DNA from: Thalia democratica | Lineage: Eukaryota | Length of the DNA stretch: 64,000 nucleotides | NCBI GenBank assembly: GCA_965202585.1 | Contig: OZ241826.1 | Location: 91,636,001-91,700,000, forward strand | Direction of reading: 5' to 3' | In this document: piece after piece, positions 1 to 64,000 of the stretch | How the letters are laid out: every line of letters starts with the position of its first letter | Position numbering within the stretch: the first letter of the stretch is position 1 | The notes under the pieces: generated by a model | What the model was told of the DNA's origin: nothing | Database searches by the model: none | Seen by the model: the letters and a program-made list of their open reading frames with translations, nothing else | Translations under genes and position numbers: made by a program

Positions 1-60
1 TTTTCTACTACAAAAGAGTTTATCCAGTTTCAATTTAAGTGGCACACAACTCTTATTTTA

Positions 61-591
61 GGGAACAGGTCAAAATTGCATGATGTTCAATTTTGAAACC
101 GAGGGTCATTTTGCACTAGAGTAAAAAATTTATAAAAAACAAAGAAAAAAAAACTACGGACTGAGGGTAAGGGTTAAGTTTAAGGGCAGTAATGATATTA
201 AAAAAAATAACAAATAAAAATTATTATTATTATTATAAATGAACAAATTAAAATAAATTAATTAAAAAGAAAAAAAAAAGCTACCGACCGAGGGTAAGGC
301 TTAAAGGTATCAGTAATAGTAAAAAAAAAAGATAACTAATAAAAACTATTATTACTTAATATAATTGATAAACTTATTAAAAAGAAAAAAAAAACGCTAC
401 CGACTAAGGGTAAGGGTTAAGAATAACAGTAATAGTATAAAAAAAGTTAAAAAAAAGAAGTTTAACCTGTGCAAAAATGTCTTCGTGCAAAGTTGTCTGC
501 TGGTGCAAAAGTGTCTTTGTGCAAATGTTTTTTCAAGAAATTTTGTCCCCTTGAGCAATTTTGTACGCTCGTGCAAATTTGACAGCTACCC
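61..591. mobile_element. Non-autonomous DNA transposon (MITE), PIF/Harbinger-like, with A-rich internal subrepeats
   Basis: Imperfect terminal inverted repeats GGGAACAGGTCAAAATTGCA (61) and TGCAAATTTGACAGCTACCC (to 591). Subterminal (TC)GTGCAAA repeats and three internal copies of (A)CCGAGGGTAAGGGTTA. Related pieces at about 6190-6397 and 59660-60010. The superfamily is inferred only from GGG..CCC ends and TTA/TTT flanks. Confidence 0.5.
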
Positions 592-2725
592 TTTACTTTG
601 AAAATATTTGACATTTTTATTTTTACACTCCGGTAGAATTAAAAAGCAATTAATTTGCCTCAAATATTTTTTATGATTTACTCTCGTCAAAGTATTTGGA
701 AATAACTTAGAAACTTTTAAATCATGCGTATAACTATAGCAGACCAGTTTTTATTAACAAATAGTTTCACAGAGTTAAAATAGGCACTATTAAACCAATT
801 TTTTTAATCATTGACGTAGAACCATTTTTAATTAAAATGGTTTCTCAATAGAAGCGAAATTTTCCCCTAATCTCCTTTTACTTTGGGAGCTGTAACTAAA
901 CACTGAAAAAACGTTTTAAGATAAAGTTCGGTGCTCGAGTAATCGTGTGGTTATTTTTAAATCTTGAACTTATAGTGCATTATACATTGTTTTATTTATT
1001 TTGTATCTATTACTGGTTTTATGATTTTTTATTGTTTTATTGTTTGTTTAGTTTTTAGACGATATGTTTTATGGCTTGCTGAAACATAAAACTGTTTTAA
1101 TAATGAGAGTATTTGTAGACTTTTTTTTGTTTTAGGACTTATTATAAATAGTAATTTTTTTTAAAGTATACTCTACTATAAATTCAAAGTTTTAATAGGT
1201 TGAATTTTGTTACTTCAACAAGGGTATAGTATAATAACAGTTTATTTTATTTTTTTTTTTCATATTTTTTTACCTTCATCCAAAGGCTTAAGTTGCTTAG
1301 GGGATTTTATTTTCAAAAATTCAACCAAGTTTGAAATTTCATTGGAAATTACAAGCTATTGATAAACCTAAGCATCATCTATTAGATTGTAGTTATTATT
1401 ATAAGTTTATTGAACAAATAAAAATGCTCAAAAAATTTGGTCCTAGGACCTGGTGCACGAAAAACCTTTCGGTTATCTAGTTGTTCTACACTACTTCAAT
1501 ACCATTTAAAGTTTTGTCCAGAACAAATATGAAATAATATATATGTAATATAAAAATAAAAAATGTAACACATATATGTAGCATGTAAAATGTTATAAAA
1601 ATTGACAGTATGTAAATGCTTAAAACTTCAATCAAAGGACCTAGTGTTGAGCAAGACATCTTGGTCTACAAACAAATAGTTTGTCTCTACTGTGTTTAGC
1701 TGCACATGTAGTTGCAATATTGATAAACTTGAGTGGCCTAATTGCTAAGGGATATCAATACTAGCATTGAAATCTCTCTGAGTTGTACATTACAAAATAA
1801 AATTCAGTTGTGGACACATATGAAAATTAGAAAAAAATAGTAAAAGTTTTTTGGAAATTTTCTAAGCTTGACTTATAGTTTTTGTAGCAATATAAATTTT
1901 TATAATAGAAATATCAATCTAAATTTCTAAAAAATAAATTAAACTTAGAGAATAGCTCAAAACAGAGTTTAAAAAATTGGTGTGTAGCTCAATGATCAAA
2001 AGGTCTTTTATCACACAAAATCAAAAATAAAAACCAAAAAACCAAAAAAAAAAAAAATCATTAAAAAATTTGGTCCCAGGACCTAGTGTACAAAAAAACC
2101 TTTTAGTTATTGAGTCATACACCAGGATACAGTTAAATGTCATGTCCAGGATTGACCATAGATTGTTATAAGCATTTTTTTTTGCTGTACAAAAATGAAT
2201 TTTTCAAGTCAATGTTACCCTCAATAAAAGCTTATAAACATAGTATTGATATCAAGATTAAAGGAAAACAATAAATAACATCAAAAATAATAACCTTTTT
2301 TTAACAAAGTTGAACTTTTCAAATCTATGTATTTTCAAATGAAGTAAAGAGCTGTAAGTTTTTTTTATTATTGATTGATAAAATGTAAAATATTTTTAAA
2401 ATAAAGAAAGGCATTAACAACAATTTAATTTTAATTACTGTTTTTTTTTATTATTTTATCTGTCAAAAAAGTCTAATTATGTAACAATATTCTTTATACT
2501 TATTTTGTGTTACTAAGTTTTGTACTTGTCTTGATTTATGCTTTATTTTCTTTTCAGATAAAATTTAGATTTTGATTAATTTTAGTTTTTTGACTTGAGA
2601 GTTTAAGTTTTATAAAAATTAGCTTTTAAGCAATAGTTAAGCATTTTCTGTCATAGTAAATTTTTATTTTTTCTTTAACTTACAGCAGCTGTATGTTTCT
2701 TTATTAAGTTATGTACCTGTTTTTA

Positions 2726-2739
2726 GTTGCCGTGGTAAC
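2726..2739. promoter_or_regulatory. RFX X-box-like palindrome GTTGCCGTGGTAAC
   Basis: Close match to the RFX consensus GTTGCCATGGCAAC, in a locally GC-richer patch about 1.2 kb upstream of the TONSL start. Motif match only. Confidence 0.25.
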
Positions 2740-3938
2740 TAGGTCGGTATTTTTCCTCTCCATAAACACTTGTCCATGGGTTTGAGCTTCCCAGATTTTA
2801 TAGTTTTTAAGTTTAGTTTTATCCTTTTAATAGGTAAAAAAATAGACTTGCTACAAAAGTTTTTCATCAAAATGTGTAATTTGGTTTATTTTTTTCCTAA
2901 TTGTTATAAGACTAGAAGAAGCTATAAATTATATAGTTATCCTACTGAATTTCTTAAAATATTTAATTTTTTGTTTGAAAAAGTGATTACTGATGTTTTT
3001 TTTTAACATATAAAAAAAAAGGAACCAACTAGTTAATGCATTAATCATTTGAAGTTTTTAGAAATTAATAATTTATTTTAGGTTATTTAAAACCACTGCC
3101 TATAAAAATCAAATTACAGTTTTTTAGTTTAATTTTCCTGGATATGTTAGTGAGGTGGTATTTTGCACATCCAAAAGAATACGCAATAAAAGTTGCATAT
3201 ATGTTCTTTTATTTGAAGTTGGTTTGGTTAACTTTCAGCACTTTTTTCATTTACAAAGTTTTGTTTGATTACAGAAATTTGAATAAAAAAAGCAGTGCAC
3301 AACTGTAAACTAAAAAAAAAGCATTAAAAACTATATTGTCAAGTACCTATGCCATTTTGAAACTAACACTTGTTAAGAATTTTCATTTACTTGTTATTAA
3401 TAGTTTTGAAATTTTTTAAAATTGAACATAAAATTTAGATTAAAACCAACCATAAATTTTACATTAACATAACCTAATTTGAGTTTTGTGTATGCTTTTA
3501 AGATCTTATACTATAGTTGTTTTAAAATAACTATTTGTTTATTTTTTTATAATCAATATAGAACATTTGTGTTCTCAAGTTTACTTTACAAAAACCTAAA
3601 AAATAAAAAGTTTTAAAGATTTTACCAAATTAGTTTTTTTCTGTTTTAAATTAATTTTATTTTAGTTAAATTAGTAAGTATCCAATGAAAAAGTCAAACA
3701 AATTGTTTGTTTTTTTAATTTTCTTAATTAGATTACATATATTTTATACACTATGAAAATATCTTAATGTTAGTTTATTAGTATATAAATACAAATTTGA
3801 GTTATTAAAAATTACATTATAAAGCAATGACTATTTATTTTAGCTAAAATAAAAATTCAACATGTCTGTATGTTTGAACCCTGTTTTTTCAGCTTTTAAA
3901 AATTCAAAATATTTTAAGAAACAAATTGGAAAGACCAA

Positions 3939-6900
3939 ATGAACAAAAAGATAAAAAGTAAGTTAATGAAGTTTTTTATATGAAAATAATTACTCAAAAT
4001 ATTAACTTTTGACTAAAATAGAAAAGAAACATACATAAAGATGTTAGAATATTGAAAATTTTTTAAGCTAATTAATACAATTATAAAGTAACAAATATGT
4101 TATGCTGTTTAAACTTTTATTTTTGATAAAAACTCCAAACTAAGTTTTATTTAACTATCAAGTCTTAAAATTTTGTTTCACAAATGCAATATAAATTGTT
4201 ATTTTAGGATTTTATTTTTATTATAAAAAACTTTAATTATATATATTGAGATTACTTAAATTTATACATTATTACACTTAACTTTTGCTTTGTTCTATTT
4301 AAAAGATAATTAATTTAAAGTACACTTTAGTTTCCTAACTTTTTAATTAGTTGTTTAAAAAAAAATCTGTTTATTTTAAAAGTTAGTTGTAAATTTTCAA
4401 ATGAATTAAAAAAAAACTTAAACTAGTTTTTATTAATAAATATCTAAATAATATGTTTTGTATTCCTTTAGTTTATTTTTTTTGCATCAAAGCATGTTCA
4501 AGTTATTTTTTGCTGTTGCCAAACAATTAAGAGTCTACTATTGATTTAAATTTTTTGTATGTAACAACTATATTATTTTTAGAATATCTAAAACTCAAAG
4601 AGGCTGCAGAAAAAGCAAATGACCTGACTCAGCAAGCATATTATTGTAATGTAATTGGGTTTGAGTATACTAAAATTGGTTAGTTGTGCATTTTGTTCTT
4701 TTAGTTTTTCACACTCAGAAAAATATGTATACTTTGATATTTTATTTGTTTCATTATTTAAGTTTGTTGTTGATTTTTTAGCCTCATTGAAATTTACAAT
4801 TTTTTTAATTTGAGTTGTACTAATTATAGCTCACTTAGTTTCATCGTTTCATCTATATAAAAAAAGCTTTTAGTAAACTACATTTTATTAAAGCACACAG
4901 GTTAAAAGTTACAAATCATTAAAAAACACTAAAAATAACTTTTCTGGCCAAATGAATTGCATTGTTTAAACTATAAAATAGTTATAAATGAAAATTGTGT
5001 AGTGTGTGAAAAAACATTTGCAAAGCCTCACTTAGAACATGCTTTTTTCAACATTATATGTTTTTCTTATAAATTTCTACGCTTCGTTATAACATGTAAA
5101 AAAACTGATGAATGGAAAGTAGTAATTTAATTATTTATTAAGGCCATTAAGGTTTTTTTTTTAATTTAGTCTTATTTTTACATAATTAAACAAACTATTA
5201 GTTAACTAAAAAGGAAAAATAAATAAATAATTAACCACAAATCATTAACCTACAATTTAAAAAAAATCACTTTTATACCTTCTTAATCTAATGTTTTATA
5301 AATTATGAATAATTTGTAAATAATAATATTTTCAGTTTCTTACTATTTTTTAATTTACAAACAAAAAGAATCTTAAACCTTGGTCTTAGTTAAAAATTCT
5401 GAACGTTTTTTCTTATCTGATTCCTAAAAATTATTTGTCCTATTGAAAAGTACTGAAAGTTGAAAGTAAATAGCTTTAAATATGAAGTAGGCAATATATT
5501 TTGAGGAAGTTTTTCAAAAATATGAGATAAGTAGCAATGAAAAATTTCGATTTGATAAGTTTGTATAAGACATTTTAGAAAACTTATTAGACATAAAAAG
5601 TTAATTAAATATGTTTTGCTCTACAAAAAGTATCTTATAGTACATACTTCCTATGTTTTAAAATGTTTTAGTAATTTAGTATAAAAAAATAATATGTCAG
5701 AAATATTTATGATGTTTACCAATCAAATTTTTTTAACTTGTTAGTGCTGTAAAATTGACCCTGCTATGTCATTTAAATATATTAACTGTTTTCTTGAACT
5801 AAAAATAAAGGTAATTATTTAACTCTTAACATTATTATTCATCAACTTATCAATGTTTTTGATGTGATCCTTATGCTAGTATTTAAAGTGGAATTCAAAC
5901 TAATTAGTTGCTTATTATAACAAGTAATTGTAATTAATCTTTATCTTTAATATAAGTTTTTTTGTATCTCTTTTTTACTGAAAATATACATATTTCTTAT
6001 ATAAATAGTTTGGTTAACGTAGCCTACCTTTTATACAAATGAGAATGATGAAGAAAAAGGAATTGGATCAAGTAAAAAGTTGGCCCTGGGGTTACCATTT
6101 TTACTTATTTTTAGCTGGGGTCATTTTTTTACTTCATAAAAAGTTATAAGTTGTAAGTCAAAAGTTTGTTAATTAGAAAAAAATAGTTATAAATGAAAAA
6201 CGACCAAAAATAAGGGTTAGGATTAACAGTGTTAGTAAAAATAAAGGAAAAAAAAAAAAAAGTTACCGCCCAAGGGTGAGGGGTTACAGTTATAGTAAAA
6301 AAAAATATTTAAAAAAATACAAAAGGAAATATTTTGAACCTATCCAAAATTGACACATTGAGCAAAAGTGTCCCTTCGTGCCTATTTGACACCTACCTTT
6401 TCCAAAGTGGGCAAGTTGGGGTAATTATTTACTAAAATGTATCTGGGGACATTATTTTTACTTGTTTTAGCTACGTTTTTTTACTTGATCCAATGTATTG
6501 ATTAGAATTTACAAATTTGTCTTTATAATCCTTACCACTTCAATTCAGTTCTAAATTCTATTTTGATGACCGTAAACTAGTATATTAAAGTATATAATTT
6601 GTGTACTAAAAGTTTAGAGTTGTAGTTTTGAGTGGTTTAAATAAAAATTAGCTTTATTAAAACAACATTTTTAATTGAAAGGGGAGTATGACTTGGCAGT
6701 TGAAATTCACACACAAGAAAAACAGTTTTGCAAAAAGTTAAAAGATCAAACAGGCGTTGCGGTGGCTCAAAGAAATGTAAGCTTTAGTTGTTTTTTTCAT
6801 CTACAGAATATTTGTAAAAATTAATTTTAAAGTGTGTGGTATATATATTTATAATGTTAATATAGACATCTTTTTAAAGCTACAATAAATAATTTTAAAA

Positions 6901-9900
6901 AATTTGGTAATAAATCACCAAAGCAAATTATTATTCTGAACTGAACATAAATCAAACACAATTTGTAACTAAAATATGACATGTTTATTATTTTATGACT
7001 ATTTAATTGTGCACAAATGAATTTAACTACGTTAACAAGATTCTTTTTTTAACAATTTAACTACATAAACTATTATCAAATATGTGCTTCAGTTTTTTGT
7101 AGTTCTATTGTATTTAAGTACTGTTTTTAAGTATTTTTTTATTCTTTTACTTAAAAAGTCTTTGTACTTAATGAGTTCTAAACTAAGTCCATCCTAGACT
7201 AATGAATTGGTAGTCAACCTTTTCAAAGCTTTGCACAGTATGTTTTTGAAAAATAAGTTTTGTGAACACTAAACTCTAAAAAACATAAATTTATTCTAAA
7301 AATATTTATATAACTTTTGAGTATGTTAATATTCATATAAAAATGTTGAGAACTGTTGGTTTATGTTACAATAGGTTTTTATAATTAATATAATGACGAA
7401 ACATTCACTACTTGAAGCACTACTTTTTAAAAATTCCTAAATTTCCAAGTAAAATAAACAAACTTATATGCGCAGGTACACACCGGAGAACCATTGTACA
7501 GTACTAATGTACAGTATAAATGCTTAGATAATAGTTGTAGAAATAATTTTTAAACCTTTAGTTAAAATGTTGTATTTACTTTTATAATAAAACACATGTA
7601 TTGTTGACAATTATTACAATAAGTTTTTTGTACAATAAGACGATTAACAATAATAAGTATTAAACATAAGCAAACTTTGAAAAAAAAACAGATTGGAGAC
7701 GTGTACTTGGCCAAGAGAGAGTTTGATAATGCGGCTCACGAACTGACAGAGTACCTCAACTTGTCCAAGAACATACCGGAGGAACTTCAGAGGGCCAACA
7801 CACAGTTGGGCGGATGCTTCTACGAGTACGCCTTATCTATCATTGATCCCACCAAGAGCTTGCTGCTCACTAAAAAGTATTTGTTTTTTATAAACTTTTT
7901 GTTTTTTGTATGTGTTAATATGAAATTGTAACTTTATATTGAAAGAAAAAAGTTAGAAATTTACTGTCGATTTTGGAAACTTCAACACTAAAATGCATAC
8001 AAAGTATTGAAATGTTTTTAAAAGAAAAAATATGTGTGTCGGTATTTAAATAATTTTAGTTTAATAAACTTGCTTACATTTTCTCAGTTTGAAGTTGTTT
8101 AGGTTCTACGGTATAAGAATATTGAATTGTTAAATAAATGTTTGTATATAAACTACTAAAGGCTAGAATTGTCATAAATGCATAGTTGTTTTTCAATATG
8201 TTAATATTGTTTAATAGCTTAAATAAAAAATGTACTACATATAAATATTAGAAAATTAGTTATGCAAATATAATATTATGAAAATCACTGAAGTTTGATT
8301 TGTTTTTTTTTTGTTTAATTTTGTATTTTTTCTTGTCTATCAGCAATCCTTTTATAATAAAAAATCAATACAGTAACTCAATACAGTAATCAATTTTTTT
8401 AATAAGTTTCTATTATCAAATTATGCTATGATTTCCTTTTAAAAAGCAGTCTTTAACAAATAAAACTTTACTCACTTTTACCACCAATACTTGAAATGTT
8501 GTCTTTAAATAAGATCTTTATAATTAAAACAAAGCAACTTTTTGTTAATGAGCATTCTGCAATGTGTTTTTATGCAATTTATGACTAGTTTTTTTGTATT
8601 ACCTCGCAATTTTTCAGTTTTGTTTAATAATATACAAAAAATATTTTTAAGTTAAATTTTCAAGTTGTCTATAGATTATAAACCCTAGTTAAAAAAGATT
8701 GAATAACAAACTTTTATTTTTAATCTAATTGCAGCCTAGTAATAACTACATTTACAAAATTCAAATCATTAAAATTTTAGTTTTAAGTATGTAAACAAAA
8801 GCTTTATGAAAATATGATGATTTTCTTTTAAACTGTTTTATGGCTATCTTATGTTTATCAAACATTGAGTTCATTCAGTTTTTTTTTGTTATAATAGTAT
8901 AAGTTTCAGTAACATTAAAATACAGTTATATTTCTACCAATTTAGTTGGAATATAATTTTGTATTCTGTTGTTTTTGATGCACAAATTTTGAAACTTTAG
9001 ATTCTTTATACTGATTTAGTTCATTTTGTGAAATTTTTGTTTTGGTTCACTATGATAACTTTAAACAGAGCCATCAAGCACTTGCAGACGAGCGTGAACC
9101 TGATTGCGCAGCTGAAGAGCAGGATGAAAAGGAAGGAGGTGAGCAGCATGTACCTGAACAGCTACAGGAACTTGATACTGTGCTACCACCAGCAGTCCCA
9201 GCTCGATCAAGTGGATCTGACCCACCAGAAGGAAAACGCCATGAACAAGGCCGTCGATATTGCCAAGTATGGTTTCATATGTAAATTTGTTGAAAAAGAG
9301 TGATTAATATAAAAACTATTTCAACCCTCTTTTTAATTAAATATGTTTAAAATTTTATTAGTTTTTTACTAATAAAGCTAAGAAAAAATGATAACTGAAC
9401 AAAACTTATAAGCTTTTAAATTAAAAACTTCAATTTTTTATTATCACTAACCAAAAAATGCTTTAAAAAGCCCTTATAAATTCTCAAATTTACTGCTCAT
9501 CTTTAAATATATTTTCTATAATAAAGTAGAAGATATAATTTTATTACAAGCATAGTATCACCATTCAAAAAGTATAAAAACTATTAATATAAAAGATTTA
9601 ACTTTTTTAATATATCAATAATCAGGCCTGTATATACTAATCAAAATTATTCTATAATATTTTAAATAACCTTTAAGATGCTTAGTTGTATACGAAATCA
9701 TGTAGTGAAAAATGTACATCACAGAAAGAACTTGATGTATATGATTTTTATGTCTACTACAAACATAAAATTCTTATAAATTTTTTTAAAGTATGCAACG
9801 AAATTTCTCCACAAACTGATTTAAATGTGTAGAATATATCAGTAAATTATTTAGTGTCTACTATATGAAATTCAACTCTAACATTTCATACAACTTGTCA

Positions 9901-12900
9901 CTATACAATAATTTTTATCTGATGTACTCCACAGAAAAAACCTGATGTATGAGGAGCTGTACGTGCTGTACTACATCAAGGCAGAGCAGAGTTTTGAGAA
10001 CAGCAAGCACCAAATTGCTGTCGAGTGCTGCAAAGTGGCGTTGGAATACTGCAAGAAGATCGCTTCCAACCACGTTCAACTGGTTGAATGCTTGCTTCTG
10101 TGTGGAAAAGTTTGAGTTTAAAATATGTGATATAGACGAGGTCGTTGACCGAAACTTAGTTTGTAAAATAAATTCTTGAAAGAATAAATTCATTTATGAT
10201 ATAGTTTGCTTAATAAAGTCTTGAAAGAATAAATATAACATTTCTCCTCTAGTAGTTGAGATCTCTTTATTTGTTTTCTAAAAATTAAAACGTTTAACAT
10301 ATGATATCTTTTAAACTTACTTTTTCAAATACAATACTATTTGTTTATTACTCTATATATAGAATATTTAGGTAGTTATAACTATTCAAATAAATATTAA
10401 AAAAAATTTAAAGTATTTTGCTCACAATTGTAAATCACATTTTTCTCACTCAAAAACATATTTACATAGCTTATGTTTATAATATATCAATTCATCCAGA
10501 TTCTACTGTGTGTTGAGAAGTTTTCAGAAGCATTGCCCTATCTAAAATGCGCTTTTGAAACATCATCTGGAACGCAAAGAATTGAAATTTCAACAAAAAT
10601 AAAAATCGGTATTAATTTCTAATATTCTAAGTTCTATACTTAAATTTTAGCACTATTTCATTATGATACTGATGCTAAGGATCAGTAAAAGTTAATAAGT
10701 TTTTGTATTTTATAAAATTTTCAACTAAACTTGTAAAAGTATTTTAGTTGTATAAAAGTATTTTAATTTTGCAAAATTTTTAAAGTTTTTTGACAAGCCA
10801 TTTTTCTTTACTTTTTATTAGTTAAGCATTACAAAAAACTAAACATAATGTTAACAGAGCTTCCTATTGTTTTTGAATTTATAATTGCAGGATGAGTTTA
10901 ATTTATAATGTAGTTTACATCTAATAGCATATATCCAGTGAATTACTGCTTTTATAATAACAAGTCAAACAGTGCTGTTTAGTCGTATTTACTTTTGAAT
11001 TGTAGTTTAAAGAAGTATGTAGTACTAGTATGAATTACTTTGAAATATTTTGTTTATAAGGTTGCTGTTATTAAAGTAGTACTAATTATAAGTTATGATA
11101 TTTTAAGAACTGCAAAATAAGCAAATTTGCTTTAAAAACTTTTCGATTATTTTAACAACAAAATCAAAATACAGTATATTTTAACAGTTTACAACGTCAT
11201 GGCAATAAAAAAACAATTGGAAAGTGTTGACAAAGATGAGGTGAAACTGTATGAGCAACTCGGTGATCTGTTTTCAAAGTTGAGGCTGTTTGCACCCGCT
11301 CTCAAATACTACCAAATGTTGCAGGTATTATTTCTGTTTGTTTTTGATAATCTTTCTTTGTAAAGTTTTATTTTATTTTAGTAATTCCCAGAAAAAGTGA
11401 ATTATATAAGATTGAAAAGTTTATTGATTAGACGAAGTGGAGTTTTTATAAATTTGAAGTGTAATAATTGACTCTTTTTCTTGCTAAACCATTTATTCAA
11501 GCAGTCCAAAAATTTTAGATTAACCAATAACAGTCTAATTGATGTTATGATAATATTTACTACTTTTTGCAGACATTTTTTGTTGAAAATAATAGCGAAA
11601 AATACGCTGATACAAGAAGTTTAGAAGCAGCCAACTTATACTCAATAGCACAAACTTACACTGATTTGAAGATGTACAAAAACGCTGTAAAGTATTATAA
11701 ACTTGAAATATCCTTAAGAGACAGTAAAAAAGAGGTTGGTAATATTAATATAACTAATCTAAATGTTTTTAAACTATAAAGTCAAAACTATAACTACAAT
11801 TTTTTTCTTCAAAGAAGTATTATTTTGTTTCGATAAATATATGTATAAAACGTATATTAAGTTTAAAGTAGCTTGTGTTATTAGTATTGATCTTTATTTA
11901 GAGTCAAAAATGTTTTTTTTATTAAAGCAGATTTTACCTTAACAATTTTTTAATGTATTCAATACTTTTTTTTAGTTTTACGTGCTTTTTTATATTTTTA
12001 CTTGAATTAACATGTTTGATTTAAATGTTTAAAAGTTTTTGATGTTAGAAAAACTTTAGATTGTAAATGTATTTTGAGTAATAAACAACTAATGTTGGCT
12101 GTTTTCAATTTAAAGTGTAGTTAAAAAACTAAAAATAGACTAAATTAAATTTATTTGCACAACCAGTTGGTTTTTGTTTCGATATTAAATATTTATTTGA
12201 TTGAATTTTGAAATAGTCTAAAGATTTGATTGGTAATTGAAAAATAAGTTTTTTTAATCTGATAAAGGTAACTCTATTCAAATATATTTTGTTTCTTATT
12301 TTAGTTGTTGCATTTAAAGTTAACTAATCAGACTTTAAAAAAAATTTGCTTACACATAACATTCCAAATTGTTTAAATGTACTAATATTGTGTTATTTAT
12401 TTTTTACTAGAAAGTAACGAGTCTATTGGAAATAGTTTCATGTTTGAGAAGGTTGTACAAAAACACATTGGATGACGTCACCCCTCATATAAACAAGGCG
12501 CTGAAAATATGTGAAAACGATGAAAAACTAAAGGTTGGTGTTTATGGAGTTTTGAGGCTGGAGTTTTATAAATAAAAAACTAATAAGTAATAAGTAGTAG
12601 TGCAATAAACCACTGCAATAAAACTTTTATAAAATATAAGAACTTGACAAGAGTTATTAAACGATTAACTTTAAAGTTTTAACATAATTGCCTTATATTT
12701 TCTACTGAACTGGTAATTAAAAGGTTGTGGTTGAAAAATACATAAAACGGAATAACTGTTCAAAAGTATAGGTTTAATCGTCTGCTAACAATAGATTCTA
12801 GTGAAATAACTTCACTGGAGTATAAATAAAAACAAATTGTACAGTAATCTTATAATAACCGAGACAATCTACGACCGGTTTCGTCCTAATTAGGACTCAT

Positions 12901-15900
12901 CAGGCAGGCATAGTCGCGTGAATATACTGTTGTGATCTTACCAAGCGGGATTAAGTACAAAGCGACCCTTTGTGGGTAAAGTTGAAACCATTTAGAAAAA
13001 ATTAATTAACACAAATTCCAGCTACTTGTGTTGCGGGCGAAGGAGGAAGTATTGCGCCAGTACAGCCGGGTAAACGAGGCCAACCGCTTGAAGATGGAAA
13101 TCGATCGGATGAACGAGGACTTGTCGGATGACGACGAAGACGACAGCGTGATGTCATCTCAAAACAGTGACGTCACAATGCAGCTAATGGACGAGAGGAG
13201 CTTCAACATCGAGCTCGGAAAAATTAATACAAGTTTGTAAGAGTGATGATAAAAAATTACCTTTGTTTTTTAATTCACTATAGGTGTATTGATATTTTTT
13301 GTTATTTATAGCTATATCGTTTTTTTCTAAAACAAAGTTTATAATTTCTTCTGTCATTATAAAACTCATAAATTAGAATTTGATTTAGTTCAAAGTTTTT
13401 AAAAGTTAAAATTTTTTTGATTATTTTAATTTGAACTTTAACTATCTTAAAATATTGATTGCAATATTTATTTAATTTAAGTTATTGTTCAAGTTTTTTC
13501 TACCAAGTTTGTTTTAATGCTAAACTTTATCAATATGTTGTTAGAAATAAACTAAATAATGAGTTTAAATACAATAATTGTAAAAACAGTTAGATTGTAA
13601 TAACAAACGTAAACCACAAGAAATTTTTAAGTTTTTTGTATGATGCATGAGGTGATAAAATAAATCTATATGTTATTTTTATGTTTATAATAGATGTAAT
13701 ACGTAAACAAATTGAAATATTCAATGCCAAATTTATAAGTAATTAATTTTATTACTAATAGTGTACATATTAGACTTAAGAATGGTTAATAAATTAAAGC
13801 CTTTCAAATTATAAACTGGTTGTTGAAACTAATTAAAAAATAAAACATTGTCATTGAGGGGATTTAATACTATATTAGCATATACTAAGGTAACTTTTTT
13901 GAATGAGAAAATTAGTATTTGGTTGCGTTTTGCATAAGATAAAATACTTACATGTTTCAAATTTTAAGTGAAAGAATATATGTTCACTACTTAGTTTTCT
14001 GCAAACGACAACACATTTTTTCACTTTTTTTTTTGAAACATTAGTATAGTTTACTGTTTTGAAACATTTTAAATATTAAAATTTTTAAGTTTTATTTATT
14101 AATCCTTCAACAGGAGGTATTATATCATTTGATGGTTCAACCCGTCAGAAAAGAGTAAATGAGAAGAAAAATGATAAAGGAGAAACTCCGTTGCACCAAG
14201 CTTGTTTGAGTAACAATGTCGAAAAAGTGAAGAACTTGATCAAAAATGTGAGTTTTTTTATAAACTTAAGTTTTTTTGATTGTTTTTTGTAGTAGTTTAC
14301 ATAGTTTTACTGAGAGGTTGATTTTATACTAAAGTTAATTTTGTACTTTAACATAGCACAAGTAAAATAAATACTCAATACATATGTTTCAAAATAGTTG
14401 AGATAAAAGTAAAAAGCTAGTATTGTTATAATTACTTCTAAACTAAATTAACATATAGATGGTATAAGTTTGTAAATTAATAAAATTTAAGATTACTTCA
14501 AGCCTCTTTATACTAAATCTTAATTAAACTGTAAGTTTCATATTCATGATGTAAGTTTATCAAAGATTGTATCTGTTTATCCTTTAACTTTATATGTAAA
14601 TTAAAACTACTCTGTTAGAATTGATAATGTATAATAAATGATTTTTAGGGCCACAATGTTAACACAAAAGATAATTTCGGTTGGACACCTTTGCATGAGG
14701 TCTGCAATCATGGATATTTAGGTAAAATTTTATTATTTTTACTGCTTGACTACTCTAATCTGATATAAGTTATTAAATTAAAATTGTTAAAACGTTTTTA
14801 AATCGCTTATAATTTTAAATTACTGTTTGTAGGAGTAAAAATTATAATAACTTTTATGATCACATAAATTGTCTATCTTTTACCTGAAAAAAAACTAATG
14901 TCTGTTTTAAATCTACCTAAGACACAATTAATTTCGTTTATTTTCTCACATACGCCACACAGTTGTTATGTTACTTATGCAAGTTTTTCACTAAATTTAG
15001 CTATGGCAACATGGAATGTCTCAGTGTGATTTTCGAAAAGCTAAACCAAAAAGGTTTCCCAAAGTGGGCCAAGAAGCTCCTTTAGGGGCCATGAGGAGCA
15101 AGGGGGCCAAAGGGGAGTTCATAATTTGAAACTCACATTAAATATTCTGGACTTGATGATGAAAAAAAGGTCTTAGGTGTTTTTAATGGTAGTTTTTTGA
15201 ATAATCTTGTTGAAGGGGGCTAAGATTTTTTAATTTCTATTTAGGGGGCCTTTTGAAAAAAGTTTAGGAAACCCTGAGCTAAACCCTTAACCAGCACAAG
15301 TTTTTTAAATGTTTCCAATTTTTGTGACGTCACGTAAAAACTATTAAAACTTTTGTTATTATCAGAGCTGGTCAACTTATTGGTGGAGAACGGAGCAAAC
15401 TTGGACGCTGCAGCAGGAAAGGAGAAGATAACCGCGTTGAGCGACGCGGCCGAAAATGGCCATTTCGATATTTGCAGTATTTTGTTCGAGGCCGGAGCTG
15501 ACCCTTTTATTAAGGATATTGCTGTTAGTTTTTTCTTTGAGAGTTTTAGTCCTACAGCTTAAAAAGTTAATTAAAATAAAAAATTTGAATTTTTTTCTGC
15601 TTCTAAATTGTAAATTATTGTAAATTAAGAACTTTAGTTAAATACTCTATTTAAACTTTTGAGATTATTGCATGACTTGGATTTGTTACATCATTTTTCA
15701 ACCTTTTTTACAAATTTATATACAAAAACTTTAAATAATATCCTAATTTATTTATAAAAATCAAACAAATGTTCCAGGGAAGAACAACGTTGGACGTGAT
15801 GGACAATTACGCCAACAAGAACGACCTTTCGAAAGAAGAAAGGGCGACTTACGAGTCGTTGCGTGGCAACATGCTGACGTCATCAGACATTTCCGTCACC

Positions 15901-18900
15901 CAGGTCGTCACCTACGCCGAGAAGTCGACCGCGAGCAACTGTGACGTCAGAATGGACGCGTTTCACACGGGAAGCGACGACGAGAACGATGGCATGGCAA
16001 CCATCGTCGACGACGACGTGCCCATCGTCAGGACAACCGGATTCGCGGGTTCACGGGAAATTCCTGCCCCTTCCGCCCAACCGACCAGGAAGCGGTCACT
16101 GGACACCACAAGGTGTCGCTACACTACAGTAGAGGGAGATTCTCAGTTCATACCGGACGTGGGCGATTATGACGTCAACGACGGCTGGATTATCGACGAC
16201 ACCACGCCTCCTTCCAGTCCAATTAAAAGTTTTTTTTTTACTTTAGTTATTTTGATTTTCATTTCATATTGTTAGAAGTTCTGAAAGAGACTTAGTTTTT
16301 TGTTTTGCTTTCCCAGACAAGTATTAAATTATGTAATAAAAATTTAATTAAGTGTTATTATTTAAGAGAAATACTTTAAATAAGAATTTTAATTTAAAAA
16401 AAAAAAAAAAAAAATTATAGAGCCAAGTGAAAGCAGAATTCCGGAAACGCAGTGCTTCGCCAAATCCCGAGCGGAAATATTTTCGGAAAAGTTCAAAAAG
16501 TCCGTTAAGTACACACCCGCCAAGAAGAAAGTGAAGCCGCCCATTTTCCGATCGTTCCCGCTGCTGAACAAACCTAAAGTGCTGGTGAAAGACAGGAACT
16601 TCACTCAAGAGGACCGGAGATTCAATGAAAAAGATGATTTTCAGTTGCGAAGATGTTCAGAGTCGCGGAAGAGGAAAAGCGATGGGAACCTCGCTGCGAA
16701 TTCTTCATTTCAAAGTTCCATTTTAGTCGAAGAATCGAGGAAGAGAAGCAGTGAGGGGAATTTGTGTTCTTCCTTTCAAAGCTCGAACGGCGTCGTTGTG
16801 ACGTCACAGAGCAGCAAGATGAGGGTGAAGCTGAAGGTGGGAGAAACGGTTCACATGGTCGGAGTTTCCGATTCCGAGTGAGTTTAAGTTTTAGGGTCAA
16901 CTATACCTCGCTTTTTCGGATTAAGTTCTATTAATTTTTGGTTTACTTGACAATAATTGTACAAAAAGATATTTAGCAAAACTTTTTACTATGATAAGCA
17001 TTAAGAATATATCTTAATACTTTTGTGTAAACATAGTTTAAAAAAAAATGGCAGTTTTTTGTTTTCCAAATATTTAGTTTTTGGTTTAAAACAAACTGTT
17101 AAAGTACTTGTTATAAACTAAACGTCTAATTATAATCCGTTGAAGCAAAATTGACTCTCAGAATCCAAAAGTTATCTTATATGAGCATATGTGCCCTTTG
17201 AAATACATTTTACAAAAATTAATGTTGAAACATGTACTTAATATACTTGTGTATTTTAATTAATAAATAAATAAATAAAAAGATTTATTTAGATTAAATC
17301 TGAAGCAAAGAGATCTTTATTTTTTTTTTCTTGCGTAAATCTTGGTTTTACTTACATATATCAAGAATAATAACTTTATAAAATTAATAATACTAACCTT
17401 TTTAAAAATGTTTCACAATAAGACACTTTCTTATAGAAACTTGTGCTTCCATTTTTATTTAGGGTGTGTTTAAAATATTAAGGTTTAACCTTTGTTATTT
17501 TAAACCCATCTTTTTTTATATTCATTTTAATGTAATAAAAAAAAGCTTGTTAGTTATAAGATCTAAAGCTCTTCAATTGCGTTTCTAGTTTAAATTTTGT
17601 AAAACTTGAAAAAACTCAAACAGCAAAAAGAAAGTGTCGTTTCTCCTTGAGCGCGGGGTGAAAATTTTCCAGGAAGTCAACTCGAAAGGCGCCGCGTTGG
17701 ACGAAATAAAACTGAAGCTCTTCACTTCCGACGGGTGCCTGCTCCATTGCGACGACGTCATATCCGACGTGCTCAACAACGATGACGTCATAAACGCGGT
17801 GCTGCAGTCGAGCGTGACGAAGAGCGTCGTCAGCAGTTACGTGGCCAAGTGCCAGCAACTAGCTTGTGGTTGGTTGAAAAATCATCATTTCCTTCTTTCG
17901 TTCCTAGAATAATTTCTTTGTTTATAAATATACGTATAACAATAAATAATAGTAATCTATTATGTTTGAAAGATTTATACAAATATTTTTACAGCTCTAA
18001 GTCATTGTTTAGTTATTATTATATGTAAATACTATTTTCCATAACACATGTTTTCCTAGAAATAAAATTACATTTTTTTATCTAAAAAATACTTTCTTCC
18101 AAAGAGTATCTATAGAAAAATTTATGCGTAATATCATACTTTTACTTAAATAGACTAGTAATCTTACGTTAAAATAGATAACAAACATTTTTTTTTCAAT
18201 ATTAAACATAATTATGTTTTATAGTTTATAAGATGACAGATTGTCTAGGTGTCTAGCTTTTCATAGATGGGATGATTCGTAGTTAAACCTATATTAAAAT
18301 AAGTATTGCTAGTAATATATAAATAACAATACTTATTTATAGAACCGAGTGTCCATATTCAAAGTGTGTGTAAAATTTGCGATGAAACTAACAAGTTGGA
18401 CCTGCAGAGGAAATGTTACAGATACGAAACTGACTTGAAACCTTTGGTAATTTATTTCAATGTTTGATCTTCATAATGCTATACAATTTAAAAGCTTTAC
18501 AAGTAATTTGCATGATAAATTTATCTTTTAAAGTTATTTTTGATATATGCATCGTTTTATACACAGCTTTGCGAATGTATTCTTTCTAGTTTCGTAATAG
18601 TTTGAAGAACCCACTTTCAAATGGAAAACAACTTATCATAATCTTTTTTTTATCTAAAAGACCGTTTAATGACTACTTTTAAATACAAATTGAATCAAGT
18701 TATAAATAAAATATTATTTTTCATTCAAACTTGAAGTGATAAGCTGAGTGTTTCTTTAAATTATTTTAAAAACATTCATTTACAAAACTCTTATCTACGC
18801 AGTGCTATAACAAACTAAAGAATGATAAATATCATATCACAATAAAAGCCAAGTTACAATGCTCAATAATTGCTTTCTCTTACTCTACTTGAGTCATAAA

Positions 18901-21900
18901 GTTGCTTCAAAAACGCTAAAAATATCATTTACCGCTTTTTTATAACAATTCAATATGTTCAAGCTTGAAGTGATAAGCGGGCATCTGATACTAAGATATC
19001 TGATTGTTTTGTTTTTTTAAATTATTTTAAAAACATGCATTTACAAAACTGTTATCTACGTAACTCAGTGCTATAAATTAAAGCATGAAAAATATCATGT
19101 TTCAATAAAATAGTTACAATGCTCAATTATTGCTTTCTTTTACTATACTAGAATCATAAAATTGCTTCGAAAATTTGTAAAAATAAAATTTACCGCCTTT
19201 TTATAACTGTTCAATAAATTCAAGCTGGAAGTGATAAGCGGTCACCCGAGCGTGGAGGAGTTGAACCTATCATCGTGCAGGATGGGTTTGGCGGGAATGA
19301 AGATGTTATGCTCGAGCGAGCAATCTCACATTGTAAGGTTGAACCTCAGCTGCTGCAACATTGATCACGTGTGCGTGGGCGTGCTCGCCAACTCAAATAT
19401 TTCACAGGTTTAACAATTGTTTTAACAAGCGTTTAAGTATGTACTAAGAATAGTAGCGTGTAATTTTCATTTATCTGAACTCTGCTGTTTCACAGGTCGT
19501 TTTAACAACTTTTATGTGCTAACAAGCGTTTATGTTGTTTTAAATTCAAATCAAAATACTTTAAATTAATTAAAAGGGGTTAAAAACTTCATTAATTTCA
19601 CAGGTTGTTACTTGTTTTCGCAACTTTCTATATTAACAAGTGTTTAATAAAATTTAAATTTACTGTCATTATTTATTTCACAGTTATTTGTTTTAAAAGC
19701 TTTTATGTACTAACAAGCGTTTAAGGGAGTTTTAAAAATTATTATCACAAAAGTTGGTTTTATTCATGAGAGGTTGAAAAAAAATCTTGAATGAAGTAAA
19801 AACCGAACCGTGTCATATTTATTTAGAAATGATAATAGCTTAAAATTTTAACGAGATGTTTTACCTGTTTTAAACATCCGTCTATTTAAAAAATAGCATT
19901 TTTTAGTATGAATTTACACAGACTGTTGAAGAAATAGACTTATCACATAATGACATTGCTTCTTCTGATGGAGGCTACAACTTGAATAAATTCCTGAAAA
20001 ATGCAACAAATCTAAGAATATTGAAACTGGATGACTGTGACATCGATTTTGAAGAATTTTTCACCAACGAACCGTCCATTAAAAGTAAGCACAAATTTAT
20101 TTAATTAGATAAAACAGTCTTTAAACTTACGCAAGTGTGAAAGTTTAAATATAAGTTAGTTGAAATTTATTTTATTTTAGAAATTTAGTTTACATGAAAT
20201 AATAAGTTTATGAAATTCAAAATTAGGAATAGTAATACCAATCTTAAAAATAAACTTTTATTCTAACACCTATATAGTATTACAAAATCTTTCAAGCAAA
20301 AAGTACTTGAGAACAATTTATCAATTTAGTACGTAAGTTTTAGCGACCCACTATTTTATTATAGTTTTTACTAAAAAAATCAACTTCAAACAACTATTCA
20401 GTGCAAAATTGTAATTTATTGAAATTCAAACATGTTAAATAGATCTGCGATTGGAAGAGCTGAGCATATCCGATAACTGTGTGGATGAAAAGAGTCTAAT
20501 AAAGTTGTTTGAAATTTTAGAAAACAACAAAAATTTGAAACACCTGAACATGAGTTCGACACTGACTACTAACAAGCCAGAAAATTTAAGGTAGTTTCAC
20601 TTGTCTTATTTTTTTATACTGTTTGTAAACAAATAATTGGTTTTATTTCTTCAAAGTTTGTAAATACAACTAAATATACATGTAAACAGTTTTAATAATT
20701 TCTATGTTACACCAAATAAAAATTAAATATGAAAAAATATTATTTACTTAGTCAGTATTTTTTACATAATCAATGATTTTAAAACTTTAAAAATACAGTA
20801 TGGTTGTTACATTTAATTATTGTATGTAAAGTCTGGTTCATTGTACCAATGTTTCTCAAAGTAAGTTTAAAAAACTGCTTAACAGTATAGTATTTAATAA
20901 AAAAAGTTTTATAACCACTTATATGTGCAACATTAATCTAAGGTTTAATAAAAAATAAGTTTTAATAATTTCTTTGTTACACCGAAAAAAAAAAACTAAG
21001 TACGAAAAAATATTATTTACTAAGTCAGTATTTTTGACACAATCAATTATTTTTAGACTAGAAAAGTACAGTATGGTTGTTATATCAAATTAATTTTTGT
21101 AAAATTGAAGTAAAGTTTAACTTATTGTAACTACCAGTTTTCTCAAAGTTAGTTTTACATAACTGCTTAATAGTAAAGGTTTTAATCTCAAAAAGTTATG
21201 TCATTCTAAGTGTGTAACTTCAATCTAAGTTAAGTATTAAATATTTTGATTTTGTTTTATTTTCAGGACGATAAAAAACTTTTTTTCAAATCCAACAAGA
21301 AAATTTAGCTATCTAAACCTCCAGTACAATCAAATTAATGAAGCCTTCATAACTTCTTTAAGGTTTGTTTACATAAATTTTCTTAAGTTATGTTTTTTCT
21401 AATGTAATCTAGCAAAACTTTGTGTGGATTTTATAAATAAAAATGATTTTCAGTTTAATATTTTTATAGTCTAAAGTTTTAATTTGAATAGTCGAAAACT
21501 AAAAAATTTAAGTTAAATTTTTCTTATTGATATTAAAAACAGTACAAACATAATTAGTAAAGTATTAGCTTATTTTTTTTTCTATAGCACTTCTTTACCT
21601 ACAAAACTAATTATGATTTTGATAGCTTTTATATATCATATTACCTATTTAAATTCTTATTTGACAAACAAATGTTTGTAGTTTATGAATTACAAGTACA
21701 TAGCAAAAATTAATGAAAACTTCTAGTTTTTATTAAGTTGAAAATCTTTTTAGACTTATTTAATTTAAATTATTTTAAGATTTGTGTTTTAGCAATGATT
21801 TTATGACTGTAAGGTTGAAATCAACTGCTTATTTTATAGTTGATACTAAAATATTTAAGTTTTTCAATATTTTTATTGTGATACTTAAATATTTATATGC

Positions 21901-21950
21901 TTTTCAGAGAAAATGAAGTCCTTCAAAAAATTTCAAAACTTGTCCTTTGA
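3939..21950 (+). CDS. TONSL: Tonsoku-like DNA repair protein (TPR - ankyrin - UBL - LRR), 23 coding exons, about 1254 aa
   Basis: Exons: 3939-3957, 4583-4678, 6682-6776, 7692-7876, 9069-9266, 9935-10109, 10500-10608, 11188-11324, 11573-11734, 12411-12533, 13022-13232, 14114-14247, 14649-14721, 15366-15523, 15778-16228, 16421-16877, 17624-17868, 18343-18446, 19225-19407, 19922-20084, 20443-20590, 21267-21362, 21908-21950. All introns are GT-AG with matching phases; total 3765 nt with no internal stop. Diagnostic motifs: YEQLGDLFSK (TPR), KNDKGETPLHQAC / KDNFGWTPLHEVCNHG / ITALSDAAENGH (ankyrin), GWIIDD, MRVKLKV...DGCLLHCDDVISDVL (UBL), LEVISGHPSVEELNLSSC (LRR). Exon 1 (MNKKIK, donor GTAAGT) is the least certain. 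An in-frame alternative acceptor exists at 19907. Confidence 0.93.
6062..6494. mobile_element. TIR-bounded MITE in a TONSL intron, containing a nested fragment of the 61-591 family
   Basis: Inverted termini ATTGGATCAAGTAAAAA (6062) and TTTTTACTTGATCCAAT (to 6494). Internal 6190-6397 carries AGGGTTAGG / CAAGGGTGAGGGGTTA and GTGTCCCTTCGTGCCTATTTGACACCTACC. No clear TSD. Confidence 0.55.
12863..12915 (-). ncRNA. Type I hammerhead ribozyme (minimal Penelope-type), antisense within a TONSL intron
   Basis: Minus strand GACTATGCCTGC-CTGATGA-GTCCT AATT AGGAC-GAAA-CCGGTC-GTAGATTGTC. Intact CUGAUGA and GAAA cores, 5-bp stem II, palindromic stem III ACCGGT, GUC cleavage triplet, and a stem I of 4 bp plus an extension. 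Confidence 0.8.
15047..15276. mobile_element. hAT-type MITE in a TONSL intron
   Basis: 8-bp TSD AGCTAAAC at 15039-15046 and 15277-15284. Ends CAAAAAGGTTTCCCAAA ... TTTAGGAAACCCTG. The same family end occurs at 63045. Confidence 0.75.
18720..19240 (+). repeat. Tandem triplication (about 235-260 bp unit) spanning the 3' splice site of TONSL exon 19225
   Basis: CAA(A/G)CT(T/G)GAAGTGATAAGC at 18726, 18960 and 19221. Shared intronic blocks (TTATTTTAAAAACAT.CATTTACAAAACT..TATCTACG; GTTACAATGCTCAAT.ATTGCTTTCT) lie between the copies. Confidence 0.8.
19400..19725 (+). repeat. Four degenerate copies (about 90-105 bp) of the exon-end/5' splice site region of TONSL exon 19225-19407
   Basis: TTTCACAG(G)T at about 19400, 19488, 19596 and 19676, each followed by (A/T)AACAAG(C/T)GTTTA. 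Confidence 0.65.
20688..21233 (+). repeat. Intronic tandem duplication, about 270 bp x2
   Basis: GTTTTAATAATTTCT.TGTTACACC...AAAAAATATTATTTACT.AGTCAGTATTTTT...CAGTATGGTTGTTA...TTTCTCAAAGT.AGTTT occurs at about 20688 and about 20959. Confidence 0.75.
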
Positions 21951-22809
21951 AGACTTACAAACATAATTTATAATTTTTTTAATGTGTTGATATATTTTAC
22001 TAAGATACATATTTTTTTGTAAATTAAACTTTATTTATTAAATTGGGTATTTAATTTATTGTAAAATTTTTAAACTAAGTTACACTGTCTTTAATTGTTT
22101 TTTATTTAATGTTTAAAAAGGCGTTTTAATTTAATGTTACTGTAATGTTTTATAACTTATTTTAGTGGGCCATTAGACATTTTATTTTCGTTTTTCGTTA
22201 GTTTTTGTTTGTTAATAAGACTATTTTTTGATAAATAGTTTTTTTATATTATATTTATACAAGTATAACGTTAAAAAAAGTTTAAATTGTTATTTTTTAG
22301 ATGAATCGTAACGTATAACATAAATTTTATATAACTTTTTATCTTTATCCTATACATATTTACAGAGTTATCACTTGTAAAGTACTCTTAATCATTAGTT
22401 ATTTATCATGTAAGTTTAAACTAGTTTGTACATTTGTTTGAAAGTTTTATATCATCTTATCTTAAATTTGGGTTATCTATTATTAAGTTATTTTACTAAA
22501 GTATAGATCTTACGTTGATATTTTATTACTGAAGTCGAATTTAAGTTATTCTCAGCGTACTGAAACCTAAAACCGAAAACATAATTTAAAATAAGTTATC
22601 TTGTATGGCTCCACATCTAAGATGTATTTATACCCTACTTATATTGTACTTTAGTATATGTCTCAGCACATTCGAGTCTTATATTTTCTAACGAAATATT
22701 GAATAAAGTTAAGTTGTATATTCGATTTAGATTTTAAGTGGAAAATAGCTACTCTGTAATTAAGCTCTTAGTTTTTACTCTCTTATGTACAAGTCTTATT
22801 CAACTACTG

Positions 22810-23461
22810 TAGGGGTGGGCAACGTTTTTCAATCAACGGGCCGGATCCAGAAAAATTTAGTCTTTTGAGGGCCGTAGCATTTCGATTTAGTAATTTACCG
22901 GATCCAGCCGAAAAATAATTTTTTAGATCCGAATCCGACTGAAAACTAATTTTAAGTCGAGACACGGATTCTAATGTAAATAAAAGTTTCGGATCCGGCC
23001 GGAATCTATTTTTATAGATATAGTTGATCACTTTTTTAAATCCTTAATTCAAAAAAATTTTAAGTCTGACAATTTAAGATGTAGATTGAGACATGTCAGA
23101 TGTTTAAAAAATGTCTATAAATAGAGTTGACATTATAATTAACAAAAGTACGTATGTAAAATTAAAAAACACTTTGCTTGGGGTAATTTTACAAAAATAT
23201 ATTCCAACTAAGCTAGAACAACACAAAACACATTAGTTTATAAAGTATTTTTTAGCGTGTTTTTGAAGTCAAACTCTTACAGTTTTGTTTTGTGAAAATA
23301 TGATACAAAGTTTTATAAAAATTTAGTAACATTAACCCTTTGCGGGCTAGTCATTTTCATTTGGGGCCGGACCCTATTAAAGTTTAAAAAACGATCGGGG
23401 GCCGGTCATTTTCACTCTACGGGCCGGATCCGGCCCGCGGGCCGTACGTTGCCCACCCCTA
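22810..23461. mobile_element. hAT (Charlie-like) MITE, 652 bp
   Basis: Perfect TIR TAGGGGTGGGCAACG / CGTTGCCCACCCCTA. Perfect 8-bp TSD AACTACTG (22802-22809, 23462-23469). Typical subterminal GGGCCGGATCCGGCCCGCGGGCC. Confidence 0.9.
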
Positions 23462-23486
23462 AACTACTGAATCAGTAAGCATTAGA

Positions 23487-23620
23487 GCAGGGGTCGGCAA
23501 ACTGCGGCCCGCGAAGGATAAATCTGCGGCCCGCGAGCACGTTATTTTTTTGAATGGAATGCGGCCCGCAAAAGAAATTTTTGTGGCCCGCGAGGATGTA
23601 AATGTGGCCCGCTGAGCAAA
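23487..23620. mobile_element. hAT (Charlie-like) transposon end
   Basis: CAGGGGTCGGCAAACTGCGGCCCGCG followed by repeated (T)GCGGCCCGC / GTGGCCCGC subterminal motifs. The matching opposite end was not found. Confidence 0.7.
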
Positions 23621-25144
23621 AATGTATTTCAAATTATTTTTTTTCGGTAATTCGACTTAATTTGATTAGCTTGGTTTTAAATCTCTGAATAACATTTTTA
23701 AATATTTAGAAGAAATTACTGCTTTAGTTTAAAAATGTGAAAAATACAGATTTGCATTCTAACAGGATTTTTTTCTCAGTTTCATAATAACTTCTTATTT
23801 ACAACAGCAAGTAGTTATCTGAAAAATGAGTGTAAAGAGTGCTTGGGGTTAATAAGTTAGTTACAAAATACCTATTTATTAAACAAACTAAATGCAAATG
23901 TTTTCAAAGTTGTACAAAAGTAATGCACAGTAATTAACTGATGTGTCATTTCTTTATATCTTAGATATTCTTTTTCAATATTTTTTATACTTAAGTTTCT
24001 TTTGTAGATTTTTTATTTGTAAATGTTATATTTTAGTGTAAAAACATATAAAAAAAACATAGTAATAAGAAATAAGGTTTATAAGATTTTTGTTTCGACA
24101 CATTTTAATTTTTTTGCACTTTAAATTAATTTCTATGCACACCAACTTAAAAAGATGCTCATATTTTAAACCTTTTTTTATTTAATACTTTAATATTAGT
24201 TAGTTTAAGTCTAGTTTATACATAATTTTCTACATTGTTGTTTCTACATGTAATATCTAAATTTGTACAGACACATTTAAAACAATATATATGACATAAA
24301 TTAATATAGTTTTTTTTATGTATACATTTTCATTTTTCAAACATTGTTTTTGTCAAACTAAGTTAATTTTAATGCCTTGCATATCAATTCACACAATTGC
24401 TGTTTTTTGGAGCTATCTATTTAATATAAACTAGATTTAGGGATGGTAAATTCATTAAGTTTGTACATTTTTAATCAAAATAGTTCAAATTCAAGCAAAT
24501 AAACAATTTAACATTGCCACACACTCAGACTATCACTACTTGAAGACTACAAATCTCAGGCCAACTAAGTCATTTTTTAAGTTTTTGACTAGAATTTTTT
24601 TTTTGTATACAAAAGTATCAGGAATGTTTTTTTTTGACTCAGGCTGGCTTTTTTGCTTAAAAGAGTGGCAAATTAAACTTATGATGTATGTTTTTTTCAA
24701 TCCACAGTGTTAGTTTGAGTTGTAATATATGTTAAATTTTAAGTTTTGCAGCTAATATAATTCAACATATTGTTTATATTATTGTGTACATTTAAGTGTG
24801 AACAATCAGTGTTTCCAAAAAATTTGATCCCCGGAAAAGCTTTGAATTTGAAAATTTATGTTAAAAATTTTGGAAATAAAATTAAATTTGAGAATTTTTG
24901 AAAAACCTGGAACTTCAAACAACTTTTACATGTAAAGTAATAAAATTTCGATTTGACAAAAAAAATTACCAAATGAATTTTTTTTAATTAAAAAATATAT
25001 TAAAGTAACTTAACAGTATTGTTTAATATATATATATTTTTTAAGACATTTTTTTAAACTTTAGTTAAACTTTTTACTAAAAATAAAAGAAGGAATTGTA
25101 CTTCCAAAAACTTTGTATTGGTGCTTTTCACCTTTATTTGTAAA

Positions 25145-25465
25145 ATTTAACCGATTGTTGTGCTTCGTGTTGGAAGTAAACCAAGAAATTCTACTAAAAT
25201 GTCAAAGTTAGTAAAAACATCTCTAATTAACATTCTCAGATGAGCAATAGTTTTTCTATCAGTGCACTCATGTTAACAGTTTGATTAAAGTCCTAATTTG
25301 ATTTATACGACTTTATAACCTTAATGAATTTCATAAACACCACTTCTTGTTGTAATTAAAGATTAAACAAAAGTTTTTCCTTACCGCCAACATTAATTCT
25401 TTAAAAAGTTTTCAACTATAAACGGTATCTCATTTTAAGTAATAAATTTTGCTACTTTATAACTT
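25145..25465 (-). pseudogene. Degenerate hAT (Charlie/SPIN-like) transposase fragment
   Basis: Minus-strand translation gives YKVAKFIT*NEIPF... and HECTDRKTIAHLRMLIRDVFTNFDILVEFLGLLPTRSTTIG*. These resemble the hAT SYKVA..IAK...PF and DESTD...AQL.IFIR.V......EE.L.L.P...TT.G segments, with stops and frameshifts. Confidence 0.5.
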
Positions 25466-26499
25466 AACATTTTTTTCTGATCATTCTGTAGTTACTGAAG
25501 GTAATCATGTGCTTTGTTGGAACTGACTTTGGTGATTTAATTTTAATTTTTCTCGCAATAACTCCAAACTAATTTTATTTTAAGCTCGTCTTACATTTTA
25601 CAATTACTATTTTTACATGAAATATTTATATTGCAGATAAAGAATTGCTATAATGTTTAATAAAAAATAAGTTTTTCTACTTCGCTAATGACTCAATAAA
25701 GTTTTATACTTTTGTTAAATTTGTTTAAGAAACTTAACTATCCATTCCAGCTAACTTATATTTTTTGGCAAGTAATTTATTTACTGTTAATAACCTTCGT
25801 TATTTCTTTATGTTGTGAACTTTTTTTTAACTTGGTTGCTACACAAACAGGCTGTTATAAAAGCTTAAAATCTCAGATGTTTGTGAAACTTTTATTTCAA
25901 ACACTTTAAAGAAATCTTGCAATTTTTAGAATAGTTTTTATGACTGTAGTGTAGCTTACTAATTGTATTTTTTCTTGTTTTCTTACACTTTGTGTACTTT
26001 TTGATAATGACGATATTTTAACTAGGTATTTTAGCTTGATAACAACTATTTATTAGCTTTTTTAACTTTTAATAAACTTAGGCTGGTTTGATACAAGTCA
26101 GACATTTTTGCTTTTTAAATGGCAACTATTTAAAAGACTAATTACTAATAAAATATTTTATCAAAGTATTCGAGAATTAATTATCTTGAAGAATTTGTTT
26201 TAGCTTTCTGGAATACAAACAGGTAGAAATTTAATTAAGTTAACTGATCACTAAATTTTTAGTAAGTGTAAATTATTTAATACGCAAAAATTTTTTTTTA
26301 AGTTAATATTCTTGAAAAAACGGTTGATAATGTAACAAATGTATAAAAGTAACCCATAAATTGTCTTTCAAGTTAGGTTTTTATAGAGAGTTAGGTTGTA
26401 AGTAAAATTACAAAAATATTAAGTTTAACTTATTAAGTGCTTCTGAAAGTACATAGTTTATTAACACTTAAGTTTGTTAGTCAATGTAAATTCTATTCT

Positions 26500-27537
26500 A
26501 ATAAATATTAATTTAAATAAAAATTTTGTTATCACAATATGCATTGAATTATACTTCAAATTGTTACTCAATGAAAGATAAAAACCAGGAGTGCGCTTAA
26601 ATATTAAAAAGAAGTTTATATAAACCGTCTAAAAAACGACTTTAATCGTTATTTAACAAATAAATATTGTGGTCAACGCTTGTTTAAATTTTTTTATCTG
26701 GAGGTTATAATGTTAAAAACAAAAACGTTGGAAATACAGTAAATGAAATAGATGGAAATAATTTAAAAAAGCAAAATTTCTTTCTGCTATGACATTTAAC
26801 AGAACAACATCTGAAGCTGATTTTTTAAAAGAAGATGTTTACGTGTTTGGTGATCGTAACAGTGCAGAATATTTCGTAAAATCGGTTGAAAAATATTCAC
26901 CTTCTACTAATAAATGGAGTAAAGCAACTAGTGTGTTCGATAATCGTTTAAGATTTTGTGCTTGTGTATTTATGGATAAAATATATGTATTTGGAGGTTA
27001 TTGCTGTCAAAACTATAAAACAATGAATTCTTGTTTACAGTTCCATAAAGAAGACGAAATTTGGAAAACAATCACTGGAATGAAAAAAGACAAGGGGTAA
27101 TGCAGCTTGTGTAGTGTTTCAAGGAAGTACTTTAGTTTCAGGTGGAATAAATGAGAATGGTGATTTTTTGAACCTTGTAGAATCATTTGATGTATTTGCA
27201 AACAAATGGTCAACAATGCCTAATACGATAAATAATCACTGTTTCCATAATTTAGTTGTTGTAAAAGATAATTATTTGTTATTGGCTATGAAATAAACTG
27301 TTGTGAAGTGTTTGACAATGTTTGTAAAAAATTTGTTTTTCTTAAGCATCCACCGAGTATTGATTACAATAACAAATTTGATTACCTGTGGCAATAGGTA
27401 ACAGAATTGTAGTTTTTCAACAAAAAAGATCAACAATACTTTGTTATGATGTTGATAAAGATGAATGGTTTGAAGAACCATGTCAAGTAACAAAAGATCT
27501 CCAAGATTTTTCTTGTGTGAAGTTTCCTATGTATTAA
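26500..27537 (+). pseudogene. Kelch-repeat pseudogene (same family as the gene at 32508-35188)
   Basis: VKSVEKYSPSTNKW, FCACVFMDKIYVFGG, AACVVFQGSTLVSGG, VESFDVFANKWSTMP and CYDVDKDEW...FSCVKFPMY* are colinear with the intact paralog. They are broken by stops and frameshifts (for example near 26600, 27100 and 27290). The 5' limit is approximate. Confidence 0.85.
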
Positions 27538-27595
27538 TTTATTTTTTAATATACACTAATTTGTCATTTTTAATGCTAATATTAAATTTAATTAC

Positions 27596-28424
27596 TTAAA
27601 CAAAGGGAACGACGTTTCACTTCACAGGGATCTTCAGGCCTACAAAAAAATAAGACAATTGATAAATACATAAAATAATGTACAACTGTTAATAAAACAA
27701 AAAAATTATTACGTCAATATAACATTATTATTTAAGTGAACAAAAAATAATTAAATTAACGAAAAAAATATTTAATGAGCAGTCTTAATACTTACAGTTA
27801 TTGATTTATTTAATACATAATTAGATGTGGCTTATAACAACACAAAACAAAATGGCCTTTAACAAATAAAACTATTAAAAACCTAAACAAGAAAAAAATA
27901 AAATCACATTAGGAGATTAAAAAACAATAACACTTGCTACGAGATAAAATGGAACATCATGCATAAGACTAAAGAAATAAAAAATATAGATAAGATTTGT
28001 AAAAATTGCTACCTGGAAAAGATTGAGATAGCACTTGCCAACAAAAAACGAAGTTTAAATAAAAGACAAGAACTTTTATACACTTGTTTGCATTTTGGAA
28101 AATTCTATCATAAAACTTAGCGTATTCATAACTATGATTTTATGCTGGTTAACTTTTATTTTTTAAAGACCTTTTTGTTTCGTGGTGTTATAAGCCACAT
28201 CTAAATCTGTATAAAATTTATCAATAACTGTAACTTTAAAGACTGCTATTTAAAATTTTTATTTCTTAAAATTTAATTATTTTTTGTTCACTTTAATAAT
28301 AATGTTATGTTGACGTAACATTTTTATTTTATTAATTGTTTTGTACTATTTTATTAAGTTATCTATCTTTTTTTTTTGCAGGCCTTAAAATCCCTGTGAG
28401 TTGAAACGTCGTTGCCTTTGTTAA
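27596..28424 (+). mobile_element. 5'-truncated Penelope-like element: GIY-YIG C-terminus flanked by inverted pseudo-LTR copies
   Basis: 27596-27860 is the reverse complement of about 28165-28424. The central part translates NHIRRLKNNNTCYEIKWNIMHKTKEIKNIDKICKNCYLEKIEIALANKKRSLNKRQELLYTCLHFGKFYHKT*, the C..C.LEK.EI....LNKR.EL...C.H tail of PLE endonucleases. Both arms carry a degenerate CTGAAGA...GAAACGTC hammerhead-like motif. Confidence 0.8.
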
Positions 28425-29584
28425 ACTAAATAATTTGATAATTAATTTTGTCTCCGAAATTAGTTTTGTCGAGACATTTTCTGCTTAAGGAATACTCCTT
28501 AGATATACCTTCTTTTAATGCTAATATTAAAACAGTATCTTAAAAGTAATCGTTTATGTATTGATGAAGAAATATTTAGATTGTAACTGAATGCATCTTT
28601 TGTATGCTCTTTCGTTGTTTTAATGTTAAGTGTTAAAATAATTTATGTTGAGTTTAACAAAATAGACTAAACCAACGAAGTGTGTTATTGCACAAAAAAT
28701 TACAAACATATGAATTTGTTATTTTTCTATATAACCTTGTATTGAGATAATACTAAAATATGTTGTTAGACTTTTTTTAGAGCTGCATGTTATTTATTTT
28801 TGTAAGCACACAATTTAAGTAAACAATGTTTAATTGTTTTAGAGTACTTTTTAATATTTTATAGTTCACATTGTGAAAAGTATTTTACACTTAAACCTAA
28901 TTTCTTATTAGTTTTTATTATTCTAACTTTTATAAAAATGACTTCCGTTTTTAAACAGTGTTAATTTAATAGTATACTATTTTTTTTTTTGTAATAAATT
29001 CATTACTCAATTTGTGTTGTCTGATTTATATAAAGTAGACTAAAATTGCCTGTAGTACTTTACTATTTGTAAAGGTAGTGTCTAAATAAAGTATATTTCA
29101 ACTAACAGTGTACCAACACCCATACCTACAAGTTTTTTAACAAAATGTAAAAAATCTTAAATTCTTAATTATTTATAGTTTTCAGCTAGAATTGTAAAAC
29201 TTATCGTTTACAGTGATTAAAATATTTATGAAATTTTTTATACTTTGATCTTATCTTAGATAGTAAGTTATAATATACCAAATCGTTTTTTTTTTCTTAT
29301 ATTTTTTATACATATAGTTATACAATATTAATTAGTTTTTGCTTATTATTTTTTTTTTAATATTTTAGGCATATGAACAAAATTTACTAGTTTTCGTCGT
29401 TATTTCACAGAATTAATTTACATAGAGCTTATTAAGTTACATTGCGAAAGTAGACCACAGTAAGCTAATGCAGCAGAGGATAATATTAATTAATACAAAA
29501 ACTATTTAAAATAAAATATATGAAAACTTTGGAGTTGTAAATATTTGAGTGAAAATTAATTGCTTTAGGCAAAATAAACATTTA

Positions 29585-30425
29585 CAGTAACCTCATGCAT
29601 CTTTACGCACTTGTGACGTTACGCACTCTCGTTTAGTTACGCATTTAAGAATTCTAAAAAATTCAAAAAAAAAAATTAATATTTCTTAATATTGACAAAT
29701 TAGGTTTGTTTTATATTTTTAATGTAAAATATGTTTTTAAATGCTATCTCACTTCACTATATCCTTAGACTTTGTAGACTTATGTTCGTTGACTAATTGA
29801 TAAATATTTAGTTATACCTATATTAGAAATTTTGTTAACAATAACAGTTTGAATTAAAATTCTGAAAGAAATGTGACTGTGTTAAATAATAAAAGTAAAA
29901 TGAAATAATAAAAGTTTAAAACACAAACCAATAATACAGCACTCTTGCCCTATATATGAACAAACATCTAAAAAAGAAATCTTATGAAACTTCCTAGCAA
30001 AAAGTAGCAGTGATACTAAATAAATATAGAGTTTATATTTAAAACAAATTCTTAATTACAAATTGAATTTGCTAAGTAGAACAGAATATAAATGTTTAGT
30101 ATCAAATAATTCATATAAAAATAAAGATAAAATCTACTTATTATTAAAATTAGTAAAAATTTTCTAAAAGTATTATTATTTTATATAAATTTAAATCCTT
30201 TTTCTAATATATGTATAGTTTTATGTTTTGTTTTTACATTTAGAAATAAACTAATCAAATTTTTAAAAAGTGAGAAAGTTTCCTGTCTGCTTTTATCTAG
30301 AAACAGTATCAAAAAACAGCCATTTTAGTAAGTATATTTGGTGCCTCTCGTATCTTTACGATTTCTCGTATCTTTACGCAGTTTTTCTGTAGAAACAATG
30401 TGCGTAAATAAGCGAGAGGTTACTG
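29585..30425. mobile_element. Tc1/mariner(pogo)-like MITE
   Basis: TA|CAGTAACCTC...ATCTTTACGCAC at the left and GTGCGTAAATAAGCGAGAGGTTACTG|TA at the right. TA TSD and repeated ATCTTTACG subterminal motifs. Confidence 0.75.
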
Positions 30426-32507
30426 TACCGGAGAATTAGCGAGCGTTACTTCTAAGCGCCAAGAATGCGGAAGTATATTTTGCACCAAGTCGAAATGACT
30501 TGCTCTCTCGTTTGCTCGGCTTGTAATAATTATCTAGGTTGCTTAAAAACTCATTAGGGCGTTTGTTGGCAAAAATGCTTGTAATTCATATGCGACTACA
30601 AGCGGTTATTAATATTTGTTCGAAATTATTTTTTTAAAAACATTTCCTCATCATCTGAGAAGTTAACAGTAAATATTCAATATTTTGTTAAATTTTACCA
30701 AAAATTTAAGTTTTAGACAATCAAATAATCAAAAAAACAAATCATATTTTAAATTTGAAACATTTTATAAATATAAAACTTATAGTAATTGATCAAAATC
30801 AATTTTTCGCTCGATTAAGTTAAATTTATAAGTTACTATTAAGTCTTTATTCAATTCAAGTTTTAAGTTTTTTAAAGATTTCTTTTAACAAGTTTTTTTA
30901 TAGAACTTGTTTTGCTACCCTTCAGTTTTTAAAAGTAGTAAAGTTTCATTTGAAAATGATTTGAAGTTAGCAATAAACGAATTAATTAACAAATTTAAAT
31001 TAAAAATTAAATAATTATTTAAGTAAAACAACAATGCTTTAAATTTATGATATAATGGTACCAATCATACTTTAACACACTTTAATAAATCGGGTAATAA
31101 AAGCTTTGAATAAAGTAAAAAGGCCAACTAACTCATTTGTTTAAAGGGAGTAATAATAATGAGAAGATTAACATTTAAATTTCGCATACCGAATCCACTA
31201 ATTATCATAAGTTTTTAGCAGTTTTCACACATTTATTATTATTGTTTCTACAAAGAACAGCGTTTTGCAACTGACCTTTGAAAAACAACATGCTATTTAA
31301 CTTATATGACAAATTAAATGTCTGAAGAAATAACCGCATATAGAACTTATAGGCTCCAAAACTCATCCTTAACATTAAAATTTAGGAGCTAAACCATATT
31401 TTCAACAAAATTTAAACATTTTATGGAGCCCATCTATTAAAGTTATCCCTAACAATTGACATACTACAATCAGTTTTCATTACGAGTAACAAGATTAGTC
31501 ATATAATATATTTCAAAGTTTTAACTTTTGTTTAATGAGCTTAAACATAAAATAAAATTACTTAAATGGTTAAAACTGGCACACAATAAATGCCGCAGAT
31601 TTTTTTAAAATCGATTTGTTTTTATTTAAGTTTGAATAAAGAATAACTTTTATTTTGATAAATTTTAAGTAAAGATTTAATAATCGAGATGATTTTGTTC
31701 AGAAATACATCTTTATTATTTTCGATTTAATTATCTGAACGTTAATTTTTTATTAAACTTACAAAACAGTTACAGTTAAAGTACACGGATACAGTTGAGT
31801 TATATCAAGCCGTACCTCCAGCAATATATTTTTACTAAATCAGTTTAAACGTTGACCAGTAAGTCCACGCATTCAGTGACATTAACTTAATACTTCTCTA
31901 GTTTGTTTCATCGTTATAACTTTTATTTATGCATGTTATTGTATAGATCAGGAAGCATAAGTCCCAATGTTGTGAAACAGTAAATTTTACGAGCAACCAC
32001 CAGTGAGAATACAACTAAAATCGTAAACTGCAAGAAACATTACAAAGTAGATAAACGAAAGCATGCTCAAGTATTTTTACTTCGTCTGATATTTGACTGT
32101 ATTAAGAAGCATATACAAACTTATTATTCCATACAAAATTAAAACTTATAAAGGAAATGAAAATAATTTTAAACAACTTCGCAATTAATAGCAGTTCAAC
32201 TAAAATGGAAACTACTGAAAGTCTGACTCGTGCCAAAACTGCCAAACCTATTCAGAGACAATTCCAGATAAAATATTCATAAGCAAGTAGCTCGGAGATC
32301 TTTAATTTTATTAGTTGTTATAAACTTCATGAAGAAATACTGATACATTGTATTTTTTTAACCAATGCTAAATCTGTTTTATTCGCTTTTATTACACAAC
32401 TATGAAAATTATACTATATTTAACATGTAGTTAAAATCGCTATTATAACTATATGAAAAAATGTAAAATTTTACTTATCAGTACACAATAAGATTCATCA
32501 AAGTATT

Positions 32508-35188
32508 TTAATACCAAGGTAACTTCGCACAAGCAAAATGTTGAATATATTTTGTTACTTCACACGATTCTTTAGACCATTCATCTTTATCAACATCATA
32601 ACAAATCATTAATGAACTGTTATCTTGAAATATTACGATTTTGTTACCTATCGAAATAGCTTTATTTAGATCTAAAAAAGGACATGAATCAAGAGCAACA
32701 AATTTCATACAGACATTGTCAAAAACTTCACACTTGTCTCTTCCATAACCAATAACAAACAATTTATCCTTCACGGTAACTAGACTATGAAAACTATGAC
32801 GTTTTATCGTATTAGGCATTGTTTTCCATTTATCAGCAAATACATCATATAATTCTACGGAGTTCAAATAATCATAACCATCCATTCCACCAGAAACTAC
32901 AATATTTCCTCGAAAAACAACACAAGCTGCAGATGATCTTATATATTTCATTCTAGCTATTTCTTTCCAACTTTTGTCTGAAAAATATTCTTTTCTAGTA
33001 TCAAACTGTAAACAAGAGTTAGTTGTTTCTTTGTTTTCATTAAAAAAACCTCCAAAAATATATATTTTATCCATAAATGCACAAGCACAAAAGTATCGAC
33101 GTTTATCAACCATATTAGTAACTACCGTCCATTTATTATTAGAAGGTGAATATTTTACAACTGACTTTACCAAATTAGAAGCATTATCGATACCACCAAT
33201 AACGTAAACTTCTCCTTTTAAACAAACTGCTTCGAAATGTTTTCTCTCAATTGCCATTGAAGGTAGTCGTTTCACGTTGTTTAGTTGATTTCCTTTAAAT
33301 TGGTGTATAACCCTGACAATTTTATTGATTTCACTATCGTAACCACCACCTAACAATAATTGAAACTTATTTTGAATACAATACCTATTTGTAGAATAAC
33401 TTATTATTCTATTTTGATAACTTGTTTCTTTTTTAGTCAAAACTTCATTCAATACGCTTATAAGTTCATTTTTCTTAGAGAATGATGAATGAAACTTTGA
33501 TAAGCTATATTTTAATGCGTGTTCTGACAGCAAAGAAAATCCGACTTTTAGTAACAATTGTTTTGCATATTTGCTACATTCTTCACAGTTGTGTTTCAAC
33601 CAAGTAATTACAGCATTAAGTATTTCAACTTCTGAGTGAATATTCAATTCATAACTTGAAAGTATTTTTTCAACAAGACTAAAGTCTAAGTCTAAATAGT
33701 TTTGAGTTTTAACAACCATAGGAAAACAACGTTCTATGTAAACTAAAGATGACTCATAAACAGTGGATAGTTTGTAAAGTTTAGCTAAAGTATAAATTGC
33801 CAGAACATTTTTCTTAGTAATTTTGTCTTTAATGCAATTATATTTCTCATGAATTACATCTTCATTTAACATCAACTTATTTAGTTTTAAAGCTACTGAT
33901 AAGTCAACTTCTTCAATCCTTGTTTTATCTAAAGAATACAAACACATATATAAATCTCTAATTTTTAAAACCTCGGTGTATTTGTAAAGATATATATAAA
34001 ATTTATTTTTTTTGTAGTAAAATATCAAAGTTTTAAATTAATATATGCTATCTAGTTGGTCTAAAACAATGTTTTTAATATAGAAACAAGCTTTTCAAAA
34101 TTAGTAAGAGGTTTTAATAATAAGCTTAATTAAAAATAAAATAATCCATATGTAAAACATGACTTTGAAATACATGTATTGAAAATTAAATATGTTTTTT
34201 AATTTAATATATTCAAATTTTTTATCGTTATTTTTTTTTTTAATTATTTAATTCAAAATATTTTACAAATATGTATATTATTTGACTCTCTTATCTTTTT
34301 TTTTTAAGATTTAAAACATTTATGATGAATATACATTAAAACAAGATTTCATAAATAACATCTTATTTGAAAACTGATTTTAATGTTTTTTATTTTAGTT
34401 TTTACTCAGTTTTACTGCAGAAATACCGCAAACAACGTGATTTTATTGAAAATATTTAAAGAAAATGACTACATCTCAAAATTTTGACAGATTTTAGTTT
34501 TAAAAATTATACTTTATTAATTATAAATAGTTTTAAATTTAATCTTTTACATAAAATTAAATTCTATCATTAATATATATCACTCAGTTCGTATATGCCC
34601 TTATTACCATTTAGCTCACATTAGCTTAAATTTTTTTTTTGTAGTAAGTTACAATATTCTAAACTTTTAAGCACCTTTCTATAACATCGAAAAAGTAATA
34701 TTAAGATTCTTTTTACGAAAATATAACCTTATAATAATAACCTATATACCGTTTAAATCACTTATATTTATCTAAATATTTTTTTTAGTTGTTTAAAGTT
34801 TTCAAAATTTTAAAGCACTTTAAAAAAACATCTATGAAGTGTTATTAATTTTTGTTGATCAAAACTGGTAACTTTTTCTGAGAACTTAAAAATTACTTTG
34901 GTTAGAACATAAATCTTACAGAATAAGAGAAAAGTTTTAAAATTAACATTAAAAATAAGATCAGTATTAAAATATTTTCTGAATCATCTTACCTCTACTG
35001 TTGAAAGTATTGAAAGTTCGTACACTTTTATCATCTAATTGTTTCGTTAAAATTTCTATGCATTTGTTTTTAAAACTATCAACTATTGAATTTATACAAG
35101 TTCCACCATAACTTGTTATATCTTTATGGTTGTTTTCAACTTCTATCACTTTAACATCAATGTGGTCCTTATTACTTTCACCCAACAT
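32508..35188 (-). CDS. Kelch-like protein (BACK + Kelch repeats, divergent N-terminus), two coding exons, about 538 aa
   Basis: Exon 1 35188-34993 (ATG, donor AG|GTAAG, phase 1) joins exon 2 33928-32508 (acceptor TTCTTTAG, phase 1) in frame, 1617 nt in total. BACK: IERCFPMVVKTQNYLDLDFSLVEKILSSYELNIHSEVEILNAVITWLKHN. Kelch GG...Y...W repeats: VYVIGG, KIYIFGG, IVVSGG. The listed ORF start at 34028 is a TTG in intron sequence. Confidence 0.85.
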
Positions 35189-35599
35189 GACTTAATAATG
35201 TACTTTTAACTTGTTATAACAATTCTAAACATGGTATTTAATATTCAGCTACTTTTATAATAGTTTTTTTTTTTTAAATTTAGAAAATTATTTAAATCTA
35301 TTAGTTAATAACGGATATAAGTTTGAAGATAAATATTTTAATGCCAGTAAATCGAAATGTAATTTAAAAAAATCTAAAGTTAAGTTTAGTTATTTTAATC
35401 TTTTATTTTAATGTTTTGTATAATCCGTAACTACTTTATTATTGGTAATTTTATAAATGAAATGTCAAAAAAATTAAGTTTTAAAACATTTATTGTTGCT
35501 AAAATATGATTTATTATAAAACTTGGAAAAACTATATCAAATTTATGATGTATAAAAAAAGACTACGATTTTTATTAACACTTAAAATAAAACTAAATT

Positions 35600-38500
35600 A
35601 TCCTTAATAATACCAAAATGGCTTCATTCATCTTAATTGTATAAGATGCATTTAGCCTTACTCAAAAAAAAAGAAAAGTTATCATTAGTATCTAACCTAC
35701 TTTTATGATTTTCTTCAAGCTCTACTAGCTACAACTGAAGTTATTGTAATGGAATTAAACCTTTATACCCTGTTTTTATTTAAAAATTCACTATTCAAAA
35801 AATAATTACATTGCCACCAAAATTTAAATTAAAACAGATGTTGTTATTTATTAAGCATTTATTTAGTAAATATTGTTCCAGAATACTTTTTTATATGGTA
35901 GACTTCAGAAAATCAATCATAAAAATCCTCAGCTAGTTTAATTTGTTTTTAGTTATCCTGTTTTTTAGTTGCTAATTATCCTTAGATATCTTAAGTTACC
36001 CTGAGAACTACAAAAATTTCAAATTGTTAAAAGTAGAACTTGTGGCAAACCTGATTCAAGTTGTTGCTCTCAGCTTTAATTGCTGATTGCATTGCATGAC
36101 ATCAAGATTTGATTTCTTGTTATTTCTATATTCACTAATCAAAAAATCAGTAAAATACTATTGATTAGAGTCATCCTTAAATATACAATATCAAATTTTG
36201 ATAGTTGCCAAATTTGTTTGAGAAATTCACTAATTAGCTTTTTAAGCATTCCAACTTTAGTTTTTAAAATATTTCGTCATGGTATTACAAAATTTTTTAA
36301 TATAAAATTAAATCAAAGTGTTTTAACTGAAAAAACTAAAACATTCTTTGATATAAAAAGAAGCTCGATATCTTCTAAAAATCTTAGTATGAGTCTGTTA
36401 TAAAATAACTAACTGGCCAAAGTCATCCTGAGTTACTTTAAAAAATTTGAAATAAGCCTGATTTATTGTAAATTTCTTATATTAAAAAAAAATAAATATA
36501 GTCTTTAATTTTCTGAGTGTGTGGAAACCTTGCTTTAATCTGTCCTGAGTGACCTTAAAATGTCTTAAGTAATTCTGATTATTTTTAATTCTTCAAATAA
36601 TTTCCAACTAAATTTAAATACAATCTATTAACTTATAAATTCAAAAAAAAATTGGAAAAAACTTTGTTTTATAATATAATAGTAAATTTGGAACAACAAT
36701 TTCTCATTAATAATTAAGAAAAATAGACTATAATTTTCTCAAACTCACAAAAACTACCTGGATTTCTTGAAGATATTACCAAACTGGTCTAATACACTTT
36801 GAGTATTAAAAATAAGCTAGCCTAAGTTACCCTGAGAATAATATATTTTGAGCTATTTTGATATATCCAAAATTATTTTATAAACTTCAAACTATATTAA
36901 GATTTTCAAGTCACCCTGAAGATTTTAAATATTCCAATATGTTCTGAATTATAATTACTTATTTTATCTTAATTTAGTTTTTACCTTAGATATCTTGAGA
37001 CACTTTGAGATTTAAAAAATTCCTGAGTATCTTTGGCTTGTGGCAACTCTTGTTGAATGGCGTTAGTCTTTGTTTTACATTACACAACTGATTGCTTTGT
37101 ATAACAATAAGTTTCATTTATTGTAATTTAAATATTCACTATTTAAAAAAACTTTACAATACCCATGAGCACTTTTTGCAACATATATGCAGTTTTTGAC
37201 CTATAAGTTTATTTAATGAAAGGAATTTTCACATTTAATTCTTTTTAATAATAGTAGCAGAGACTCTAGGTTATAGTCTGACATACTTGTAAATATTTTT
37301 AGTAAAAAAACTGTCTTAAATAGTATGAAAACCTTGAAAAGATACTTGAAAGCTTTTTTGAAATGTGTTTTTAATTAAAGAAAAATAATAAGAACATTAT
37401 CTGTATGATAGATTTTCTTGTAAAATAAAACATTTTCTAATTAAAATTTACAAGTTGTTTAAAATTACAGGTTTTTTAGTAATTTTTGTTCAAGTTTCTC
37501 AAATTCCAGGTTTTCACAGGTTTACTAGCAAAAAATGTAAAATTCTAGATTTATCACGTTTCTTTTTCTTTAGCAACCCTGTATAGTTGTAACTAAAACT
37601 AATAATAAATTTTCAAATTACTGGTAAATTTAGTTTATTATCATAATTTTTGTGTCCTTTAAATAAGTTAAAACTAATGACATTTAAATCTTCATTTCGA
37701 AAAAATTAGGGTTTTTTTTCGAAATTAAGTTATACTTTATTATTTAAAACAGTCTTCAATCCTTAATCAGATTTGAAATTATTAGAATTGCCACTTTTAA
37801 GTCCAAAAAATTACCCTTATAGACGAAATTTATTTTGAGTTATCTTATAAGATTGGCAACTTTGATGGAATCTTTAATGAGAGAACTATGAGTCATCCTG
37901 ATTTACGTTTAATCTTTTCAATCCATAATAAATTTTTTTGTTAACCTAAAAAATATAATATTAATAAAAACTAAGTTTTTGAACATTAAACCTTGCTATA
38001 ATATATTATATTATAGAATTTAGAACAACTACATCTAGTTTATAATGTATTAAAAAAGACTAGAATCTTTAATAATTTATAAATTAAAACTGAAATATCT
38101 TTATCAACACCTTACTGGTCTTATTCATCCGAAATATATTAAACAAATCTAGCTTTAGTTACCCTAATTTAAAAAAAAAATAAATTATCATGAGTATCTA
38201 ACTTTTAATCAACCCTATTTAAATGTTGTTTTTTTAAGCTCTACCAGCTACAACTGATTTTATTGTAATGGCATTAAAATTTTATATCCTGTTGGAATTT
38301 AAATATTCACTATTCAAAAAATCATCATATTACTACCAAAGTTTAGTTTAACACAGATGTTGTAATTTTTAAAGCATTTATTCAATAAATCGTTTTTCAA
38401 CTTGATTTTAATGGTAGACTCTAGAAAATCAATCATGAAAATCAGCAAACTATTAGTTTTAATTTTACTATTTGTTCTCCCTGCTTAATATCCTTTGATA

Positions 38501-39780
38501 TCCTACGTTACCCTGAAACTTAAAGAAAAAATAAAATGTTTTAAGTATCCTGAGTTTGTGACAAACATGATTCAAGTTGTTTTCATCAGCTATAATTGCT
38601 ACAACTGATTGCATTTCATGACATTAAGATTTGATTTCTTGTTATTTTAATATTCACTAATAAAATAATCATTAATATACTATTGATTAGAGTCATCCTT
38701 AAATATATAATATCCAAATATGATCCAAATTTAATAGCCAAATTTGTTTGAGAAAATCACTATTTAGCTTTTCAAGCATTCCAACTTCAGTTTCTAAATA
38801 TTCCGTCATGGTAATACAATAGTTTTTAATTTAAAAGTAAATTAAAATGTTTCAACTAAAACAACTAAAACGTTTTCTGATATAAAAAACTACTTGATAT
38901 TTTCTAGAAACCTTTTCTTGAGTTTTTTATAAAACAACTAACTGGCCTAATTCATCCTTAATACATGCTTAAAAATTTCAAACCAATCTGAGTTTTTGTA
39001 AAGTCCTGAGATTTTGAAGAATCGAAACACTTTTTAAGATTTTGTGGAAATCTTGCTTAAATCTATCCTGAGTGACCTAAAAATGTCCTTAGTAATCCTA
39101 AAATTTTTAAAACCTTCAAATAATTGACAAAAAAAAATATAAAAACTCGAACAAATGTAGATATAAAATATGATGTTAGTGAATATTGAGCCACAATTTC
39201 TCATTTAAAGTTAAAATAAGGACTGTAAATTTAAAAAATCACAAAATTTTCCCGAATCTTTTTTAATAACACCATGATGGTCTAAAAGATTTTTAGTATA
39301 AAATTAAACTAGTCTAAGCTACCCTAAAGTATTTATTTATTTTATTTATTTTAAGTTGTTTTGAGTTATCATGAGAGTTTACTTTGAGTTATCTGAAATT
39401 TTTTAATATTTTAAGTTGTTCTGAGTTTCCGAGTGTTTTTTTTTTAATTTAAATCTATCCTGAGATATCTTACGTAACCCTGATATTTCAAAATCAAATT
39501 CTGAGTGTCTTAGGCATGTGGCAACCCTGGTTCAATGGCGTTAGTCTTTGATTTATCTGAAACAACTGATTGCATTGTTATTCAAATACTTACAAGCGAT
39601 TTTTTGTTAAATAAATACAGTTTTTGTCCAAAAAAGTTATTTAGCAAAAGTATTTACTCAGCGTCTTCTTTTTAATAATAGTTGCAAAGCAGTCTGTAGG
39701 GATCAAGTCTTAGTTACTTCGTAAATATTTTAAGGGAAGAGATAGTGTTAAATAGTTTAAAGACATACGAAACTTAATGT
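35600..39780. repeat. Old tandem duplication with a period of about 2.5 kb and an internal module of about 1 kb
   Basis: AAGCTCTAC.AGCTACAACTGA..TTATTGTAATGG at about 35715 and 38235. CTATTGATTAGAGTCATCCTTAAATATA at about 36158 and 38680. GTG(G/A)CAA...CTGATTGC.TT occurs four times (about 36040, 37040, 38560, 39520). Boundaries are approximate. Confidence 0.8.
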
Positions 39781-40452
39781 ACTTTATTTTCTTTATTTTT
39801 TTATGTTAAAAAACTTTCGTACATTAATAGAAAATGTTTAATAATGTTAAAAAAATTTCTATATAATATATTCTACTTAACATGTAACATTTTGTTTAAA
39901 ATCACTGGTCTTTCCAGGTATTTTGTCATTTTAGTTCATATTTCCATTGTTTTATTTTAAATGCCCCACATTTTAATTTTTTAGCCTAAATTGTGAATTA
40001 AATGTTTTTCAAGACTTTTAGGTTTTCGACTGCCCTAAATAGTTTTTACTATCTAAAGTCTTTTATAATTTGCTAATATTTTTGTAGAGTAAGATGGTTA
40101 TCATAGTTTCTGTGTCACTTGAATAGTTTAATACTATTGTTTTTTAAAGTATTATTCGAAGAAAAACTTTAAAACTACTTAGTTTGAAACTAAACTATAC
40201 TTGATTATTTAAAAGAATATTCAATCCCTAATTAGTTTTTCATTTAACAGTATTGCCATTGCCTTTCTAAAGTCTAAAAAACTACCCTTACAAACCAAAG
40301 TTATTTCTCGAGTTATCTTTTTTGTGTTGCTTAAATCTGTTATGAGTGATCTCAAACTATTGAATCATTCTAATTTTTTGTAATACTTTTCCTAATTCAT
40401 ATTTAATTTTTCGTTCACGTGAAAGTTTTTCGTATTAAAAAAATTTAAATTT

Positions 40453-41650
40453 TTGAACGAACGACTTCCTCTGTTCTGCTTGCAGTTGAGTGAACGCCTT
40501 TTTCTTGTCTGCTTGCAGTTGAGTGAACGCTTTCCTCTTGTCTGCTTGCAGTTGAGTGAACGCCTTCCTCTTGTCTGCTTGCAGTTGAGTGAACGCTTTC
40601 CTCTTGTCTGCTTGCAGTTGAGTGAACGCCTTCCTCTTGTCTGCTTGCAGTTGAGTGAACGCCTTCTTCTTGTCTGCTTGCAGTTGAGTGAACGCCTTCC
40701 TCTTGTCTGCTTGCAGTTGAGTGAACGCTTTCCTCTTGTCTGCTTGCAGTTGAGTGAACGCCTTCCTCTTGTCTGCTTGCAGTTGAGTGAACGCCTTCCT
40801 CTTGTCTGCTTGCAGTTGAGTGAACGCCTTCCTCTTGTCTGCTTGCAGTTGAGTGAACGCCTTCCTCTTGTCTGCTTGCAGTTGAGTGAACGCCTTCCTC
40901 TTGTCTGCTTGCAGTTGAGTGAACGCCTTCCTCTTGTCTGCTTGCAGTTGAGTGAACGCCTTCCTCTTGTCTGCTTGCAGTTGAGTGAACGCCTTCCTCT
41001 TGTCTGCTTGCAGTTGAGTGAACACATTCCTCTGTTTTCTTTGCAGTTTAGTGAATGCCTTCCTCTTGTCTGCTTGCAGTTGAGTGAACGCTTTCTTTAG
41101 TCTGATTGCAGTTGAGTGAACGCTTTCCTCTAGTCTGCTTGCAGTTGAGTGAACACATTCCTCTGTTTTCTTTGCAGTTTAGTGAATGCCTTCCTCTTGT
41201 CTGCTTGCAGTTGAGTGAACGCCTTCCTCTTGTCTGCTTGCAGTTGAGTGAACGCTTTCCTCTTGTCTGCTTGCAGTTGAGTGAACGCTTTCTTTAGTCT
41301 GATTGCAGTTGAGTGAACGCCTTCCTCTTGTCTGCTTGCAGTTGAGTGAACACATTCCTCTGTTTTCTTTGCAGTTTAGTGAATGCCTTCCTCTTGTCTG
41401 CTTGCAGTTGAGTGAACGCCTTCCTCTTGTCTGCTTGCAGTTGAGTGAACGCTTTCCTCTTGTCTGCTTGCAGTTGAGTGAACGCTTTCTTTAGTCTGAT
41501 TGCAGTTGAGTGAACGCTTTCCTCTAGTCTGCTTGCAGTTGAGTGAACGCCTTCCTCTTGTCTGCTTGCAGTTGAGTGAACACATTCCTCTGTTTTCTTT
41601 GCAGTTTAGTGAATGCCTTCTTCTGATCTTTTTGCAGTTGATTGAAGGCG
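40453..41650. repeat. 33-bp minisatellite, about 36 units (CTTGCAGTTGAGTGAACGCCTTCCTCTTGTCTG)
   Basis: Directly visible head-to-tail array without spacers. The left part is nearly homogeneous. The right part has variant 33- and 32-bp units recurring every 197 bp. Confidence 0.97.
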
Positions 41651-43292
41651 TTTATCTTCCATTTTCAAGTAATATATATATTTTTGTTTATCAATGTACT
41701 TTTTTATAAATGTTAGTGTGCCGGTTATTTTAACTTTACTGCCTTAAACGGTATCGTGACAATTACATAAAGTTTTTACTTATTTTTAAATATTTCGACA
41801 TCAGATTCAAGCTAATTGATATAAACTATTAGTAATTTATTTCATTCTTATGTCTTTTAAAAAACCTTAAATTAAACCATAAGCCATAAAAATATTTGTT
41901 TATGCAGAAATTTTGGTTAAAATAAACTTATTTTGTTTTTATAAAATTTGAACAGTATATGGAATAACCAACATATAAAGTTTATGTTCTTAAACACTTG
42001 ACTAAATAGTCTTTCGAAATAAAATCATTTAGCAATGCACTAATGCAGCAATTTTCAATCCGCAAAACAAATTTTTTATGCAAAAAAAAAACTAGTTATA
42101 TACGGTAAAACAATCTTCGAAAAATTTAAAAAATACAAAAATGATTGGTTTGTTTAACAACTGCTTCAAAATACTGAATATTACAATTTGAAAACTATTT
42201 GAAATATGCTTAACACAGGTCTAAAAATATAGCAAAGAGTTACAATGCAGCAATTTTTTGTCGGCAAATTAAATTTAAAATTAATTTAAGTTCTTGCATT
42301 TAAATTTTAGATAAATATTTTCCAGAACAAACTTGCTTTGTTTTACAAAGACAAAATTCTCTTCTTTAAAAACTCAAGAAAAACAAAAAAAAAACAAATT
42401 ATTTGTTTAGTTCCCTAAAGTTTATTAAACTTATCAACATACTTCTGCTTAGTAAAACTATGTAAAGTGAAAAATTTATTGATATATTTTTTAGTGTTTA
42501 CAAACATTGAAACGTTAAAGAAAGAATATAAACTAAAATTTACCATCGACGTTTTTTTAATCATTGTTTTTTATCTGACTCAAAATTAAAATCCAAAGTT
42601 TTTCAATTAACTTTGATTTTAATATAACTATTTAAAAATTCGTAGATAGTAACCATTAAACTTTTTATTTATATTCATACAAATGTACAAAAAAAAAAGC
42701 CTTTGATTTTTAGAATAACTTGTTAATTTTGAATTATGAAAAACTTCTCATAGATAAGTAAAGCTTTTGAAATGCCTTAAAACAGTTTATTTAACTGAAC
42801 ATTTTTTACTAATGTTTTCAAAAATGAGCAATACAATACATAAATCTTCTCTTGTATAGTCAAAATAATTTATAATTTTTTTTTTGTTTAGAATAAAATT
42901 GCTGAACAATTTTGCTACAATATTAAAATACTGTTAATAAACCGATTAAATTTTTAAATATACTCAATGCTATATCATACTGTAAAAACTAAACTTTATA
43001 GTAATCTAGACTTTAAATTATACATTAAACTTGTTTTAGTGTAGCTTTTACATTTATAGTGTGTTCTATGATTATTGTACTTTTTTAATACATGTAGAAT
43101 AAGTTATCCTTAAAGATTAAAGTTTTTTTTTAAGAAACATTTTGATCTTTTCTACATATATTTAAAGTTAAACATTTCAGTTGCTTATTTAATGTCTGTA
43201 TTCCATATGCTGCGATCCATAAAATATAAGGTATTAAACTTAATTTTTAAAATTCAGCATAGAATTTTTTCAGTTTTTAACCTGATTAAAAA

Positions 43293-44750
43293 ATGTCTGA
43301 TGTCGATAGGTTCGAAATTAGTGACTCCGAATCCGATGTTTTTCTGTGCCCTGAACCTTGCCCGAAAGAGTCTCACTGCCTCGCGTGTCACATCCCAACT
43401 CCTTCGCCTCCCTACACCGTTTGCAAGTACGAAGATTTGTTGAAAGCAATGGAAGAGGTCATTTGCGACGTCCAGGAAACGACGGTGGGTCGCAGCAAGA
43501 CTGAGCTGAGAATTCTGCTCGACACGTGCGATTGGGACGAACAGGCGTTGGTGGAAAAACTGGCCGGTGACGAGGCCGCTGTGAAGAAGCTGTACGATGA
43601 AGCACAGTTGCCGTTTGGGAAGACAAAGACGCTGAAAAAGTTTGGAAAATTTCAAGCGTACGAGTGTGGTATCTGCATATCGGATTATGATAGCTCCGAG
43701 ATGTTTCATTTTGACTGCGGTCATATTTTCTGCAGAGAATGCGTTGCTGAGACAGTCAAGCAAAAAATTCACGACCGTCAGCAACTGATATTTTGCCCTT
43801 CGAACCATTGTGACTGCTTGATACCAGATCACTGTGTGCTGGACTTGACGACTGAGGAGAGAGACAAAACCAAGTTTCAGAAGATGATAACTGATTCTTA
43901 CGTTCAAAACAAACCAAATCTCGGCCGGTGTCCGGGAAAGGACTGCGGCAACGTTTTCAAAATCAAAGAACATGTTTTCACGGCCGTCTACGTCTACTGC
44001 TGCAAAGGCCACAGCGATGTGTGCTTCAAATGCCGAAAGGATCCTCACGAGCCGCTGGACTGCCGCATGGCAAAGGTCTGGCTCGGCAAGCAGCTCGAGA
44101 GCAGTCTTACGTGGATCCAGGCGTTCACGAAGAACTGCCCGAACTGCGGCGTTGCGATCAACAAGAACGGAGGCTGCAACCGCATGAGCTGCAACCAGTG
44201 CGAGCACGACTTCTGCTGGATCTGCATGAAAGACTGGCATGAGCACGACACTTCTCGCGGCTGCAGCACTTACAGGGACCAGCATGAAACGCGGGACGAC
44301 GGCAAAAAGGCGCTGGAAAGGTACATGTTCTACTCGGACAGGTACAACCAACAAAAGCAGAGCTTGATGTTGGAGCGAGACATTAAGTTTGATGAAACTG
44401 TGAGCCCCACCGCTGATTCAAAAACAAGCCCAAGATATGCGAAGGAAGAAAGTCTTAACAATGCGGTAATGGTGTTGAAAGAATGCAGAATGATGCTGAT
44501 GAACACTTACGCGTTCGCCTACTTTCTTAAGGAAAACAACCAGTCGATCGTTTTCGAAAACAACCAGTCTGACCTGCAAACGAAAGTGGAAGAGTTGAGC
44601 GGGTTGTTGGAGCGGAACGTGCACAAGAGTGAAGTCCACAACCAGGCATTCCACGATGTAGTTCAGTGCTGCAAAGAAAGAAAAAACAAGTTGGTGGAAC
44701 ATGTGAAAGAGAGCATGGCGAATGATGATTGGATTTATTATTATAATTGA
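43293..44750 (+). CDS. ARIH1: Ariadne-family RBR E3 ubiquitin ligase (ARIH1-like), single exon, 485 aa
   Basis: RING1 CGIC...CGHIFCREC...CPSNHC; IBR CPGKDC...CCKGH..CFKC..DPHEPLDC; RING2/Rcat CPNCGVAINKNGGCNRMSCNQCEHDFCWIC; Ariadne domain ALERYMFYSDRY...LMNTYAFAYFLKENNQSIVFENNQSDL...LSGLLER. The C-terminal domain is closest to ARIH1 as recalled; it may be a paralog or retrocopy rather than the ortholog. Confidence 0.93.
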   Translation: MSDVDRFEISDSESDVFLCPEPCPKESHCLACHIPTPSPPYTVCKYEDLLKAMEEVICDVQETTVGRSKTELRILLDTCDWDEQALVEKLAGDEAAVKKLYDEAQLPFGKTKTLKKFGKFQAYECGICISDYDSSEMFHFDCGHIFCRECVAETVKQKIHDRQQLIFCPSNHCDCLIPDHCVLDLTTEERDKTKFQKMITDSYVQNKPNLGRCPGKDCGNVFKIKEHVFTAVYVYCCKGHSDVCFKCRKDPHEPLDCRMAKVWLGKQLESSLTWIQAFTKNCPNCGVAINKNGGCNRMSCNQCEHDFCWICMKDWHEHDTSRGCSTYRDQHETRDDGKKALERYMFYSDRYNQQKQSLMLERDIKFDETVSPTADSKTSPRYAKEESLNNAVMVLKECRMMLMNTYAFAYFLKENNQSIVFENNQSDLQTKVEELSGLLERNVHKSEVHNQAFHDVVQCCKERKNKLVEHVKESMANDDWIYYYN

Positions 44751-45477
44751 TTAGTGACTAATATTGTGCGTTGTAACTTTTCTTTGTATTGATCGTGGAG
44801 TTACTATGTTATTTTCCTTAGTTTAACTATTGATTTTTTTACTATTTAGTTTGTTTATAAGGTTTGATACTGTTTACTTTATAAGGTTTGTTTATAAGAT
44901 TTGATACTGTATACTGTTTTTCGCTTAGTTTCTAATACACTAGTAAAATATGAAGATGATTTTTTTATGAATTAAGTCCTTAACATAGATATTTAAGTTT
45001 GTATATTTTATAGACAAATTTAAAAAAACAACTTTGCTATACAAAACAAGTATTGCCAAGCAACTACATCATACAATTTTTATATGATAAAAATTTAATT
45101 AACTGTTTTCACAACACACTAGTACGTTAATCTTGAGTATATCTTGCTTTCAGATATTTTAAAACCTTAATAAATATTTAGAAGTTTTACAAAAACAATG
45201 CATTTTTACATATAAGACAGTCTATAGTTATATTGTATTTTTCAAAATAAACTAAACAAGTAGTATATGAAATTTAAAACTGAAAATTACCTTAAACGAA
45301 AATTTAAAACTCTAAATTTTTTATAAGATGCTGTTTTTTATACGTAGTATTTTTACTTTTGCTTAACTTTGTGACCCACTTATAATGTTTAATATTCAAA
45401 ATAAAGTTTTAAAATTGTTTTGTTTTGTGCAATTAATTGGCTGATATAATTGGCTAAACTAAAACAAGTTATTTTTA

Positions 45478-46084
45478 ACTTGGTATTTCATTCCATCTTG
45501 TCCTAAGTTGTTAGACACTATCTGAACTCCATACAAGACTTCTCATACTTTTTGACTTTTTTCATAGTCGCCTTTAATAGGCGTAATGTCGTATTTCTAA
45601 CAACCTATATGTGTATTTCTACAAAGCTACGAGTTTTTTTACTTGATATTTTGTTGCTTTGAGTTAATAACTCTATAAATATTCTATTACTACTTTAAAA
45701 TTTAAAAGAAATCTATTTCCTCAAAAAAATATTCACGATCCAATTTTCTTAACAAGCAATAAAAACAAATTTACATTTTCAAAATTCACAAAAAAAATAT
45801 TTTGAACTACTTTATAAAACAATGTTTCACTCTACTAAGCACCTTCACCTAAATTTAACACTTCTTATCTGAGAGTTAGTATTAAAACTTACTTATAAAA
45901 GCCTCGCAAACAACTAACCGCCCTTTTGTGTACTTTCTTCGCCACCGCCGCTTAGCACCATGGTTGCGGAAACTCCGCCACCGATCAAAACAACAGCAGC
46001 GATTATTCCGCCCACAACCGGCCCGCTAAAGGTTCCCTTCTTCGCTTGCTGTCCAGAATAATCGTAGCCAGAGTAATTTGACAT
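45478..46084 (-). pseudogene. Truncated pseudogene paralog of the type II C-type lectin at 57090-59472
   Basis: Exon 1 46084-45919 is intact (MSNYSGYDYSGQQAKKGTFSGPVVGGIIAAVVLIGGGVSATMVLSGGGEESTQKG). Exon 2 from 45604 has TAC>TAG and TGC>TGA stops and has lost its donor. No exon 3/4 equivalents lie before the Ariadne gene. Homology extends over about 45200-46230 versus 58620-59630. Confidence 0.85.
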
Positions 46085-48631
46085 TTCGTTATTTTTTCTG
46101 AAAACTTTCAGTTTTGCCTTTTTTGACCGAGCAGAATGTTTTCTAATTATGACGTAGTTTACCTTTGGTATTTTTATACAAAAATGTTTAATTTACCAAT
46201 TTCGATTTAAAATTATTCATTTGAGTTTACATAAACTATAAGACAATATTTACCGTATTAAGATGTTATTGAAGTTATTACTTACATTGTATACATTATT
46301 TGCTATAGATAAATATAGCCAAAGTAAAATTACAATCTAAATTTTTTCTAAATTTTTAGTTCATTGTTAAATCTTAAGAAAAATTAAATTTCATACATTC
46401 CTTTTTTTTTAAACAAGTTTTTTTTAAAGCCTATTCATACCAAAAAACTAAATGAACGACCTACAACTAAAAACTTAATCTGCAAACTCTTACAAATGAA
46501 AAGTAAAATCAAAGTAAAAACTTTTGTTGAAGTAGTTTATTTTCAAATCTCAATAACTGGTTTTTGACATAAAAAACTAGTCTTCGGGAATTTTTTTTTT
46601 AATTTTTAAGTTCTACGCTAAACGTACATTTCTATATTTTTTATGCTAAATATTCACGTACATAGTGATGAAATCAAACTTTATTGTCAAATGAAAAACC
46701 GTATTTACTCGAAATAGTTTTAAATCAAACGTTATTAAGTCTTTGATAAGGTGAAAATTTTTTTTTGAGTTGCTTACGACTCTGTAATATGGTCAAAAAA
46801 ATTAAATTGCAAAAAAAAATAGTTGTAAATGTAAAAAGAGTATTTGTAAATTGTTAAACTATTCTCGTCATTATTTTTTTCTGTAAATGAACAAATGTGG
46901 TCTGTAATAAAGTATTTTTAAAGTATTTTGAAAAGAACTGGATCATAAATTAAAGTGAATATAATTGTTGCTTAAAGAAAAGTTTCAACTTTAATTACTA
47001 AACTGAGCAACGAAGTAACTGCTAGTAACTACTAACAAACAAGTATGTATAAAACAAATGATAAATAGAAATATATTACTTGCAACATGTTAATTTCTGC
47101 TGCCAGCCGATAATAAATAAAAAAAAATGAACTATACGGCAGGAACATTGATAAGGTGTGCATTTTAAAATACACACCCTAAATTTATGAAATGAATAAA
47201 GTAAAATTTTATTCTAAAAAAGCATGATACTTTATCAAATGAGTAAATTTAAATAATCGTAAGGTATACTTAACATTTAAAATGTAAATACACTATCGGT
47301 GTTTTTCGAAAACATCAAGAAGCTCTAGATCAGGATTCTCAAAAAAATTATAAACTCCTCACAAGCAGAAATTTAAAAAAAAATCACCCTTATCTATTAT
47401 ACATTGCACGTTTACTAATTAGTTACCCACTTTCTTTGTTGTCGAAATAATAATTAACGCCATGTGATTGTCAATTTCGTCTTTTAATTAAAGTATAAGT
47501 TGTAAAACATGAACAGAATTTTGGTATAAAAATAATAAAATTTTAATTTACCTTCTAGGATTAATCTTAATACAAATTGAAAATTATAAACGGTTGGCAT
47601 TAAATTAACAAACTTACTCAATAAAACATTATTATTATTTGCTTAAGAGGTAACTAAAATAATGATTTAAAAGAAATTAACCTGCACTTACACATTTCTT
47701 GCAAAACAATATATACAATCTAATAGTTGTTTAATTAAAGACAACTCAAACTATAGCTAAGTTATTGATGAACTTCTTAAACATTTATCTGTTAGATAAC
47801 AACGTAATTGAAACTTGATTAAAAAAAGATCGAAACTTAATTTTACACTTTAAACTTTTAAATTGGATAAAAACTGTATTTTAATTATTAAACCTCTAAA
47901 AAAAATTGGTATATAAATAATTTTATAGTTAATGAATCTTTTTCTCTTAATAAATATAAAAAGCATTTATATTTTAGTAAAAATTAGACAATAGTTTTTT
48001 TTTAAACAAATTATAGATACTTATAAAGAGGATAAAATTGTTTAAAGAGTTTTCAACGAAACAAATTATGAATTAAGTAATTTACTTTACAGATAATAAA
48101 TGTGTAAATTGGTTTGTTTACACATTCACTATTATTCATCATAATGAACGTTTTTTCAAAGTTTTAAATTTGTGGCTTTTTGAATTTCTTTAAACTTTGG
48201 TTCACACAATTTCTACTTTTTTGATAAAAAATCTTTATTAAATTTATAATTCAACTATTGTACGGTTTGCGATGAATCATTCATACAGTCATGTGAATGA
48301 TTCACAGTTGACCAGACGATATGATAAGATATATTATGATATGACACTTTAAAAAACATTATAAAACTTTTTAATTATTAGAATAAAAAAAATTCTTGTA
48401 CTAACCACAGCTAAAGTTGTGTTAGATAAGGCTTCAGAACTGTTTTAAGTTTTTATATTACTGCTCAGATGGAATACTTTAAATATGTTGTTTGTTTTGA
48501 TACAGTAGAGCTTTGAACTAATATTTTTAACAGTTCTTTAAGTTTGTGATATTTAAAATGTTTTTCAATGATTATTTTTTTAACTCAAAAGTAACTTTTT
48601 TTCTTGTATTACCGAAGTCTTTATTTCAAAG

Positions 48632-49545
48632 CTTTATTTAAACTTAACTAGAGTAAACAAAAATTCTATAATAAAAAACTAACAGCTCTAAATATGTTTT
48701 AATGATTAATAAAATTAACTAAAACTAACTTCTACATATATTTGCAGAATTAAAAGTTTTAATACAAAATGAAAACTCTCTTGCTGATGATTTTTATTAC
48801 TAGCATCATACATTGTCATGCACACAAAACAACTTCAAGCAATGGTAATCTAATTTATTATTTAAAAAAATTTTTATTAGTTTGCCGTTATTTAATCTTT
48901 AGCTTCATATAAAGTTAATTGTTAGTTTGTTGTGAAAAGTTAAGCGAATAAAAACCTAATTAAAAACTAAAAAACTAAACGATTTAATCTAAACTTTGTT
49001 TATGTTTTTTGTTTATATAAGTATTCTTTCTTATCAGGTATACTAGTATTAGTACATTTATACATTAAAACTATGTAAACTTTTTATTATGAAACAAGCT
49101 AGTTACTTCTAGTTCTGCCAGTACTATTTCTAAAAGTTTTAATTATTTTTAAACTACAAACTGTAAAAATACTGTAAAAACCTAACAATAGGATCCTTGA
49201 AAAACTTCAAATTTCTAGTTTTTTTTAAGCATACAAGTTATATATACATATTTAGGTTGATGGTGACTAAAATAAAAATTACTCTACTTGAATAAAAAAG
49301 TTTATAAATAAAAAAAGGTAAAATATGTTTTGTAAATAAGATGTTCTGCTTTGTAAACTTTGTTAAATTTATTTAGTGTTACCTTATTATCCAACAGATT
49401 TGTTTTGAGAAGAAAAGTAAAATTTTGTAATTTAAGCTTTATAAAGAAGACAACATTTGTTTTAAGGGACTTTCAACACACATCTACTTAACAGTTTATA
49501 AACATTTATTGTAGTGTGCTTTTATATATAGTGTAATATTTTACA
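48632..49545 (+). repeat. Copy A of a duplicated segment of about 920 bp (copy B 55157-56115); the Gypsy element lies between the copies
   Basis: Long colinear matches, for example ATTTAAACTTAACTAGAGTAAACAAAAATT, TTTTATTAGTTTGCCGTTATTTAATCT.TAGCTTCATATAAAG and TTTAGGTTGATGGTGACTAAAATAAAAA, with an offset of about 6.5 kb. Confidence 0.85.
48769..48844 (+). CDS. Putative first coding exon of a secreted protein (signal peptide), copy A
   Basis: MKTLLLMIFITSIIHCHAHKTTSSN followed by G|GTAATC. Basic N-terminus, hydrophobic core and C-H-A cleavage-like site. Downstream exons were not identified. Confidence 0.4.
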
Positions 49546-49678
49546 AGCAAAAATTTTTTTTTAAGTTTTTTTTGTAACTTACTAAATTACTTTAAGATTT
49601 TTATTTGAAACAAACTCTACGTTTCTCGTTGAAACGTATTTAGCTTAATTTATATTTCAATTAAAAGTTACACAATAC

Positions 49679-49782
49679 TAAATAAATATATCTTTCTTTG
49701 TTGAGTTTATTTACAAACTAATTAAAAGAATGATAAAATCTGTACAAGAAAACATAATGAAAGCTAGGTAAATACTTATACA
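49679..49782 (-). repeat. 3' LTR (104 bp)
   Basis: Base-for-base identical to 54786-54889. On the element strand it reads TGTATAAG...AATAAA...TTTATTTA. Confidence 0.95.
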
Positions 49783-49791
49783 TCTCCCCCC
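49783..49791 (-). other. Polypurine tract
   Basis: GGGGGGAGA on the element strand, immediately before the TG of the 3' LTR. Confidence 0.85.
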
Positions 49792-49980
49792 AGATTTTAT
49801 CACCAAGGAGATGAAACGACACGTCTAGCTAACAAAACAAATTATTTACAAAATTGCAAACTTAAATACCGTTTTCTGTGCTAACATCAACGAAACAACA
49901 CTCAAAACAAACGTAAATCACTAAAATGTTACAATAAACATAGTTACAATTTGTACAAAAACATTAATTTTAACAACAGT

Positions 49981-52900
49981 TTAAACAGGTTTGTATGTAC
50001 CGCTTTCGGCATCATAAATCTTTCTCCGGGTTCTTACACGACCGGAACGACGCAGTTCATTTTCTGGAAATACTCCATCGTCATTTAAATTTCTTTCAAA
50101 TACCCTAGATTTATCATTAGGGTCCAAACGAGACAATACACCATTTTTCTGATTTGTAGAGGATTGGCTTTCATCAGTGCAATTTGAGTCCTCAGGTGAA
50201 AGGAAGGTAGCTGGTTTCGCTTTGCAAATTTTGTCAAAGTTATCTCCAGCTTTGAAACGTATTCCTTTATGGGAGCGCACACAATCAAAACTTTCCTTGG
50301 AATCTTTTCTCTCATAGTTGCCAGAAAAAACCAACTTCTGCGTTGGTATGTTTGCTTTTCTAAGATAAGGGATACTATTTTGAGATTTGCAAACAGGAGG
50401 ATTAAATTTTCTTAAAAACTTTCGATTTCGTACAGTTAAGCGACCTGATCCATCAATCTTGACAACATACTGATGATAGTCTTTTAGATCTACTATTACA
50501 CCACTTTTCCCCCACTTATTAGGGAAGTTACCTGCTTGATTCTGTATCATGACATGATCACCGCAATTCAATGGTAGCAACAATCTTGTGTGCTCACTTA
50601 AATTCTCGAGAGACTTAACATAACGAGACCTAAGAGCTTCTTCCTTTTTACTCCATGCGTTACGCCAAATGTTTAAGATCTGCGGGTTATTGTAAGCCAT
50701 GATACTCTTCCTGAGGTAAGGCAAGGAGTCCTTTAAATTTCTTCCAAGAAGGATCTGTGCAGGTGATAGTTTGCATCCTGGATCAGGCGTGTTTCTCTGC
50801 ATAAGTAAAGCTTGTACCATTTTGTCATTATTTAGTTCACCACTTGAACCAACATTCTCCATTAACAATCGCTTAGAAGCCTTTACTGCTAATTCCGCCC
50901 TACCGTTTGACACTGGATGATATGCAGATGACATACGATGGTGTATACCCCATCGTTTCAGAAAATCTTTGGTTACTTTTGCAGAAAACTCTGGACCTCC
51001 ATCAGAAGATATTTCAACTGGAACACCAAAAGTCACAAAAATACGACGCAAAGCTTTACACAGCCCTTTTGAACCAGAATCATTTGTACCCAATTTGATT
51101 CTTTGTTGTTCTGTCCATCCTGAAAGTCTGTCGGCAGCTACAAAATAATACCAACCTTTGAACTGAAAATAATCACAAACAATTGACTCAAAAGGAACCT
51201 TTGGAATCAATGGTTCAATTGGAGGTAGGCGAGGATTGCTTGGTGCAATTAAGTTGCAACTATTGCAATTTTCCCGACAGCCTTGAATGTCATTTGTTAT
51301 TCCCGGCCAATAAACAATCGATTTTGCTCGCTCGTTCATTGCAGTGACTCCTTGATGAGCAGAATGCAACACTCTTAAAACCTCTTTTCTTAATGATGGA
51401 GGAATAACAATTCTATACACATCATCCTTAAGTATACTGCTAGTTGATAGAAACTTATTATGATCAAGTTCTCGTTTACGATCATCACACATAATGACCC
51501 CATCCATCATAAACAAAGAATAGCGAACTATCCAAAACTCATGCAATTCTAATGGTAGGTGGTCTTTGGTCTCTGGAAAACCAACTTGAACATAATGAAT
51601 AAGCTTCATCATTTGTTTATCTTTTAAAGTTTCTTCTTTAACTCGGTCAAAAGTCACAGCTTGAAAATTGTCACCTACTTAATTACTTGCAATGATACAC
51701 TCACTGTCTGGCAAACGTATTCCAGCTAAAATTTCAGAAGCACTTATCTCAACTTCATCTTTTGTTTTATGTACGGTAACCACTGGATGACGTGACATTG
51801 CATCTGGAGCAAGGTGTAGTTTACCAGGTTTATGTAGAATCTTGAATCGCCATAAAAGACTTCTCTGCTTTAACCGGAAAAGGCGGGGGTTTGCAATTTC
51901 ATCAAGTGTTCTGTCTCCAAATAATTTAACCAGTGGTTTGTGATCAGTCAGAACCAACAAATTATCACATCCTTGTGTGAAATACCGTGATTGCTCAAGT
52001 GCCCATACAATTGCAAGGCTTTCTCTCTCTACCGCAGCATAACGTGATTCAGGAGGTCTAAGAAAGCGAGAGCCTGCTAAAACAATACGCCATCCGGTTT
52101 GACAACATCCTGGCACAGCAGACTTACAAGAGCAATGTTTCTGCGACAAAAAGTAACCAATACCAGTTGTAGACCAGTCTGGCTGTATACAAGTGGGCTT
52201 TCCCAAATCAAAAATTTGTATTCCCTTTGTTATAGCTGCAACTATAGCTTCTCTTGATTTGTAGAATGTATCATCTAGCTCATCATTCCAGTAAAATTTA
52301 GTTTTTGGACTTAATAATGGCTTAAACACAATCATCAAATAAGTCAATTGGTTGTAGTGTGAAACTTGGTGCACTAAACCAAACCATGATCGCACATCTG
52401 TTATTGACTTTGGTATAGGAAAATCTCTAATAGCATTTATGAACTTTTCTTGTGGCTTAATTTCAGATTTCGTAATAGTAAAGCCAGCAAAGTCTATTTC
52501 TTTTTGTGCAAATTGAAACTTTTCAGGATTGAGTACAACTCCATTTTTCCCCATTAAATCTAAACAGTCAATCATACGCCACCAATGATCAGCCAACTTC
52601 TCATCCCATAAAACAGTGTCATCAACGCATTTTGTCTTTCTAGGTATATCTATTATGATTTCATCATACCTGCGCGTATATGCATCTCCACTTGCCAAAT
52701 AACCTTGTGGTGCTACTTTGTAGTAGTACCTCCCCCATGGAGTGAGAAATGTTGTGAGATGATGATCTTCTGGACGAAGTTGTACTGAATGAAACCCATT
52801 CCATGCATCGGTCACACTTTTCCAGGTGTTTGCAGGAATTTCACATACTTGAATGAATGGAGGCTTTACATGATGTGTTTCTCGTACACAATACTTATTT

Positions 52901-54756
52901 AAAGGTGAAAGGTCAACAACTCTTCTACAGCTACCATCAGCTTTAGCAACCACAACCATACGATGTACCCAAGTAGACGGAACACCAACTGGAGTCTTAC
53001 CAAGCACACCTAATCGAGTATCCCTATCCAAAGTTTCTTTTACTTCATTTTCCCAATGTTTTGGAATTGGGGAAGCAGTTGATATTGCTTTTGGAATGGC
53101 ATCTGGGTCAATATGAATTTTCAAAGGTGGACCTGTCATTTCTGGAAGCAATTGGTGAGTACATTTATTAAATGTAGATGATGCGTACCTATCTAAAAGC
53201 CATTCTCTCATTTTTTGATTGTTTGCAGGAATGCAAGCAAATGGCAACTCCTTTGGCCTATCAGGGGGAGGAGTTCTAGGTATACAATCACAAGTTTGCA
53301 GTTCTTCATGGACAGTGCAGGATTCAATGGTCGCACCAATACGAGGAAAATCATGATTTATTATGCCAAGTGTTATGCAGGCATTTCTTGAAAGGAAAAA
53401 CCTGTCAGTACATGGGCTTATATATACCATTTCTTTTGCAACATGAACTTTACCTTGTACATCTTTAGCCATTAATTCCATAAATATAGCACCAGTTATT
53501 TTGATCTGTTCTCTGTTGGCCGCTAACATTTTCCTTTTAACTGGTATAAGACTTGACTTCTTAAAACCATGTTTGAGGTAACTATTAAGGTCCCATAAAC
53601 ATGACTGAGCACCCGTATCTGTAACGACATTAATTTTGCAATAATTTTGTCTAGGGCATTTTATATTCATCTGAGTGTATGCTTGTTCATCAATAGAAGC
53701 TTTTAATTGAATTGTTGGGTGTTTCAGTGACACTGATGCTTTCCATCCATTCAAACAATCAAAGACGTAATGATCAAGTTTTACTACATTATCATTAACA
53801 TCAACTGACTGATCAAAATTTTGTGTATATGATCCACCAACTAGAAGTGCATTCGTCTCATCTGCACAATTGTTGTCACCATGATAAACTTTTTTCCTGG
53901 ATTTAATCCAGCATTGCTTACATGTATTACACTCAATATACTTGTTATTTTTCCTGCTCCAAATAAATTTTGTAGATGTTTTACTACATATATTACAAGT
54001 TATTTTACCACTTGGTCGTTTTGTAATTTTCCTAAAGGATTTGTACGAGGAAACTGAGGCAGTAACAGCAGGTTGTGTCATTGCATCTCGTGCCATCTCT
54101 TTTGCCTCAATAAAACTAATTGTCTCATTGACATCTTTCTCGTCTAAACTACCCCATCCTAACACCTCTTTGCGTATATCCTCATCAGCTAAACCGGTTA
54201 CCATGACATCTTTAAGGATAATGTCTGTGAAATCTATCATTTGGTTACAGCCATCCTTTGGGTATTTACATGAGTACGAGCATGTACTAGCTTTTCCCTT
54301 TAAACGGGCAGCAAATGATCTCGTGTTTTCAGTCAAATCCTGTCTTGTACTAAGAAAGTCTGATCGTCGTACAACAACTGAAACAGGAATAACTGCAAGC
54401 TGCTTGATCATCCTTAAAAGCTCTTGCTCACTTAAATTTACTACATCATTATGTCCCTTCAAAATAGCATCGCCTACATCTTCCTCACAGCACTGGTACA
54501 GTTGACGATGCTTTTCTACTTCTGTCATTTCCATACTATCTTTAAAAATAGTCCACTTCTGCAAAAATATGCTCCAACCCTCTTCATTGCAGTCTCTCCC
54601 TATTCGAGGACGGTCCATTTTTGGAGGCTTTGGTTTTGAAGAATTTGCATTAATGTGAACGTTGTTGTGAATGATAAGTAAAGAAGCAGCTACAGAAGCA
54701 TCAACGTCTGGTGTTTCATATGTGCAACACTCAAGAGGGCATTTAATCACAGGCAT
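49981..54756 (-). CDS. Gag-Pol polyprotein, one frame interrupted by a single TAA (51679-51681) between RNase H and integrase
   Basis: ORFs 51679-54756 and 49981-51657 are in the same frame. Protease DTGAQS; RT DAWNGFHSV, QGYLASGDAY, CVDD; RNase H PDWS, ERESLAIVWAL, TDHKPL; integrase HSAHQG..CNSC, VCDYF, SSDGGPEF, SNGRAE; GPY/F-like GDHVMIQ. Confidence 0.93.
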
Positions 54757-54774
54757 TGTAGATTCAATTCAGCA

Positions 54775-54785
54775 AGATTTTATCA
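54775..54785 (-). other. Atypical primer-binding site TGATAAAATCT, complementary to the element's own LTR
   Basis: Abuts the 5' LTR, lacks the TGG that pairs with tRNA CCA, and is the exact complement of LTR 54838-54848. Confidence 0.7.
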
Positions 54786-54889
54786 TAAATAAATATATCT
54801 TTCTTTGTTGAGTTTATTTACAAACTAATTAAAAGAATGATAAAATCTGTACAAGAAAACATAATGAAAGCTAGGTAAATACTTATACA
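54786..54889 (-). repeat. 5' LTR (104 bp)
   Basis: Identical to 49679-49782. Confidence 0.95.
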
Positions 54890-55156
54890 AATACTAATTT
54901 CAATTATTGTTTGGTTAGCTATGAATCATTCATATAAAACTAATATAAACCCATGAAACGAGTTTTTCTTCTAATATATTAGAAGATAACATTTTTGTGG
55001 TAAGAATGAAGCAATTGATTCTAACAAAGTTACAATCAACTTTTTTAAAACTATGATTTCATCACTCAAACCACATGCTTTTAAATTTATTTGTTTATTT
55101 ACAGAAAAAGTAACGACGATAATAGTTTATTAATAAACAAATACTCCTTTTTTTAA

Positions 55157-56115
55157 GTTATATTTAAACTTAACTAGAGTAAACAAAAATTTTATAACAA
55201 AAAAAAACAGAGACAGCTCTAAATATGTATTAATGACTAGGATCATTATATCTAAAATAATTTCAGCATATATTTGTAAAATTAAAAGTTTTAATGAAAA
55301 ATGAAAACTCTCTTGCTGATAATTTTTATTATTAGCATCATATATTGTCATGCACACAAAACAACTTCAAGCAAAGGTAATCTAATTTATTATTTAAAAA
55401 TTTTTATTAGTTTGCCGTTATTTAATCTGTAGCTTCATATAAAGTTAATTGTTAGTTTATTGTGAAAAGTTAGCGAAAAAAAAATAAATTATGAACTAAA
55501 AAACTAAACAATTCAATCTACACTTTGTTTATGTTTTTTTGTTTATATAAGTATTCTTTCTTTTTCGGTATACTAGGAAAATTACAACTATACATTAAAA
55601 CTATGCAAACTTTATACTATGTAACAAGCTAATTACTTCTAATTCTGCCAGGACTATTTCTAAAAGTTTTTAGGACTGATATGTGTGCGTTTTCTTTTTA
55701 ACTTCAGTAATTGTTTACAAACTTTCAATTATTTTTAAACTATAAACTGTAAAAATTCTGTAAAACCTACCAACAAGATTCTTGAAAAACTTCAAGTTTT
55801 TAATTTTTTTTTAAGCATTCAAGTTGTATATATTTAGGTTGATGGTGACTAAAATAAAAATCACTCTACTTGAATAAAAAAGTTTATAAATAAAAAAGGT
55901 AAAATACGTTTTCTAAATAAGATGTTCTGCTTAGTAAACTATGTTAAATTTATTTAGTGCAACCTTTTTGTCAAATGGATTTGTTTTGAGAAGAAAAGTA
56001 AAATTTAGTAATTTAATTTTGTAAGGAAGACAACATTTGTTTTAAGGAACTTTCATTAACAGTTTATAAACATTTATTGTAGTTTGTTTTTATATCTAGC
56101 GTAATATTTACGAGC
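55157..56115 (+). repeat. Copy B of the duplicated segment of about 920 bp
   Basis: Colinear with 48632-49545. Confidence 0.85.
55301..55376 (+). CDS. Putative first coding exon of a secreted protein (signal peptide), copy B
   Basis: MKTLLLIIFIISIIYCHAHKTTSSK followed by G|GTAATC. Same length and frame as copy A, with mostly conservative changes. Confidence 0.4.
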
Positions 56116-57089
56116 ATAAGGTTAATTTTATAGTCAAATTTATTAATTTTTCAAAAAACATAAAACTTTAGTGTCAATTATTTTCCTTATCTTAAAAGCT
56201 ATCTATTTTTTTTTATTTTAGAGAACGCACCTTTGTCTTTAATTTAAAAAAATAAAATTTGGTTTGGGGTAGGAATTATTTCATGGGGTCCCTCCAAAAA
56301 TAAAGGTTTTTTTTATTTTTCATTATTATTGTTTTAGAACCAAAAATTTTTTTTTTCTATTTTTTTTTATTTTCCCTTATTTTGCATCTTATTTAAACTC
56401 TTAAATGTTTATTTTATAAATAATTTTAATATCTTTTACAATTTGGCCCCAAAGCAAAATGATGTATATTACACTATCATTTGCATTGGCCATTTCCTAG
56501 ATAAAAAATTGATAAAAGGAAAAAAATTAATAAGAATGTGAATTACGACAAATTTAACTAAATTATTTTAGTTTAATTAAACTTGTTTGAGTCATATCAA
56601 TAAAAAGCTTCTCAAATAAAATAAATAACATTGCAACCGACATTTACACACTTCATGCTAAAAACATAAATATAAAAAGCATATAAAAAAGTGCTGCTTA
56701 AGAAAACGAACATGTATTAGGCTTTATGTAGGTAGTTAAAGACCAAAATTTTTAGTTAGGCACTGCCAGTTGGGTACTTTGAACATAGTGCAAAAGTGCG
56801 TACCCAAGCGGCAGGTCATTGTGTTTTGCTAAAAATTGTATACTTAGTGACCTACAAATGTACACAGATGCTTTTCTTGTTTATTACGGTAATAACAGTT
56901 TAAGAGTCACTTGTCTAATCTTCGAAATTTTTCGCAACTCGTCTACAAGAGTTTAAGACTACTGCTAAACATTAGCCTTTAAACAAAGTGAAACCAAGTT
57001 TACTGTTTTCCTACCAACAAGACGAATACAACATTTTCACCGCTAGCAGCTCGGTTTATTGCGCAAAAACGCATTTTCGAAAATTCTTC

Positions 57090-59472
57090 TCACTCACACT
57101 CGATTTCCGTCTCGCAAATTCCGTAGATCAGCCTGAAAAAGGCCGAATCCGCACCGCAGTCGATGTCGTTCATTTCGTCTGACAGCGTGTGCACGCAGTT
57201 TTCCTGGTTGCCTGACGGTTCGCCTTTGAAAAATAATAATACATTATTAAATAAAACTGATAAGAATATAGAAAGTTTAAGGCATACAAACAAAGATGAA
57301 ATTTATTGAAAATGATCAAAAAAAATAATAAAACCTGTGGCCCGCTTGAAGTATAATTAGTAAAAATAAGTATAAGTAATAAAATATGTAAAAGATAAAT
57401 TTTATTAAAATAAATGAAAAAACTAATAAAGAACAAAAACAATAATAACCTGGCTTCCACTTAAAGATAAACCCGGTCAAGTCTGCTTGTTGCCCGTTCG
57501 AAGTGTACAACCATTTTCCTTCGGTCTGTTCATCTTTGATGCCCAGCCAAAAAAGTTTGTCCCGGTTGGACTCCACAATTCCTCTTATTTCGCTGAAAAC
57601 CGACAAAAGTGTGTCAACAGTTAAAAATGGTTAAATTGAAAAATTACACAAAACTCAAACATTTCAAGTACGAGTGTGAGAAAAAGTTATTCGGCAGTAT
57701 TATCGCTATTTGTAGTTTTTATTTCCGTGAAAAAAAACCAACTTTTTAGCTAAGTTTAAATCATTTGTTAACACTGCTACAGATTATTACTGTATATATG
57801 TTTTATAAATTAAAACTTTTGAAAGTTAATTTGTTTAAGGCCATGGGGGGGGGGGGGGGCAAAAATTAACTTTGGCTTTAATATGAAAGCTTTAAATACA
57901 AACTACAAGCCGGTTTTTATAGAATTCAAAAATATCATTTAACTTTTAAGATATTTTTTTTTGTAAAAAATTTCCGATACAAACGTATGGACCGCAAATT
58001 TTTCGGAGTCAATTTTCTCTGAAATTTTAAAACTCACTAAAAATCTATCTAATCCTTCATTTTTAAGCATTTGTCTTCAAATTTTCAGGAAATGTTCCTT
58101 ATATTAAAAGAAAAATTGTTACTTATGAATTTCGGAAATTAAAAAAAAATTAAAAATTTATGAAAAAAATTAAAAACAAGTCTTTTTATTCAAAAAATTC
58201 CAAAGTGACGTTTTTTTGTAATTGTATAAAGACTAGACTGCGAAAGTTTAAAGAAGATTGATTAAAAAATGTAGGAGGAGATAGATTTTAAATAAAATAG
58301 TCTTTTTTCGCTGTTTTATTTTTCCCTTCCCATAGGAAACCTGTTAGACGGCTCGACTTTGACTGGTCATATCTCAAAAAATTATTTTTTTTTAACGATA
58401 AAAAGAATCTTGAAGCTTAGAATGAACTCTTTAAAATAAGATCAACTTGTAAAAAACATGGTTATCCTTCCCCTATGGCCTTAAACATTAATGTTGTTTA
58501 ACCATTTTTAAGAAGGAGAATTAAAAAATTTTATATATTATTTTTAGCTCACATATTACACAGCTTACGTCGTAATCAAAATTATATTTAAAACTGTTTC
58601 AAAATGTTCAATTTAACAGCATTTTACATTTAAGACTGTTTATAGTTGTATTGTATTTTTCAAAATATTCTAGTAGTATATGAAATTTAAAACTGTAAGT
58701 TTCCAAAAACGAAAAAACTCTAAATTTCCTTATAAGATGCTGTTTGTTTATTGTAATGATTTTACTTTTGCTAAACTGTGATAACTACTTTTTGTGTTTA
58801 ATATTTTTTAAGGAAAGTATTAAGATCGATTCGTTTTCTGCAAATAATTCACTAATAAAACTACTACAACATGCTATTTTTACCTGTGGTATTTTACTCC
58901 ATCTTTTCCCAAGTTGTTAGACACTATCTGACCTCCAAACGAATCTTCGCATGCTTTTTGACTTTTCGCATAGTTGCCATGATTAGGCGTAATGTCGTAT
59001 TTGTAACAACCTATACATGTATTTTATAAAGCTACAAGTTTATTTTATAGTCTGTTATTTCAGATTTTACTTTTTTTTTTTTACTGTTTTAAATTTGTGA
59101 GTTAATTCATTTCCCAAAAATAATTTTCACCAGCCAACCTTTAAAACAAAAAAACGAGCAATAAAAAACAAATTTACATTTTTTAAATTCACAAAAATTT
59201 ATTTTGAAGGGCTACTTTATACAGCATTGTTTCACGCTATAAGATGCCTTCACCTAAATTTCAGTACTTCTTATCTGAGACTTAGTACTAAAATTTGCTA
59301 ACAAAATTCACGCAAACAGCCAACCAGGTTTTTCTTCTTCTTCGCTACCGCCGCTTAGCACCATGTACGCGGCAATTCCGCCTCCGATCAAAACAACAGC
59401 AGCGATTATTTTGACCCAAAATCCCTTATACCACTCCTCTTCAGAATAATCATCGTCAGAGTAGTCTGACAT
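57090..59472 (-). CDS. Type II transmembrane C-type lectin, four exons, about 183 aa
   Basis: Exons 59472-59325, 59010-58884, 57592-57450 and 57223-57090 join in phase (1, 2, 1). Acidic N-tail MSDYSDDDYSEEEWY; TM IIAAVVLIGGGIAAYMVL; CTLD: CYKY...QKACEDSFGGQIV, FWLGIKDEQTEGKWLY, WKPGEPSGNQENCV, MNDIDC...GICE. Confidence 0.9.
57839..58480. mobile_element. Kolobok-like MITE in lectin intron 2
   Basis: TTAA|GGCCATGGGG ... CCCCTATGGCC|TTAA. A TTAA TSD with GG..CC termini fits Kolobok; piggyBac would begin with CC/YY. Confidence 0.75.
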
Positions 59473-59659
59473 TTTGTAATTTTTTCCCGAAAACTTTCAG
59501 TTTTGCCTTTTTTAACCGAGCTTTAAATATTTTTCGGTGAACTTTGGTTATGACGTAGTTTATCTTCGGTATTTTTTACAAAAATGTTCAGTTTACCAAT
59601 TTCGATGTAAAATTGTTCATTTGAGTTTACACACAAACTTAAAGTCGCTATATTAAAAG

Positions 59660-60010
59660 GAAACGGGTTAATTATGCACGAAGACGTTTTTGTTTGAAGG
59701 GTCCAATAAAATATGCACGAAGGGACACTTTTACGCAAAAGGTAATTTTTGCACGAGAGTAAAAAAATATAAAATAAATAAAAAAGAAAAATGAAATGAA
59801 ATAAAGAACAAGAAAAGAAGTAAAAATATGAGATAATAAAAAATCAGAAAAGAAAAAAAAGTTAACGACCGAGGGTAAGGGTTAGGGGTAACAGTGATAG
59901 AAAAACAAAAATAACAAAAAAATAAAATAAAAAACTTGAAAAAAATGATAGTAAATAAACTAATAAAAAAACAAAAAAGTAAAAAAAAAGTTATTGACCG
60001 AGGGTTAGGA
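59660..60010. mobile_element. Left portion of the 61-591 MITE family
   Basis: GCACGAAGACG, GCACGAAGGGACACTTTT, TTTTGCACGAGAGTAAAAAA and GACCGAGGGTAAGGGTTAGGGG motifs. Confidence 0.55.
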
Positions 60011-61619
60011 GAATGAGTTATAGAAAAAATTATCTATTAAAAGTTATTACAAAACAACAACATAAAAAATTTATATAAGACTTTTATATATCATATAAAA
60101 TAAAATACCTAAAATACCATGCAGTTGTATAGCTAAAAAACAACAAATACAGTTAAAGCAATTTTAAGCTTTTTTGTATTTTTTAATTATTGTTTTTATT
60201 TCTTGTGAGTAAGTTATCTTACCCTTTTTATTTTTCAATCTGTTTTATGTAAAAATTGTGTTTTCTTTTAGGTTAAAATATTAAAAATTAGATTAAAAAT
60301 AATACTCCGATAATAAAAAGTGATGAGTTTACATTTAAAAAGTCTTATTAAGGTACTAATATTCAAGACTATGAATTTTGCTAATAAGGACATGATAGCT
60401 ACAATATACTTTTATATTTTAAGTTTTTATTAACATAACATTCTTTTTTAGTTATTTTAAAAAGGTTCTTAATTTCAAATAACAATGAGATAAAGAAAAG
60501 AAAACTGCAAATTTAAACAAAACTATGTAAATTTTAAGAAGATTTTTTTGTTGACTAATATGATAAGGTGGTCAAACCTTGTTTACTTAGACTACATTCA
60601 TAATTCAAAACTATGTAACTAATTTTAGAAAAAATAACATTAACTAGAAGCTATATAATTAGGATATTTCAGTATTTATTTAAAGTTTATGATTTTAGCT
60701 AATTAGTATCAGTTTTATTATCAGCCTAGACTAAGAAGTTGGATTACAGTTAGCAATTTTTAAAGGTTAAGTTAGTTTTCAAATTAACAAAAAAGGTTAA
60801 ATTCATATATGCTATGTTTTTAAAATAAGTTTATTTCAATAATTTTAAAAATACTATATCAAGAAACTTGAAACAACGTATATTTTAAGTTTTATTAACG
60901 AAATTTTACAAATAATAAGTTAAATTATGTAACAATTTTGTAAATAATTAAGTAAACATCAATGCAAACAACTATTATAAAAATACTTAACCCTTATTAT
61001 CTCATATATCTTATATTTTATTTGTTAAGAAGCTGCATTGCAAAATTTAATCTAACGGAAGCTGCAGTTTTTACTTCAAAATCAAAATCATACAATTTAA
61101 TTTTACAAAAGTTTGCATAATTTAGTGTTGTTTCTATTGACTACGTTAAGTGTTTGATTTTGAAAACAATATAAATTTTTTTGAGCTAAAATGTATTTTT
61201 CTTATACTTATTTCCAATAAAAATTTTATGGGTTTACACAAGTGGCAACATATAAAGAGTCATGGGGGTGTGGAGCAAAATAAATTGCCTTGTATACACT
61301 TATCACTCATACTTCAACATTCCATTTTTGAAGTATTAATATAACTGCATACTTTCATATTAAATTCAATAACATTAGATGTAGTTTAAATTGCTGTGTT
61401 CACGCGTCATTTCAGACGTTTTAGTTTTTGCAGATTCGTAACTTTTTTTTAGCTAGCTACGTCCCTGGTACACGTTTAATAAAATAACGAAAAATAATAA
61501 TATATATATATATATATATATTAATACTTTGTATTACATCATGAATATATTAAAATTGAATTATTAGTTTAACTAAGTACCATTTAACTACAAGACAAAC
61601 AAATTTTTTCATTATAAAC

Positions 61620-62850
61620 TTTATTAAAAACTTAAGCGGTTTATCAACGGGCTCACCTCTTGCCCCTTTACTGGCCAACTGGTTTGTCAGTCAATTAGAA
61701 ACAGAGCTGCTCAACAAAACTGCAAGGCCAAGAATGTACTGCAGATATGTTGACGACATTTTCTGCATTTTCCAAAATAAAGAACAAATAGATCAGTTTG
61801 ATAAAAAACTCAACAATATGCATCAAGACATGAAATTTGTAATCCAGACTTGCCAAGAAGGTAAATTACCATATCTCGATACACAGGTGACAATAAAAAA
61901 CAACAAGTTTATAACATCAATATTCAGAAAACCAACAAGCACGGGCGTGCTCATGAATTTTAACTCGTGTGTACCGCAGTCGTGGAAGAGAAATTTAGTA
62001 AAAAACCTGAATCACAGAATCAAAAATCTCGTTATAGAAGATCTACAAAATGACGAGTGGCAAAAGGTAAAAGAGCTGTTGATGAAAAATTCATTTCCGG
62101 CCAAGTTTATCGATGAACAAATATAAAAGAAAGACACCTTTGAGACAGAATTATTTGAAAATAAAGATGATAAGAAAGAATACATTACAATTCCATATGT
62201 TAAAAAGACGTCAGAGAAATTCGCCAAGAACATAAAAGCAGTATTTGAAAGCATCGGGGTAAAAGTACGCATTACTTATAGATCAGAAAAAGTAGGGAAA
62301 TATTTCTCTCTAAAAGATTCAATAAGTAGCTTGTATCAAAGTTGTATTGTCTATAAATTTACGTGTCCAGGTGATCTGAACAACCAGTACATTGGTGAGA
62401 CAGAAAGACAACTTTTCGTCAGAATTAAAGAACATGTGACTCCAACCAACAGTGCGGTGTTTAAACATATTGAAAATTGTGTATTTTGTACTAATTTGAA
62501 AATATTTATAATTGTTTCAAAGTTATTAAAACGTGCACTTCGTATAATGAATTATTATCTTCAGAAGCTCTACTAATTAAAAAATTCCAGCCAAATTTGA
62601 ATAATCAGCTTGGTCCTGATAAAGGATCAAGAGTAACTATTAATGTATTTAAATAATCCATTTTGTCTTATAATTGTTTATAAAAATCCATTTTTGTTAA
62701 TTACTTGTCGTTTTAATTAGTTGTGTTTTTTACAAATGATATAATTTCACTCAATTTATTTTGTGTTAGTTTAACTAGGGAGTGTTTAGCATTTTGATAA
62801 GGGAATTTGGACATTCCGAAAGCGCTTAAGCTTTTAATAAAGTTTATAAT
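61620..62850 (+). mobile_element. Penelope-like retroelement, 5'-truncated and degenerate (RT C-half + GIY-YIG + pLTR)
   Basis: GLSTGSPLAPLLANWFV..YCRYVDDIF..LPYLDT..IFRKPTSTG (RT). In-frame TAA at 62124, then SCIVYKFTCP..YIGETERQLFVRIKEH (GIY-YIG). After a frameshift near 62495, EALLIKKFQPNLN...VFK* ends at 62656. A hammerhead-like motif and AATAAA follow. Confidence 0.92.
62788..62832 (+). ncRNA. Hammerhead ribozyme variant with a U3-A8 core in the PLE pseudo-LTR
   Basis: AGCATT-TTGATAA-G GGAAT TTGGAC ATTCC-GAAA-GCGCT-T-AAGCT. Stem II is 5 bp, stem III is the palindrome AGCGCT, and C3/G8 are both changed to U/A. It lies where PLE hammerheads are expected. Confidence 0.6.
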
Positions 62851-63044
62851 GAAAAAATTTGTTTGTCTTGTAGTTAAATGATACTTAATTACATTAAAAG
62901 GTCTAAATATATCTAGTTTAACTAAGATAACGTAAATACAAAAAAAAAAATAAATAAAATAAACACGGAAAAAGCACACTTAAAAAGTAGACAAATATTT
63001 ATAACAACCTAAAGACTAGACTTATAAACAACTTAGGTCTAAAC

Positions 63045-63095
63045 CAGGGGCTCCAAAACTTTTTTTCAAAAGGCCCCTTAAAAATAATAAAAATA
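63045..63095. mobile_element. hAT MITE end (same family as 15047-15276)
   Basis: CAGGGGCTCCAAAACTTTTTTTCAAAAGGCCCCTTAA matches the reverse complement of 15241-15276. It is preceded by GTCTAAAC, similar to the AGCTAAAC target of the other copy. The other end was not located. Confidence 0.6.
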
Positions 63096-64000
63096 GCTAT
63101 GGTGCCCTGCCAAAAAATTTCTTACAAAACTACCTCTAAAAACTTTATGTTTTCAAGTCCAGTATATCTAGTGTAAGTTCTAAATTATAGCTTTTTGGCG
63201 TTCTTATAACCCCCTAAATTTCTTAGTTTTCCAACAAAATCTGTAGAAGTGCTTCAAAAGTGCCATTAAATAAGCTTAAGACCTAAGACCTTTTTTTTGC
63301 TTTTACCATGAACTCTAAAATATCTAGTGTAAGTTTCAAAAGTTACAAATTATGACCTAAATAACACAACTGTCACATCACAGTGTAGTCCTAAAGGGCC
63401 TGAGGTAGGAACTACCTTTAATTGGGGGAAGTCCCCTTTTTTGTGCTAAACGCTTAGCGCGTTTAGCTCTTAAGGTTTTTACTGAATTTACCTTACTCAT
63501 TAGGTTTAACTTAGTAATTAATAAGTATGTAATAGACTTATTATGTATAATTTCTTTAATGAAGTGAGTTTATTGAAAACCTGATGTTAATGTGAAAATT
63601 AGGAAGTAGAAATAATAAAGCAGCCAATTTATCAGTAGAATAAAACTGCGAATATAAACACAACAAGTAAACACCAAATTCTACAAACTAAAATGTCTTA
63701 ATAATGTTCTTAAAGTGTCTTAATGACACAATCTTAAGCACAAAATAGGTCTTACTAAAAATACTACTAATAATACAGAGTCTTAATATATGTCGTGCTT
63801 CATGCACAACGATGGCTAAACTAAGCACAATATAAAACAATCATGCAAATAAACATCAAGATCTTATAAAATAATAAAACAGTTCTTATAATCAGTTAAT
63901 GTGCATCTCGCACGGTCTTATGGCCTAACTGACCACATTACAATACAATTATACAAATAAAGATATAGTTCTTAAAAAATGACAATCATAACAAAGTTCT

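Follow-up and report, generated by a model that had tools for sequence, protein, structure and literature searches.

To our knowledge, priming of reverse transcription by an element's own RNA has been demonstrated only for the Tf1-type elements of fission yeast, and the primer of Tf1 is 11 nt long. Documented or predicted self-primers include Tf1, Tf2 and Tj1, several fungal elements and the vertebrate sushi group (PMC4600332, PMC6934838). In Tf1, a 5' segment of the RNA that lies in the LTR pairs just downstream of the LTR, RNase H cuts and cDNA synthesis is primed (PMC4600332, PMC5341516), and a U5-IR stem-loop is needed as well, according to the work of Lin & Levin (1997, 1998) as it is cited in PMC4600332. 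Similarly, sushi-ichi and the vertebrate Tf1/sushi group are predicted self-primers (Butler et al., 2001, as conveyed by PMC6317226 and PMC4600332), and the same prediction has been made for plant Tcn1 chromoviruses and for the TAR lineage of Ty1/copia, with Houba and Osr-1 (PMC6317226). In the full-text literature, which leaves subscription papers and Repbase outside its coverage, no report of self-priming in an invertebrate or a non-chromoviral gypsy element was found. As regards Tcn1 and TAR, we know of no covariation analysis on the scale of the one presented here. Among the metazoan elements, the Mag lineage is characterised by a length of about 5 kb, short LTRs, a single gag-pol frame and the lack of a chromodomain, and is widespread in marine invertebrates including cnidarians. 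Mag, SURL, Jule and Hydra2-1 belong to this lineage of Ty3/gypsy (PMC2774666, PMC6238403); the Mag cluster is present in cnidarians and chromoviruses are not recorded there (Llorens et al., 2009, PMC2774666).

The locus under study lies in a window of 64 kb (the whole stretch of DNA that was analysed) and is a Ty3/gypsy retrotransposon of 5211 bp on the minus strand (54889-49679). An earlier note, made from the letters of the window, had given it a 5-bp target-site duplication (TSD), and GTATT indeed stands on both flanks (5' side, 54890-54894; 3' side, 49674-49678), fixing the boundaries of the LTRs; other 5-bp TSDs accompany the sister copies. The 5' LTR (54786-54889, minus strand; TG...TA) and the 3' LTR (49679-49782, minus strand) are direct repeats of 104 bp with 100% identity. 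A single gag-pol frame of 1592 codons (49981-54756, minus strand) encodes protease (DTG), RT, RNase H and integrase, the order along pol being the DTG motif, RVT_1, RT_RNaseH, Integrase_H2C2 and rve (Pfam). The frame is interrupted by one in-frame TAA (51679-51681, minus strand) that splits RNase H from integrase in a copy with identical LTRs, and several sister copies retain uninterrupted gag-pol frames. No gag, zinc-knuckle or protease family of Pfam was matched in the first 600 residues of the polyprotein, and the gag is thus divergent. A Cys/His motif, M..x.CP...C...T.DV..A.AAALL..HN..H, is found clade-wide at the N-terminus of the polyprotein (window 54670-54756, minus strand; alignment A2). 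The polypurine tract GGGGGGAGA (49783-49791, minus strand) abuts the 3' LTR, and G-rich tracts like it precede the 3' LTR in most of the relatives examined. Outside the element, two direct copies of about 0.85 kb that are 82% identical (48716-49563 and 55249-56130) flank it out of register with the LTRs; they are either a host duplication or some other repeat, and the insertion of the element took place within or next to it.

The host genome (802 Mb, AT-rich) harbours at least 25 copies of this family at 97-100% identity, many with identical LTR pairs and each with its own 5-bp TSD. The family has been recently mobile, since its copies are near-identical, their LTRs are identical, their TSDs are distinct and several of their frames are intact. 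Parts of the element are also present in four marine metatranscriptome runs, as short contigs without ends or strand for which DNA carry-over is possible. One RNA contig (run X1; window 54829-54851) carries a variant of the segment discussed below, AGACTTTATCA instead of AGATTTTATCA, and the partner change to AGACTTTATCA is absent from the metatranscriptome contigs that span the matching position next to the LTR.

The earlier note had read the LTR and the sequence beside it as the geometry of Tf1-style self-priming, and the letters and coordinates on which it relied proved correct. The sequence abutting the 5' LTR is TGATAAAATCT (54785-54775, minus strand), which follows the last LTR base with no spacer, lacks TGG and is the candidate primer-binding site (PBS). 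Its exact complement, AGATTTTATCA, lies inside the LTR (54848-54838, minus strand; LTR positions 42-52), with 11 of 11 nt pairing, and is the proposed self-primer. This segment stands downstream of the TATA-like TATAAGTATTTA (54876-54887, minus strand; LTR 3-14), which from its letters is a candidate core promoter, and upstream of an AATAAA (54813-54818, minus strand; LTR 72-77) situated between the LTR 11-mer and the LTR end. The 5' LTR would comprise a U3 of about 41 nt, an R starting at LTR position 42 and a short U5. Furthermore, AGATTTTATCA is preceded by C, which creates an initiator-like CAG, and its last two letters are CA, with T as the next base. On either strand of the 64-kb window, four occurrences of the 11-mer were counted, always inside the element, against 0.10 expected from shuffles.

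The fourth of these occurrences, which the earlier note did not mention, repeats TGATAAAATCT in the same sense at 49802-49792 (minus strand), directly 5' of the polypurine tract. It is kept in most sister copies, and judging from the letters it might pair with the primer segment as repeated in the 3' R. A relative with 83% protein identity (L027) holds a 10-nt relic of this polypurine-side 11-mer, mismatched to its own PBS, and the 11-mer is absent from a second family of the same genome (family 2) and from 43 other loci scanned. A general role of the polypurine-side copy in the mechanism of the clade was therefore rejected, given its absence from these loci and the lack of covariation in L027.

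A wider sample was available for the pairing of LTR and PBS. The protein search turned up hundreds of relatives whose polyprotein occupies a single frame of about 1550-1650 residues and is 58-66% identical in RT-RNase H. The DNA was examined for ten of them, picked for the length of their contig or for their identity and with no regard to sequence features. One of these (L028) has no LTR pair; the nine informative relatives, family 2 and the window family make up a first set of 11 lineages. The post-LTR site differs in each of the 11, yet it perfectly complements a segment of its own LTR that lies 41-52 nt upstream. Thus, primer AGATTTTATCA faces site TGATAAAATCT in the window family, AGATTTTACA faces TGTAAAATCT in family 2, and GACTTCCTCA faces TGAGGAAGTC in Nematostella vectensis (L029); the corresponding pairs are AGCACAAACA and TGTTTGTGCT in L040, TGAGCCCGTCA and TGACGGGCTCA in L042, and AGTCGATTCAATCA and TGATTGAATCGACT in L043. 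The anchored helices of these lineages measure 9-14 bp when primer and site are taken from the same lineage vs 2-6 bp when they are taken from different ones. In the alignment of primers and sites (alignment A1), 99.1% of the cells pair, and two-sided changes are found in eight of ten pairs (41 cells), values that none of 500 shuffles matched; sliding the partner by 1-3 columns lowers the pairing to 39-46%. Beyond position 10-11, pairing in these first 11 lineages is at chance level.

A scan of metagenome contigs added 80 further loci with 50-64% RT identity, and an unconstrained helix scan was applied to the 300 nt upstream of the polyprotein start (perfect helix of at least 11 bp, loop of 25-80 nt). 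Such a helix was found in 45 of 61 metagenome loci at 50-64% RT identity, against one of 610 shuffles and three of 223 ORF-internal windows. A few of the scanned loci, for example L059, L060, L091 and L093, show no clear helix, and in some helix-less contigs the LTRs are truncated or rearranged. Both sets combined provide 44 distinct pairs of primer and site, with the pattern ...CA(T) against (A)TG..., in which the helix extends over 8-17 bp (modes at 10 and 14) and the loop over 28-72 nt, clustering by subclade at about 40-50 and 65-72 nt. The co-variation of LTR 11-mer and PBS among relatives, which the earlier note had named as a check on its proposal, is thus borne out by compensatory changes across 44 distinct lineages. 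These include stepwise compensatory series, for instance among L082, L086, L097 and L084; one series goes from AGTTATACTTATCA to AGTTGTACTTATCA to AGTTGTGCTTATCA to AGTTGTGTTAATCA, with the own site matching at each step. Wherever the LTR end can be fixed from both LTRs, it is also the exact starting point of the 3' arm, and in members of the second set with both LTRs present the last LTR base pairs too. Moreover, TGG at the post-LTR site was found in none of the 44 lineages, and in many of them the ORF starts 10-40 nt downstream of the site, which leaves no room for another PBS there.

Several further features of the junction were observed. Where LTR...A meets TG..., an ATG is created in all lineages whose helix has the CA(T)/(A)TG form, and in L042 (1499-1512) the called polyprotein ORF begins at this junction ATG, the PBS being read as codons. 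Two contigs (L044, positions 62-5449, and L068) hold tandem elements with a shared LTR (LTR-internal-LTR-internal), in which the 'LTR' repeat extends into the PBS and gag start of the next element.

These data bear directly on the possibility that a host RNA (the 3' end of a tRNA, a tRNA half or another small RNA) primes at the post-LTR site and that the complement in the LTR is incidental. Priming by tRNAs or tRNA halves is the rule for LTR elements, and two more distant relatives described below do have TGG-type sites; nevertheless, the site here is devoid of TGG, and one conserved host RNA cannot fit 44 different sites, each of which is perfect to its own LTR. Among these sites are those of the two families that share one genome, which are one base apart, with the difference compensated in the respective LTRs. 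A host RNA is therefore the least probable of the explanations weighed here, and an extremely unlikely one. The search for tRNA genes returned none in the window or in 295 kb of host genome, while the whole-genome search with a tRNA model scored almost solely a 16-kb tandem array. In that array (G000 contig C6, about 22.75-24.12 Mb), the same tRNA-like sequence recurs some 60 times at a spacing of about 16.0 kb, with an orientation switch near 23.32 Mb; the C6 repeat is a megabase-scale tandem array of a 16-kb unit, which is possibly organelle-derived DNA or another large repeat.

A different objection is that the helix may be conserved as an RNA structure for some other purpose, for example packaging, dimerisation or translation control at the gag start, and that the primer is something else. 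Covariation tells only that the pairing is selected or copied and not what its role is, and the gag ATG, which lies 10-40 nt downstream in many lineages, overlaps the site in L042. However, all lineages with a defined LTR end have their 3' arm exactly at it, and a packaging or translation stem needs no such start; between LTR and ORF there is no other candidate PBS; and perfect pairing with almost no G-U pairs or mismatches suits template copying better than selection on a stem. A purely structural role is, in our estimate, very unlikely. Self-priming is the reading that these properties fit: the 3' arm should stand at the LTR end, given that primer extension sets the boundary of U5, and pairing almost free of wobble and mismatch is expected if the site is recopied from the primer in each cycle. 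Similarly, the sharp outer edge of the helix, which in most lineages coincides with an initiator-like YAG or TCAGTT motif, fits priming specifically and not a generic RNA stem.

The geometry of Tf1-style self-priming is thus supported well beyond the single locus for which it had been proposed, by 44 distinct covarying lineages with a site that lacks TGG in all of them. We hold, with a probability of roughly 0.85, that the element is one member of a large clade of marine-animal Ty3/gypsy elements which lack a chromodomain and use their own RNA to prime minus-strand synthesis. By analogy with Tf1, from which the transcription start, the cleavage and the strand transfers are inferred, the transcript would begin inside the LTR, its first base falling on or beside the A of an initiator-like YAG (54848 in the window element). 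The first 10-14 nt of the RNA (AGAUUUUAUCA here) would fold back across an R-U5 loop of 28-72 nt and pair with the site that begins at the first post-LTR base. The RNase H of the element would then cut at or next to the conserved CA|U junction. Synthesis from the freed 3'-OH would run through U5 and R and yield a strong-stop DNA, which would measure about 52 nt in the window family (LTR 53-104, with the AATAAA inside) and would transfer to the 3' R. As plus-strand strong-stop synthesis would copy the attached primer, the PBS would be rewritten from the primer in each cycle, keeping the two arms perfectly complementary.

The proposed start can be compared with the letters at the outer edge of the helix across the 44 lineages, where A stands at +1 in 26, G at +2 in 25 and a pyrimidine at -1 in 29. 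In the subclade with 14-nt helices, the segment starts with AGTT after TC or TT; TCAGTT is the classic insect initiator, with its A as +1. The initiator-like motif of the window element is C-AGATT, with the A at 54848, and a TATA-like motif lies 39 nt upstream of this position, a spacing somewhat wide for a start at 54848. The YAG of roughly one lineage in three lies 1-6 nt outside the helix, and the primer of these lineages may carry unpaired 5' bases or the start may be a different one. The pyrimidine-rich tract with AG before the primer was also considered as a splice acceptor; this was set aside because no single exon boundary fits the positions of the AG, which the helix includes in about half of the lineages but not in others.

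As regards folding, the helix is retained in the folds of all 11 lineages of the first set, and most of these folds show a hairpin directly after the predicted cut site along with a small hairpin in U5. In the window element, the 129-nt leader is no more stable than its shuffles (z = -0.4), and the helix is present in both the MFE and the centroid fold. The additional TTCTTT/AAAGAA stem of the earlier note is possible as a pairing, and the MFE and centroid folds adopt five of its pairs, as a TCTTT/AAAGA stem around the AATAAA in a predicted hairpin adjoining the primer (54802-54836, minus strand). The constrained loop of 28-72 nt and the predicted hairpins inside it suggest one folded unit, which counts against priming in trans, whereby the same 5' RNA segment would be supplied by the second RNA of a packaged dimer or by the transcript of another copy and not by intramolecular fold-back. 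The sequence data fit cis and trans pairing alike, and the primer and site arms are common to all copies of the window family; pairing in trans is nonetheless most unlikely in our view, and it is a variant of the best explanation and no true alternative to it.

Whether self-priming in this clade is related by descent to that of Tf1 depends on where the clade belongs. The chromodomain search gave no hit in the window protein or in six relatives at E <= 0.01, and the precomputed Pfam lists of the 120 best hits of the protein search are likewise free of chromodomains. In Foldseek, the AlphaFold model of the window RT-RNase H (pLDDT 80.8) gave the reviewed gypsy-type polyproteins Tf2, opus, gypsy, Ty3, 412 and 17.6 as its best hits, with matches of about equal quality (E 1e-30 to 1e-34), and the identity in this region amounts to 19-21% with Tf2, 24% with opus and gypsy, 22-23% with Ty3 and 22% with 17.6. 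A likeness of the RT to C. elegans K02A2.6 was dismissed, the identity being only 13%. Furthermore, a search of 50%-identity representatives produced a graded series of relatives, two of the more distant of which were examined: in L045 (44% RT identity) the LTR ends in ...CTTACA and is followed by TGGCGCTGCGAC, and in L046 (38% RT identity) it ends in ...GTAACA and is followed by TGGCGCGGTCGGCAGGA. Both sites are TGG-type PBSs, and neither L045 nor L046 has an LTR complement of even 6 nt. In L045, too, the ATG of the polyprotein arises where LTR and PBS meet, and the frame continues across the PBS.

The claim that the element stands outside the Tf1/sushi chromoviruses thus receives indirect support from the lack of a chromodomain, an RT that is no closer to Tf2, and TGG-primed relatives at 38-44% identity. 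Since the nearest relatives with a readable primer type are of the tRNA type and Tf2 is far more distant, self-priming here probably evolved separately from that of Tf1/sushi. The clade occurs in cnidarians and in many marine metagenome contigs. A fuller account, which the comparisons favour to a modest degree, is that an old non-chromoviral clade of marine-animal Ty3/gypsy elements, with at least 44 lineages, gained self-priming independently from tRNA-primed ancestors and uses the capped 5' end of its RNA as primer.

The clade offers a second, probably independent origin of self-priming for comparison, in an abundant and recently active group of animal elements whose nearer relatives use tRNA. 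If true, self-priming is a recurrent solution in LTR elements and not the hallmark of one lineage. The clade also bears on whether self-priming or tRNA priming is the ancestral state in LTR elements (a question discussed in PMC3601003). Its 44 natural variants serve as a set of compensatory mutations that delimits the primer and marks out both the cut-site motif CA|U and the adjoining hairpin. Apart from mechanism, annotation is affected, as LTR pipelines that demand a tRNA-type PBS will misjudge such elements. Defence is concerned as well: protection by 3' tRNA fragments directed against PBSs (reviewed in PMC7472051) would miss such elements, and the clade, if the reading is true, would escape any host defence aimed at tRNA-type primer-binding sites.

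When compared with the described systems, the mechanism itself is known; what appears to be new is the clade in which it is found, along with its probable independent origin. The predicted primers (modes of 10 and 14 nt; 11 nt in the window element) come near the 11 nt of Tf1. Mag elements are alike in general traits only, namely the length of about 5 kb, short LTRs, one ORF, the lack of a chromodomain and the marine distribution. In contrast to the terminal motifs ...AACA of Mag C and Mag A (PMC3601003), the LTRs of the present clade run from TG to TTCA or TTTA. The predictions for Tcn1 and TAR resemble the present one in being drawn from complementarity and in lying outside the fungal and vertebrate Tf1/sushi group, but they concern plant hosts and another superfamily or clade. 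The sushi group shares an animal host, gypsy affiliation and predicted self-priming, and differs in consisting of chromoviruses related to Tf1. The closest likeness in geometry is to Tf1, Tf2 and Tj1 of S. pombe and S. japonicus, which also lack a tRNA-type PBS, have a 5' LTR segment of the RNA that complements the post-LTR site and are proposed to be cut where the duplex ends, next to a stem-loop (PMC4600332, PMC5341516). The folded hairpin beside the predicted cut site recalls the U5-IR stem-loop of Tf1, as far as the latter is described in the citing paper. Tf1, Tf2 and Tj1 are, however, chromoviruses of fungi, whereas the elements described here reside in animal hosts, lack a chromodomain and are self-primers by prediction from their sequence. 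They further differ from Tf1 in a very short R-U5 (41-72 nt), in an LTR of only 104 bp in the window element and in the TGG-type sites of the nearest relatives examined.
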